From assembly GCA_977030845.1 (NCBI GenBank), contig OZ365117.1, positions 3,720,001 to 3,784,000 on the forward strand: DNA of 64,000 nt, written 5' to 3'. The notes beneath the pieces were generated by a model. It did not search any database. It was not told the DNA's origin and saw nothing but the letters and a program-made list of their open reading frames with translations. Below are positions 1-64,000 of this stretch, in pieces. Positions within the stretch are counted from its first letter, which is position 1. Each line of letters starts with the position of its first letter. The stretch comes from Fimbriosthenelais zetlandica. Its lineage: Eukaryota. Position numbers and translations under genes: made by a program.

Positions 1-1660
1 AATTTCTAGCTTACCGCCGAGGGTCTTTTCTTTTACATTTCTGGAAAGGTCGATGTTTGTCTGTTCGACTTGTTTTGCCAAAGAACACACCAACAAGAGA
101 CTGAGAGGAGGAGAGACAATGGACCCTGCCTATATGTGAAGTGGTTGACATAGTTTGCAGTGAATACTAATTGTATATCCATGATTTAAGCCCTGCATGA
201 AAATGATAAAAAGTAGTCTTTCTCATGCCAATCTCCTCTCAATAAGATCCAGGTTCTTTTACGTCAAACATGCTAGCAAAAGAAGTCATTTTCTTTCAAC
301 TGTTGACATTTCAGAAGATTCTTCGTATAGGCTGTTCAGTCACTTGTGAACCCTGACATTCTGGCTTTATGGAGATTGTATGGGAAGCACCCTCCTCAAG
401 TACCCACAAGTCACTCATATCCTACAGCTCAAGGAAGCTCATCTAAAACAATTTCTTCTTTTATATGATATTCCTATGGCAATCATTCTTTTATTATAAA
501 ATATAATTAAAGTTTCCAGATGCATCTGATTATGGGTGCAGTCAGTTTAGTGGCATGGCCCACTAGTTTTGTGTACATGTATAGGGATATGGGTTACAGT
601 CATCAGGACTCAATGATTGGGTTCACGAACGAGGCATGAACACCATACTCTGACATTTCACTTTCCTTTCTTATGAAGGTATGAGATGTCAGGTTTGACA
701 TGTACTTATATGACCTTCATGTACTCATATAACCTTCATGTTTCATCTTGAGGGAGATCTACTGAGCAAATCATGCCAGATCATCAGCAGCATAACTAGT
801 ACAAACACTTGCTTGATTCAGACAGTTTATAGATCCAATATATTACTTATAATATACTTTTAAATGACTATATTCTTTAGGATTATATGGCATGATTTAT
901 TCATGATTTATTTTATCATTCGCCATGACTTGGATGCCGCCTTTCTCATGGCCAGAGGCCTGAATTCAACTCCCTAACACAAGTAAAAGGCTGTGTGTAT
1001 TTGTTGAGAAGCCTTTGGGACGTCTCCCGTGAATTCTAACTACAGGAAGCTGATTGCTTTATAGCATCAGAGTAAAGATTTGACAGATCCTCTCTTTGCT
1101 TTTCCGGCGGATCATGCCTTCTCGACCTAATTCCTACAGAGTGATCACGGATGTCTAGATGACCTTGGCAATATGGCCGCGTAAGGGAAGTGTAGGATAA
1201 CCGTGTTTCTCTTGTCTTGCCTTAGGTAGACGCAGCCTGTAATTTAGTCCGTACCTAATGTGATCACTCATTTGAGTGAAGGACCACGTCCATTACAGTT
1301 GGCGTGTTTGTTATGAGATATTCCGACTTCTACCAGTTGAAACAGTCATGATTTGCATGCATCAGAATTATCCTTCCAGCAAGCATAAAATGTACAAGCC
1401 TATAAAAGTGGTTTAGCACCGTGCTACGGTTTTATGTGATTTGCGTGCGGATTACAGCACCAGCAAATGTGTTGGAATCAAGGTCCTTCGTTATAGCGAT
1501 TGACAAAATCTAAAAATATGATATTCAGTTCGAAAATGTAACCTATTTTGGTTTAAGGTACTGGTAGTGTGGCAGAGGCAGGCATATAGTGATGGGGATA
1601 TATTTGTTAACACGTTATTAACCTGTGCTCAGTCTAGCTACAAATTATGTGTATCAAAAT

Positions 1661-1886
1661 GTGCTAAAGACATCAAATTTCTCTTAGCAATTTGCAGTTG
1701 GCCTTAGCAGATGTCAATTTGAAGGAAAAATTGCTAGTTGGATTTTTCTGATATTTGTGTCATTTTGCGGTGGTTAGGCGTAATTTTTATGTCGCAAAAT
1801 TAGCGAATAACAGTAATTTTCTTTTAGGGAAGTATTATTTGTATTCCCAAATTGCGACAGTGCGATCGGGTAGAGAGCGAGCCCAG
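1661..1886 (+). repeat. Dispersed repeat, about 230 bp; inverted copy at 42690-42922
   Basis: Reverse complement aligns over its length with 42690-42922 (e.g. gcgacagtgcgatcgggtagagagcgagcccag vs ctgggctcgctctacccgatcgcactgtcgc). Class unknown. Confidence 0.8.
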
Positions 1887-3728
1887 CATTGACTACTTAT
1901 ATTTCACCTGATGAGGTGCTGTTACCTCCACCTCCACCCACAGACCCCCACACAGCTGGACATCATGTCCACCACCATATAACATGAAGCCCTGGATTTA
2001 CCTCAGCCCCACCTTCCCTCTTATCCCTAAATCTCTTCCCGTTCTCCACTTGGGAGGAAATTAGTCGATTCCCGCCAAGTCTCGTTTGCGTCTCCAATGT
2101 TCCAGTCACTTGAATGATGGGAATATCGCGAGATTTCAAGCTACCATGGCCTCACCAGTCAAATACCTTTCACTCTGTTGCAGCCCAACCAAAGCTATTT
2201 GGCATTTCTTCTATGCAACGATCGATGCACTGAAGATGGGCTAAGCAAAATGTGAAGTTTGTGGCCATCATTCTGAAATGTGCAGCGTTTGTTCGGCAAG
2301 CAAATAACTTGCACATATTGTAGTTAGGAATTTGCTGAGACTGAAAGAATTCTTCTCGCATTACAATCCTTTAGACTTTGAAATCTGATGTCATTGAATC
2401 TAGCCGATTGCATGCATGTGCAACAGAAGATGAAGATGCCTTTTTTTCTACCGCTTCAGAAGCTTTTATTTGCTGATGCGCAGATTGGGACTGTTATTTC
2501 CTGGTTTGAATTTCAAGTATTTGTTTGGGTTGAGTTTTTAAATGCACCTGATAAGGAAATGATTTATGAAGCAATAGGATGAATTTCATGGACCTAGGCT
2601 TGGTATGATGAAGTGGGCAATGGCGGAGACAGATGTTTGATACAAAGACATCAATCACTTACCGACCAACCTGCCAACACTTTAATGAACAAATGATAAA
2701 CTGCCAATGGCCAAATTTCAGATATTACCAAATCTATTTCCCGTTCACATTCATTTCCCGTTCAACTTGCAATTAAATATACTTCATGTTGCTGAGGGGC
2801 AAATGAGTGTTGTCAAAGTGTTGTCATTTCCACAAACTTGTATCTGATTTCTGTAGTTTCTATATATGAGTCAGTCAAGTAGTATTTATCTCAGTAAGTT
2901 TAGTAGAGATATTGGACAAATTGCCTCCTGCTTTATCATCACATATTATGATGTTGCCTGTCTTTTCCTCTCTTGTATCAAAGTGTATGACGAGGCAGTG
3001 CAATATGCAATACAACCTGATATCACACAAACAATATACATGCAGAAATGATAGGTGGAGGGTCCAACGACCTCGCGTAGTATTACATATAAAGCTAGTG
3101 TATACGGACGACTTATCGCCTTCTCTTTCTCTTATGTATTTATTGACGATATTGACTTGTTGTCGCTCTCACTTCATCCCCTAATCTTAATACGTACAAT
3201 GACTGTGGCCTTCACAATGTCGGGTATCCAGGATTTATGGTTCCCTGGATACAACAGCAGTCGATACGTTCATTTCATGAATATATGGTACAAAATGCTA
3301 GTATTTCAGTGTGGATATGGCTGTACCAAATGCTGGCCATTGACTTTAGTCAGCACTTTTCTCGCGGAGCATTCACTGCATGTTAACTCAGAGGACTGTT
3401 TCGGGACGGCATGAAAAGCCATCAAGGGACTGAAAGCGATGCAAAGCGCGGGGACTATAAAAAGTTAGGAACATCTTGACAAGGGCCATCTGAGCGAAAA
3501 TAGGGGACTGGTCATCAAGTGGGCGATATTTGAGGATAGATTGTCATGGTGATGAACATGACAGGTCATGTGATCCACAGTTCTCCTATCAGGCTCTAGG
3601 GGGCAGCAGTATTGCCCATTACTTGATCGTCCCAGGCCCGCTTTATGGGTGGAAGCTGGTCGTACACTCACCCCAATTAGTCACTGTCATCATCAGAAGG
3701 CCTTACATTGTCACCAGAGCCTTGTTTT

Positions 3729-3939
3729 AGCCGGGACTCCACTGCTGCGATTTTGCTTGCGACACTACTGCGACAAACGTGATGCTTGTGAAGTTGTGTA
3801 AGAATAAAATTTATAAATTGTGGTTCAAGTGTTCAAGGCCTTAAGGCCGTCCTCCAATGGTAAATTTATCATTGAAACACAAGCATCATCTTTGTCGCAG
3901 ACGTGTCGCAAGCAAAATCGCAGCAGTGGAGTCCCGGCT
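3729..3939. mobile_element. MITE family A, copy 1 (211 bp), PIF/Harbinger-like
   Basis: Long TIRs AGCCGGGACTCCACTGCTGCGATTTTGCTTGCGACAC / GTGTCGCAAGCAAAATCGCAGCAGTGGAGTCCCGGCT. Same-length copies at 19734 and 28904. TA-rich flanks; superfamily is inferred. Confidence 0.9.
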
Positions 3940-4057
3940 TTACTTTCATATTACAGGCACAATGGACTAACATGAATGGACTTGGATTCTTCCATGAACT
4001 TATCCAGTGACTCACAATCTTATTTCACAAGAAGTTTCACGAAAAGCTTGTTGGCAT

Positions 4058-4348
4058 ATGTTTGGGCTGTGGTTAAAACACTTTAAAAAACTCAACATCT
4101 TGCTAGAATTTTCAGGAAAAAGTCAGTTAAATGGTCTTAGCAGTAATTGGCCTTCCTATATTAAGAGCACTATTAGACAGCACAAGGCTCAAACAAGAAA
4201 TTTTACAAATAGCTTGGGCTTGGAAATGTTTCGGCTGTGGTTAAAACACTCAACTTCTTACTAGAATTTTCAGGGAGAAGTCAGTTACAGGGTTTTAGCA
4301 GTAATTGGCCCTCCTATACTAGAACTAGAAGGCAGCACAAGGCTCAAA
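4058..4348. repeat. Diverged tandem duplication, period about 168 bp, 2 copies
   Basis: atgttt(g/c)ggctgtggttaaaacact...cagcacaaggctcaaa starts at 4058 and 4226. Confidence 0.8.
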
Positions 4349-7300
4349 ATCATGGTTCTTGGGATATATGTATCTATATAAATATCCTTAAAAGTGTGGT
4401 TGAAAAGACTATATAGTGCTTTACTCAGAGAGAGTGTATTTCAGGCATTAGGAAGGTATGTGATTGGTTCAATCAGCCCACAGTCTTCCATTTTGTCATG
4501 GTGTTAAACAAGAAGAACTTTGGCTCGCATCTATAAGTCAACCCATCAGAATGTAATGAAGATAATTACTGATGGAAGGCCCAGTAATCCTAGCGGCGCT
4601 ACTATAAACTACCTGCCCTATACCTCACCAATCCCTATACCTAACCAATCTCTATACAGCATCCTCCCTGCCGCTGAACATCCTATACCACCTCATACCA
4701 TTCACCAGTAATGCCTTGACTACACCAGTGCGATTTTGGTGAATTTCAGTCTCTCTGTGCATCAATAGCGAAGAGAGCAGAGGCCTAAATCCAGTAGTTT
4801 CAGCCATGAAGCCTTCCTAGCAACAAGTGTTTGAATCGTTATTTTTTAAAGCTGCTATAACAGAAGTCTTGGGTGAAATTTATCCATTGTGTTTTGTTAA
4901 CTAATATCAACCATCAACATGAAAGGAAACAATATGATTGTGTGGATAAAACAGTGAGGTATTGTATACTTATTGGGGTATTTGACTGTTAAAAGTTGTT
5001 TATATGAAAACAGCATACAAAACGAAGCACCATGGTGGCGTTCATGGCCTCCATTTAAACATTGGCAGTCAACTCGGCCGATAGTTGTCTTCCTTTGATC
5101 AAAAACTGTAGATGAAATCAGTCTTCCATTATTTCTTTGATAATTTGCTATACCACCATCAAGCTCTCTCCTTTCTATATATTTACCAACAATTATTTAC
5201 CCCTATTTAATCTGGATCCAAACCTAATCCCTAAAAGAGCATCAACATCATGTTGCGTGTACATATATCTAATGCACTGTTTCCGTAAAGGAGCTTCCTG
5301 TAAAGAGCTTAATACTTGTTCCATTTAGTCGTGCAACTCAAACCACCCAGAAGAAAAATGTATCATCCGCCTGTGAGCTACATGTGAGAAAGAAGAATAA
5401 TATGAGCCACAAGCCCATACAAGCTCAGCCTCGAAGTAGGTTAATGCCAATAAATCATATATGGAGATTAAATGTCATCTGCTGCACTACACATACATTC
5501 ACCAACAATACACCTTGCATTACCCGCATGCCCCCCCCCCCCCCCGCCCTCCCCCCGCCTCCCTTACACATAGCCCTGTGTCCCTGTTCCTGACTACATT
5601 AGTCAATCTGTATTGCCATACTCATACCTGCTAAAGAAAAGCACATTGTATTTTGTTCATTCATTCATGATGTGTTTCTAGAAGCTTCAGTATATATGTA
5701 CAGAATGATGTAAATCTCCATCAACATCATTGTAATGATATTTTATGCAGTAAAGTTCCTCTTGTAGTTCATCACTGTGAACAAACTGTTAAACATCCAC
5801 CACTTCCCGTCCTCTTTCCCAACCAAACATCGCCACTCATTCAAAACATTGTCATTGCATTTTAAAAGGATTTCGCCTTCCGGTTGATGTGCACACGGTT
5901 GTTAAATAAACATCCCAGGCTGGCTATAGATGACACAGGCAGAACATTTAAAGATAATGAAATGGCAAAAAAAAAAGATGAGGGAGATATGTCATGTAAC
6001 TGGATACGCAAGAACATGACAGATGTAGTACATGATCTTTTTAATGATGGCGACAGCAATGCTACCTTCAAATTAGCTTTCTGGGTTTCTCTGCGAATGG
6101 CAAGAGGAATAATTAAGGCTTTTTGACCAGGATTGAGAGCTAGGATTTATTTTCAGCCGTGGGGGTAAAGCCGTGAGTCAATAATCCGGTCAGCATCCAG
6201 TTGGGATAATTGGGGATTACCCTAACTGGTCAAAACTGATGACTTGGGAGTGGATTTGGGCCAGCATGTTTCTGTGCTGGAGCAAATTCCAGTAATGAGG
6301 TAAACACCCTCAAATTTGCATGGAATTACTGTTAGTTTACAATGGAGTTGGCTGACAGATCCAGCGCTTGATGCCTCCAAACCACTGACAACTTTAGTGA
6401 CTTTCCAGAAATTCAACTTTCTGGATTTTCTCTTGAATAATTCATCAGCAATATCTGTGAAAAGTTCTCGGCAGTTTCCTGCATACCAGACCTACAATTG
6501 TAGATGGACTTTCATAAGGGTTTGTGATAGCCAATTCATGACAAAGAACTTATACAGCTTTACATGTTAGTCCCTGATGGATAGCAGCTTTAACAATACA
6601 TATGCTGTAAATAAGAACTCCCTCTCTCTCTCTCCTCAACCTTAGGTTCTAAAAACATTCATTTGTTGGGATTGTTGGGTCAAAGCTTACCATTGCCTCT
6701 GATAATAATCATCATTTACTCTGTCTTTAATGAGAAGATAGCATGTGGCTGGTCTGAAATGAGGACATCACTAGTCATTACTCTGACCTTCTTCCTGCTG
6801 AGGACACAAACTATGTACTTCATCTCATGTTTGTATCCTCCAATTTACATCGAAACATTTCGTTACCAGGGTCTTATCCACAGTAGAGATCCGAGCATAT
6901 CTATGTTGGATCCGAGCATATACCTTTATATGATTCAAATAATCGTGTCTTAAAGTAAATAATGATCAGAATACGATTAAAAGTGAAGATCCTCGGGAGA
7001 GGAGCATGCCTCGAAATAAAAAATGATTCTTCAATGAAATAAATCAATAAGGGACAGGCAATGTTACATGACCACCATCAACATTTTTATTTTATTTTTT
7101 ATGGTTTGAAATTGAATCCGTGGAAACTTCATGTTAATGACCAATCAGGTCTTGGATGGAGTACGTAACTTCGTTGTTCCTTGGCAAGTATTAATGCTCC
7201 CACAGTAATGAAAATGATGTCAATGCTGAAATTGCAAAAATTAATTTGATGGCATTCTAATTGTTGTTATTTCATCAACCACACTGATGGATAGAGAGAA

Positions 7301-8647
7301 AAAAGGTAGGATTTGAAATGAAAGGCAGGCCTTCCATCTTTTGTAAAGATTCTGTGAGAGACTGACAATTTATTCAATTTATTTAGTTTTATCGACTAGA
7401 TTTCATTTGCTTTTATGTATTCATTTAATTCATGCTTGGGGGATGTTCAAATTACAGGAAATTGAAGTGATGGGATATCAATTAACTGTGTATGAAATTC
7501 AAGTTTCTCTTGAAGAAAAACTGACAAACTTGAGACTTGTTTATTTATAAGAATGGGGAAGTAAATCAGAGGACTGCCTGAGGTGAGAGGCATGAGGAAG
7601 AACGCGTGGAGCATCGCGTCTCCAGCTTTATTGAGGTTGACGGGTTAAAAGTTAATATCTGTGGCACTAGAAAAAGCTCTAATAACTCAACTCATACTTT
7701 TATTAGATCTTTACACGTTTTTTTAAAAACAAATTTCTATTAACTGATGTACCTTTGATAGGTATATATAATAATGCACTGCGGGCCTCTATCTTTATCC
7801 TATAACACCTCAAATCTGGACAGTCTTCCAATGTCTTCTCCTCAGGAAAGTAAGGACATGATTATATGGGTTTATCTTCTTGTAGGAGTGAATGTACAGA
7901 CATATCGCCCGCCATCCATGTACCTACAATGCTGTATGATTATCATACGTACTCCAGGCATCTTCTTTCCTTCTCTCTAATATTTTCTTTTTTCTCTGAA
8001 AGCTCTGGGAGCCCTTCCTTTTCCCCTTCCTCCTTTTTACATCTCTCTATAAATTAAGTGCTTTTTTCCATTAGTCACTTATAGTGTGCCTTGCTGTAGG
8101 AGTACTTGTGATTTTACACTTGGTTGCCAAGAGAAGGCAGTGGATGTCCTTATAATGTACGGACAGCTGCAAGGGAATTCAAAACAAAAGGCATCCAATG
8201 AAAGGTTCTAACGCTCTGTCCTCTCTCATTGACCATAAGTACTTTCCTCCCCCAGTGATTCTGAATTTAGTTATAAAAAGCTTTTACGTTTTTATTCTGC
8301 CATGCCAGGTGCATTTCCCGCCCCTGCGTGGATATTACAGCCAATTACCGAGTTGGAAACGCTGAGACTTTGCGAATGATTAGATTCGGATTTCAATTAT
8401 CAATTAAGGGCAATGTTCCAACCATGCATTACATCAGTGCTTGAATGTAGACATTGCCCATATTGTATATTGCATGGAAAGACCTCCTAGCAGGTCATTT
8501 GCGGATGAAAGGTAGCTGAGGTAATGGTGGAGGATGGGGGTACAGTGTAGTGGTCAACCGTCTGGTCCATGATAGTAAACTACGAGGCAGTGGTCAGACG
8601 CATTAACATGCATTATTTACTATGAATGTTAGCTTTAGGAGCTGATG

Positions 8648-9012
8648 GTAGGCCAGAGATGCATTAGTCTACTGCTACTATTATAGAAGTTATCCACTTT
8701 GACATTCGTAGTGAAATTAGAGTGTTTTTTGAAACAAAATTGGCTTACACATGAGACGACATACCCTTGCAATCCATATGTACATACCCTTGAATTTTTT
8801 TTAATAATGCATGTTACTTTTGTTAAAATTTGGTAAAATTTTGCAAGTAGGCCAGAGATGCATTAGTCTACTGCTACTATTATAGAAGTTATCCACTTTG
8901 ACATTCGTAGTGACATTAGAGTGTTTTTTTGCGGTCACAGTTGGCTTACACATGAGACGACATACCCTTGAATTTTTTTTTAAATGCATGTTACTTTTGT
9001 TCAAATTTGGTG
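8648..9012. repeat. Tandem duplication, period 199 bp, about 2 copies
   Basis: gtaggccagagatgcattagtctactgctac... starts at 8648 and 8847. Confidence 0.9.
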
Positions 9013-11382
9013 TTTTTCAAAGGGTATCATCTATGTGAATACTCTCAATGTGTATGTATGGAATAAACAACCGCAGGGGAATATATAAAGCTGGAGTTAT
9101 GCAGGTTAATCTTTTCACAAGTTGTACATCATTCTGTAAACTTGCCGAGGTGAAGGTCCACCGAGGGGAGCCTCTTACAGCTGAGTGATGACGACAATGT
9201 GTTTGTTCTGCATTTCAAAGAACTAATACCCACCTATGATGAATAAGTCTTTTCATTGGGGAAAGCCAGTGGGACCTGGAGAGAGGCAATGACCATCGGC
9301 AGGCCTGATTTGTGTGGGAACTGTTCCCTTGGTTCTTTCTGACGGATTGGAAACTATTTTTTGGCCTGAGGAGACACACATGCATCAACAGTGATGTCTT
9401 ATTCATATGTGGATGTTAAGTGCTTTTGTAATGTGCATATATGCACGGATATATAATCCATCTATGGCTCATACTTATTAGCCCCATGTTGCATAAGTTT
9501 CATGCGGAAAACGTCCTCAAGTTGTGAGAGTGCTTTTCGCATTGCTAGATTTGCCCTCTGGAATTTTTCATCCAAGTCTAATACTAGCATTTCTCTTATG
9601 CGAAGATCACCAATTTAACATATTTAATATGATGGTCCTGGCTTCTCTAAACACTGGCTCATGAAAGGTGTCTTTAGCCCTCAGACCAAATGCCGCTTAA
9701 ATAGGATTGAATAACTTCATATCCGTCTCCACTTGGCAGAATTTTAAATAGATTTCTGCACTCTTGGTTTGAACCTGTCTGAAACATTGTTAGCTATCGG
9801 AAAGAGCGGCACTTCTTCAGCACTTTACAGCCCTCAATGATGTCTTTGCCTCAAGGCTTATTTAGGGGATTTATCCAAAAGTATTTTCACTCATTCCTTG
9901 TCAAGAATGGTCATGAAACTCGGTATTGTGCGGCGACTAAATATGAAACAGCGACAGGAAGTAAATACGACCAACTCCGCAGTCAATGCTTTCCAAGGTG
10001 CTGATTGGATCACGTGTCAGGCATATTCAACCAATAGAAAGCATGTAATGGAAGAGAGCAAACATTTCCTGTGGGAAGAAAAATAAAGTAGAAACAAAGT
10101 GCTTGAGAATTGTGATAATAGGCAGCTTCAGATTGCTGGCGAGCCTGGTTTGCAATCATTTCCCGAACTTGAAACTACAAAGAAAATAAAGGCCACCAGG
10201 AATATCCTTTCCTTTATTCCTTGAGTTAAATTGAGGAAAAAGGGAATGATTTCTCCCTTCCTTTGTATTAAACAAAGTTGCGCAAGAGGTTTAAGATTTC
10301 TGAATTTGATAATCGTGTTTGGAATATGATGGGGCATGGTAGAAAGCCTCTTCGAAGAGGAATGATCCTCTTTATGGGGAAGGCTTAATATATAAGCCTC
10401 ACCATTGTATATTGTATATCCGAATTTTGGAGGTTTTTTTCTATTGCAATATGCGGGGCAATATGAGCTTTCTCTATAGAAGCCTTGTCAGAACCTTTGG
10501 GCAGATTTTCCTTACCTTTGGTCAAAATTTAAAAGTTGATTAAGTGCTGAGAAATATCCTCTCATTAATAATGTATGTGTGTGAGCCTTGTGTTCAAAGT
10601 GGAGCGTCGGTTCTTTGCACGTCACTAGATGTTCTAACATTAAGGCTTCACTAATTACAGTCTCTGGTGACAAATTCTCATTACATGAACTCCACTTAGA
10701 TCCATACTGGCTAAAAATAATACATGCCAAGGATGGAGACGTTCAAAGATTAGGTTCCCAAAACTGCCAACAATGTTTCCAGAAGAAATTTAATTTCCAC
10801 TTGTCTTAATTTCTCGAGTACTCCTAAGTTTAATTCCCCTTTCAGCGGCCGGTGGAACTAACAACATTTGAGAATTAAGCTGTTTTGAAGTTGTTGGTTG
10901 TGGAAGAAAACTTTGGTGATTATTGTTAGGAATTTTGATCAAATCTGATCCATCAGTTCTTGATCACAAAGACTAGGCGCAGTTGCTTCGATAATTGGCA
11001 AAATCGACTCACATGAATCTGTGGTGTGTGACATGCGACTTCTCCTCCCGGTACACCAGTGTTAAGTTATGAGACTAGTCTCAAATTGATCTGCAGGAAT
11101 TTGTCTCTATATATTTTTATACCTACTTTTACTTTTTGTCTCGCCATCTTTCATACTTTCATAAAAAAAAACTCCTTTCTCACATTAAATTTAGTGGGAA
11201 CTGTATGTTAATTTTGCTATAGGTAAATGTCAGCAACTGCAAAAATGGCCCACTGCACGAAAGCAATCAGCTGATGTTGAGGCACTTACCCATAAGAAAC
11301 AATATTAAAAATACAAAGGCTATTATCCGAAATTGTGAAATTTTATTGACATGGTATCCCTTGGTGTGTCCATCATAATATA

Positions 11383-11463
11383 GAGCCTTTTAAGGGCGGC
11401 CATGGAGCATTTTAGGGGTGGCCACGGAGCATTTTAAGGGCGGCCATGGAGCATTTTAAGGGA
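11383..11463. repeat. 22-bp minisatellite, about 3.6 copies
   Basis: Unit gagcattttaagggcggccatg. Confidence 0.9.
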
Positions 11464-14400
11464 CCTACGACCAATGAAGTCATGTCAGACTATGATAAAA
11501 TGTCAATACAGCGTTTCTTTTATCTTGAATCCATCAGTAAACCTTTGTTCGCCTGTGAGGGATCTTACTCGGGAGGGGGCGCGCTTGTGAAGGGCAACAA
11601 TAGCCCTACGTGACACGGGCGTCAATGCGCCACCTAGGGGAATTGATTTAAACTGAGCTGGTGAGAGGACATGAATAGTAAGTCTGTCCCGGGATGGTGT
11701 TGGTATTGTTTTTACTACCAGAGTTATCATTCTCCCTATAGGGAGAGACCTCTGACTACGGGATTGGATGGGTGGATCTCGGAGCTACCTTTCATCCCTG
11801 GGTATGGCTGGCTCCCACATCTGCATCTTTAACTATGAGGGTGCTCCCTCTGAGACATTATGCCGTCTCAGCTTTGGTTAACAAGCAGATGAGAGATTTC
11901 CCATGTGAAACCTGTCAATGATTGTCGGGATTACTTTTCGGGTCACATCACTGCACTCTCGAGCTTTGATTCCTCAATATTTGGTCTGGCCTCTATAAAT
12001 CTGAACTTTGCCTCTGATCTTAGACACAGAAGAAATGTGGACTTCCATGCTACATTGGTAGCGGTGTTTTTTGCCCCTGATATGTGGCCCATGATACCGC
12101 AAATCATGCCTGAAAAATGCTGCATAAATATTTACTCAGTTGCACCCATGTTCTGTCTTCAGTACATAGTTTCTTATCATTTATCCTTTGTGTAGATAAC
12201 GCAAATGTTTTTATCTGCCTTTGTCCCTGTCTCCCATAAAGCGATTAAAATGATTCCAACTCTTTTACCCTTAGATTTTATTCTTGTTACACATTGGTCA
12301 TGAGTGCTGCCAACATTGAGGCTTTTAGGCCTAATTTTCTCTCCGTGTAGGCCCTTTTCTCGTCCCCACTTCAAAGCATTGTCGCCGTCTATGGCTTACA
12401 TTCCTCTATGCGCTAGGTGCATTTGGCCTGGATGATACATCTTTGAAGTCCTTGGCGTCCATGGTCACTAGTTACTCCTTTTCCCCATGTTGCATCCATC
12501 AGCATATCGCGCCATTTCCCCATCACTTTCCCTGTGCAATTATGTGACTTATGTGTTGCGATTTTCACAGAAATGTTCAGTATAGAAGATGTAGATATCT
12601 TTTTTTTAATGAGTGTCACATCTAGATTCCACTGAGCCTCCTTAACATTCCTGTCATTATGGTGTATAGCTCACGTGTCTGTGGTCTCCTTGGTTACCAC
12701 TCCACCTCTTACCGGAATCTATTAGTCCTGTGTACCAGCCTGTCCTTAAGTTAGTGTAGACCATTTATGTCATGGAAGGAGGATACAAAGAAGAATACTC
12801 CGGAAATATAATTGGTGATCTTCTCTTATGAACCCAGAATGTTCCGGATTGACCCAGAACTTTCCAGAGCCCTCTAGACAAACCCATCACTCCCCAGATG
12901 AACTTTGTCCTTTGTCCTCACTCTAAATCAGGCTAAATTTGCCTTAACCAAGTGTTCACTATACCAGTTCGCACTGTCTGGTTATAGAATACATTGTTGT
13001 GAGGCTTTTCCGATCCCTTGGCAGAACCCTTATCAGCTCGGTCAACGACCCAAATGTCTTCACGCTTTTGGTTTTTGCCTCAAGTGATTAATGAAAAGCT
13101 TTTGTGAAGGATATTATTTCTATATAAGTTGATGCACCTTCATATTAAGTGGTGTTAGGTGACATTGTTAATCTATCCCTCCCCACCCACCAATCACTCA
13201 CCCTATGTTTCCCCTACAGGGGTGCTTCACTACCTTCTGTCTTGTCTGTAATGTTTGGAATCTCAACTTACATCGGCTTTACTTCGAAGTAATACCTCTA
13301 GGTAGTACCAAGTACTTATCTGGGGTATCTTCCTTTCATCGCATATTAAAACTCTTAGAGGAAGATATTAAGGGAATTTTCTTCTTAAAATGTATTGGGG
13401 TTGTGTATTTGGGTCAGTTAGTAGCCTTGTAGGCCATAGTGTGGTTGCCACAGTGGAACAGTTGTTGCAACCTGTGGACAACTGCTTATTCCAGTATGTG
13501 GAAAATATTTTCGATCCTTCAAAATTCGTCCATAAATCATCAATCTGGTCTGATTGGTGATTCAAAATAAACACTTCTGCTATTTCCCCAAGGCTTTAGT
13601 TATAATGGGAGACATAAACCGGACTTGTAGCATATAAATCCAGGCGCTCATTGCCCTATTGGCATTCATAGGAAGTACAGCTTGTCGGAGGAATGCCTGT
13701 ATTGATATATTGACGTGTGATTGGGGTTCTTATGGTAAAATCATCATCCGTTATCTTCCCAGACTGGAACCAGATCGATTTTGCATGTAAGAGAGAGCAT
13801 ACCAGTCCACCGATTTAATGAATACAAATAAAACTTCATTTGAAGATGTTTTCAATTGAGGCCTAACTGCAAATTGGACTGGTGGTCACTTGTGTGATTT
13901 CGTTGGAATGTTTGCCCAGAAATATTTGATATTTACCTCCTGTGTTTTTTTATGTTCTCAGTTTGTGATTGGAGTAAATGAAGTGGCTTTGTTTTTATGT
14001 TTCAATCCATCGTGATTGTTGTCCGGACAAGCCCGTCACTCCCACCACGCTTCGAAATATGCAAATCAGCAATTACTTTTTACAAGTTCAATTTGAAGCC
14101 ACTGATTTTCTGCTCTGTGGTTACTGCCAGTTGCTTTGTTTGAAAAACAAATAACTGTAATAGGGTTTTATTGTCAGGAAAGTTAAAACACTGTAATTCT
14201 GAATTAAGCAACGCAATTACAAGACTTGAGAAAAAATAGTCTCTGCCACAGTGGGCGATAATCCAAGCTTTCAGAAAGCGATCTGTGCCGCCATCTGTAC
14301 ATAATCAATGGGAGCTTTTTATTTGAAGTAAAAACCAAGACTTGGTTGGTGTTGGAAATGGGATAGATTAGCTTCCTTTTAAGATAAAATCTATAGATGA

Positions 14401-14926
14401 AAACCCTGTTTGGAACCAGTCCTTGAAGACAACTTTTTTCTCCTTCTAATCTTTTTGATTAAATTCTTCATAGTTGGCGTGTAATTATCTGGACACATGA
14501 CAAAATCATTAAGTCGATTGATTCATAAATTTTGCGATTGGTATGAATTCCATCCTCCCTGCTCCCGTGGTGTTTAATTTCAGTTTGGGTTCGCCATGTT
14601 TTATTCAGTAAAGTGGGATGAAATTTTTTTATCTGAAAAAGCCTTGTTATTCATCGTTTTCATGGCGTGGTGAAACTCATTCATGTTCTGAAGTATTAAC
14701 ATGAAAAAGGGAATACATGAAAGTGGACCATTCTCTGACCAAACAAAGTGGAGCAATTTGATTATTTGTTGATTTCCAGATCATAAATAATCCATTGGAT
14801 GTTCATGCACTGACGTACATGGAACAGATTTAACAAGAGAAGAAGACCCCCTGATTGTTTTCAAATACAAAAAGAAAACCTTTATCAAACATAACTGTCA
14901 TCATCTGGTCTGGATTTGAAAGGCTC

Positions 14927-14992
14927 GGGGCCTGTTTCAAAGGGAATATTATCAATGCTATAAGTCTATGGCTTCGTTTTGAAACAGGCCCC
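14927..14992. mobile_element. 66-bp mini-MITE
   Basis: Perfect 15-bp TIRs GGGGCCTGTTTCAAA / TTTGAAACAGGCCCC. Confidence 0.65.
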
Positions 14993-17089
14993 CGAATAAC
15001 AAAAGAACATGGTACCTTGGACAATAAGTTTTGAAAGTCTTGGTAAAGCGAGAAGACAAGCTCCTCAAGGCTTATACTTGAAGAGAGGCAGGGACATTAC
15101 TCAAAGTCTTCAGCAATGGGAGATTTACTGGTGTGCCTCCTTAAAGATAGATGAGGCTTTCCTTCAGGGATTTATGAAGCATTGCAGGTGCAGGTAGCCC
15201 GTTAATTGGGGCCTATCATGTAGCAGGTAACAAATGACCCTCCAAGTCTTTGTAGATAAACCTCGTCCACGAGGCTTATTCTCCACAAATTTCTCCTTGA
15301 CAAAGTGTGATGGGCTTTAGGAAGATCATCAGTATCCACCCCAAAGATCATCAATATCCTATTCCGAAAAATTGGTGTTGAAGAATTAATGCCAGAGAAT
15401 TTATTTGAATTAATAACAAAGAATTTATTTTCAATGTCTATACTTTGTCACACATTCTTATCTGGTACAAAGATGTAACTTGTATGGGATTGGAGAGAGT
15501 AGAATTATCATAATTCCGACTTTTAAATAGAAAATTCAATTTTAAAGAAACTTTCAGAAAGAAAAGCTTCATCAAGTCGCCATCTGACCCAGCCGGTGAC
15601 TCAAGTCGTTGTTGTTCTCCGACCTTTGTCTACTTCCCGAAACCTGAACGATGTTAAGACGATTCCATCTCCATCTCATTTTCAAACGTGAATTTTGTTT
15701 CTTTTAAAGTTAACAAATCTCTCCAATCACTAAAAACAGATTTCCTTTCTTCCATATTTCGGCAACTGGCAAAAAAAATTCTCGGCATTGCACCTACGGG
15801 ATGCACCTCACTCTGCATATAGTCTCATATGACTTCATACCCATGCATGTTGTCCAATTATGTCGAGGGACATCTAAATTGCTGACTTTTTCTGCAAGAA
15901 TTTTAAGGCAATGATCCCTGCTAGGTAAGTGGATGTATCGTAAGACATGCCATTAGCAGGTTGTAGATCTGTCAGAATCATGACACCTCCGTGAATTTCC
16001 GACTTATCATGTGCCATATCCTGTCCAATATTCAGCCCAAAACCCATTTTTCCCTTATCCCTTTTTGGATAATAATACCGTAGAGGATGATCAAATGGAA
16101 AATACGGTTAAGAATAGCGGATTACATGGATTAGTGGTCGTTGTCCTACATGTTGTCCTCTACGTTCAGTGGATTCACAGCATCCCCGGTGCCCTGTGTT
16201 TTCTCATATTACCTGTTCTTCTGTGATCGCGTTTGTTCTCCTGAGAGCCTTGTCTCACGAAATATTTGCCCCACACAGTTTGCTCTGCCGTGAGTTTGGG
16301 GAAGTCTCGTGTGGTAACGTGAGAAATCCATGGGAGGAACCAGGAGTGTCTGTGTTGATTCTGAAAGCCTCCTCCCACCCGCCTCCAAACAGCATCGCTC
16401 TCTTTTCAGCTCCAAGATTTTCCGTAAGAAATTGGGTTCAGGTCCAGCTGCCACTTATCTATTGTAGGTCGTGATACCGGTGTGTAGGTGCAGGGAAATG
16501 GGGGTCAGAGTGGACTGGTTAACCCTTTCTAAGGGCCCGGAAGGAGGGCAAAAGGGCAGTAAGGGCCTTGGGATGGGCCCATTATACTGGCCCATGTTAC
16601 AGGGAAGCACTAACCTTGGGGTGGTGGTGGATTGGTGGTAGGCATGTTAGCATACATGCAAACATCCATAGATTGATGTAGGATGATGTATTAATGGAGG
16701 CAGGCCTGCGTCTGTTTTATTATACACATTATCTATTGTTAAAACTCACTGTCCACTCTCCCGATTTTGGGGCCGATTTCATAACCTGATGCACATCATT
16801 GGTCTTGAAAATGGGCTCCAAATTGTGTGTGATGTGCAAAGTTTTGATTTTTTTTTTACTGATTGAAATTGATATCCTCATGGCAGATGACTGATTCTTA
16901 CTCTTTATTCTTGCAGGTGAGTCCCAGTGAATTTTAAAGTCTAAAGGTAGGCCCTGTGAGATAGGCCTATATATAATGTAAGTATGAGAATTGTAATCTC
17001 TCGCTGAACTGTTCGTTCAGAAATCTATGGCTTACTTTCCTTAAATTCCTCTTCCTTCATGTTGGGGGAGGTTGCTAGCTGCTTAGAAA

Positions 17090-17265
17090 CAAGAAACTCT
17101 CATTTTCAATTGTCAATAATACCAATAATTTGCTTGGTTTCCATGACAACAGGTAATCAATGAGCATGTTGTGCCACCCTGTGAAACACAACGCCCATAT
17201 GTGACGTCATCGTCATCCCGCCCTAACGTCATTATCGTCGCTCTCAGCGTCCCTCCGCTCAGTTA
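17090..17265 (+). promoter_or_regulatory. Candidate promoter: RFX X-box-like sites, CRE, GC box, Inr
   Basis: gtttccatgacaac (~17137), TGACGTCA (~17203), cccgccc (~17217) and TCAGTT (17259-17264), immediately upstream of an ATG exon candidate. Confidence 0.4.
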
Positions 17266-17304
17266 GAAATATAGTTATTTCTTACAAGAGTGGAAATGTG
17301 ATTC

Positions 17305-17350
17305 ATGAAAATGAATAATTTAGTAAATTCAGCCATCTTATTGAACCAGG
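17305..17350 (+). CDS. Candidate signal-peptide exon 1 of the Ly6/LYPD1-like gene (MKMNNLVNSAILLNQ-G)
   Basis: ATG at 17305 and donor CAGG|GTAACG in phase 1, matching the exon 2 acceptor phase. Joined reading MKMNNLVNSAILLNQGMG-LKCYTC. The hydrophobic core is short, so the assignment is tentative. Confidence 0.3.
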
Positions 17351-17479
17351 GTAACGGATTGCCTGTAGTTAATGAATAAATCCAATTCATATGCCGAAGA
17401 AAGAAGATGCCGGAAGCACCTCGTTGGGAATATTCTTGAACAATTTTTCACTGTAATGTCCTTTTTCCTACCCGACAAT

Positions 17480-17760
17480 TGCCTACAGTCTCTACCGATG
17501 ATCATTTAAACTTGGAATCAGACTTTGCTTTGGCTGAGGCCACATTTTCTTGAGATAATTGAATACTTTTAAAGCAAGTGTCTTGGGATCGATCTGAGGA
17601 AGGTAGAGTCGGGGGTATTTTGGTCGGATCTTGGTTGTGGTCGTAACCCAAAAAGCAGATGGATGGGGTTGCAGCAGTTCTCTTGGTCTTTTTCAACTGA
17701 TGGGGTTTCGGTTTTCCGAGTCTTCTGCATTAGAAACGCATTTCTGTCACAATAGTTCTC
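17480..17760 (-). mobile_element. Decayed Gypsy-type LTR retrotransposon, integrase C-terminal region
   Basis: Frameshifted translation NPIHLLFGLRPQP and QLSQENVASAKAKSDSKFK resembles the SPxxLLFGRxPR motif and the following AQxKxKxxYD coiled region. Confidence 0.4.
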
Positions 17761-18667
17761 TGACAAAATGGTCTTGAGCATTCCTTATGCCATTGTCAAG
17801 GTGTCTAATAGTCTGGTGTCTAATTATCCGATAACCACTTAGGATATGGTGCCATAGAAATGTTTATACTGCCATTAGTCAGTAACCAATATCAAGATAT
17901 ATTATGAAACTCATAGAATCGTCTAAATGAGAACCATGAGTGCAGCCTGCAGCTGATTGAATGCCTGCCAATGATGGAGCATTAGAGTAATGACACTTGT
18001 TGCTAATGGATCCAGAAGAAGTGGAAATGACAGCGGCTTTTATATGTTGTGTATGCCACAGAAAACAATCAAATCATGGGAAAAATACTTTACATTTTAT
18101 CATCTGAAACAACTGTCGTGGATGGGCCATTTTCTGATTGGTATCCATTTGACATATTGGATTATTTGTGGCGTCATCTCTGAACACCTCTTGTAGATAT
18201 ATACATCTACTCCATTAAGTTTATCACATCCATTTTCCTGCCTCATTCAGATATTCATATGGATTCTAATCCCATCTATTTTCTCTTGGACTTATTTTCT
18301 CTTTGCTATATCGATGACTTTTATTGTCGTTTTATGAAAACCATTTATATTTTGCTTCGCTCGCAACCCCGCTGACCCAATTTCCTGCTTGTGAAATATG
18401 TCTTTTCATTATGGTGTAGTAATAATTTATGGCTGTATCGCCACCATCTCTGTGCAATCCTACTACAGTTCATTTTTACCAGGGCCTACTAAGGCGATAA
18501 GCGAACACTACAGAATTTCGCGATATATAAAATGTTTATTTAATTAATGTTATCACTTTTGGAACTGATCTAAATGCTATCAGGTGATAACCCTCTTCAC
18601 CAAGGATGATAATTATATGATTGAAGTTGTCTCGCTTCAGTTATGGGCTCAGTGGAGTCCTGACTTA

Positions 18668-18877
18668 AGCCTAGAATACACTAATCCGTTTCTCTATCCG
18701 GCGCCATCCGATAGCTGTCCGAAACTATATTTCTATTCACACCAAATGCTTGTAATTTGAAACATCCTAGGTAGGGCTTAGGGCTAACCACTGACAAAAT
18801 TTCAATCATTAGATGTCATTAGAAATAGAGTATCGGATGGCGACGGATTGGAGAATCGGATTAGTGTGTTCCCGGCT
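18668..18877. mobile_element. MITE family B, copy 1 (210 bp), PIF/Harbinger-like
   Basis: TIRs AGCC..GAATACACTAATCCG / CGGATTAGTGTGTTCCCGGCT flanked by a TTA direct repeat. Second copy at 60520-60729. Confidence 0.85.
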
Positions 18878-19733
18878 TTACATGTATAGAGAGAGAATTA
18901 ATGAGGAACAATGTCGGCGTGTGAATGATGTATGAAGGCTAATCATACTAACACTTTGATGGACGACGTCAGACTAAAATCATAGCCCACGGTGATTAAT
19001 ACAATTCATTAGGTAATTAAGGCCTTGATACATTAGGCGGGAACTTGATGGGCAGCTGCTAGTATGATGTACATCAATGATTAAAGGGATACCAAACACT
19101 AGATACAAAGTTAATATCCTGTAGTTCTGACCTTAGATTTTACTACAAATTATAGCTGGCTGATGTCTCAGTGTTTGGCATCCCTTTAATAAATGGCCAT
19201 TGCCACACTCATATTCTGTTCATACTATTTGTTTCGACGTCTTAAATATTTAAACCAAGCACCAAGATTCCGCAACAACAATTTACTTGAACGTTACTTG
19301 GAAATTTACCCTATTGCGGGACACTTTAAATTCCCTCGAAATGCATGTGGGTTTCAGGAAAATATTTCAGTATTTTCCACTGTTTTTAAGAACCCAAAAT
19401 CATTTCTGCTGGTGGTGGAGCGTTTGGTTAACACTAGCCCTTTGTAGCGTCACACTGTTCTTTTGATCAGCTTGGATGAAAGCTGATACCTTGATCAAAA
19501 AACCGAGATCTATCCTTCCCATGATGCATTAGCTAGAGGGACCTGATACCCACCGCCTTATGTCCTCCCCTCCTGGTCACCTGTCCTGCCATAACGCTGA
19601 TGTATGGAACCAGTGTAAAACCATGGTAACAACTGCTTATCATGTTGCCTTAGAAACGGCAGTAATGATCCATGAAGAAGACATGTAGGCCTTTCATGCC
19701 GTATTCACATGCACTGGTATAAATGTATGCTTA

Positions 19734-19944
19734 AGCCGGGACTCCACTGCTGCTATTTTGCTTGCGACACGTCTGCGACAAAGGTGATGCTTGTGTTTCA
19801 ATGATAAATTTACCATTGGAGGACGGCCTTAAGGCCTTGGACACTTGAACCACAATTTATAAATTTTATTCTTACACAACTTCACAAGCATCACCTTTGT
19901 CGCAGTAGTGTCGCAAGCACTGTCGCAGCAGTGGAGTCCCGGCT
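19734..19944. mobile_element. MITE family A, copy 2 (211 bp, inverted relative to copy 1)
   Basis: Same TIRs and internal sequence as 3729-3939. Confidence 0.9.
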
Positions 19945-20174
19945 TACTCTATGCTGGAAGCTTTGTTTTTTCTACTCAGACACAACAACATGATGCTAGG
20001 TTATGATAGATAAGTCAGATATATAGCCCGAGGCTGGCACCTGTACTATATTTACTGAGCTTTAAAACATTCACTGCAGCTATCTATCTCCTGCTCCATC
20101 TTTTTCGTCTTTTCGTGTTAACATTAACTGATGCAGATCATATTTTTATGTCTGTGCACATTCACAACAAGCAC

Positions 20175-20335
20175 ATTAGTACACTACTAGCTCGTTTTCA
20201 TGCACTATACTAGGTTCAATATTTCCCCGTAGTGAACGCACCAGAAGTCGCTCCAGACTGATGATGGTGCACTGTAGTCGTTTTACCAGGGTTTGAACCC
20301 TCTCCTCCTGTGCCAGAAGCAGGCACGTTACCACT
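20175..20335 (-). mobile_element. tRNA-derived SINE body; its head is displaced to 22119 by the rearrangement
   Basis: Reverse complement AGTGGTAACGTGCC...GGGTTCAAACCC carries the end of an A box and a B box. Homologous to 21894-22051. Confidence 0.7.
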
Positions 20336-20466
20336 TACGCCATAGTGACCGACACTGAATCCGGTATCGTTCACTATTGCTGATAAAGCCACAAGGCCGC
20401 AGGCCGCGTGGCTTCGTCAGCAATAGTGAACGATACCGGATTCAGTGGAGGTCACTATTGCGTTTA
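20336..20466. mobile_element. 131-bp foldback MITE, also at 22832-22962 and partial at 22052-22116
   Basis: Arms gtgacc..cactgaatccggtatcgttcactattgctga / tcagcaatagtgaacgataccggattcagtg..ggtcac. Confidence 0.8.
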
Positions 20467-21050
20467 GTACACGTCACACATTAGAATAGACAAGACTGAT
20501 AAGTATTTTAACTTGTAATGAGTTAGAACTGATGACTTGTGACTATATTTGTCCCCTCTACACATTCGTAGCCACTCATCCACCTTTCCGCCTGCTTCAC
20601 CCAACATACACACACTCATAGACCCCTGTGTCATACCAGAGACTTATATGGTCTCTGGTCATACACACACATCCTCCAGGGTCAGCACTGCGAAGGTCAA
20701 AAGGAGGTCAGTGCATGTCTTTTGGAAGAGTTTCTCCCATGTTGCCTGATTCGAGCTAGGTCATTTATTGAGGTCACTGCAGCCTAGTTAGCGTTGACTT
20801 CCATGAGACAGCTGGGTCACTGTTATTGTCTTCCTTCATTTTTACATAGATTGGTTATAACTTATTGGGTCACTATTGTTAATTTGTATTCCAAGGATTC
20901 ATTCCATGCAATCATTTCATGACTTCAATGGGATTTGATTCCCTGTTTGTGGGATACATCTACATTAGAATTGTTTCGTTTCTTTATTTATCTCATTTAT
21001 CCAGGAGGAACAACCAATTCTTACTAGAGTAATAAGGAGAGCCTGAAATA
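20336..21050. repeat. 715-bp segment duplicated in inverted orientation at 22248-22962
   Basis: Near-identical reverse complement; I found one substitution. It also explains the twin ORFs 20549-20749 and 22549-22749. Confidence 0.95.
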
Positions 21051-21879
21051 ATCAGGCATAACATGTCATTCCCATTACAGCACCAACTCAATGGTGCACC
21101 CCACATATAGACGAGAGCTTCTCCCTATCACCAGACTCACCCCACCTCCCCTCCTCCCTACCCCTCCTTCTCTGGATGAGTGGAAAGTAATAGTGCACGC
21201 TCTTTATACACATTGGACTTATGTTCTTCGACTCCTCTTCTATGCCAATTTCTACTTTCACCGAAATATTACCCTACATTTGGAAGTGAAAATGATACAA
21301 CTAACTTTGATTACATAACCTTATACTTTAGGGTTTTCTCCTTGCAATATGTACAGTAGGAGGTTATAATAATGCACTCGCATTACAACCCTATAGGGTC
21401 AGTGGAGGAAGGATGAGGTATATCTGGGGTAAGAGAGTCAGTTGAAGGGTGGAGAAGGTTGGTGGTAGGTGGGTGGGCGTATAGGGGTCGTGCATTACGT
21501 CTCATGAGTAGGCAAGTAGTGAACTCCTTCACTCTACGACATATTTACACCATCCCACAGCCCCCTCAGTGCCATAATGTAGACTATAATGGTGACATAA
21601 GACATATATCCCATCCCACCATCGATGTGTGCATGACACAGAATGATTATAAAAAAGAAACTCAATGAGTAATTCTCCTTTTGATGAGTTACAAGTGATG
21701 GATTTACACCTCACTATAGGATGGTGGGACCAGGAGCAACAGGGGGAGGCTTGGTAGTAGACTGACCACTCGTTGGACTGACCTACTAACCACCCCCATG
21801 TGACTCCTAGGAGGTCGGTACATGAGGTCACTTGGCCACTCTCAAGATAAAACCCTCGTTTCCCACCCTCTATATCAGC

Positions 21880-22051
21880 GATCTCCATAGCTCAGTGGTA
21901 ACGTGCCTGCTTCTGGCACAGGAGGAGAGGTTTCGAACCCTGGTAAAACGACTACAGTGCACCATCAGTCTGGAGCGACTTCGAGAGCGTTCACTACGGG
22001 GAAATAGTGAAGCTAGTATAGTGCATGAAAACGAGCTAGTAGTGTACTAAT
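21880..22051 (+). mobile_element. tRNA-derived SINE
   Basis: A box TAGCTCAGTGG and B box GGTTTCGAACC, followed by a non-tRNA body. The anticodon loop is non-canonical, so this is not a tRNA gene. Confidence 0.75.
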
Positions 22052-22831
22052 TACGCCATAGTGACCGACACTGAATCCGGTATCGTTCACTATTGCTGAC
22101 GAAGCCACGCGGCCGCAATGAGCTATGGAGATCGCTGATATAGAGGGTGGGAAACGAGGGTTTTATCTTGAGAGTGGCCAAGTGACCTCATGTACCGACC
22201 TCCCAGGAGTCACATGGGGGTGGTTAGTAGGTCAGTCCAACGAGTGGTATTTCAGGCTCTCCTTATTACTCTAGTAAGAATTGGTTGTTCCTCCTGGATA
22301 AATGAGATAAATAAAGAAACGAAACAATTCTAATGTAGATGTATCCCACAAACAGGGAATCAAATCCCATTGAAGTCATGAAATGATTGCATGGAATGAA
22401 TCCTTGGAATACAAATTAACAATAGTGACCCAATAAGTTATAACCAATCTATGTAAAAATGAAGGAAGACAATAACAGTGACCCAGCTGTCTCATGGAAG
22501 TCAACGCTAACTAGGCTGCAGTGACCTCAATAAATGACCTAGCTCGAATCAGGCAACATGGGAGAAACTCTTCCAAAAGACATGCACTGACCTCCTTTTG
22601 ACCTTCGCAGTGCTGACCCTGGAGGATGTGTTTGTATGACCAGAGACCATATAAGTCTCTGGTATGACACAGGGGTCTATGAGTGTGTGTATGTTGGGTG
22701 AAGCAGGCGGAAAGGTGGATGAGTGGCTACGAATGTGTAGAGGGGACAAATATAGTCACAAGTCATCAGTTCTAACTCATTACAAGTTAAAATACTTATC
22801 AGTCTTGTCTATTCTAATGTGTGACGTGTAC

Positions 22832-22962
22832 TAAACGCAATAGTGACCTCCACTGAATCCGGTATCGTTCACTATTGCTGACGAAGCCACGCGGCCTGCG
22901 GCCTTGTGGCTTTATCAGCAATAGTGAACGATACCGGATTCAGTGTCGGTCACTATGGCGTA
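22832..22962. mobile_element. Foldback MITE, inverted copy of 20336-20466
   Basis: Reverse complement identity. Confidence 0.8.
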
Positions 22963-25900
22963 ACTAGGGTCGTATTAACACATCCCACAGGCCCACTGAA
23001 TGGCAGTCAAGGAACCTAAATTAGCTAGATAATTACCACTAAGACAATTATGACCCTATATATGTACATAGCCTGCCCACTCCCAACACTACATAAGACA
23101 AATCTTCATGATCCCTAGGCACAATTTCTTGCTAAGCTCTCAGACATAAATTCACACTGACTTTCCCAACCTTCAGGGAAAAACCTTTGCACCATTAATC
23201 ACTTTTTGCCCTTTTTGTATCAATTTCGAAAGATGTAATCGGAAAAAAATAATTCGTAAGGTCTATAGTTAATTTGGTGATGTTTCCTTGGCAGGCCTGG
23301 GAGGGAAGGAGAAGTATTCACCTGTTAATTTCACAGTAGAAGCCGAGAGAATATTTGATTGAATTTACACCTCACAAAGGTCTGCTCCGAGGCGCCACCT
23401 ATGAGTTGATGAAGGGGACTCCTGTCATCATGGCGACCCATTTGCATATTTCACAACTGTCCCCTGAGGCTGAGAGAGCAACAAGGTGTGCGGGGTCAGA
23501 GATATAGACTGGACATAAAAAATGATAAGGAATTATGGCATTTTGTTTGTTTTGCTGATTCAGTGCTTATTCCAGACATTTTTTGATGTGTGTAGCACAG
23601 TCGCTGACGAGTTTCAGTAACTTCTGGATGCTCTAGGTCAGGCACTAGGGTCTTACCATTTGATGTTGCCTCAGGTCTTTCATATAGGTGTAAGACTGCA
23701 AAAGTGACCCCAAAACTTTCCTAAAATAGACTTCGCGGTTAAATACTATGTTGACTATGTTGTCACATCCATCTTTCACCATGAAGATCATCTAAGTTGC
23801 TGTAAAATCATGGACTCATATCGGTTATGGATAAGTTGGCAATATGAAATAAAAGCATTGGTTGTCCCTATTTCTGCTACTATAATATCCTGGCTGCTAA
23901 AATAATTAGCCTTCATGGTTTTGCTTAAGTTGTTACAGAGACCCTATATGAGGTCTCTGGTTGTTAGTATGGAAAAAAGGCATTGGTCTTCCCTGTTTGT
24001 GCTGTATGTTATTCTGGCAGTATGAGTGTGGGTGGGATGGTCGGGTGTGGGGATGGGCTTGTAACACCCTGTAGTATATAGCATGTAGGAGTGTGCGGGA
24101 CATGTAGAGATGAATTGATACCAACATTCCACTACAAACAGGCTTCATTATTGACTAGGTTCACCTGTCAGGGCTGTGCGTCTCATATTACACTCTCACC
24201 GTAATTCGCTTTGGGATCAGGTTCCCTTTACATGGCAGGCTCATATTACTGTCATCCCCACAGTGGTGTCCACCAAAGCAATCAATTCATTATCAACCAC
24301 CTCTCTCCACATTTTCCTTCGTCTTTATTTTGAATATTTTAAATAATTAGGGTTTGTATAACACCAAAACTCTATACTTGAGACAGTTTCAATTTTGTAG
24401 TGGCTTTTTATTGGTCCAGTTCGCTGCCTTCTTCAGGGACTAGCTCTTTTTTTTCTTCTGAAGAATAGACTATGATGATGTAGACCATTACAGTGTGTAC
24501 CGGTATTTCTTAAAGTTAGGGCCATCACGGATATGGGCCTGCAGACAGATTTGACAGAGACACCCAAATGAATTTGGTCATCCAATTCTGTGCGGATGCA
24601 TCAAATTGTTTTGCTTCCTCTCCCAAACGGTAGAGGTGCAGTTACAAATGGATGTTGGTCAGATAGAAATTCCTTCTGTGGCTGTGCTTAATCTGCATAT
24701 CTGCAAGCCTAAATATACATCTTGATATGTCCCGAGATTTACTTCTCTTTGCGTTTACATATTATCCATCTGAGCTTGTATGTCACAAGATTGTCTCTGC
24801 TCTTCACAACTGTACCAGATATCTCCAGCAATATGGATCACCATTGTCACAAAGTTCAAAGGTCAATACTTGCCCTCCAGACAAATTAAGACAAATTAAG
24901 GCAATTACGACTGCCTGCTTTCTTTTGAAGCTGTGGCCTGGTCTAAAGGAACAAGAGTGGGGATCTTCTGGAGGCAGGCACTCCGGACCCCACGTGATCA
25001 ATGTACTTCTACACGAGTAAAATGCCGCCTCACTCAAGGCGTCTTCTAGTTGAAAAAAAAACATATTGTTGATCAATTTATTGACACTTCCTTCAAGATA
25101 AAAACCAGGTCTGGGAATCTTCAAAGGAGGAAGGAATGGTGTAGAAAAGTGGGTTGGTGCTTATGGTGGAAGTACTTAGAAAAACAAGTTGATTTTGTTC
25201 GGGAGAATCGTGCCACGGCATAGTGATCTCCAGCTTATTAGGTATAGGACACCTTGGGAAAAATCTTCTTATTGATTTAGTCAGTTCTTAAATTCCCAAG
25301 CAATTTATACCAATAAGACATTAAGATCAAATATCTGTTGAATGCTAACTGAAATTCATTGTTAAATAAAGTAAAAATCACTGAGGTAATCTCAGTAAGC
25401 GCAAAAAAAAATAATCCAAAAAACTATAGGACAAGATAATGACAAAGTTTGTTGCATGTCTGGCTTTGAAAAGTGAGAAGCGTCTGTAGACCATTGTGAA
25501 GTAGCTTGATAATTCCCTACAGGATCCTGCTCACCAATCAATGCTCAGATCAATTTTCAACGAGCTGAGAACTGTGAGGAAGCTTTACAGTGGTATTGGT
25601 TTGTCCAATCAGTAAGACGCTGAACCATCCCGCTCAGTCGCTCCTACACAATCCTTTATTGACAGGTCGTGGATCTTCCTCACTGACAAGAAATACTAAG
25701 ATAAAACTATCAATTAGTGTCACTCCCGTGAAGGACAGATAATTCCGATGACTATATAATGGTGATTTATATATCGATGATTACATATTAAGTGGGAAAA
25801 CATCACTCAAGTTTAAAAATAATTTCTAAAGCGATATATTTATAATGATTATATAACGAACAAGGAAAGATAAACACTCGTTTTTTTCCGGTATTGATTG

Positions 25901-27403
25901 GTTTTATATGGTAAATATAGTATTTAAGGTCCTACTGCAGACTGATTTTCTGGAGTATTGATTTTTTGTAGTTTTAATTATATGACAGTCATGTGTGAGT
26001 AGGGCAGGCAGTGACAGTAAGAGACCCAGGGGGTGACCAAGAGCCCTCGTCTGAGAGGTGGAGTGACAGAGTGAGGGACTATGGTTGTCAGGGAAGTGGG
26101 AGCCTGGCCTTGACATGACCGCTGTGTGTGACAATGCTTGTCTGCAGCCAAGACACAGTCACGAATCACTTTAAGCTTTCCAGCAGGAAGCTTTTTTCTA
26201 TATTTCTCTTCCCTCCTAACATAGCATGCAGCGTGATTTTCTGGTTGTTACAATACTAGAGAAGGATGTACTGTTAAATATGTATGAGCCCGAGGTGCAT
26301 ATGACCACCATCAGTTGCAACAGTGGCAATAATTGCCTACAAGAACCATTGCAATGATGAGTGCCTTGCCTTTCGCAAGGGTACTATTCAAAGAAATATC
26401 AATATGACCTCTGAAGTTTCACTATCAAGGATGTCTGTGGTGGCCCTTCAGTTACATTTTCAATGTCTCATGAGGAAGCCCTAGCAATTTTAACATGCAA
26501 ATTTTATTTTTATGATGAAATTGCAAATAGTTGGGATGTTTGTCTTCCAAATTCTCCAGGGTCCATGAATGAGTCGCAGGTGGCAGGGAAGAGGTCAAGT
26601 ACAGGAGGAACCAATGTCCATGGACATTCTACTTCATGTGGCAATATCTGGTAAAGGTCAAACTACTGACTGCACCATCATTAGCTTAGACCTACAGGCC
26701 GCTTGGTATAGGCAGAAAATGTCAGCTTTTAAAATGCAAAACCGGAGGATAAGGATTGAAATGGAGTAGTACATCAGATGTTTCCCACCCACCATCTCCT
26801 GCGAGTACCCGAAAGTAACAGAAACGCTCCCCCTGACATTAGTGACGTCATCAGTTAGTGGGTACCTTGGGGGACGTCAGTGTTAATTGGGGGTCACACG
26901 GTAAAAGATAGAATCAAACTGTCCACTTACTTCCTTATATTGCCATCACGGATGACAGGAAAATTAGGCCTTTTCCATGCTGACATACAGCCTCGGATCC
27001 AGGTCAAATGCAAAATGATGTGCCCATTCCTACCCACATTTAATTCTCTATAGTGTTTCTCCTTTTGTTTCTTATGGAAAAATACAGACCTAACTGGCGA
27101 TATTGTTACTCTTGTAAGGAAAGGCCTGAAACATTTTTATTGATACAAATTATTATGACAAGAATGGTTCTTGTTTGTCTTACTCAAGTGGATATCTGAA
27201 ATGACTGCCAATGAACTCTACTTACGATACCAGATTGTCACCTGACCCCCATTGCAGAAATTTAAGATTCCAGAACCGACAGCCATTCTGAAATGCATCT
27301 CATGACTATACGATTCTTAGATTAAGATGCCCTTAAGACATAACTTCTGCAATAAAACTAATATGGCCCTAAGATAGAACTGCTACAATGGCCCTTGTAT
27401 GGC

Positions 27404-27830
27404 AGCCAATATTGATTTGTTGATTTTGATTTTTCAGGTATGGGGTTGAAGTGTTACACCTGAAATCTCCAAAACATTTTTATTGATACAAATTCTCATA
27501 ACAAGAATGGTACTTAATTGTTTGTCTTCTGACTCAAGTTGATAACTGTAATATGTACGATTGCCAATGAACTCTCCTTACAATGAGAGCCGATATTGAT
27601 TTGTTGATTTTGATTTTTCAGGTATGGGGTTGAAGTGTTACACCTGAAATCTCCAAAACATTTTTATTGATACAAATTCTCATAACAAGAATGGTACTTA
27701 ATTGTTTGTCTTCTGACTCAAGTTGATAACTGTAATATGTACGATTGCCAATGAACTCTCCTTACAATGAGAGCCGAAATTGATTTGTTGATTTTGATTT
27801 TTCAGGTATGGGGTTGAAGTGTTACACCTG
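27404..27830 (+). repeat. 184-bp tandem repeat spanning the intron/exon-2 boundary (three acceptor copies)
   Basis: TTTTCAG|GTATGGGGTTGAAGTGTTACACCTG with the AG at 27436, 27620 and 27804. A degenerate related segment lies at about 27126-27230. Confidence 0.95.
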
Positions 27831-27943
27831 TACGTCTGACACTAATGAGGAGTGTAGTCGTGAGGAGGACGTCACTGACTGTGATCTCAGCAGCACACCA
27901 ACAACGAAGTATGACACATGTCAGACAAAACTAACCAAATCAC
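27806..27943 (+). CDS. Ly6/uPAR three-finger protein, LYPD1-like, exon 2
   Basis: Acceptor ttttcag| and donor |gtgagt, both phase 1. Encodes GMGLKCYTCTSDTNEECSREEDVTDCDLSSTPTTKYDTCQTKLTKS, with the LxCYxC start of an LU domain. Confidence 0.9.
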
Positions 27944-27971
27944 GTGAGTACCTCCACTCTATAATCAGACG

Positions 27972-28235
27972 ATACCCCCATTGCATAATTTCTTATCTTA
28001 TCTTATCTTTAAGATCTTATCTTAAAGGTCTCGTCCCCAATTGGATTTGCATTGGCTACGAGACCTTTAATATAATGTAAGATCTTAAAGATAACATAAG
28101 ATCGTAACTTATACAATGCCCCAATACCCCCATTGCATAATTTCTTATCTTATCTTATCTTAAAGGTCTCGTCCCCATTGGATTTGCATTGGCTACGAGA
28201 CCTTTAGATCGTAACTTATGCAATGGCCCCAATAC
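27972..28235. repeat. Tandem pair (period 152 bp) of a MITE-like unit containing a nested 46-47 bp inverted repeat
   Basis: atacccccattgcataa... starts at 27972 and 28124. Nested TAAAGGTCTCGT..ACGAGACCTTTA at 28023-28069 and 28161-28206. Confidence 0.75.
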
Positions 28236-28903
28236 TTCAGTCTGTTCACTCTCAGTTGATCAGAAACCACCATACATTTGCACTGTGGTTTCGGATCAAC
28301 TGAGAGTGAACAGACTGTATCAAGTATATATATGGGCTGGCCTTGCTATCTGGGAATTAAGCCAGTCACAGGGAATATTTGAATGTTTTTATGTGTTGTG
28401 GTCGGGATACAAGATGCTGACCAGAGACTGGATGCCATCATCCCAATCAGTTTGGGACAGCCTCAACTTCAGATCTGTTCAGACCTAAAGCCTGACCACA
28501 ACCCTAATGGCAAGCCCAACCGCTTGGTGGCCAAAATTAGTATTTTTCCTCCATTTTGATCTTTCAAAGTTCTTAATATGGCTTGTAACATGTCGATCAA
28601 CATGAGTGCTGAGCAAAGCATAGTTTTTAAACAATTATTTCAGGCATTTTCAGTAGAAATTCATATATATGTTGTTGAACGATGATTAATTCATTGACAA
28701 ACTATACATTGCAGATCGTAAGTTGCCCCATAAAGCAAAGTAACAATATTCATTCCTTTGTGTTTTTTTTCATTCATAGATCTACGAAATCCAAATAATC
28801 CAAACTATTTCATAGTTTCCTTTTCGGTAGATTATTGGTGCCTTTCTTTCTATATCTGATTTTAAATTTGTTTATCTACATAGCTACATTCTGACCTGTT
28901 TAA

Positions 28904-29114
28904 AGCCGGGACTCCACTGCTGCGATTTTGTTTACGACACGTCTGCGACAAAGGTGATGCGTGTGTTTCAATGATAAATTTACCATTGGAGGACGGCCTT
29001 AAGGCCTTGGACACTTGAACCACAATTTATAAATTTTATTCTTACACAACTACACAAGCATCACCTTTGTCGCAGTAGTGTCGCAAGCAAAATCGCAGCA
29101 GTGGAGTCCCGGCT
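28904..29114. mobile_element. MITE family A, copy 3 (211 bp), in intron of the Ly6 gene
   Basis: Same TIRs and internal sequence as copies 1 and 2. Confidence 0.9.
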
Positions 29115-29416
29115 TTAGTAGTAGCTTCTGATTGATGCAATAGGAAGTAAATACCTATTACAATCACAGCCTTTCAGACTATATTAGACTAATTCTAATA
29201 TCTAATTCCAATATCTATTTTTTTACATTTGGTGAATTTGTTTCATTGTCAAAATTTAGGTTTCCGATTGACAAGTAGGAATGTATAATGTCAGTATTCT
29301 AATACAAGAAGAAGTCGCAGATTTAAGAAATGAATTTCTTGAAAATTAAAACCCAAACAAAGAAACAATACAGTGAGAATAAGATTAAGCAAGAGTGGCA
29401 TCTGGCCATCAAGATG

Positions 29417-29574
29417 CAACCCGTGAGGCTATTCCTATTGTTACATGTACTACCTTATACTTGATGTGCAGATTGCAGTATTGTAATCTTTATCAACCCG
29501 TGAGGCCATTCCTATTGTTACATGTACTACCTTATACTTGATGTGCAGATTGCAGTATTGTAATCTTTATCAAC
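29417..29574. repeat. 77-bp tandem duplication
   Basis: caacccgtgaggc(t/c)attcc...gtaatctttat at 29417 and 29494. Confidence 0.95.
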
Positions 29575-29656
29575 ATGTTCCATCACCATAATGGCTTGCT
29601 TGGCTAAGGTTTTGCTGTATCTTTTTTTAATAAGATGTTTTTGTTTTTTTTTACAG

Positions 29657-29916
29657 CTGAGCAAGGGGTGAAGATCATTAAGAAGTGCACCGTGGGACCG
29701 TGTGTGCTAGCCACCACCCAGAATCACGCCCTGGGCCTGTACTGTGACAGGTCCGGGCCCACCTGGGACTGTGAAGAGTGCTGCAACACTGACCGATGCA
29801 ACATCAGCTCTGCACCTGCCCTGCATCAATTGTCACAGACAACATGGCCGCTTCTACTGTGCGCCGCCATCTTGGCAGCCATGTTGCTTCAGCGGCGGCA
29901 TCAGTTTCTACTATAA
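29657..29916 (+). CDS. Ly6/uPAR three-finger protein, LYPD1-like, last coding exon with GPI signal
   Basis: Acceptor tttttacag| in phase 1, in frame with exon 2. PEQGVKIIKKCTVGPCVLATTQNHALGLYCDRSGPTWDCEECCNTDRCN ends in the CCxxxxCN signature, then the hydrophobic tail WPLLLCAAILAAMLL. 12 Cys in total. Confidence 0.92.
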
Positions 29917-30569
29917 TAGCCAACAGACCAAGTATGGAAGTGGCTAGAAATGTCAAAGGGGGCAGCTAATATAAGTGCAGTTCAGAGCAATATTTCTGTG
30001 TCCAAATTACTTTGAATAAGATATAAAAAAGAATTTCTTTCTTAAAAGAGGAAAAACTTTAAAATCAAGCCCCCATATTTTCTTGTAAAACCATTTTTTC
30101 CACATTTGCTCAGTGGCAAAAATCGAGGTAATTTTATTCATCATGACTTTTGTGCATACACATCTAAATGTTTTACCATTTATATTTTTCTCTCCGTGAA
30201 ATATATTTGTCACAGTTACATAAGGCTCAGAAATGAAGAATTGCATTTTTTTTGTCTTCGGTGATGGCCGATTGTACCAGAGTACTGTTTACTGAGATAA
30301 AAATGACATTCATTCATGGGTAAACTTGTGGGTAAACCTCTGAGGTATTTCAGCTTTGACTCTGGTGTCCATATTTAAGTGCATGAATCTGTGTCCTGGA
30401 CATTTATTTTATTTGTGGCAGTAAAGACTGGGAACACTCTCATCGGACTGGTATATGTGAACGTAAAGCTAGGGGATGGATTGACGCTAACCGTCATCCT
30501 TATTGTACGCTTCCTCTCATGGTTTCAGTTGACTTTTGATCCCTTGGTGTCGCTCTAACCATGAGAGTC

Positions 30570-30670
30570 ACCGGAAGTACTGAGAACGCCCATGGTCGTG
30601 ACGTCAGGAAAAGATATGAATGACGTCACCAACTCCATGATCCTGATTGGCTAATGAGCTACGTCAGATA
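30570..30670. promoter_or_regulatory. Cluster of ETS (CCGGAAGT), two CRE (TGACGTCA) and CCAAT motifs
   Basis: Motifs read directly. Could be a promoter or a transposon internal region. Confidence 0.35.
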
Positions 30671-32581
30671 GATCTCTGGGGCTCCAGGAATGGATTTCTT
30701 TTAAGGCGGAGGTCTCATCTGAGCTAGACAAACTATCAATGAGGGTGTTCTCATTCTGAAAATATTTATTTCATCAAGAAAAGCACGGTCATGGTCCGCA
30801 TGCGCTATAGTCAACGAAAAGTAACAAATATATTCATACCGAGTGTAACGATCTTAGAGTCCCATATCTTTATTGTAATGTAGGTTTTTGTTGTCTAGAT
30901 AAGAAAATCTTCATATGCTTCACATTACAACGATTTATTTCAGATTAAAATGGGGCAGAAAATTAATATTCTGCTTAACGTGTACATTCTACAGGGTTTT
31001 ACATTGTCTTTATACTGTGACAAACATTACTAATACGTTACTAAACCATTGTTTGAAGAGCAAGTATCGTACGTGGTGTAGACGTCTATGTGATACGGAC
31101 GTGGGTATTACGTAATAGATGTTAATAGTCCATGTTGTTACGAATATTTAATATTTAATATATGCACTGAGTGAGCTAGTTGTTTTCACACTGATGTAGT
31201 GCAGACCATATATGATATAGAGGCCTTGTGACATGTAAAATATGTGACTTGTTGAATGGTTCACTGAGGGTTGGTGGGGACAGCAGTTAACATCACGGGT
31301 TTCGGTGTAAAGATCGCATATCATTCCGAGAAGCCGTGACAATGCTAGGTGAAGTCACCCAGTCTCCACTTTACCTAAGATGGGGTTAGTTCTTGACATA
31401 CGCAACGGTTGTACTGCTCCGTAAGGACTAACAACAAGCCGTGTTCTCCTAAGAGGTACCATTAGAAACAACCCCAGAGAAACAAGAGAAGAAAAAATAT
31501 TTAAAAAAATCACACAATGAAAAAAATTGTGGAGATTTCAATGATTATTCCACCACAAACCCTGCATTTATTGTTTGTATTGGTCGGCATTTTGCACTCT
31601 TTTACCTTGATATGGCACGTCAGATTTCATCTAATCATTGTCAATGGCTTGGATGTAATATAATATTATTCAGAGTTTCCTCAGTGTCTAGCATATGGCC
31701 CTATGTACCTGTACATGTACTCGCATTGGTTAGGGCATATATTTATTATACTAAGATGTTAGTTGACCATGAGCAAAAAAAAAGTTAAAAATCAAAGAAA
31801 AAATATTATCATTATGTGCTCGAGTTGGTTTATCAGCGTCAATTGTGACAGACAACATGGCCGCTCCCACTGAGCGCCGCCATCTTGATTGTTACGGTTT
31901 GATTACTATTTTATGCTCTCCATAGTAAATGTGGTGATGGTGAGAGAAGGTGTATAGAGATAACGCTGAGGTGTTTAAATTAACACAAGAAGCTGCTTAA
32001 TTCAACCTGCTTCTTAACAGTTGCTTTAGTCTTGATGTTAACAGTGTTAATGGATTAACTCCCTACATGTTGTATATTCATCCTTGCTAGGAGTTGTCTG
32101 TGATCCTTTGGTGACAAAATAAAGACCGCTGGTTGAACTTTAAATTATTTTTCCAAATGTGGACCGCCAAATGTTCAGGGAGGTCCGTGGAATTGGAAAA
32201 AGATGTTTCCATTCAGAATAAAGACCACTGGTTGCCTAAAATATGTATGTTTTGGAATCTTTCCCTGATTATTGAAACAGATAAAAAAATGACTTAATGC
32301 CTTTAAATATGATTGAATTTATTTTAGTAGGGGAGCAGATATGAAAAAATGTAAAATTTCATGACTCCCCTTACGCAAAAAAAGTCTCGCCACTTTTCAG
32401 TAGTAGGGGACCAAATTCTATTTGGTAAAGTGAAATTTCTTCGGCCTTCCCCAAATTTTAAATCATTAAATCGTCCATAACTTTTTTCAAAATCCGGTCC
32501 ACCGAGATTACCAACAAAAACAACTTAAAACAATTTAAATATATTTTTATTTTTTAATCAGTTTAGATTTCTGCTTCATTT

Positions 32582-32649
32582 TCACTTTCGTCCCTGGCCA
32601 TTCTCCGTCGGCACCTTCCAGGTGAGGCGGTGATGCCCCGCTCTCTCAG
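32582..32649 (-). pseudogene. Terminal exon paralogous to array exon 36600-36625 (SERAGHHRLTWKVPTENGQGRK*)
   Basis: Acceptor ttcctttccatcag|CTGAGA shared with 36625. The 3' flank 32400-32560 is homologous to 35960-36120. The phase-1 frame ends TEN..RK* in both. Confidence 0.5.
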
Positions 32650-32763
32650 CTGATGGAAAGGAAACAAGGAATAAGTAAAGAACATCCATCACCCCAACAT
32701 ATCCTAGTACCGGGTGCTAAAAACATGGCTTTTATGGTCACGCCAGAGCATAATTTGGCTCAC

Positions 32764-33040
32764 CGTCTGGTGCTGCCAGCTGTTATCTCTTAATGGAAAC
32801 TAACGGCAGAAGAGGTATGTTAATGTTTAAAATTCCAGGTGGCATCACAATATCAGGCAGCTGTCATCGATCTAAAGACAATAATAAATCATCTCTACTC
32901 ATAACCACAGTGGAATCAGAAGGAATAAATGGATAAACTCACCTGTCAGTCTTTTTTCTGATTAATAAATCCAGTAAAAGCGAGCATTTTAGGTCCAACT
33001 GATCAAGCGATCCCAGCTTTAGCGTGGTTGTGTTGTTAGG
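32764..33040 (-). ncRNA. Predicted spliced non-coding exons (about 33040-32943 and 32871-32764) feeding the 32649 terminal exon
   Basis: Donors cag|GTGAGT (32942) and acg|GTGAGC (32763), acceptor ttgtctttag| (32872). The middle exon has stops in all frames. Confidence 0.4.
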
Positions 33041-33059
33041 GATTGTCTCCTTGTTTGTA

Positions 33060-33273
33060 AACCGCCCGCTGATTGGTCCTCTAGGAGGGGAGATGTAAAA
33101 CCAGCTCTGATTGGTGGCGTTAGTTCAGGTATGTACCGTTATGTTGACAAGCGCCGAAGCGTCCACCATTTTGTTTCCCGCGTGGATCTCTGCCTTTCGA
33201 CCGCTGGCCTTCAATGGAGCAACATCAATCAGGCCTGTCAACTTCTTGGTAGGCCTGAGTACCGTGGGTAAGT
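33060..33273. promoter_or_regulatory. Candidate bidirectional promoter with a plus-strand first-exon donor
   Basis: GC box at 33062, two CTGATTGG boxes (33069, 33107), YY1-like CCATTTTG, locally CpG-rich, and donor TGG|GTAAGT at 33268. Confidence 0.5.
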
Positions 33274-33653
33274 AGGCTATGTCTTAGCTGTGAGGATTTT
33301 TCTGAATTGTTTCAACAATTCTGTTTGTGCCTTCTATTGTATTGGGAGAAGCCTTCTTCATTCATTCGGATGTGATTCTGTGAATTTGGGCTTTCCACCT
33401 GACCACGTGAGGGATTGCCACCTATGCTCACTATCATTATGCTGGGCTCAAGGTCAACTGGACTCTGAGGAAGACACACCTGATTTTGAGGTGTTGGGAT
33501 TTGTATATATTTTGGGTTGTGACTTTCATGTCACTTGTATAGGATCTCGACTGGAGATTTCTAGGCCCTTTTTGGATTCATTTTGGTGTTTGGATTGTGA
33601 TATATATTCGTGTGTGGAATCCTGCTTGTGAAGCATGTTTGGCCTCTGTGCCT

Positions 33654-33960
33654 TGTGATCTATTTCAGATAACTTTCATGGCATTTTCTGCTTTATATTG
33701 ATTGTATGTGATCTATTTCAGATAACTTTCATGGCATTTAATGCCTTTATATTGATGTATATGATCTATTTCAGATAACTTTCATGGCATTTAATGCCTT
33801 TATATTGATATATGTGATCTATTTCAGATAACTTTCATGGCATTTAATGCCTTTATATTGATTGTTTGTGATCTATTTCAGATAACTTTCATGGCATTTA
33901 ATGCCTTTATATTGATTGTATGTGATCTATGTCAGGTAACTTTCATGGCATTTTATGCCT
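33654..33960. repeat. About 53-bp minisatellite, about 6 copies
   Basis: Unit tgtgatctatttcagataactttcatggcatttaatgcctttatattgattgta. Confidence 0.95.
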
Positions 33961-34766
33961 GTATGTGATTGTGGCATAAAGACGTGTGTATGAGGGAGTA
34001 GATTGTGGATCTATCATGTTTGGACTATTTGAGATATTTCGTATATTATATGGATGTATACGGTGTGTGTCATATTGCCTCTGTGTAGGTGTAGATGTTA
34101 TAACAATATTGCCGGTCCTTTTGAAAGCTCATGTGTTGTGAAACCTTGCAACTGTTGAGAGGTCTATCGATATGTCCTGTCCATTCTTGGGCCTGCTAGG
34201 TCTAATTCATATAGGCCTAGGCCTAATCTGATGACGGGCAGTGGACTCAATGTCATACTTTCTTGTATAGGCCTAGTAGGCCTATATGCTTTGCATTAGG
34301 CTAGGCTATATTCATCTGCCTTGTCTCTTCTCTACTGGTTTCCACTGTTCAGCCCCTCCCCTTGCGTTTTTGGATCAGTGGTCTGTGCCATTCTCATTCA
34401 TCATCTGTAGGCCTATCTGTAGCCTAGGCCTGCTTCTGGTATTCAAATAACATCAGCCTATTGATTTTGAGTTTAAAATGTTTTATTTGAACAGTTCGGC
34501 TGGTGGCTGGTCTTGCACATGTAGCCTACAATTCAGGCTGTTTGTTTTAGAATTATTACAAAAATACAATGCATTTCAATACAAACAAAACAATAATTAG
34601 ACTATATTTGTAGGTCTACATTGGAGTGGGTTTGCTGGCTCGTCCCCTCAGCCTATGGGTTCTAACCACTGCTTGCAATTCAAAAAGACCATTAGCCTAT
34701 AGGCCTAGGCCTTATCCAAGGTCTCATGTCTCTTCCTGGTTTCCATTGTTCAGCTCCACCCCCCTT

Positions 34767-35362
34767 GGGAGTATAGTCTTCCCAAAGTAAGTTGAGCCAT
34801 ACCACCATAGGAAATGTACTGTTTCTATGGTGGTTTCGGCTCAACTTAGTTTGGACACACTGTAGCATACAGTCTAATGGAGCGATGGCCATGGTGCTGC
34901 AAAGCTAAGGAACAACATGTTCCTTCTTAGCGTCAATCCTCTTCCAAGTACAGAAGAGCTGTACTTCACTACAGCACTCTCCATAATGTTCTTCTATATA
35001 ATACATATAGGCCTACCTGTTGTCGTTTTGTCCCCGACGGTTAAATTCATTCTCCACCGCCTCTTTGGATTTTGTGGTCCATTGTTTTTTTTTTGTATTT
35101 TCTTTTTATCTTATTTTGGCGATGCATTGTTTCTATAGTACATATCGGGCTCGGATTGTCCACTTGGGGAGTATAGTCTTCCCAAAGTAAGTTGAGCCAT
35201 ACCACCATAGGAAATGTACTGTTTCTATGGTGGTTTCGGCTCAACTTAGTTTGGACACACTGTAGCATACAGTCTAATGGAGCGATGCCCATGGTGCTGC
35301 AAAGCTAAGGAACAACATTTTCCTTCTTAGCGTCGGGTCAATCCTCTTCCAAGTACAGAAGA
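34767..35362. repeat. About 195-bp direct duplication 400 bp apart, each copy containing a long hairpin
   Basis: gggagtatagtcttcccaaagtaagttgagcc... at 34767 and 35167. Confidence 0.95.
35017..35292 (-). pseudogene. Chimeric ORF: duplicated hairpin-containing segment fused in frame to an M-type variable exon, frameshifted at the A tract
   Basis: MGIAPLDC...YTPQVD-NPSPICTIETMHRQNKIKRKYKKK. A tract is 10 rather than 11 nt. Donor CAACAG|gtaggc at 35016. Confidence 0.5.
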
Positions 35363-36162
35363 GGTGTTGTCGCTTCCTTGGCGTTTTTTAATGATATTTT
35401 CGACTTTTAGGGCTGACCACTGCTTGATGATTCGAGTGTTAATATAATTACCAAGTTGCCTATAAATGTTGTAATCCAAAATACCTTAGATTAGATTAAC
35501 CTGTAATTCACAGTTGGACATATAGATATACATGACTGATGTCTGCAGTGTCCAAATAGATTTCCCTGACAATTGCAGAGGGTTCACTGACACTGTGACA
35601 CAGCTAACATTAACTCTATTAAAAAGCAAATGTGGTTTTAGTAACTTGTCCAGGATACAATAATAACTATTGAGGAATTGCCCAGGCAGGATTTAATGCC
35701 ATGTCATTCTATTCCTTCATTTTATTCTCTTCCACATGGTTTCTACATAATGATGTCAACAATGATGTCCTCATCATCCAGGGTGGCTGTTGCCACTTCC
35801 TCCCTCTGAAGATCTACCCCTCTATGCGCGTCCGTTAGCTTTAGCCGCCATGATTATATTGATTATATTGTTAAACACTTGTTAAACGAGTTCATTATAA
35901 GAAGTTTGGTCTAGGCTTCTGATGAAGATTCCAGTTCCTACCCCACATTTTAAATTCTAAAATCATTAATTCTTCGCAAAATGAATTTTCTTCGGCCTTC
36001 CCCAGATTGTAAATTATAAAATCTTCCATAACTTTGTCAAAATACGGTCCATCGAGAGTAACCAAGAAAACAACATTTCATATTTTAAATATCCGGTATT
36101 TTATTAATTTTTAATCAAATATCTCAATGACGTCGACCGGCCCCACCTGGTGGAAGAAAACC

Positions 36163-36612
36163 CCTATTGTCGGGGTGTCTCGCCCTATTGTCGGGGTGTC
36201 TCGCCCTATTGTCGGGGGCACTCGCCCTATTGTCGGGGTGTCTCGCCCTATTGTCGGGGTCTCTCGCCTTATTGTCGGGGCACTCGCCCTATTGTCGGGG
36301 TGTCTCGCCCTATTTTCGGGGTCTCTCGCCTTATTGTCGGGGCACTCGCCCTATTGTCGGGGTGTCTCGCCCTATTTTCGGGGGCTCTCGCCTTATTTTC
36401 GGGGCACTCGCCCTATTGTCGGGGTCTCTCGCCTTATTGTCGGGGCACTCGCCCTATTGTCGGGGGCACTCGCCTTATTGTCGGGGCACTCGCCCTATTG
36501 TCGGGGTGTCTCGCCCTATTGTCGGGGGTGTCTCGCCCTATTGTCGGGGTCTCTAGCCTTATTGTCGGGGCACTCGCCCTATTGTCGGGGTGTCTCGCCC
36601 TATTTTCGGGGG
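36163..36612. repeat. 19-20 bp GC-rich minisatellite, over 20 copies
   Basis: Unit cgccctattgtcgggg(tgtct/cact/tctct). Accounts for the stop-free ORFs in all three plus frames. Confidence 0.97.
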
Positions 36613-36625
36613 TTCTCGGTCTCAG
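36600..36625 (-). CDS. Array gene: predicted terminal constant exon E4 (S-ETENPRK*)
   Basis: Acceptor tttcttttcttccatcag| in phase 1. TAG at 36602-36600. Confidence 0.5.
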
Positions 36626-36693
36626 CTGATGGAAGAAAAGAAATATCCTAGTAAACATCGTAGTGAACATTACTTAAACCACTCTTAACTCAC

Positions 36694-36762
36694 ATAATAA
36701 AGGCCCGGGATAACGGCTGTAGCCTATAACGGCAGTACCGGCATATGGCGCGCTTATTTTTG
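36694..36762 (-). CDS. Array gene: predicted constant exon E3 (A-KISAPYAGTAVIGYSRYPGPLL)
   Basis: Acceptor gcttgcttttcataag|, donor |GTGAGT, 69 nt, phase 1 to 1, open frame. Confidence 0.5.
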
Positions 36763-36817
36763 CTTATGAAAAGCAAGCGGCATATGAATTCCTCAGTATA
36801 TATATATATAGGCCTAC

Positions 36818-36981
36818 CTCGAGTTGTCTTCTCCCCTTGTGGCTCTGTCCGAGTTGTGTACTCGACCCTTAAATTCACTTGCCAACGGGCAATTGTCGGC
36901 ATTTGTGTGTTTTCCTGCGATGTAAAATCGATCTGAATTTTTTTTTGTCTCTGCATTGTGTTGATGAGACAACCCGGATTC
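36818..36981 (-). CDS. Array gene: N-type variable exon N1, uncharacterised domain
   Basis: ttttcag| ... |gtaggc, 164 nt, phase 2 to 1. NPGCLINTMQRQKKIQIDFTSQENTQMPTIARWQVNLRVEYTTRTEPQGEKTTR. Confidence 0.7.
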
Positions 36982-37190
36982 CTGAAAAAAAAGTACTTCC
37001 ACATTAATATACATATAATATATATAATATATATAAAATTCTGATGTTGCGTGTGTATAGTCCCTTGTAGACAAGTTGCCCTCGAGATAGCTTTTCTGTC
37101 TTAGGATTTGTGGCACAAACAGCTAACTCCACCATGAAATTTAAAATTTGTCATACATAATGTTCTTCTATATAATACATATAGGCCTAC

Positions 37191-37327
37191 CTGTTGTTTT
37201 TTTGTCCCCGACGGTCAAATACATCGACCACCGCCTCTTTGGATTTTGTGGTCCATGGTTTTTTTTTTTGTATTTTCTTTTTATCTTATTTTGCCGATGC
37301 ATGGTTTCGATAGTACATATCGGGCTC
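37191..37327 (-). CDS. Array gene: M-type variable exon, intact
   Basis: ttttttcag| ... |gtaggc, 137 nt, phase 2 to 1. SPICTIETMHRQNKIKRKYKKKNHGPQNPKRRWSMYLTVGDKKTT. Confidence 0.6.
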
Positions 37328-37425
37328 CTGAAAAAATTAATTGCAAAAACAATCAGGAATCGATATGATCTTGAATTCATTAAAACTTTACCGTGCGAAA
37401 AATAAAGTCAAATATATATACTTAC

Positions 37426-37439
37426 GGGTTTCCTGCCAT
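37426..37439 (-). CDS. Array gene: ATG exon (MAGNP)
   Basis: AAAATGGCAGGAAACCC|GTAAGT, phase 2. Confidence 0.55.
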
Positions 37440-37699
37440 TTTAGTCTTTAGTGTAGAGGGGCTGTGTTCTGACCTAGGCTACTATACAAATGAGGCGTCT
37501 TTTCATAGTGTGTTTACACGTTGAAACCATGGACAAGCTCGTCTCATAATAATAACTTGTTACTCTTCCTCAAACTACGTGTTCGATTGCAAAACCAGTT
37601 ATAATTAGCAGTTCTCTTTGTACTAAAGTTTTGAAATCATCAAATTACGGAAGGCTTGCTTTGATAGTGATTGTTTGGAATCTAAGCCCCTTTGTCATC

Positions 37700-37730
37700 A
37701 GATTGGTTCCAGATTAAAACAAGGGCGGAT
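37700..37730 (-). promoter_or_regulatory. GC box plus CCAAT box repeated upstream of each ATG exon
   Basis: ATTGG/GGGCGG on the plus strand at 37702/37723 and 39514/39535; variants at 40803 and 41408/41455. Confidence 0.4.
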
Positions 37731-37795
37731 TTAGTAGAAGGAAATTTAAAATTTGTCATACATAATGTTCTTCTATATAATACATATAGGCCTAC

Positions 37796-37931
37796 CTGTT
37801 GTCGTTTTGTCCCCGACTCTTAAAGTTGTCGTCCACCTCCTCTTGGGATTTTGTGGTCCATTTTTTTTTTTTATTATTTTCTTTTTATCTTCTTTTGGCG
37901 ATGCATCGTTTCTATAGTACATATCGGGCTC
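37796..37931 (-). pseudogene. M-type exon, disabled
   Basis: 136 nt, in-frame TAA TAA plus a frameshift in the A tract; splice sites retained. Confidence 0.6.
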
Positions 37932-38202
37932 CTGAATATACAATTATATTTAAATGACTGATGCCTGCAGTGTCCAAATAGATTTCCACCTCCTCTTGGG
38001 ATGTTGTGGTCCATTGTTTTTTTTTTATTTTCTTTTTATCTTCTTTTGGCGGTACAGCGTTTCAATCGTGCATATCAGGCTCGGATTGATGACCCAGTGC
38101 CTGTACAAATTGGAAGTTGAAAGATTTTCAATAAGACATAATGGACGAGGCATTCTGCAATGGAACATTTTGCAGTGTTTTGGGTTCATTTTGTTGACAA
38201 TT

Positions 38203-38433
38203 ACTAAATGTGGTCAAGCAAGATGCCTTGCATGTATATCATAGAAGACCAATCAATTAATTTCCATGAAGCTAATTACAACTTCAAAGTACAATCAGCA
38301 CTTAACTGTAACTCAAGCAATGTACTATATGTCCTAATTTGCCAAGGTTTTAAAAAATATTACATTGGTAAGACTAAAACTGCTTTGAGATTTAGACTAA
38401 ACAACCACAGATCTCACGTAAACAACCCAAAAA
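38203..38433 (+). mobile_element. Penelope-like element GIY-YIG endonuclease fragment (frameshifted copy)
   Basis: ALNCNSSNVLYVLICQGFKKYYIGKTKTALRFRLNNHRSH carries the VLY..YIG and RxRxxxH motifs. 1-bp deletion relative to 39865-40095. Confidence 0.85.
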
Positions 38434-38631
38434 TGCTATTCTTTGTAGTCGCCATTTTGTGATATATATGTATACGGTACATTATATACAGAAATATTAA
38501 GTACAATTCTGAGTGAAGTGAGATATATCAAAAAATGAAAGGCAAAAATGTACTTTTCATTATTCAATGTGGAAGTAATTTCTTGCTTTTAAGCTTTGTC
38601 ATCACACCAGTATATATATATATAGGCCTAC

Positions 38632-38795
38632 CCCGAGTTGTCTTTTCGCCATGTGGCTCTGTCCTAGTCCTGTAATGGACAGTCAAATTTACTTGCCAAC
38701 GGGCAATTGTCGGCATTTGTGTGTTTTCCTGCGATGTAAAATCGATCTGAATTTTTTTTTGTCTCTGCATTCTGTTGATGAGACAACCCGGATTC
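38632..38795 (-). CDS. Array gene: N-type variable exon N2
   Basis: 164 nt, phase 2 to 1, open. NPGCLINRMQRQKKIQIDF...NLTVHYRTRTEPHGEKTTR. Confidence 0.65.
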
Positions 38796-39004
38796 CTGAA
38801 AAAAAAGTACTTCCACATTAATATACATATAATATATATAATATATATAAAATTCTGATGTTGCGTGTGTATAGTCCCTTGTAGACAAGTTGCCCTCGAG
38901 ATAGCTTTTCTGTCTTAGGATTTGTGGCACAAACAGCTAACTCCACCATGAAATTTAAAATTTGTCATACATAATGTTCTTCTATATAATACATATAGGC
39001 CTAC

Positions 39005-39139
39005 CTGTTGTTTTTTTGTCCCCGACGGTCAAATACATCGACCACCGCCTCTTTGGATTTTGTGATCCATGGTTTTTTTTTGTATTTTCTTTTTATCTTA
39101 TTTTGCCGATGCATGGTTTCGATAGTACATATCGGGCTC
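39005..39139 (-). pseudogene. M-type exon, frameshifted (A tract 9 instead of 11)
   Basis: 135 nt. ATG exon at 39238-39251 intact. Could be a homopolymer sequencing error. Confidence 0.5.
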
Positions 39140-39237
39140 CTGAAAAAATTAATTGCAAAAACAATCAGGAATCGATATGATCTTGAATTCATTAAAACTT
39201 TACCGTGCGAAAAATAAAGTCAAATATATATACTTAC

Positions 39238-39251
39238 GGGTTTCCTGCCAT
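39238..39251 (-). CDS. Array gene: ATG exon (MAGNP)
   Basis: AAAATGGCAGGAAACCC|GTAAGT, phase 2. Confidence 0.5.
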
Positions 39252-39607
39252 TTTAGTCTTTAGTGTAGAGGGGCTGTGTTCTGACCTAGGCTACTATACA
39301 AATGAGGCGTCTTTTCATAGTGTGTTTACACGTTGAAACCATGGACAAGCTCGTCTCATAATAATAACTTGTTACTCTTCCTCAAACTACGTGTTCGATT
39401 GCAAAACCAGTTATAATTAGCAGTTCTCTTTGTACTAAAGTTTTGAAATCATCAAATTACTGAAGGCTTGCTTTGATAGTGATTGTTTGGAATCTAAGCC
39501 CCTTTGTCATCAGATTGGTTCCAGATTAAAACAAGGGCGGATTTAGTAGAAGGAAATTTAAAATTTGTCATACATAATGTTCTTCTATATAATACATATA
39601 GGCCTAC

Positions 39608-39762
39608 CTGTTGTCGTTTTGTCCCCGACTCTTAAAGTTGTCGTCCACCTCCTCTTGGGATTTTGTGGTCCATTTTTTTTTTTTTATTATTTTCTTTTTA
39701 TCTTCTTTTGGCGGTACAGCGTTTCAATCGTGCATATCGGGCTCGGATTGATGACCCAGTGC
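39608..39762 (-). pseudogene. Extended M-type exon with in-frame stops
   Basis: tttgtacag|, 155 nt, phase 2 to 1. HWVINPSPICTIETLYRQKKIKRK**KKKNGPQNPKRRWTTTLRVGDKTTT. Confidence 0.6.
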
Positions 39763-39864
39763 CTGTACAAATTGGAAGTTGAAAGATTTTCAATAAGACA
39801 TAATGGACGAGGCATTCTGCAATGGAACATTTTGCAGTGTTTTGGGTTCATTTTGTTGACAATT

Positions 39865-40095
39865 ACTAAATGTGGTCAAGCAAGATGCCCTTGCATGTAT
39901 ATCATAGAAGACCAATCAATTAATTTCCATGAAGCTAATTACAACTTCAAAGTACAATCAGCACTTAACTGTAACTCAAGCAATGTACTATATGTCCTAA
40001 TTTGCCAAGGTTTCAAAAAATATTACATTGGTAAGACTAAAACTGCTTTGAGATTTAGACTAAACAACCACAGATCTCACGTAAACAACCCAAAA
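39865..40095 (+). mobile_element. Penelope-like element GIY-YIG endonuclease fragment
   Basis: TKCGQARCPCMYII...ALNCNSSNVLYVLICQGFKKYYIGKTKTALRFRLNNHRSHVNNP: Cys-rich linker followed by the GIY-YIG motif. Confidence 0.88.
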
Positions 40096-40300
40096 ATGCT
40101 ATTCTTTGTAGTCGCCATTTTGTGATATATATGTATAAGGTACATTATATACAGAAATATTAAGTAGAATTCTGAGTGAAGTGAGATATATCAAAAAATG
40201 AAAGGCAAAAATGTACTTTTCATTATTCAATGTGGAAGTAATTTCTTGCTTTTAAGCTTTGTCATCACACCAGTATATATATATATATATATAGGCCTAC

Positions 40301-40464
40301 CTCGAGTTGTTTTTTCCCCTTGGGGCTCTGTCCGTGTCCGGTAATGTACCGTCAAATTCACTTGCCAACGGGCAATTGTTGGCATTTGTGCGTTCTCTTT
40401 TGATGAAAAATCGATTTCAATTTTTTTTTGTCTCTGCATGGTATTTATGAGACATCCCGGATTT
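40301..40464 (-). CDS. Array gene: N-type variable exon N3
   Basis: tttttttcag| ... |gtaggc, 164 nt, open. NPGCLINTMQRQKKIEIDFSSKENAQMPTIARWQVNLTVHYRTRTEPQGEKTTR. Confidence 0.72.
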
Positions 40465-40558
40465 CTGAAAAAAAATTAATTGCAGAAACAATCAGGTATC
40501 TATATGATCGTGAATTCATTAAAACTTTTCGGTACGAAATAAAGTCAAATTTACTTAC

Positions 40559-40569
40559 TGCTGCGCCAT
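40559..40569 (-). CDS. Array gene: ATG exon (MAQQ)
   Basis: AGAATGGCGCAGCA|GTAAGT, phase 2, in frame with N3. Confidence 0.55.
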
Positions 40570-40896
40570 TCTTTACCTCTCCTCTCTGGTATACCAAGTA
40601 CAAATGAGAATTGTAACCATGGACAAGCTCGTCTCATGATAATAACTTGTTACTCTTCCTCAAACTACGTGTTCGATTGCAAAACCAGTTATAATTAGCA
40701 GTTCTCTTTGTACTAAAGTTTTGAAATCATCAAATTACGGAAGGCTTGCTTTGATAGTGATTGTTTGGAATCTAAGCCCCTTTGTCATCAGCTTGGTTCC
40801 GGATTGGTTCCAGATTAAAACAAGCGCGGATTTAGTAGAAGGAAATTTAAAATTTGTCATACATAATGTTCTTCTATATAATATATATAGGCCTAC

Positions 40897-41033
40897 CTGT
40901 TGTTTTTTTGTCCCCGACGGTCAAATACATCGACCACCGCCTCTTTGGATTTTGTGGTCCATGGTTTTTTTTTTTGTATTTTCTTTTTATCTTATTTTGC
41001 CGATGCATGGTTTCGATAGTACATATCGGGCTC
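40897..41033 (-). CDS. Array gene: M-type variable exon, intact
   Basis: 137 nt, phase 2 to 1, same translation as 37191-37327. Confidence 0.6.
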
Positions 41034-41131
41034 CTGAAAAAATTAATTGCAAAAACAATCAGGAATCGATATGATCTTGAATTCATTAAAACTTTACCGT
41101 GCGAAAAATAAAGTCAAATATATATACTTAC

Positions 41132-41145
41132 GGGTTCCCTGCCAT
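41132..41145 (-). CDS. Array gene: ATG exon (MAGNP)
   Basis: AAAATGGCAGGGAACCC|GTAAGT, phase 2. Confidence 0.55.
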
Positions 41146-41639
41146 TTTACTGACTTCTTTACGGCTCTGTTCTTGTCTAGGCTACTGTACAAATGAGGCG
41201 TCTTTTCATAGTGTGTTTACACGTTGAAACCATGGACAAGCTCGTCTCATAATAATAATTTGTTACTCTTCCTCAAACTACGAGTTCGATTGTAAAACCA
41301 TTTATAATTAGCAGTTCTCCTTGTAATAAAGTTTTGAAATTATCAAATGACGTAAGGCTTGCTTTGATAGTGATTGTTTGGAATCTTTGTCATCAGCTTG
41401 GTTCCGGATTGGTTCCAGATAGGCTTCCACATTAAAACAAGCGCGGATTTAGTAGGGGGCGGTTTTATTTAGTACAGTCTTATAGAGAATATTACGAGCG
41501 TTATTATGATAATGTCACATGGAGATTTGGGAAAAACAATATTTCTTAAAAAAATTCAAAATATAAAAGCTTAAACCTATAGCTTCAATAACTTCAATAC
41601 CCTCTGGTATAGTGTCACCTGTCGTTTAGTATTGGTAAC

Positions 41640-41805
41640 CGCTGGAAAGCCCGCGATGCAACTCTTGGTTGTACCACCTCGTGTAGACAGCTGGGAGCCT
41701 CTCCTCACAGTGCCTTGTACGTGTGGAGAATGATCTTATACTCCACCCGCTGCTGTCCTGGTAGCCAGTTGAGTTCATCACAGGCATCATGTGATCATGG
41801 ACACC
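41640..41805 (-). mobile_element. L2/CR1-group LINE ORF2 3' fragment
   Basis: DHMMPVM(fs)LNWLPGQQRVEYKIILHTYKAL*GEAPSCL matches the HITPVL..LHWLPV..RI.YKI...YKAL.G.AP motif. Confidence 0.85.
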
Positions 41806-42689
41806 CACAGCCAGCGCCACAGCCACACACAGTGGCGCCATCTACCTGTTATGTAATCCAGTAAGCACGATTCCAAGGTTTCAAGGTTTTTTATTAAGCT
41901 CTGACCACATACAGAGGTATGGAGCGTAAACAATATGAATACAAATAAAATATAATATACACACAGCAAAAACACGGCAATCGAAAAATGTCAGGATTAA
42001 AGAAATTATGTTGGAGCAAATGGAGTACAGTGTCAGCAAATTATTTACGGTACTATACTTGTATCAGATTAAGCGAATAACAATAAATCAGGTTAAGTCA
42101 AATCATAATTCGGTGGTCATAGAGACCCAGTATATAGTAGTACGTTCTCATGACCATTGACTACAGAGAGTCAATGACAATTGTACCTCCAAGACTAGAA
42201 TCACTTTTATAAGAAGAACCATAGGCCTAATAGAAAGAATCCCGATCCACATTATGCACTATCTAAACAGGGGCAGAACCAGGCTCGCTGGTCAGTCGTC
42301 ATGGTTTCTATGGTTGCCACATGATGGCAGCACTGCACTGTAGCACCCCTTACCATTCCCGCCTTCTGATTGTTCAACAGAATCATGTGTGGTGGGTCAT
42401 GTATCATAGATTCCCTGTAGTAGACGCGTCTGATACCATCCTACATATACATTCTCTGTATATATAGGATGGTCCACCCCGGCGGGGCAGGGGTGGACTT
42501 AAATGTTTTTATTTAAGAATTAAGCTTTTTAACCCTGGCCCCATAAACCGAGAGTTTCTGCCCCAACATCCAAATGTGCTGGGGCAGAATTAGTGAAAAG
42601 GCATTGGTCTGATTAGGGGTCTGGATCCGGTCCAGCAGGAACATTCATTCATTCACTGACCATGGCGAAATGACCATTCCATACCAAGC

Positions 42690-42922
42690 CTGGGCTCGCT
42701 CTACCCGATCGCACTGTCGCAATTTTCGAATAAAAATGCTACTTTGCTAATAGAAAATGACTTCTATTCGCTAATTTTGCGAAATAAAAATCACACCTAA
42801 CCACCGCAAAATCACACAAATATCAGAGTTGAAGGAAAAATCCAACTAGCAATGCTTCCTCTAAACTGACATCTGCTAACGCCAACTGCAAATTGCTAAA
42901 AGAAATTTGGTGTCTTTAGCAC
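42690..42922 (-). repeat. Dispersed repeat, inverted copy of 1661-1886
   Basis: Direct alignment by eye. Confidence 0.8.
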
Positions 42923-43166
42923 TTTTTGCTAAAAGAAATTTATGGTTAGAACTAGCCCAGCAAGCCATCCTCTGACCCTCCACCCGTCAGCTGTTTGGAC
43001 AGCACCTACATTCTCACCGCATTTGATGAGGTCAACTCCGTTAGCTTGACCTTGCTGCTCGTGCCCATTGAAGCATGTAATACTTGGCCTCCTTGGGCAA
43101 GCTTCATTGGGCGACACTAATTATCAGGTGTGTGGGGTTGGGATTCATGGATTGGCAATCGTCTGG

Positions 43167-43391
43167 AAGGGCGGATCCATTTTTGGGGGAGGGAAGAGGA
43201 AAAAATAAAAGATTTGGAAAATAAACATGGCTAATCAAAGTCGGTGGGACAGTTTGAATTGATCATGTAGGTTTCAGTGCTGAACAGTCCTATTTATATG
43301 GGATTTCTTTCTCCATTTCGTCTTATAGGTGTGTAGAAGGCTCCCAAATCAACTTGAAAGCCCCCTTTTCAAATTACTGGGTCCGCCCCTG
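43167..43391. mobile_element. MITE-like element, about 225 bp
   Basis: Short imperfect TIRs AGGGCGGATCCA / TGGGTCCGCCCCT. Confidence 0.45.
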
Positions 43392-43519
43392 TTCTGCATG
43401 GCTACCTATACACCAGCCAAGCAGTGGTCAAGTGGTAGGGTCAGACTATTATAGAATGATTACGTCATAATTGGTTAATCATACCACATGAAGGTGTTAG
43501 ACAACATGATATTCAGGAC

Positions 43520-43893
43520 ATACATGCGCATGCGTCGAGGACAGACGTTGCTTTCTGTAGCTCTCCAACATTTCTATGATTTTGGACTATTCTATGGAAA
43601 TATTAATCATTTGCACCCAAGTAACCCACAGGATCTAACCCTTTATCATCTAGGGATTACATTTTGGTGTTATATGTGCTAGCTAAGGATATATTTGATG
43701 TTCTCTGTCGGTTTGTGTTTTTGAACTTGGCGCCACACACGCCCAGCACCAACATGGCGGCTGCCTCCATACCCTCACATTCTACCCCACCTGGGGAAGA
43801 AATGCAGGAGTATGTATTGGAGATCAAACATTGCAATGACCGGGAATAATCTCTCAGTGAACATAAGGGTTCAGACTGAAGTACGGGGTAAGT
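43520..43893 (+). promoter_or_regulatory. Candidate promoter and first exon
   Basis: NRF1-like TGCGCATGCG (43525), YY1/Kozak-like CAACATGGCGGC (ATG 43754), donors GTATGT (43810) and GTAAGT (43888). Confidence 0.4.
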
Positions 43894-46252
43894 GAATAGG
43901 CTTGTTTACCGCCCTTGAAATTGGTTACTTTGGATATTAAATAATTGTAGGCCTATACATGTGGGACAAATGTCAAAATGGTGGTCCTATCTAGAATCTG
44001 CACTCAATCTTTTGTGGCAAGAAAGTGGACTTTTTATTTTTTGTTCTGAACTTTTTAGTCTGCCTCCCTCCCACAAGAATAAAATGAGCGTTAATCTCTA
44101 TCATGGATTTCTATCCTGAATTATATCCTCTTAATTAGCTTATTTGGTGCCTGGGTTAACCTTTGTCCCTGGGACAAACCCCATGCATGTCAACTAGGTA
44201 GCAATATTATGATTGTAATTGGCCAGCTTATAGCAATCCCCAGTAGATCTAATGTTTCTTTTGAAAGCAATTCGAAAGAGAAAAAATGAGATGGGCTGAA
44301 TCAACTTTGACCAATTTTAAGACTCCATTTTCGTTAACGGATTATTTCAGAGTTTGTCCTGGCAACAGCTGAGATGATTTTCATTATTTAAAAGCCAACT
44401 GCCCCATTTGTCCAATTAATGGAAATCAAAATATTGATTGATCTTTGAAGTCTCTTTTAGTGAATGTAGTTCCTCCCTTCTCCACAGAGTGGCAGGCATG
44501 TTCCATGTCAGGCGAATAGAAGTGATTGTATGGCGCCTATATAAGTATAGGCCTACATGGTCAATCCATTTGAACACCATCTAGATTTTAGCTTGCTTTT
44601 GCCTTCCGATTCTGGCAACATCTCATTTTCGGGTAGCAATTGATGCACTTGCAGATGATGGTCTTGTAGACAAGCTCGACGTGAAAGAATCACTGCAAGA
44701 ATCACCAGGCAATGATCCCTGGAAGGTATCCAAATAATGTACCAGGTCTATTGAGATATCCAATAGATATTCATGATTTGCAATTCTTGCAAAGTTTCCT
44801 AAAAAATATCATCCAAAATAATTTGGCGATGAGGTAAAAAAATAGATAGTTATTGGGCAGTAGAACCTGACTTTTAACTTATATTTTAGACAAAGAAATT
44901 AACAAATATAAAATACAGCATTTAATTATCTTCAAGAATTTTGATTTTGAGGAATGTGTTTTTAATATGACGCAATATTTCTTATTCACTGTAGCTAGAA
45001 TAATGTAGTTGGGGTTCTGTAATTTCTGTGCCGGTTTTCTAAGATTGTAGGTCTAACTGTTCTATGCCTACAGTATATATAGGAAACCTAAACACCTCCT
45101 ATTCTGCCGCGGCTGCCGTACCTGTGTGTAAATAATCTTCATATCAGTATAGTTTACTCACCTGTCTGGACTTAGTGTAAATGTTGTTTTTACCTGAGAG
45201 GTAGATATATAGTTTTGTTAGCAGCTCATCAAATTGAGAGCAGCTTATATTTAAGGCCCGGGGCATAATTGACAGAAAATCAATTGCAATATGCAATGGG
45301 TGGTGCGCTATGAAAATAATATTTATTTTGACTATATATGTTACATTGCCATGCCTTGTCGGACCCATTTAAGCCTTTCACTGCCTTTCTAAAAGTAATA
45401 ATAAATTATATTGGTTATTTTGCCATAATTTGTAAGATATTTTATAGGTGGGGGTATAATAATGTCTCCACTCCAGCACCATTAGGCCTAGACAGTAGGC
45501 TAAGTGTAGCCATGCCCGTCCATGACATGTCACAAGAATGACATGTGGCAGCTTCCAAGTTCCAGCCCATCCTACACAAACTTTGCATGTTCAGAAGCTA
45601 ATTTGATCAGCCGTCATTACATAGAAATCAACAGTTAGTAGTTTCCTGAAGTTTCCAAATTCATTTGAGCAGGAAATTAGTGGTAGGCTTCAATTAATGC
45701 TGCGCCGTTCCAAGCGCCAGGCAGAAGTCAAACTCCAGCGGGAGTCGAACTCTCCGGAGGAGGCGAGAAACTACTCTCGATTATCTACTTCCGGTTGAAA
45801 AAAAATGTTTGAGTTTCCTAAAAACGGACCACATTTTCCCTTATATTTATAATATTTCATGCCATCTCAACCTAATTCCACGTACAAATGGGAAATATAC
45901 GCTTAATCTTCCAAATGAGGCCAAAGATTGCCAGTTTAAAGCAATGTAAGTGCGATTTTTTGTAAACATATCCGCCGACTGAGCTCGCCGGTCTCCGCAC
46001 AGTGGCGCTCCAGTCGTTCCTCCCTTCTACGACTGAAGCGCCACTGTGCGGAGTGTGGCCGGGCCCTTTATTAATATTATATCTTTCTGAGACTCCATCT
46101 CACGAAAGATAAAGATCAATATGTTTTCTCATCACTTGTATAATATATTTATTAATTATCTTTCAGGAGCTCCGTGTAGACATACATCTTGTCTAGCTGC
46201 CTCATCAACATATAACACATTGACACCCATCCCATCACCTGTCACCTCCTCA

Positions 46253-46530
46253 GGCCAGGGTCGTGGCTCAGGCGGTAAGGTGTGTGTTCAACTTGAATGC
46301 TGGAGGTCCTGGGTTCAATTCATCAAGTTTGCCATTGTACTTCTCCACCTATTGCTGCCAACTGACATATGAAAGACCAGCCATGTATTCCACTGTCTGT
46401 GGTGAGAGGCATGTAAAAGAAATATTGCTGCCATTTGAGAAGAGCAGGCCATTGTGTGTTGGCAGCGTCTTTCATTCTCATTCTCATCCTGTTGCGGCCT
46501 GGACAAATATATGCTTCAAAAATAAGGAGA
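46253..46530 (+). mobile_element. tRNA-derived SINE
   Basis: GGCCAGGGTCGTGGCTCAGGCGGTAAGG (A box) and GGGTTCAATTC (B box), followed by a non-tRNA body. Confidence 0.65.
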
Positions 46531-48299
46531 AAAAAGACAAACGTGATAATATATGTGGAGCCATGCCCCCTCCTGCCAACACAGGCCTACCATGGCTCAC
46601 CTGCTTCCTGCTTCCACCACTGAGGGCGCCACCAGCCCTTATTATCTGGCCAGGACATGTGATCGCAAGAGACGGGACTGGGAGAAAAGGAGAAAAGACC
46701 TGCTCGTATGGCAGCAGTTTGAGTAGCATTGTCTCCCATGCCTCAGCCTCAATGACTCCTTAAAGCAGCAGCTGAACGGTGTGAGAGCTTATCTACCCAG
46801 AGTGGCTCCCCCTCCACACTCCACTCACACCCAACCCTCCACACTCCACTCACACCCAACCCATCAACTCAAGTACCATGGCAATCCATATTAAACCAGA
46901 AAACCTGAAAGCAACCCCAAAACTGAAACCTGAAAACTTTAAACTTCAAACATTATATTATACCCATAACTTAATTTTCATGACATCTCCTTCAGTAACT
47001 CCGTTATGACTAACTTTAATAGAATGCTATTGGAGGGAGATCTAAGGTTGTTCTTGATTGGTTTGGACCGTTGTCTGGTGACCGGTTGAGTGCCTTTTCT
47101 ACATCCACGTATCAAGATAATCAGTAAATGCCTTCAATTCCACACATCACAAGGAAGGAGATTAGCCTCTCTAAGCCATGTACAAACAAACTGACATAGT
47201 CAAGGTAGATTCTCCACACTGAAACTCTTAGATCTATCTCACGATTAACTCGGTCCACACCCTTCTTTTGAGAAAAAATAGTCGCTTGAAGGCAAGGAAA
47301 GAGTGCCATGAGAATGAGAGATGCTCGATATCTGATGAGGTAGACAGAGAGGGGCTGAGTGAGTGGTAAAAGGTGCCTCCCCCCTTGTCCTCCTGCCACT
47401 TGGACCTGCTTCTATCTCTCATGTGGAAGAGAACTTGCTAAGGGGGACATGCGGATGGCACAGCTGGCCCGCTCATTGACTACCATTTACTCCATTCATG
47501 TCAAACTCTTCTTTCACCGCCTCAGCTATCAACTACAGGTAAGAAACTAACATTTTCTCTTTTATAATAAATATTTCAATTTCAAGGCCATAATATTTTG
47601 ATTACACTTCAAGTTTCTAATCAAGAAATTCAATAGCTTGCTTTTATTCCAAAACCCATTATTTTGAAATTAAATTTAACTTCAATATCTTGCGAACTTT
47701 GAAGCTACTCGTAAAGTCTAAGTAATTAAACTGGAATCAATGTAACATATAATAAATACTGCAGCTAATTATTGGACGTATTGAGCAAAAATCTTTGGTG
47801 AAGTGAGCTTCATCTGGCGTGACAGGACTTGGCGATTATCGCTCTACTTGAAATGAAGCTTTCAATTATTCCACTTGGTAATGGCATGTCCTTCACCATC
47901 CCCCCTCCACCTTCTCCCACTCCTCCTTCATTCTCTCCCTTCCTGTTTTTCTCCCCCATCTTCTCTACATTACATTGAGTTATCCTCTATCTTGGGACAG
48001 TCGTTCTATGGTTTCTGCCCTTTACTTGTTATCTGGGTCCACTTGGATGGATTCTAAAACATTAGATTTGGATTCTCCGATGTTTCCTACAGATTCTATT
48101 AGTTTTTATTAACTGGTCTAAGATGATTTAAATTGTTGATAATATCACTAACCAAAACATTCCAAACTCTAAACCAAAACACCATTATCTGTAGGGACAC
48201 ATGTAGATTAAACAAACTTTAGAAACAACTGTAAGGCCAGACATTCCCCTAGAAATTGTTGGTTCCTGCATAGTACATACTTGTTTATCTCCAGTCTAG

Positions 48300-49720
48300 C
48301 ATTATATTAATTTTTTGAAGGCGCTGGTATTATCTTCGGCAGATATGGCATCTAAGCATTCAATATTGGGTTCTGCCTCTTGCCCGTGGAAGAATCCCTT
48401 ATAAATTAAACCCGGCTAAGAATTTTAATTAAACGTAACAAAATTAAATTTAGAAATCACGGCCTGGTTCCCATTGAAAGGGTAATCCTGGTAGAACAAT
48501 CCTCACGACAACTTCTGAGTGTCAAATAATTCTAAATCGGGCATAATTCCTTTAATTAAGAGATAAATTTAATGGCCATAGATGCTCGTTAGGTGCTTGT
48601 CATCCTAATGCCATAAGGAAAGGTACAATTGAATTTTCCATCTCCATGGGGAAGGACTGGAGGTCTCGGCTTTAGAGAGAAACTTTGTGCATGTAGAACT
48701 AGAAAGCTTTGAGCCCTGCTCGACATGCCTTTGATTTAAATATAACCTATTAATAACCGACTTTAGCCTTTTGTCAATAGCTGTAGGCTTCGCGACTCTA
48801 ATAGAGTTATCCAAGCATCAGATGAAAAATGATTCCCGAGTTAAAGAGTCATTTGGAATTAGAAAGAGATGGAAAAATGGGGTGTCCCCGAATGATACCC
48901 GGAGTGATTCCACTAAAGTTAGCTCGGAATTAGGCAGTCTACTTACAGGCAGAATAATAAAAAGCGAACAATACAATATTGTCCCAGGATATTTAAATAG
49001 AGAATTGCTTTCTGAATATTGTTCAGGCTTGCTTACATGACAGGACTAGGGAGCCAGCATTAATGGTTTCCTTTTTTGTAATTTGCAGATGTAGCATCTT
49101 TACGACGCTCAGGCTTACATCGCTGTAACAGGCTGCAGGCAGATCGATTCTCACCCAAATGGAAAGGATGCCCATCTGTTTGTCTAAAGCGAGTCTTCCT
49201 CGCAAAATCTGGCTACTAAAGGAAGGATTGAAATAAGAGGCTCGCTCTTTCTATGGAAAATTCCCTACATCAGACAGAAATTGGGGAATCGGTGAAAATA
49301 TATAGAGGCAATTTTGGAAAGAAATCTGGACATGTACAATCATGAAAGTACAGTAAAGTGGCGGAATTAATGGACATCTGTGCCCGATAATCAAAGACAA
49401 GATCCATGAGACATGTTGCTTCAATGAATCCATCTTGTAAGGCTACTCCTACAATGAACACCTCTAAATGTGAGAGGTCAGGACAGAGTGCCATCACAAA
49501 TATAATCCCTCTCAGACCTATGTGAAACAACTGAATCATAAAAGCCTCAGAAGACTTGGAGATATATAATCACGGGTTGAAAGAACGAGAGGCGCACACT
49601 CTCAAAGCTATAACATTCAGTGAGGAAGAAAGAGCTATATATATGCTGTAAACAGGTATGGAGACATCAGTAGGATATGACTTATAAACTCTATGTCACA
49701 TCCAGTACATCAAGAACACC
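48300..49720 (+). mobile_element. Decayed DIRS-like (tyrosine recombinase) retrotransposon
   Basis: Stop-riddled frame DVASLRRSGLHRC...FSPKW..VCLKRVFLAKS...DICAR...IIKA...EAHTLKA follows the DIRS YR motif order (R..ELHAL, FLAK, LCPVRAL, AHS.R). VILVEQSSRQ upstream resembles the RNase H end NVLADxLSR. Confidence 0.6.
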
Positions 49721-52292
49721 ATCTCACATCACATCTCAATCTTCCGGCAGGCATTCCTTCTCTAATCGCTCCAACATAACGCCCCATAAGGTAGGAAATA
49801 TCTTCTTCTATACGTTTACGTTTTGTGAATGATAATGTGCTATTTTTAAGTGTATATTTAATCTTTAAATTGTACTTAAGTCCAAGTACAGTTTAATAGC
49901 AATCCTTTTATATATTTAATCATGCAAACATCTGTTGAGTAGACTGAAGGCAGTCTTCACAAATCATTCTCAGACATTCAGTCATTACAGCTAAAAATAC
50001 GAATGACCAAACACTGTAGTGGTTCCTTGTGACTGATCCATGCTTTAGTCGGACAAATTATCGTTTAGCCAGACCAGTAGAAGTTGACAATGACCGGTAA
50101 ACTTCACAGTCTTACTGCTCATAATGACCGGCAAGTTTTAAAAATATTCACAAGGACTGTGAGGGCATCGGAAGTCTGCCCCGAGTTAGACGAGAGTGTA
50201 AGTTTGAGTCTGAGGTCCTTTGTCTCCTTTATGCCTTCCTCAACTTGTCCTCTCAATGAATCTGCATTGTCACTCTCTTTAACATAAACGTCAGCATAAA
50301 GAAGGACCCCTTCCTCCCCTTCCTCCCTCTCACGCCGAAAGAATTCACATTCAAAAAACATCACTTCTCTAAGACACTGCCTTGACAAGTTAAGACTCAG
50401 CATTTTTTTTCATTTAACCCTTAAAAGAGTTGCCTTTCCAGCTTTAAACTTCTTCAGGGTAATGGACTTTCACATATGGTGGAATTTCTCAGATGTTCCC
50501 AAGAAGAGTATATTTTACGCTTAATATTATTTAAATAACAGTGCAATTGGTTAATTTAAATAGCTCGAGGAGACTGAACATTGCGCTCTGGTTTTGCGTC
50601 TGAAAGGAAGACGGGACAGGCAAACTTAAAAGATAAGAGAATGAAATATGAATGATGTATTTGACTCATATCAATCTTCTGTCTCAAAGTGATGCTTTTT
50701 ATATAGTGAATGAAACTATTTCATCTCCAAGTACTTTTAAAGTTGAATCACGTAGGCTCGGCCTGAGGTAAAATAACTGACTAATTAATGTGAAATATGT
50801 GGTTGTATTGTGCTCTTAATGATTTATGTCCATCACGTTTACATCCCAAAACCTAGGCTTCCATTTGTCATCAGTTTGAGCGAGGTAACTGTGTTTTAGG
50901 CTGAATTAAACCCTACTGACCTCCTTTCAGAATACGCTTTTTAAAAGGTGTTTTGCTGGGGAATTTTCCCTGGAACTTTTTCCCCAATCACCCATATTCT
51001 ACTTTACTGGTGTTAAAAAAACATGTAGAGACAAGAGTTAAAATCCTGCTTTTAGAATCGATGATGATGGAAGCTAAAAGATTGGGAAAATGACCTGCTC
51101 ACAAATGGCTCTTAAACGCTTCTGTTGATGTTGTGAAATTGACAGGCTGATTTTGTAGGCCATTTCTATCAAACTCTGGTGGGGAAAGTAGTGAATAGTG
51201 GCTGCCTCTCATGTTGCTCAGACCTACCCAGCACTGACAGATTTATGATAGGAGGTGTTGAAATGAAAGTGAGAAGTAGAAGGGTGTCATGTAAGGGTTG
51301 GTGTGAGTGTTCAATGAGAGGTAACCCAGCAACAGGTCCCTGCCACTTAGACCTGCCAAATGAAACACACTAATATGTGGAATCCACTACGCCGAAAACT
51401 AAAGAGAGAAGATCATCCCCTGTGATTTCTTGTATGATACAATACAGAGACATTAGGAGAATTCATCACGCATCATCTCTATATTAAAAGTTGGGGATTA
51501 GAAGAAGTCTAGAATGTATTATTTATAAATGATATTTGCCAGTAGAAGATGCAGCCTCATCAACTACATGGGGATATACATTCATACATATTGAAGTTGA
51601 TGCTCTTTCCACTGGTAATAGACGACCATCCTCTATGCATTTTACATGGATGGATCATATTTGAGATGAGTCGGCGATTGTGGCGATGGTTTCATCTGTC
51701 TCTACATCTCCATGCATGTCATGAGGCAGCTTCCAGCTCACCATTCCCACCTCACCAGACTCCAGCATGTCCTCATATTTGCACTCTATTCCTTTCTCTT
51801 CCATCCGCCCAGCCAAAACTTGATGCCCAACCTTGTTTAGCTAAACCTGTTGATATTTTTTTCATCTCGTCTTTTTTTCGGGGGGCTGGTCCTCTAGCAC
51901 GCTCCGGATATTAGCTATTGGGTGAAGTCTATGTGGCTTCACTCTCTTGTCGAATGAAAAGACAACATAGATTCGTGCTTGTAGGTTCAAGTGCGGGATT
52001 CCCAAAGTCCTCTGCATCCTTTAGAAAATGAAAATTTAATATAAAAATTGTTTGAAAGCTTTAGAAGAAAGCACTGTTCCCGGTGCAGATAGTGCACAGA
52101 AAATGCACACTAAAAAAAGCACCTTCATGATATGGTCGCTCCACAGGTGATAGAAAAACCTGTTATATGTAAAGAATATTCTGATAGCTCTGATTAAGGA
52201 TGGGATTTTTGTCAGGGCGTGTGAACAGGCATCCTCCTACAGATAGTATTAACATTAATACCAATTAAGAAGGAAGGAGGAGGTGTGAGTAA

Positions 52293-52743
52293 AGCGGGTG
52301 ATCCACTTTGGCGAAAATGGCCCGCCAATGTGCGCTAAGCCCCGCTAATGTGCGCTAACCTACACCGCCAAGGCCTGCCCGACCTCCCCCCGCCAATGTG
52401 GATCAGCTACCCCCGCCGAGCCCCAACGTTCGATAGTGCGCTAAGCCCCGCGAGCCCTTCGCGGGATTATCTAGCATGTTTGATATTTTCGCATTGGCGA
52501 GGTATTGGCGGGGTAAAAAACGGTGCGCTAATGTGGATCAACCCAAGAGCGCTGTAGCGCCACCATTGTCATAGATACAGAATCATTCTTGGCGGGACCA
52601 CTTACTAAAATGCCCCGCTAATGTGGATCAGTCATTGGCGGGTCTTGGCAGTCGTCGTAAGGACCGGCAAACCCCGCCAGGAAAACTCCACTAACAAACC
52701 GCCAGGTTTTAGCGGGCTAAACCGCTAAAGTGGATCCACCGCT
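52293..52743. mobile_element. 451-bp MITE, PIF/Harbinger-like, with repeated subterminal motifs
   Basis: TIRs AGCGGGTGATCCACTTTGGCG / CGCTAAAGTGGATCCACCGCT, TAA direct repeat on both sides, and multiple CCGCYAATGTG motifs in both orientations. Confidence 0.85.
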
Positions 52744-54275
52744 TAAGGGAGGAGGGGACAGATGTTTTTGAGTGGATACTCTCCACATTGTTCCCTCCAG
52801 ACATCTCGTCTACTCTCTATGTTATAGTTCCATCGTCATCTATTTTATCGTTCAATCCTGTCTTTTAAATATTTACATCAAAATATTTTGCAATAGATTT
52901 AATATCATACATGTGGGAATGATTTGAAATACTTTAATGGTGTTCATATAACTTATGAATAAGCTTCGGTCCTGGCTTGAGGCAGTTAGATGCAGTTAAT
53001 CTGGTGCTCTTAGGAGATGTCTATGAATCATTTAGCTTTAATCTACTAGATAGGTTCTGTGTATTTCACATTGTACCATTGAAACTCGACCTCCACAAAC
53101 CAGTGGCATTTAAGATGCAGCTTGTGTGACTTAATACACGGGTGTATTTGACGTTTGGTGATTCCATCCTACCCACTGATCATCCATCGTATGAGATAAT
53201 CATTCCATGCCTCTTTATTCATCAGTAAACCCTACCTGTGGTCCTCTCAGACCTGATGAATATTCTCCAGGCACAAAATACCTCATATGCAAACCTTTTT
53301 CTCTCAGAGAGATGTTTGAACTTCGCTCATTAAAGTTGAAGTTAAATATTTTGCTTCCTTCCTTGTAGTTAATAGAATTGTAAAGTAAATAATCAGTGCA
53401 GGAAGCTCTGGGTAGGATGGCTCCCTTGGGAAAATAACAGTGTGCATATAGTTGCCTGTATTTTTTTTATTTTTTATTTTCATCTAATAATTGACAGCTT
53501 CTACAAAGGTTTTCCAAAGAACTTAAAAAGATGCTGCTTGATAGGAATGAAGAAAACAATGTGCGCTAGGAAATAAACTAGCATGTCACTGTGATCATGA
53601 TATCAACCTAGGCCTATAGTAGCCTATACATGAGATATCATTACAGGCCTATCTCTATATTGTTCTAGACAAGGTTCGCCCTCCCTCAGAACCGCAAATG
53701 GTTCCATGGGGTGAGATTCATAAGAAAGTTATTCTTGGTGCTTCCACCCTTCCCAAGATTGAACTCAAGCCCCTTTCCTTATATTTAGACCGAATTTTCT
53801 GTCATAAAAATAGACTAATTCACTTATTAATTTATAAGAATTGTTAAATCACCAATAGTAAAAAATGAAGCAATAAAAAGCAAAGACTTGGGTCCATTTA
53901 TACCTTGTTTTCTGTCATCCAATGTCCTATTGTACTGCTAACCTTGGGTGATTTTGACCACCCTACCCCGCCACACAGACACACACATACTTTCCAAAAT
54001 CCTGGAGATGCCCATGTGTATTGGCCTGTTTTTGATGTAACCATCCCTGGCCTGGTAGGTTGTGGACTAATGGATGATAATGCATGGATGGTGGGAGGGT
54101 AAACAGACTGGATTCTCAGCCCCTGACCTAGCTTACTCCACGCTCAATGGATGACCTGCCACACTGATGCATCCTTTCTTTTATTGGCTGGGCCAGAGGA
54201 GCATGAGAGATCATGTGACAAACTAGATCATGTGCTTGTACTTGTCCAGGTTTTACTCGTGATAGAGACCCACTG

Positions 54276-54342
54276 ATCACAGACCAACCGATCTCAGACC
54301 TAGTGATCTCAGACTGAGCGATCTCAGACCTAGTGATCTCAG
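54276..54342. repeat. 15-bp minisatellite, about 4-5 copies
   Basis: Unit gatctcagac(ctagt/tgagc). Confidence 0.85.
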
Positions 54343-56295
54343 AGTTAAGGCCCAGACACACCGCCGAGCGACACGCGAAAAGCTGCGACAAATTTTCTGG
54401 TTCGAGTTTGCCGCATGTCGCCTACCCAAAGTCAAACACATTTGGTCGCGTGCGAACAAATAGTCTCCAGAATTATTAAAAATGAATATTACTTTTCCTG
54501 ACCAGACCTGATTCGTCTTTGCTTTGACAATTAATTTGTGTTTGTAATGAAGTTGGACCGAACAAAATAAATAAATTTCCCAATAAATTCTGACGAATAA
54601 TAATTGACAATTGGCAAGCAGGATTCGTTTGCCTCTCATCATCAGGCTAATACTTTAATTACACCTTTCATTTTTGTCTTCAAAAATAACAAAATAAAAA
54701 GGTTTAATTTTCAGTTGAGCATTCTCACGTTCACTCTGCGCCACTTGTGTGAGATCTCTCCTCCTCTGACACCCGCTCAGTGCAAATGAAAGCGTTCACA
54801 TTGTAATGACCTCTGGAAACACTTTCTTTCCATCACACGCCAAAAGAAATACAGGATTCATAAAATGAGTGTCAACGCCCCAAGTGTACAGGGTTTGATT
54901 TACTTTGAAAACATGCATATGAATTTTTGCTATGAAAGTTGATTATGAATCGCAATGAGAATCCAATCAAGTGATTTTCCACAGATAACATTTATCTCAA
55001 AAATCGCGATGCCAATCTGATTTTCTATCAGAAATACATAAAATTACATCAAAAAATGCGATGTAATATACCATGTAAATTATACCTTGTTGTATGTCAG
55101 GTACCTCTACTGAAGGCCAAGTATTCATTTTTGTATGTGTTCATATATTGTTACCCAGACTTTGTACGTTAAATTAGAATGATTAGGAATAGACTATGCC
55201 ATTGATTTCAGAATATGTAGTAAACTTTGCCTCGTGAAGTGAGTAAATCAAATAGGATGTAAGGCTTTTAAATGTCAGTGTTTCACATTAAATAGTGTAC
55301 CTAATAGATCCTGCAAATACAAGATGCATTAAGGCTTCAGCTTCATGTATGTGGACATATTGCCCGGGGCCAAACTTTAGTTTACAACTTACACAATATA
55401 GAAAGGTCTCAACACTGTGTACTGCTGAATGGCTTCAAGCCTAATCACCATCCGGCAAAAGCATTACAAAGGATTTCAACTTAATTCTATCCGAAATTAA
55501 CAAATTACTATAAAAATAACAAATATAATGCATTCTGTTATGTTTAATTTCTTCATTACATATTTGATAAAAAAAAAAAGAATTGATTGAAATTCTGTTC
55601 ATGACAGTTAATATTTTAATGGAATGTTTTATTCTGGTCTATTCATAATAAGATTTCATCGTAATTGGATTTATTTCAATGTCCCATTTCTGTATGTGTC
55701 CCACTGGCCATGGCGATTAGTTGGTTTTGTATTCAAATTGTTGTCAATTTTCTGCTTTTGTTTTAAAATGTTATGTTAATGAACAATTCCTGAGATAGAA
55801 TATTTATCTTTTGGGTTTTTTAAGACCTTATTTCGAAGTCTAGTTTTAAGCATCTTGTCTTCTTGGCTTTGAATGAGCTTTGAATGCTGTTAAATTTTGG
55901 AGATCATCCTCCAGAAAGTGGATAATTTAATTGGCAACTTAAAAATCAGCAGTTGAAAAATTGATAATTTCCCCTCCCAGTCATTGCCAACCAGTTGGAA
56001 ACTTTGGTGTTTTCATGAAAGGGGAAAATGTCGAATTTGTTGTGCTGTCTGCAGATTTTAAGTATGAAATTTGAACCTGATATTGTGCGGTATAGATTGA
56101 GTCTATACGCCTCTCTTTGTACGTGAGGATATTTGTTCTGTTCTGGGCCTACCTCTTGCATGTCGACCAACATCAAAGCCCTGCTCTTTGTGGTGTATTT
56201 GCTGTCAAGTGCAGCTTGTAGTGATTGTCCCTGGTCACTTACTCCCTCCAGGCTCCTTAATATCCCCTCTATAAGGGTGGACGTCAAATCTCTAT

Positions 56296-56797
56296 ACATC
56301 TAAATCAGTTAGGCCATGGATCCTACTAAATCTAAATCAGTTAGACCATGGATCCTACTAAATCTAAATCAGTTAGACCATGGATCCTATACTACATGTA
56401 AATCAGTTAGGCCATGGATCCTATACTAAATCTAAATCAGTTAGGCCATGGATCCTATACTAAATCTAAATCAGTTAGGCCATGGATCCTATACTACATG
56501 TAAATCAGTTAGACCATTGATCCTATACTACATCTAAATCAGTTAGGCCATGGATCCTATACTACATGTAAATCAGTTAGACCATTGATCCTATACTACA
56601 TCTAAATCAGTTAGACCATTGATCCTACTACTACATCTAAATCAGTTAGGCCATGGATCCTATACTACATCTATATCAGTTAGACCATAGATCCTATACT
56701 ACATCTAAATTAGTTAGGCCATGGATCCTATACTACATCTAAATCAGTTAGGCCATGGATCCTATACTACATGTAAATCATTTAGGCCCTGGATACT
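56296..56797. repeat. About 32-34 bp minisatellite, about 15 copies
   Basis: Unit ctaaatcagttaggccatggatcctatactacat. Confidence 0.97.
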
Positions 56798-59399
56798 AAG
56801 TTCTTGTCTTTTGGGGTTTTTTAAATATAATGTTTATACAGTTAGTGTTATTATTCAAGAATTACATACGCTTATTATGCACCTTTTAAGTGATATCCAT
56901 GATCTTTAGGTCATTTAGACAAATCTGGGTCACTGGTACTCGGAATATTTTTTTGTTTTTTCTTGATTTAAATAGCAAAAATGACTTGTATCTCCAAATG
57001 GTTCTCTACAAGTTTATAATACACTTTGATCTAGTAGAAATCTAGTTCAAAATGATGAAAACTTCTGAACCGATTTCAGGAGACCATGCAATGTTAAGGT
57101 TCATAGTTTAATCAAAGTTTGTGAGACTTGTGAAGTGAGTAAGGATTTCACCTTGGAGAATGTCCTTGACCTAACAGAGCTCCATCTTAGATATGACCTG
57201 GTGATGACTTGTGTCTTATTGGTTTTATAAATCATAATGTAATATCGCCTTTTTACATTCCTTTAGAAGTGAATTATGTTCTGAGCTGTAGATGATTGAT
57301 TCATAAGGAAGCAGATGTAGGGAACATTTGACAAATACATGAAGAGCAATGAACGAGAATTAACCTTCACTTCTCTTTACTACGGTAAATTGCATACTTC
57401 TTCTTTCTCAACCTTGAGCCTACATATCTATAGTTAGTCTAAGATGCATGTAGGATCTCCAATAAGCTGAGATTTGTAACAACAGGGGAGAAAACATCTG
57501 TTAATTCATCTAATTATCATCTTAGCGGGGATGGTTATCACCTAAAGTTCACTAGATTGGTTCTATAAGCGATAATATGGTTGCTAACCCGGATATAAAT
57601 TTTAGCATGATGCATTGGCACTTTATCACCTTAGTTGACACCGGGCTTCAGTCTGGCAAAAGTCATTTTAAAAACCTTTGAGACATATTTTGTATACTTT
57701 CTTAAGACGGGATAAATCATGCATTTATCCCCAGATATAGCATCTATTCAAGTATTTGAAAGTAAGAAGTTGTCTGAATTTAGCAGAGACTGATCTGGTT
57801 TTTTATCCACGTATGGTAAAAGCCAGTAAGTTTAGAACTGGTTCTCCACTGGGGGTCCTCCTGTCTTTATCAATTCACCTCACACAGAAACCATCGATTG
57901 ATAACATAGAGGAGTGAACCGAGGGTGAGCGGGGAGCGGCAGAAAGACTGGCACGGGGATTACACCTCTTAAAACCCACTCTCACTGACCAAGGCCTTGT
58001 CTAACTCTTACTCCATACCAATATCCCCCTCCCAATACTAGTCTTTAATGATATGTATTTAAGTAGTATTGTAAAGTAATATATCGCTATAGGCTCTATC
58101 TATTTTTTTTTTTTTTTATTAAGTCCATGTTTTAACAGGAGGTGAAATATACAAAATTGTGTGTATGATTCAACAAGCAGGGTCAGACCTGAAGGTCTGT
58201 TCTTCCCCCTGCTTCCTGTCCACGTGGAAATTTATGTGGGAAGAATGCGTCGGTAGCATAAAGGTTAAAAAGAAGGATACCAGAAAAAAAAGTATTTTTT
58301 TCTATTACAATCGAGCATCATACTTTTTGAAATATTTTTAATTATTAATTTTTAAAATTATTAATCAGAGCAACATACTTCCGGAATTAATCTCTATTTC
58401 TGTTAGATTGAGGGGATTTTCGGAGAGGTTCATTAATCGGTCATAAAGCATGGAGTGGATCAGGGGTGTAGATATATTATGAGCATTAGATGGCACCATT
58501 AACCTCTGACCATGAGAAACCACTGACATATGTTAGGGAGGAACCTATCGGTATGAATATAAATTGTAGGCCATATCAAAATATCCTGCCATGAGCTGTA
58601 GAGCATTTGATGGTCGGTGGACATGTAATAAGTGGCGTGGCCATCCATTTGAACGTGAATTGGAATCCACGGGAACTGCGTCAAGCCTTATAAATGACCA
58701 TACATGGAGACTGATAAATGACGCTGAGCAGAATCAGCTTCAGGCTTCACTACACCGACTAACATTGACATAATCCACGCTAAATGGCTCATGCATCAAG
58801 ATCTGCTTTGATATGCCTTGCCCAGTATGCTATGTTGGAACTGTTATATCCCTCCTTGGCTTCAAAATAAATAATTCAAGCGTAAATAGATTTATTATAT
58901 CATTTATCTATCTTTTTTTGTCATTGCTTATACATATTTCTATCAGTTATGGTTCCTGTGAGGCAGCGGACTTTCAGAAAGTTCCTGATAATTCCTACAA
59001 TATTTATGCCTTTTGAGGATCAGGTTGGAAAAAAATCACTAGAACTTAGTTTGTGATACTTCTTATATTTGAGATGGAATCTTGTCGAGTAAGATCTCTT
59101 TCTCGGACCTATCCAAAGCTATTCTTGTATCTGACAAAAAGTGAAGGAGAAGAGGTGGTTTGTATTCATCAGGTTGGTGAGTTGGGACCGTTAAGACGCT
59201 GGCTGATAGGTGTAGGATAGTCTGCTTAATGTTCCTCAACTCGACCAGTTTACTCTGAAAGGACAATAGAAAAAAAACCCCACCTCCTACTGCGCTAACA
59301 AGAGCTGTTTCTTCCCCTTATGTTGGTTACGGGGCTACCATATTCCCGCCAGACGCTCCCCCGTATCTATGCTTATCATGCCATGTCTGTCTTGCCCTG

Positions 59400-59720
59400 A
59401 TCAGAATTTTCTTTGTTTATGCCCTGAATTTTTCCCCACTACTTCTACATCTAGTTTTTAACTGTTCTCGTTGTCGTATAAAGATAGAACTGCTTTCCTA
59501 GCTTCACCTTTTTCATCAAGAAAACAAGCTGTGCCTGCAGCTCTTCTACTACTTCAATCACCTGGCTTGATTGTAACAATTAGAATGCTGAGAATCGCAT
59601 CAAAAGATTACACATAACGCATTAAGCCTCCCTCATTGCGCCCCTCTCAGCCTTCCTGCTTTTGTGCATAGTAAAGAAAGTGTACAAGCTTCTTCTCCTG
59701 CTAAACTCGGGCCCTAATTA
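59400..59720 (-). mobile_element. Possible LTR-retrotransposon gag remnant
   Basis: DEKGEARKAVLSLYDNE resembles the L.GEA.KAV gag helix. Many stops. Confidence 0.25.
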
Positions 59721-60519
59721 AGATACAAAGACCTGCTCGTTAACGACTCCAACTCTCACTAATTGTCCTTTAACATAATCTACTTTCAATCTTCCATCTC
59801 CAGATCACTAAAGATTAATTGCTTTTAAAAAAGTTAATAAAGGGAACGAGGGTAAAGCGAGTCTTCGCCGCTGAGGATGACGTCGTTCCTCAACTTGTAC
59901 ATGCATTGCTGCACTTGTTTATGTATTGAACAAACTAAACTGTTTTTGATTTATGTTTGTAAAATGTCACATTTGCAGTGAACTCTTGTTCCCTGAAATA
60001 TTCAAGAGCAGAGAATGTGCATTGTTGCATATCCTTTTCTGATAAGGAATTGCTGCAAAACAGAATTCATTGTTGAAAGTAGAATGTTAAGGCTGTCTGG
60101 TGAAATGCTGTAGTTCTTTTAATATTAAAAGAGTTTGCTTCTGTATGCAAGTCTGTGAAGATGTGATTCAACACCAGGCCTGGAGGTCGTGGCCTGCATC
60201 CATGCTACAGCATTGAGGCAACAAATCCAGGTCTAATATGTCTTCCTAAGCTCTAACGAACTGCCTTACATTGACATGAAAGCTTGTCAATACTTGTTAT
60301 TGAATTGACTCTATTTCGATATCAAAAGTGGAATGATCGAGCATGTATTCAATATGTCCACTGAAAAGCCCTACCTGATCCATCAATGGGTTGGCGGACG
60401 ATTGATCCGTCAGTAGCCAGTATCCATCACTCATTGGTTATAATAGGGGTATGGGTGACCAAGCTCAGTTACCCTTATCACATTCTTACTGGTTCTTCCA
60501 TAGAAAGGGGGAAGCTTTA

Positions 60520-60729
60520 AGCCAGGAATACACTAATCGATTCTCTATCCAGAGCCATCCGATAGCTGACCGAAACTGTATTTCTATTCACACCAAATGC
60601 TTGTAATTTGAAAAGTTCTTTACACCTAGGTAGGGCTATCCATTGACAAAATTTCAATCTTTAGATATCATTAGAAATGGGTTATCGGATGGCGACGGAT
60701 TGGAGAATCGGATTAGTGTATTCCTGGCT
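60520..60729. mobile_element. MITE family B, copy 2 (210 bp)
   Basis: Aligns with 18668-18877; TIRs AGCCAGGAATACACTAATC / GATTAGTGTATTCCTGGCT. Confidence 0.85.
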
Positions 60730-62883
60730 ATACACAGGCATGTGCTCAAATACAAGACCAGGCTTGGGCAGGGATTGACCTCAGAGATGATGGCCTTCAT
60801 GCAAAATAGTTATATTATTTTTGTGTGTTTTAATCATTAATATAAGATTTTTAAAATATATTAATTATATCATTTATGTACCTCCTCCATGTAGGTTTTC
60901 AAGGTAAAGTTAAAGACAAATATCATGGGATTTGAAATTATTCCAGGACTGCGATATTCACAGATCATTTCCTGATTTATTAATCTCGACTGATTTACAC
61001 TTACTACCGGAGTTCACCAACAACCCTGGTCTCATAATGGCACTCTGAATAACAAATTTAGATTAATGGGACATTGAGGAAAATTAATCACTTTTTTATA
61101 GTCTTTTCTTTGTTTCTCTCCCAGTCAATCTCCTGCCGGGGCAAAGGTTAGAAGAAAAAAGATCAATCTCATTAAGTCTTTATTATAACAACGAAAAAGT
61201 GATAAATCATGGGTGCTGAGCACCTTGTTAATTGTTTTACTTCAGGTTATAAATATCTGATCAATGGAATGGAGTTCCCAACTATAGATAAACACCTACT
61301 CGTTTATGACGTTTTTTTGATATTTTATGTTTATTAACTGTCGGCCGCGTGTAATGGTTTTTGCATTTTCTTATCATAAATAATCGCTTTCTAATTGTGT
61401 GTCTGACATTAAGTACCTATGATTATAAGTGGTTAAATGGGTTTTTTCTAAGCATTTTATAATTTTTGATGTACCATGCCTCGACATGAAATACTAAATG
61501 TAGGGTTGGGACAAAATTGTTTCTATGTCCTGTGGATTCTATTGCCATTTCTGCCACTGATTACGAATTCGTTGGAATGTTTTAACTCTGATGAAGTTTG
61601 ACCTTCAAAAAACCTTTTCAAAATGGCGGCCAAAAGGTCCAATTTACCCAACCCTTCGAAATTGTAGCTCAGGGTGTATTTGTGATGACCACTTTAACCT
61701 GAGCTGTTTGGAGGTTGTTCAAGGTTATTCAATAGTTGGGATGAATTTCCTTTGGATGAATTTATCAAAATTCTCTTGATAATACATTTATTGGAACGCC
61801 TAATGCCCAACTTCCGAAGGTGCACAGTGCCAACCTGTAAGCTGACACTTGGCAAACCGGTTGTGGGATTCTTAGATCTCAAGCTTTACATTATTGATTT
61901 TATTTCCCCAGATCCAGAGAAGAGTCAAGAGCTTTTTATTCTTGCTTTAAAACCCTTTAGTTGTACTTGCGGCGCTCTGCAAATGAAATCGACCACTGTT
62001 AAACAAACAGCAAGCAGAAGGTGTGTGGTCAAGGTGCAACCAGTTGTTATATGCATCTCTTCAGATTATATTTCAAATCACCGTTCATACCCTCCTATAG
62101 TTAAAGTTAAAATATTAGACTATGCCATTGTCCTAATCATCTGGGTCCATTTACTGTTTTTATGGGGTTTTTCCATGTAAGCATCTCTTCATTAGACTCA
62201 GCCATGTTGTTGTTTATGAATGCTCATCTCGTTGCTAGGAAACTATTTTCCAGGCTTTGTAATTTATTGTTTTTAATTAATCAATTTGCAGCCATTTTCG
62301 CTTCCAAATACCTGGAAACATCTGTCACACAATAAGTTACTTTAGCTACATTTAATACATACATACATGACTTCTCTATAACAGTGAAGGCCCCAGCCTG
62401 CATGTTGTATTGCATAACGGTACAAGTGAATACATTATAGCGAATTACTGCAATCCGCTGACGGTTAAATAGTCGTTATTTTTAACTTTAGCCCTTAAAT
62501 CTCCGGCACTCTGAACCCGATGTTTCGAGCTACTTTTTATACTGCGGCATGACAAATGTGTCAAAGCTCACGGGGTAGAATTATTCATCCACAATTGGTG
62601 GTTTTCAGCCTATAGTGCTGTGTATAGTTGGGTTGCATGAAAACCTAAGATCGTGTTTTACTGGCCTGAATGGGTGAGATATATCTATCCCCATGAGTCT
62701 TCTCCATCAGAACAAGGTGACATGATGGGCTCCCATCCTTTAAATGCCAACAAGCCCCTGGGGTTAGCCCTATTATAGGTTTCTCATTAGAAACCATCTG
62801 TCTTTTTACCCTGGCTTTTCCCAACAGACTCTTACTTTTATCGGATAAAAATACCCTGGAAACTTGGTTGGTGTGTAATAGCT

Positions 62884-63005
62884 TTTATTCGTGTTTTATT
62901 ATAGTATTTCCCCATGTTTTTCCTATCGATATGCTTTAAATCAGAACGTTTAGTGTTTTATAATAGTATTTTCCCGGGCTTTTTTCTTTCGATATGCTTT
63001 AAATC
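62884..63005. repeat. Diverged tandem duplication of about 64 bp
   Basis: gtgtttta(t)tatagtattt...tcgatatgctttaaatc occurs twice. Confidence 0.7.
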
Positions 63006-64000
63006 GAAGTGAGTTGGAAATTTTAGATAATCTGAAAACCGTACCGCAAGTATTACCCTCTTGAAATGGTTTAACATATTCGTATAAAAGCGAGCCCCAG
63101 ATTTGTGGATTCTGCCTTGAGATGGCCATGTCATATATGATCCTTGTTTTAGTTGTAATTGGATTGTGGTGTCGTTGAAGGATATGATATGTGAAATCTG
63201 GTGTGTATGTTCTTGTGACAAGCTGTGATTCCGGCATGAAGTCTATAAGAGGCCCTGGGGGGTAAATGAGGACCCATGCTCTGGTGACGGCAGCTGGCTT
63301 TTGTGGAAATCTATGATCACTTCTATCTCTGGCTCTATGTGTTCAAGAAGTGCCAGAAGAAATCTGGTGGAAAAGGTACACCGTCAGTGCCATGCCTGAG
63401 GCCTGTATGATATAACTGAGATGGGGATCGTCACAGACTCAGGGGTAGTCTAGTGGAAACCCCAGCAGCAGATAAACCGCCACAGACTATCTGGTCTTGA
63501 CAAAACCAGTACAGAATTACCCAACCAGAGAAATAAATGGTTTGTTTCCAACAAAAAATGTAGTCAGATAGTTGTAGGATTGTGTAACTGCCATTGACTT
63601 TCTCCGGGAGTATTTTTGGCAAATGTCTGTTCCCTTTCATAGTTATTTTGAATTGCTGGTACAGGGAAGTGGAACTGGCTGGATGGGTTATGACCCTATC
63701 ACGATCATTATTATAGCACCTGGTCAACAAGTGTTTCCGATAAACTGTTGAGTTTTTTTACCTTGCCTTGGCTCTGGTCCAAGTGTTGACTGGTCAATCA
63801 CTAGGCTGACCTGATTCTCTGGTCAATTGAAACATTTCATGGCGCCGTTTACACCCAGAATTGTCCATACACTGGCCATTCTTTTCATTTCTGGAAAAGT
63901 GTCGGAAGAAAAAAGCCCACCTCTTGGTTTAATCAAATTTGTGAAATGGACCTTTACTTGAGGAAAAGATCCGACAATGGATTGGTCCTTCCCTCGGATT

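What the first reader, a model, noticed from the sequence alone, without database searches (positions are those of the whole stretch)
36600..41470. Hidden minus-strand array of promoter/ATG/variable-exon cassettes upstream of one shared constant 3' end
Seen: four ATG mini-exons (41132-41145, 40559-40569, 39238-39251, 37426-37439) all end in phase 2 with GTAAGT and sit downstream of GC/CCAAT motifs. Eight homologous exons (M type 137 nt, N type 164 nt; five are open) all run phase 2 to phase 1 with ttttcag|...|gtaggc sites. Only one downstream phase-1 exon pair (36694-36762, 36600-36625) reaches a stop. Any one variable exon joins the constant pair in frame (81-90 aa products, e.g. MAQQNPGCLINTMQRQKKIEIDF...EKTTRAKISAPYAGTAVIGYSRYPGPLLSETENPRK), while two together shift the frame. 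Inference: a variable-cassette/constant-region layout like clustered protocadherins or UGT1A, producing isoforms of a small unknown protein. Alternative: only the proximal unit works and the rest are 3'-truncated tandem duplicates.
Basis: partly seen in the sequence, partly recalled or inferred. Interest (0 to 1): 0.85.

Follow-up and report, generated by a model that had tools for sequence, protein, structure and literature searches.

The report
Tandem cassettes of an orphan small-protein gene
This stretch holds a real but unnamed small-protein gene repeated in tandem, whose coding exons have stayed distinct while the DNA around them was copied over, but the sequence alone cannot show that all copies share one common end piece.

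Summary
On the minus strand there are four promoter-like blocks, each with an ATG mini-exon, and eight homologous M/N exons, five of them open. Any open one joins C1+C2 in frame.

New here: the exons are truly coding. N1 vs N2 gives dN 0.05 and dS 0.94, with 18 of 25 differences at third codon positions. The spacers beside the exons are 99.4-100% identical while the N exons differ by 8.5-16%. So old exons sit in recently homogenised flanks.

The "constant" end is weaker than claimed:
- C2 is the first unit of a 21-nt minisatellite.
- A second copy of its acceptor lies beyond the satellite.
- A satellite-free paralogue of this 3' module lies 4 kb downstream.
- Another M exon lies beyond C1/C2.
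- Three M-type copies carry stop plus AATAAA.

Unlike protocadherin/UGT1A first exons, these variable exons are internal exons with strong acceptors, so M and N behave more like frame-exclusive alternative exons.

No homologue was found, but the databases appear to lack this genome.

Verdict: a real taxon-restricted gene cluster. A shared 3' end is plausible (about 0.35-0.4) but unproven. An earlier scan note on this same stretch also reported purifying selection.

The parts
41146..41455 (-). P1: promoter-like block plus 5'UTR (CCAAT 41408-41412, TATAAATGG 41298-41306)
   Evidence: P1-P4 alignment, 87% mean identity; motif coordinates
41132..41145 (-). ATG1 mini-exon (14 nt, phase 2, donor GTAAGT)
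40897..41033 (-). M1 variable exon (137 nt, open, phase 2 to 1); identical to M5
40570..40838 (-). P2: promoter-like block
40559..40569 (-). ATG2 mini-exon (11 nt, phase 2)
40301..40464 (-). N1 variable exon (164 nt, open)
   Evidence: dN 0.053, dS 0.94 vs N2
39763..40300 (-). Spacer S, copy 1. Carries, on the + strand, a dead fragment of a Penelope-like element GIY-YIG nuclease (about 39865-40125)
   Evidence: (PF01541, E 0.0014); 0.6% divergent from copy 2
39608..39762 (-). Mx2: M-type exon with its own acceptor, two in-frame TAA codons and an AATAAA at 39688
39252..39553 (-). P3: promoter-like block
39238..39251 (-). ATG3 mini-exon
39005..39139 (-). M3 exon (135 nt; A-run 2 nt shorter, so frame is lost; could be a homopolymer assembly error)
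38632..38795 (-). N2 variable exon (164 nt, open; donor context GG|GT)
38089..38631 (-). Spacer S, copy 2, with the same Penelope-like fragment (+ strand, 38208-38462)
37985..38088 (-). Mtrunc: truncated M-type copy, with AATAAA at 38029. It is joined to a 43-nt piece that also occurs at 35523-35565
37796..37931 (-). Mx4: M-type exon (136 nt, stops, AATAAA at 37875)
37440..37741 (-). P4: promoter-like block
37426..37439 (-). ATG4 mini-exon
37191..37327 (-). M5 variable exon (137 nt, open)
36818..36981 (-). N3 variable exon (164 nt, open). Its 5' 104 nt are near-identical to N2; its 3' 60 nt are an old, distinct lineage
36694..36762 (-). C1: candidate constant exon (69 nt, phase 1 to 1, weak acceptor cataag). 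No independent support
   Evidence: no second copy in the window
36600..36625 (-). C2: candidate terminal coding segment. Strong acceptor; its stop lies in the first minisatellite unit
36162..36618 (.). 21-nt minisatellite, about 22 copies
36124..36158 (-). Second copy of the terminal-exon acceptor (36147-36158), followed by 7 codons plus TGA in phase 1
35978..36117 (-). 3'UTR/downstream part of 3' module A, with AATAAA at 36100-36105
35017..35162 (-). M6: ninth M-type copy, beyond the 'constant' exons. It has no promoter or ATG exon, its A-run shifts the frame, and it lies between two 200-nt hairpin repeats
32427..32659 (-). 3' module B: satellite-free paralogue of module A. Its acceptor matches that of C2; the exon 32582-32649 is open in phase 1 for 22 codons; AATAAA at 32546-32551
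36987..37005 (-). U arm over the N3 acceptor tract (same sequence at 38801-38819 before N2). It is complementary to D arms at 38566-38584 and 40229-40247, which lie 47 nt downstream of the N2 and N1 donors
   Evidence: lead only

Best explanation
The region is a taxon-restricted cluster for a small, lysine/arginine-rich protein with no detectable relatives. It is built from tandem cassettes on the minus strand. Each cassette has a promoter-like block, a first exon ending in an 11-14-nt ATG segment, and one or two homologous coding exons (M, 137 nt; N, 164 nt). M and N share phase 2 to 1, so exactly one of them can be used per mRNA.

Shown: The non-coding parts of the cassettes have been homogenised very recently by duplication or gene conversion, while the N exons kept old differences.

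Inferred: only one terminal-exon/3'UTR module (A, satellite-disrupted) follows the cassettes directly, and a cleaner paralogue (B) lies 4 kb further. So transcripts started at upstream cassettes most likely splice their chosen M or N exon to this shared downstream 3' end, skipping the intervening exons. This is a variable/constant layout that needs mutually-exclusive-exon-type skipping, not the simple first-exon rule of protocadherin/UGT1A.

The protein's role is unknown. Its basic KIKRKYKKK-like tract and the lack of a signal peptide suggest a nuclear or nucleic-acid-binding peptide. That is weak inference.
For: Coordinates, phases and in-frame joins were reproduced.

Coding signal:
- N1 vs N2: differences by codon position are 6/1/18, dN 0.053, dS 0.94. 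The other five frames have stops or dS near 0. Binomial P = 9e-5.
- M1 vs Mx2, first half: 2/0/7, dN 0.077, dS 1.16.
- M and N are homologous at protein level (33-38% identity, in-window tblastn E 1e-5).

Exons are older than their flanks:
- N1/N2: exon 26/164 differences vs spacer S 3/531 (Fisher P = 2e-14).
- N2/N3: exon 14/164 vs 0/209 in the M-N spacer immediately upstream of the exon (2/676 over all compared non-coding blocks).
- The three N 3' parts are mutually about 20% diverged in a star-like way.

The 3' end:
- Module A shares its acceptor and 141 nt (79%) of 3' sequence with AATAAA with module B, so it is a genuine repeated terminal-exon module.
- No canonical poly(A) signal follows M1 or N1-N3 themselves.

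The 12-nt GTAGGCCTATAT after every M and N exon is invariant despite saturated synonymous divergence just upstream. That fits a constrained splice donor rather than read-through coding.

A -21.9 kcal/mol complementarity links the tract over the N2/N3 acceptors with a site 47 nt after the N1/N2 donors. Such pairing could mask downstream acceptors.
Against: - No RNA evidence of any kind could be obtained.
- The variable exons have strong acceptors of their own, so skipping up to six of them is demanding.
- C1 is single-copy, has a weak acceptor, and its openness has roughly a 0.2-0.3 chance probability (my own rough estimate, not computed).
- C2's stop lies inside a minisatellite, and a duplicated acceptor follows the satellite.
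- An M copy (M6) lies beyond module A, so A sits inside the array, not after it.
- The flanks are so young that intact upstream exons do not prove present function.
- M3, Mx4 and M6 are out of frame and Mx2 carries stops.
- The RNA pairing beats shuffled controls only modestly (best shuffled -17.5 +/- 2.1, minimum -23.0), and its four occurrences are copies of one event.
Confidence: 0.38

Rival explanations
1. Only the proximal gene works: P4, ATG4, then M5 or N3 as frame-exclusive alternative exons, then the 3' module A. The upstream units are recent 3'-truncated partial duplicates that are not yet degraded.
For: - The proximal unit is compact and complete, with introns of 98, 209, 55 and 68 nt.
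- Units b and c are 97.8% identical over 1139 nt, and non-coding parts differ by 0-0.3%, so the present arrangement is very young.
- M3, Mx4 and Mx2 are already disabled.
- The edges of the young tracts can be explained without selection: one is mid-exon in N2/N3, the other at a (TA)n run after N1/N2.
Against: - Three mutually old N lineages (dS 0.26-0.94) are all intact, and each has been kept under purifying selection.
- A plain recent duplication would have copied the exon along with its flanks.
- All four ATG exons and their GTAAGT donors are intact.
Confidence: 0.27
2. The region is a tandem array of separate small genes, each with its own end. The Mx copies that follow N1 and N2 serve as terminal exons, because an in-frame TAA and an AATAAA coincide in their A-rich tract. 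Only the last unit uses module A.
For: - AATAAA lies on the minus strand inside Mx2 (39688), Mtrunc (38029) and Mx4 (37875), but not in M1, M3, M5 or M6.
- In phase 2 Mx2 ends with ...KIKRK then stop. In phase 1 after N1 it gives 21 codons and a stop 12 nt before AATAAA.
- The 1.8-kb period then looks like a macrosatellite of whole genes.
Against: - The Mx first half carries its purifying-selection signal in the M frame (phase 2), not in the phase-1 frame needed after an N exon.
- AATAAA arises easily in an A-run.
- Unit 1 (P1-ATG1-M1) has no such terminator before P2.
- Mtrunc is a truncated copy joined to unrelated DNA.
Confidence: 0.15
3. The array is no longer functional. It is either a decaying pseudogene cluster or an assembly artefact of a repeated region. 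The coding signal would then reflect past function, or ectopic conversion from working paralogues elsewhere in the genome.
For: - No homologue or called gene was found in any database.
- The terminal exon of module A is disrupted by a minisatellite.
- Several copies are broken.
- Transposon fragments lie in the spacers.
- Exon-limited divergence could come from conversion by distant paralogues that share only the exon.
Against: - Five exons, four ATG exons and all donors are intact.
- Ectopic conversion across only 164 nt at about 85% identity is inefficient (established knowledge, not tested here).
- The database blanks are uninformative, because the neighbouring Ly6/uPAR-like ORF also finds nothing.
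Confidence: 0.1

Closest known systems
Multiple-variable-first-exon clusters (clustered protocadherins, UGT1A, GCNT2; PMC1885805)
   Same: A tandem array of homologous variable coding units. Several have their own promoter-like block. All are in frame with one downstream 3' module. The units evolve by duplication and conversion.
   Different: - There the variable exon is the first exon and has no acceptor. Here the variable coding exon is the second exon, with a strong acceptor behind an 11-14-nt ATG mini-exon.
- Half of the variable exons here lack a promoter of their own.
- The candidate constant part is tiny (8-31 codons) and satellite-disrupted.
- There are two candidate 3' modules.
- Splicing is untested.
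Mutually exclusive exon clusters made by tandem exon duplication, with competing RNA structures in some cases (PMC5740500, PMC6071210)
   Same: M and N are homologous neighbours with the same phase. Their lengths are not multiples of three, so using both shifts the frame into a stop. A complementary pair of intronic arms flanks or bridges the N exons.
   Different: M and N differ in length by 27 nt. The cluster is interleaved with promoters and ATG exons. The RNA pairing has no covariation support and only modest statistical support.
Tandem paralogues whose introns are homogenised by gene conversion while exons stay distinct (primate L/M opsins, PMC3213168)
   Same: Exon divergence greatly exceeds divergence in the adjacent non-coding DNA. 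The differences in the exons are mostly synonymous, that is, old.
   Different: In opsins, selection on known tuning residues explains the pattern. Here the function is unknown. The tract edges can also be explained by a (TA)n run and a mid-exon breakpoint, and no population or cross-species data were available.
Macrosatellite-type tandem gene arrays under concerted evolution (recalled from memory, not tested)
   Same: A 1.7-1.8-kb period, 95-100% identity of non-coding parts, and each unit carries an ORF-bearing cassette.
   Different: The units are mosaic and incomplete, and the exons are much less similar than the rest of the unit.

Membership tests
Variable-first-exon / constant-region cluster (protocadherin, UGT1A type) | Tandem array of homologous variable exons upstream of a shared set of constant exons, all phase-compatible | tested here: met
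   Five open variable exons join C1+C2 in frame; C2 alone, or module B, is also in phase
Variable-first-exon / constant-region cluster (protocadherin, UGT1A type) | Each variable exon has its own promoter | tested here: inconclusive
   Four conserved blocks with CCAAT, GC and TATAA motifs precede ATG1-4. N2, N3, Mx2 and Mx4 have none of their own. Promoter activity cannot be tested here
Variable-first-exon / constant-region cluster (protocadherin, UGT1A type) | Variable exons are first exons without a 3' splice acceptor, so downstream ones cannot be spliced in | tested here: not met
   M and N exons follow ttttcag acceptors and lie behind a separate ATG mini-exon
Variable-first-exon / constant-region cluster (protocadherin, UGT1A type) | mRNAs join one variable exon to the constant exons | not testable with these tools
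   No transcript data. Exact-product look-ups and protein searches were blank
Mutually exclusive exons from tandem exon duplication | Adjacent homologous exons with the same phase | tested here: met
   M vs N: 33-38% identity, E 1e-5. Both run phase 2 to 1
Mutually exclusive exons from tandem exon duplication | Joint inclusion is prevented, by frame shift/NMD or by competing RNA structure | tested here: inconclusive
   Joint inclusion shifts the frame into a stop. The U/D arm pairing is -21.9 kcal/mol, against a mean best-shuffled value of -17.5 +/- 2.1 (minimum -23.0). N2 with flanks folds at z = -4.8. There is no covariation
Tandem gene array under concerted evolution | Repeat units nearly identical within the array | tested here: met
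   Non-coding blocks differ by 0-0.6%; M1 and M5 plus their introns are identical
Tandem gene array under concerted evolution | Each unit is a complete gene with its own 3' end | tested here: inconclusive
   AATAAA plus stop occur in the Mx copies after N1 and N2. None follows M1, and the frame signal argues against N>Mx reading
Penelope-like retroelement | RT plus GIY-YIG ORF with pLTRs/hammerhead motifs | tested here: not met
   Only about 90 aa of linker plus half a GIY-YIG domain is present, on the opposite strand. No hammerhead was found in Rfam scans

The most novel reading that the evidence does not exclude
The locus is a hybrid diversification system. Alternative promoters choose a cassette. 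Frame-exclusive M/N exons give a second choice. Long-range pairing between the arm downstream of an N donor and the arm over the next N acceptor masks the downstream acceptors, so the chosen exon reaches a shared 3' module. Selection keeps the cassette exons distinct against ongoing gene conversion. The result would be a family of isoforms of an orphan basic peptide.
Probability: 0.15. Interest if true: 0.6.

Novelty: new member of a known kind. Interest (0 to 1): 0.36.

Why it matters
If the upstream cassettes really reach a shared 3' end, this would be a compact invertebrate example of variable/constant gene logic. It would be built from two-exon cassettes that need exon skipping, linking the alternative-promoter and mutually-exclusive-exon routes to isoform diversity.

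Even without that, the locus gives three things:
- A clean case of old, selected exons embedded in freshly homogenised flanks.
- An unannotated, taxon-restricted small-protein gene.
- A reminder that an in-frame "constant" exon found by eye can be a minisatellite edge.

Tried and rejected
1. A plus-strand gene. The 186-aa ORF at 39565-40125 is only a dead Penelope-like GIY-YIG fragment fused to antisense exon sequence. All antisense frames of the N exons have stops.

2. The cassettes as pseudo-LTRs of a Penelope-like element, with hammerhead ribozymes (CTGATGA is present in the P blocks). Rfam found nothing at gathering or E<=10 thresholds.

3. A dispersed repeat or transposon. blastn and tblastn against the whole window find copies only within 34.7-41.5 kb.

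4. Homologues of the N and M peptides. Word search of 5.8 billion proteins, phmmer on 1.84 billion representatives, Pfam, and the ESM Atlas (N only) were all blank. Two exact-ORF look-ups were blank. The control ORF of the neighbouring Ly6/uPAR-like gene was also blank, so these negatives are weak.

5. Read-through ends (stop in GTAGGCCTATAT...). Judged unlikely: these 12 nt show no synonymous change, the frame would run through a (TA)n microsatellite, and no poly(A) signal follows.

6. A codon-level match between C2 and the end of module B ("TEN..RK stop"). It was seen by eye but not reproduced by alignment, so it was dropped.

7. A stem between the first and last 11 nt of the N exon. It is good in N2 and N3 but has three uncompensated mismatches in N1, so it was not used.

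Full report
**Setting.** The window is animal DNA with about 40% G+C. Its introns are of the GTAAGT...YAG type, and a Ly6/uPAR-like gene lies on the plus strand at 27.8-29.9 kb. Rfam finds nothing in the window.

**Anatomy.** Self-comparison shows that everything related to the finding lies between 34761 and 41455; no copy occurs elsewhere in the window. In gene (minus-strand) order the region reads:
- P1, ATG1, M1
- P2, ATG2, N1, spacer S, Mx2
- P3, ATG3, M3, a 209-nt spacer, N2, spacer S, a truncated M copy fused to Mx4
- P4, ATG4, M5, the 209-nt spacer, N3
- C1, C2 and a 21-nt minisatellite of about 22 units
- a duplicate acceptor and a 3'UTR-like stretch with AATAAA
- about 0.8 kb of unique DNA
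- M6, set between two 200-nt hairpin repeats

This order rests.

Three details do not hold. M3 and Mx4 have A-runs that are 2 nt and 1 nt shorter, so they lose the frame. Mx2 has a different acceptor and two in-frame TAA codons. Two further M copies exist outside the eight that were listed. Because the A-run is a homopolymer of 9-13 bases, these frame differences could also be assembly errors.

**The exons are coding.** N1 and N2 differ at 26 of 164 positions. This gives dN 0.053 and dS 0.94. The other two sense frames give dS of 0-0.1, and all three antisense frames contain stops. The binomial P for the third-position excess is 9e-5.

The first 17 codons of the M exons show the same signal: M1 vs Mx2 is 2/0/7 by codon position, with dN 0.077 and dS 1.16. 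The second half of M is relaxed, at 3/4/5. M and N are homologous to each other at 33-38% identity. This agrees with the scan's other note on this stretch (s1-207693). So the observation describes real coding sequence, not chance ORFs.

**Old exons in young flanks.** The 538-nt spacer S after N1 and N2 differs at 3 of 531 aligned bases, while the exons themselves differ by 16%. Between units b and c, the 209-nt spacer, the intron, the promoter block and the ATG exon differ at 0-1 positions, while N2 and N3 differ at 14 (Fisher P of 2e-14 and 6e-9).

The N2/N3 differences are clustered: 13 of the 14 lie in the last 60 nt. In that part the three N exons are mutually about 20% diverged in a star-like way, mostly at synonymous sites. 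So at least three old N lineages exist. The DNA around them has been overwritten recently by duplication or gene conversion. One tract edge lies mid-exon and another lies at the (TA)n run just after the donor.

The same contrast, exons more diverged than introns, is described for primate L/M opsins. There it is ascribed to conversion plus selection against homogenising the exons (PMC3213168). Here that reading is attractive but not proven. Because the flanks are so young, intact upstream exons do not by themselves show present function.

**The 3' end.** C2 has a strong acceptor, but it overlaps the first unit of the minisatellite, and its TAG stop belongs to the repeat. A near-copy of the acceptor follows the satellite at 36147. 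In phase 1 it gives 7 codons plus TGA, 18 nt before AATAAA.

A satellite-free paralogue of this module lies at 32427-32659. It has the same ...ccatcag|CTGAGA junction, a 22-codon phase-1 ORF, an AATAAA, and 141 nt at 79% identity to the stretch after the satellite. This supports C2 and its 3' region as a genuine terminal-exon module of a small family. It also shows that copy A has been remodelled and that there are two candidate shared ends.

C1 is single-copy and has a weak acceptor (cataag). It is a 69-nt in-frame cassette, so it is optional for the frame, and nothing supports it independently.

Canonical poly(A) signals on the minus strand within the array occur only inside Mx2, Mtrunc and Mx4, where they coincide with the in-frame TAA, and after the satellite.

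**Comparison with the proposed analogues.** In protocadherin and UGT1A clusters each variable exon is a first exon with its own promoter and no acceptor (PMC1885805, and established knowledge). Here the variable coding exons are second exons with good acceptors, and four of the eight have no promoter block of their own. A transcript from P1 would therefore have to skip up to six competent acceptors. That is the behaviour of mutually exclusive exon clusters (PMC5740500, PMC6071210).

M and N do fit that class. They are homologous and have the same phase, and joint inclusion shifts the frame into a stop.

One lead on mechanism was found. A 19-nt tract covering the polypyrimidine tract of the N2 and N3 acceptors is complementary (17 of 19 bases; -21.9 kcal/mol with extension) to a tract 47 nt downstream of the N1 and N2 donors. 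This is the best partner in the whole array. Shuffled arms reach -17.5 +/- 2.1 as their best, with a minimum of -23.0. N2 with its flanks folds with z = -4.8 and closes on this stem. The four occurrences are copies of one event and there is no covariation, so this remains a lead only.

**Invariant donor motif.** The 12 nt GTAGGCCTATAT after every M and N exon are invariant, although synonymous sites just upstream are saturated. This fits a constrained donor or regulatory element better than read-through coding. The palindrome TAGGCCTA is, however, over-represented across the whole window: 22 occurrences against 0.67 expected, with 13 of them outside these donors.

**Relatives and mobile DNA.**
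- No relative of the N or M peptide was found by word search, exhaustive phmmer, Pfam or, for N, the ESM Atlas.
- Exact-ORF look-ups were blank.
- A control ORF from the neighbouring Ly6/uPAR-like gene was also blank. So the collections probably lack this genome and its kin, and "orphan" is provisional.
- Spacer S contains, on the opposite strand, a dead fragment of a Penelope-like element: linker plus half a GIY-YIG domain. No hammerhead or other RNA family is present.

**Verdict.** The locus is a real, unannotated, taxon-restricted small-protein gene cluster evolving by tandem duplication and conversion. My confidences for how it is expressed are:
- 0.38: upstream cassettes use a shared downstream 3' module.
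- 0.27: only the proximal gene works, with M5 and N3 as alternative exons.
- 0.15: separate genes that end in the Mx exons.
- 0.10: a dead or mis-assembled array.

Only transcript data can decide between these. The kind of system is known, the protein family is new, and the interest is moderate.

Noticed in passing
window 27808-29916 (+): ORFs with the CCxxDxCN hallmark and a hydrophobic tail look like exons of a Ly6/uPAR (three-finger) GPI-anchored protein gene on the plus strand. This was recognised by eye, and a word search found no relatives.
   Followed up: partly
window 39865-40125 and 38208-38462 (+): Two copies of a dead Penelope-like retroelement fragment (linker plus the first half of a GIY-YIG nuclease) sit inside the spacer that follows N1 and N2. 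They are antisense to the cassettes.
   Followed up: yes
whole window, e.g. 12326, 16962, 34212-34707, 42222, 43948, 44548, 45483, 53609: The palindrome TAGGCCTA occurs 22 times against 0.67 expected. Thirteen of these lie outside the cassette donors, with a cluster of six at 34.2-34.7 kb. This may be a genome-wide motif or a repeat terminus.
   Followed up: partly
window 34761-34962 and 35160-35367: Two 200-nt direct repeats (95-96% identical) each contain a long hairpin of about 27 bp arms. They bracket the stray M6 exon. They look MITE- or miRNA-precursor-like, but Rfam hits are weak only (MIR1862, mir-606).
   Followed up: partly
window 36162-36618: A 21-nt minisatellite of about 22 units appears to have grown out of the end of a terminal coding exon. 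Copies of that exon's acceptor flank it on both sides.
   Followed up: yes
window 33654-33972: A 53-nt tandem repeat, 6 copies, 93% matches. Function unknown.
   Followed up: no
window 41640-41800 (-): Just upstream of the array, one frame reads ...NWLPGQQRVEYKIILHTYKAL(stop)GEAPSCL... From memory this resembles a motif common in retrotransposon-derived repeats of animals. It is probably a transposon fragment bounding the array.
   Followed up: no
window 32770-33000 (-): Possible short exons with GTGAG donors lie just upstream of the second 3' module (B). That module may therefore belong to a further, unrecognised gene rather than to the array.
   Followed up: no
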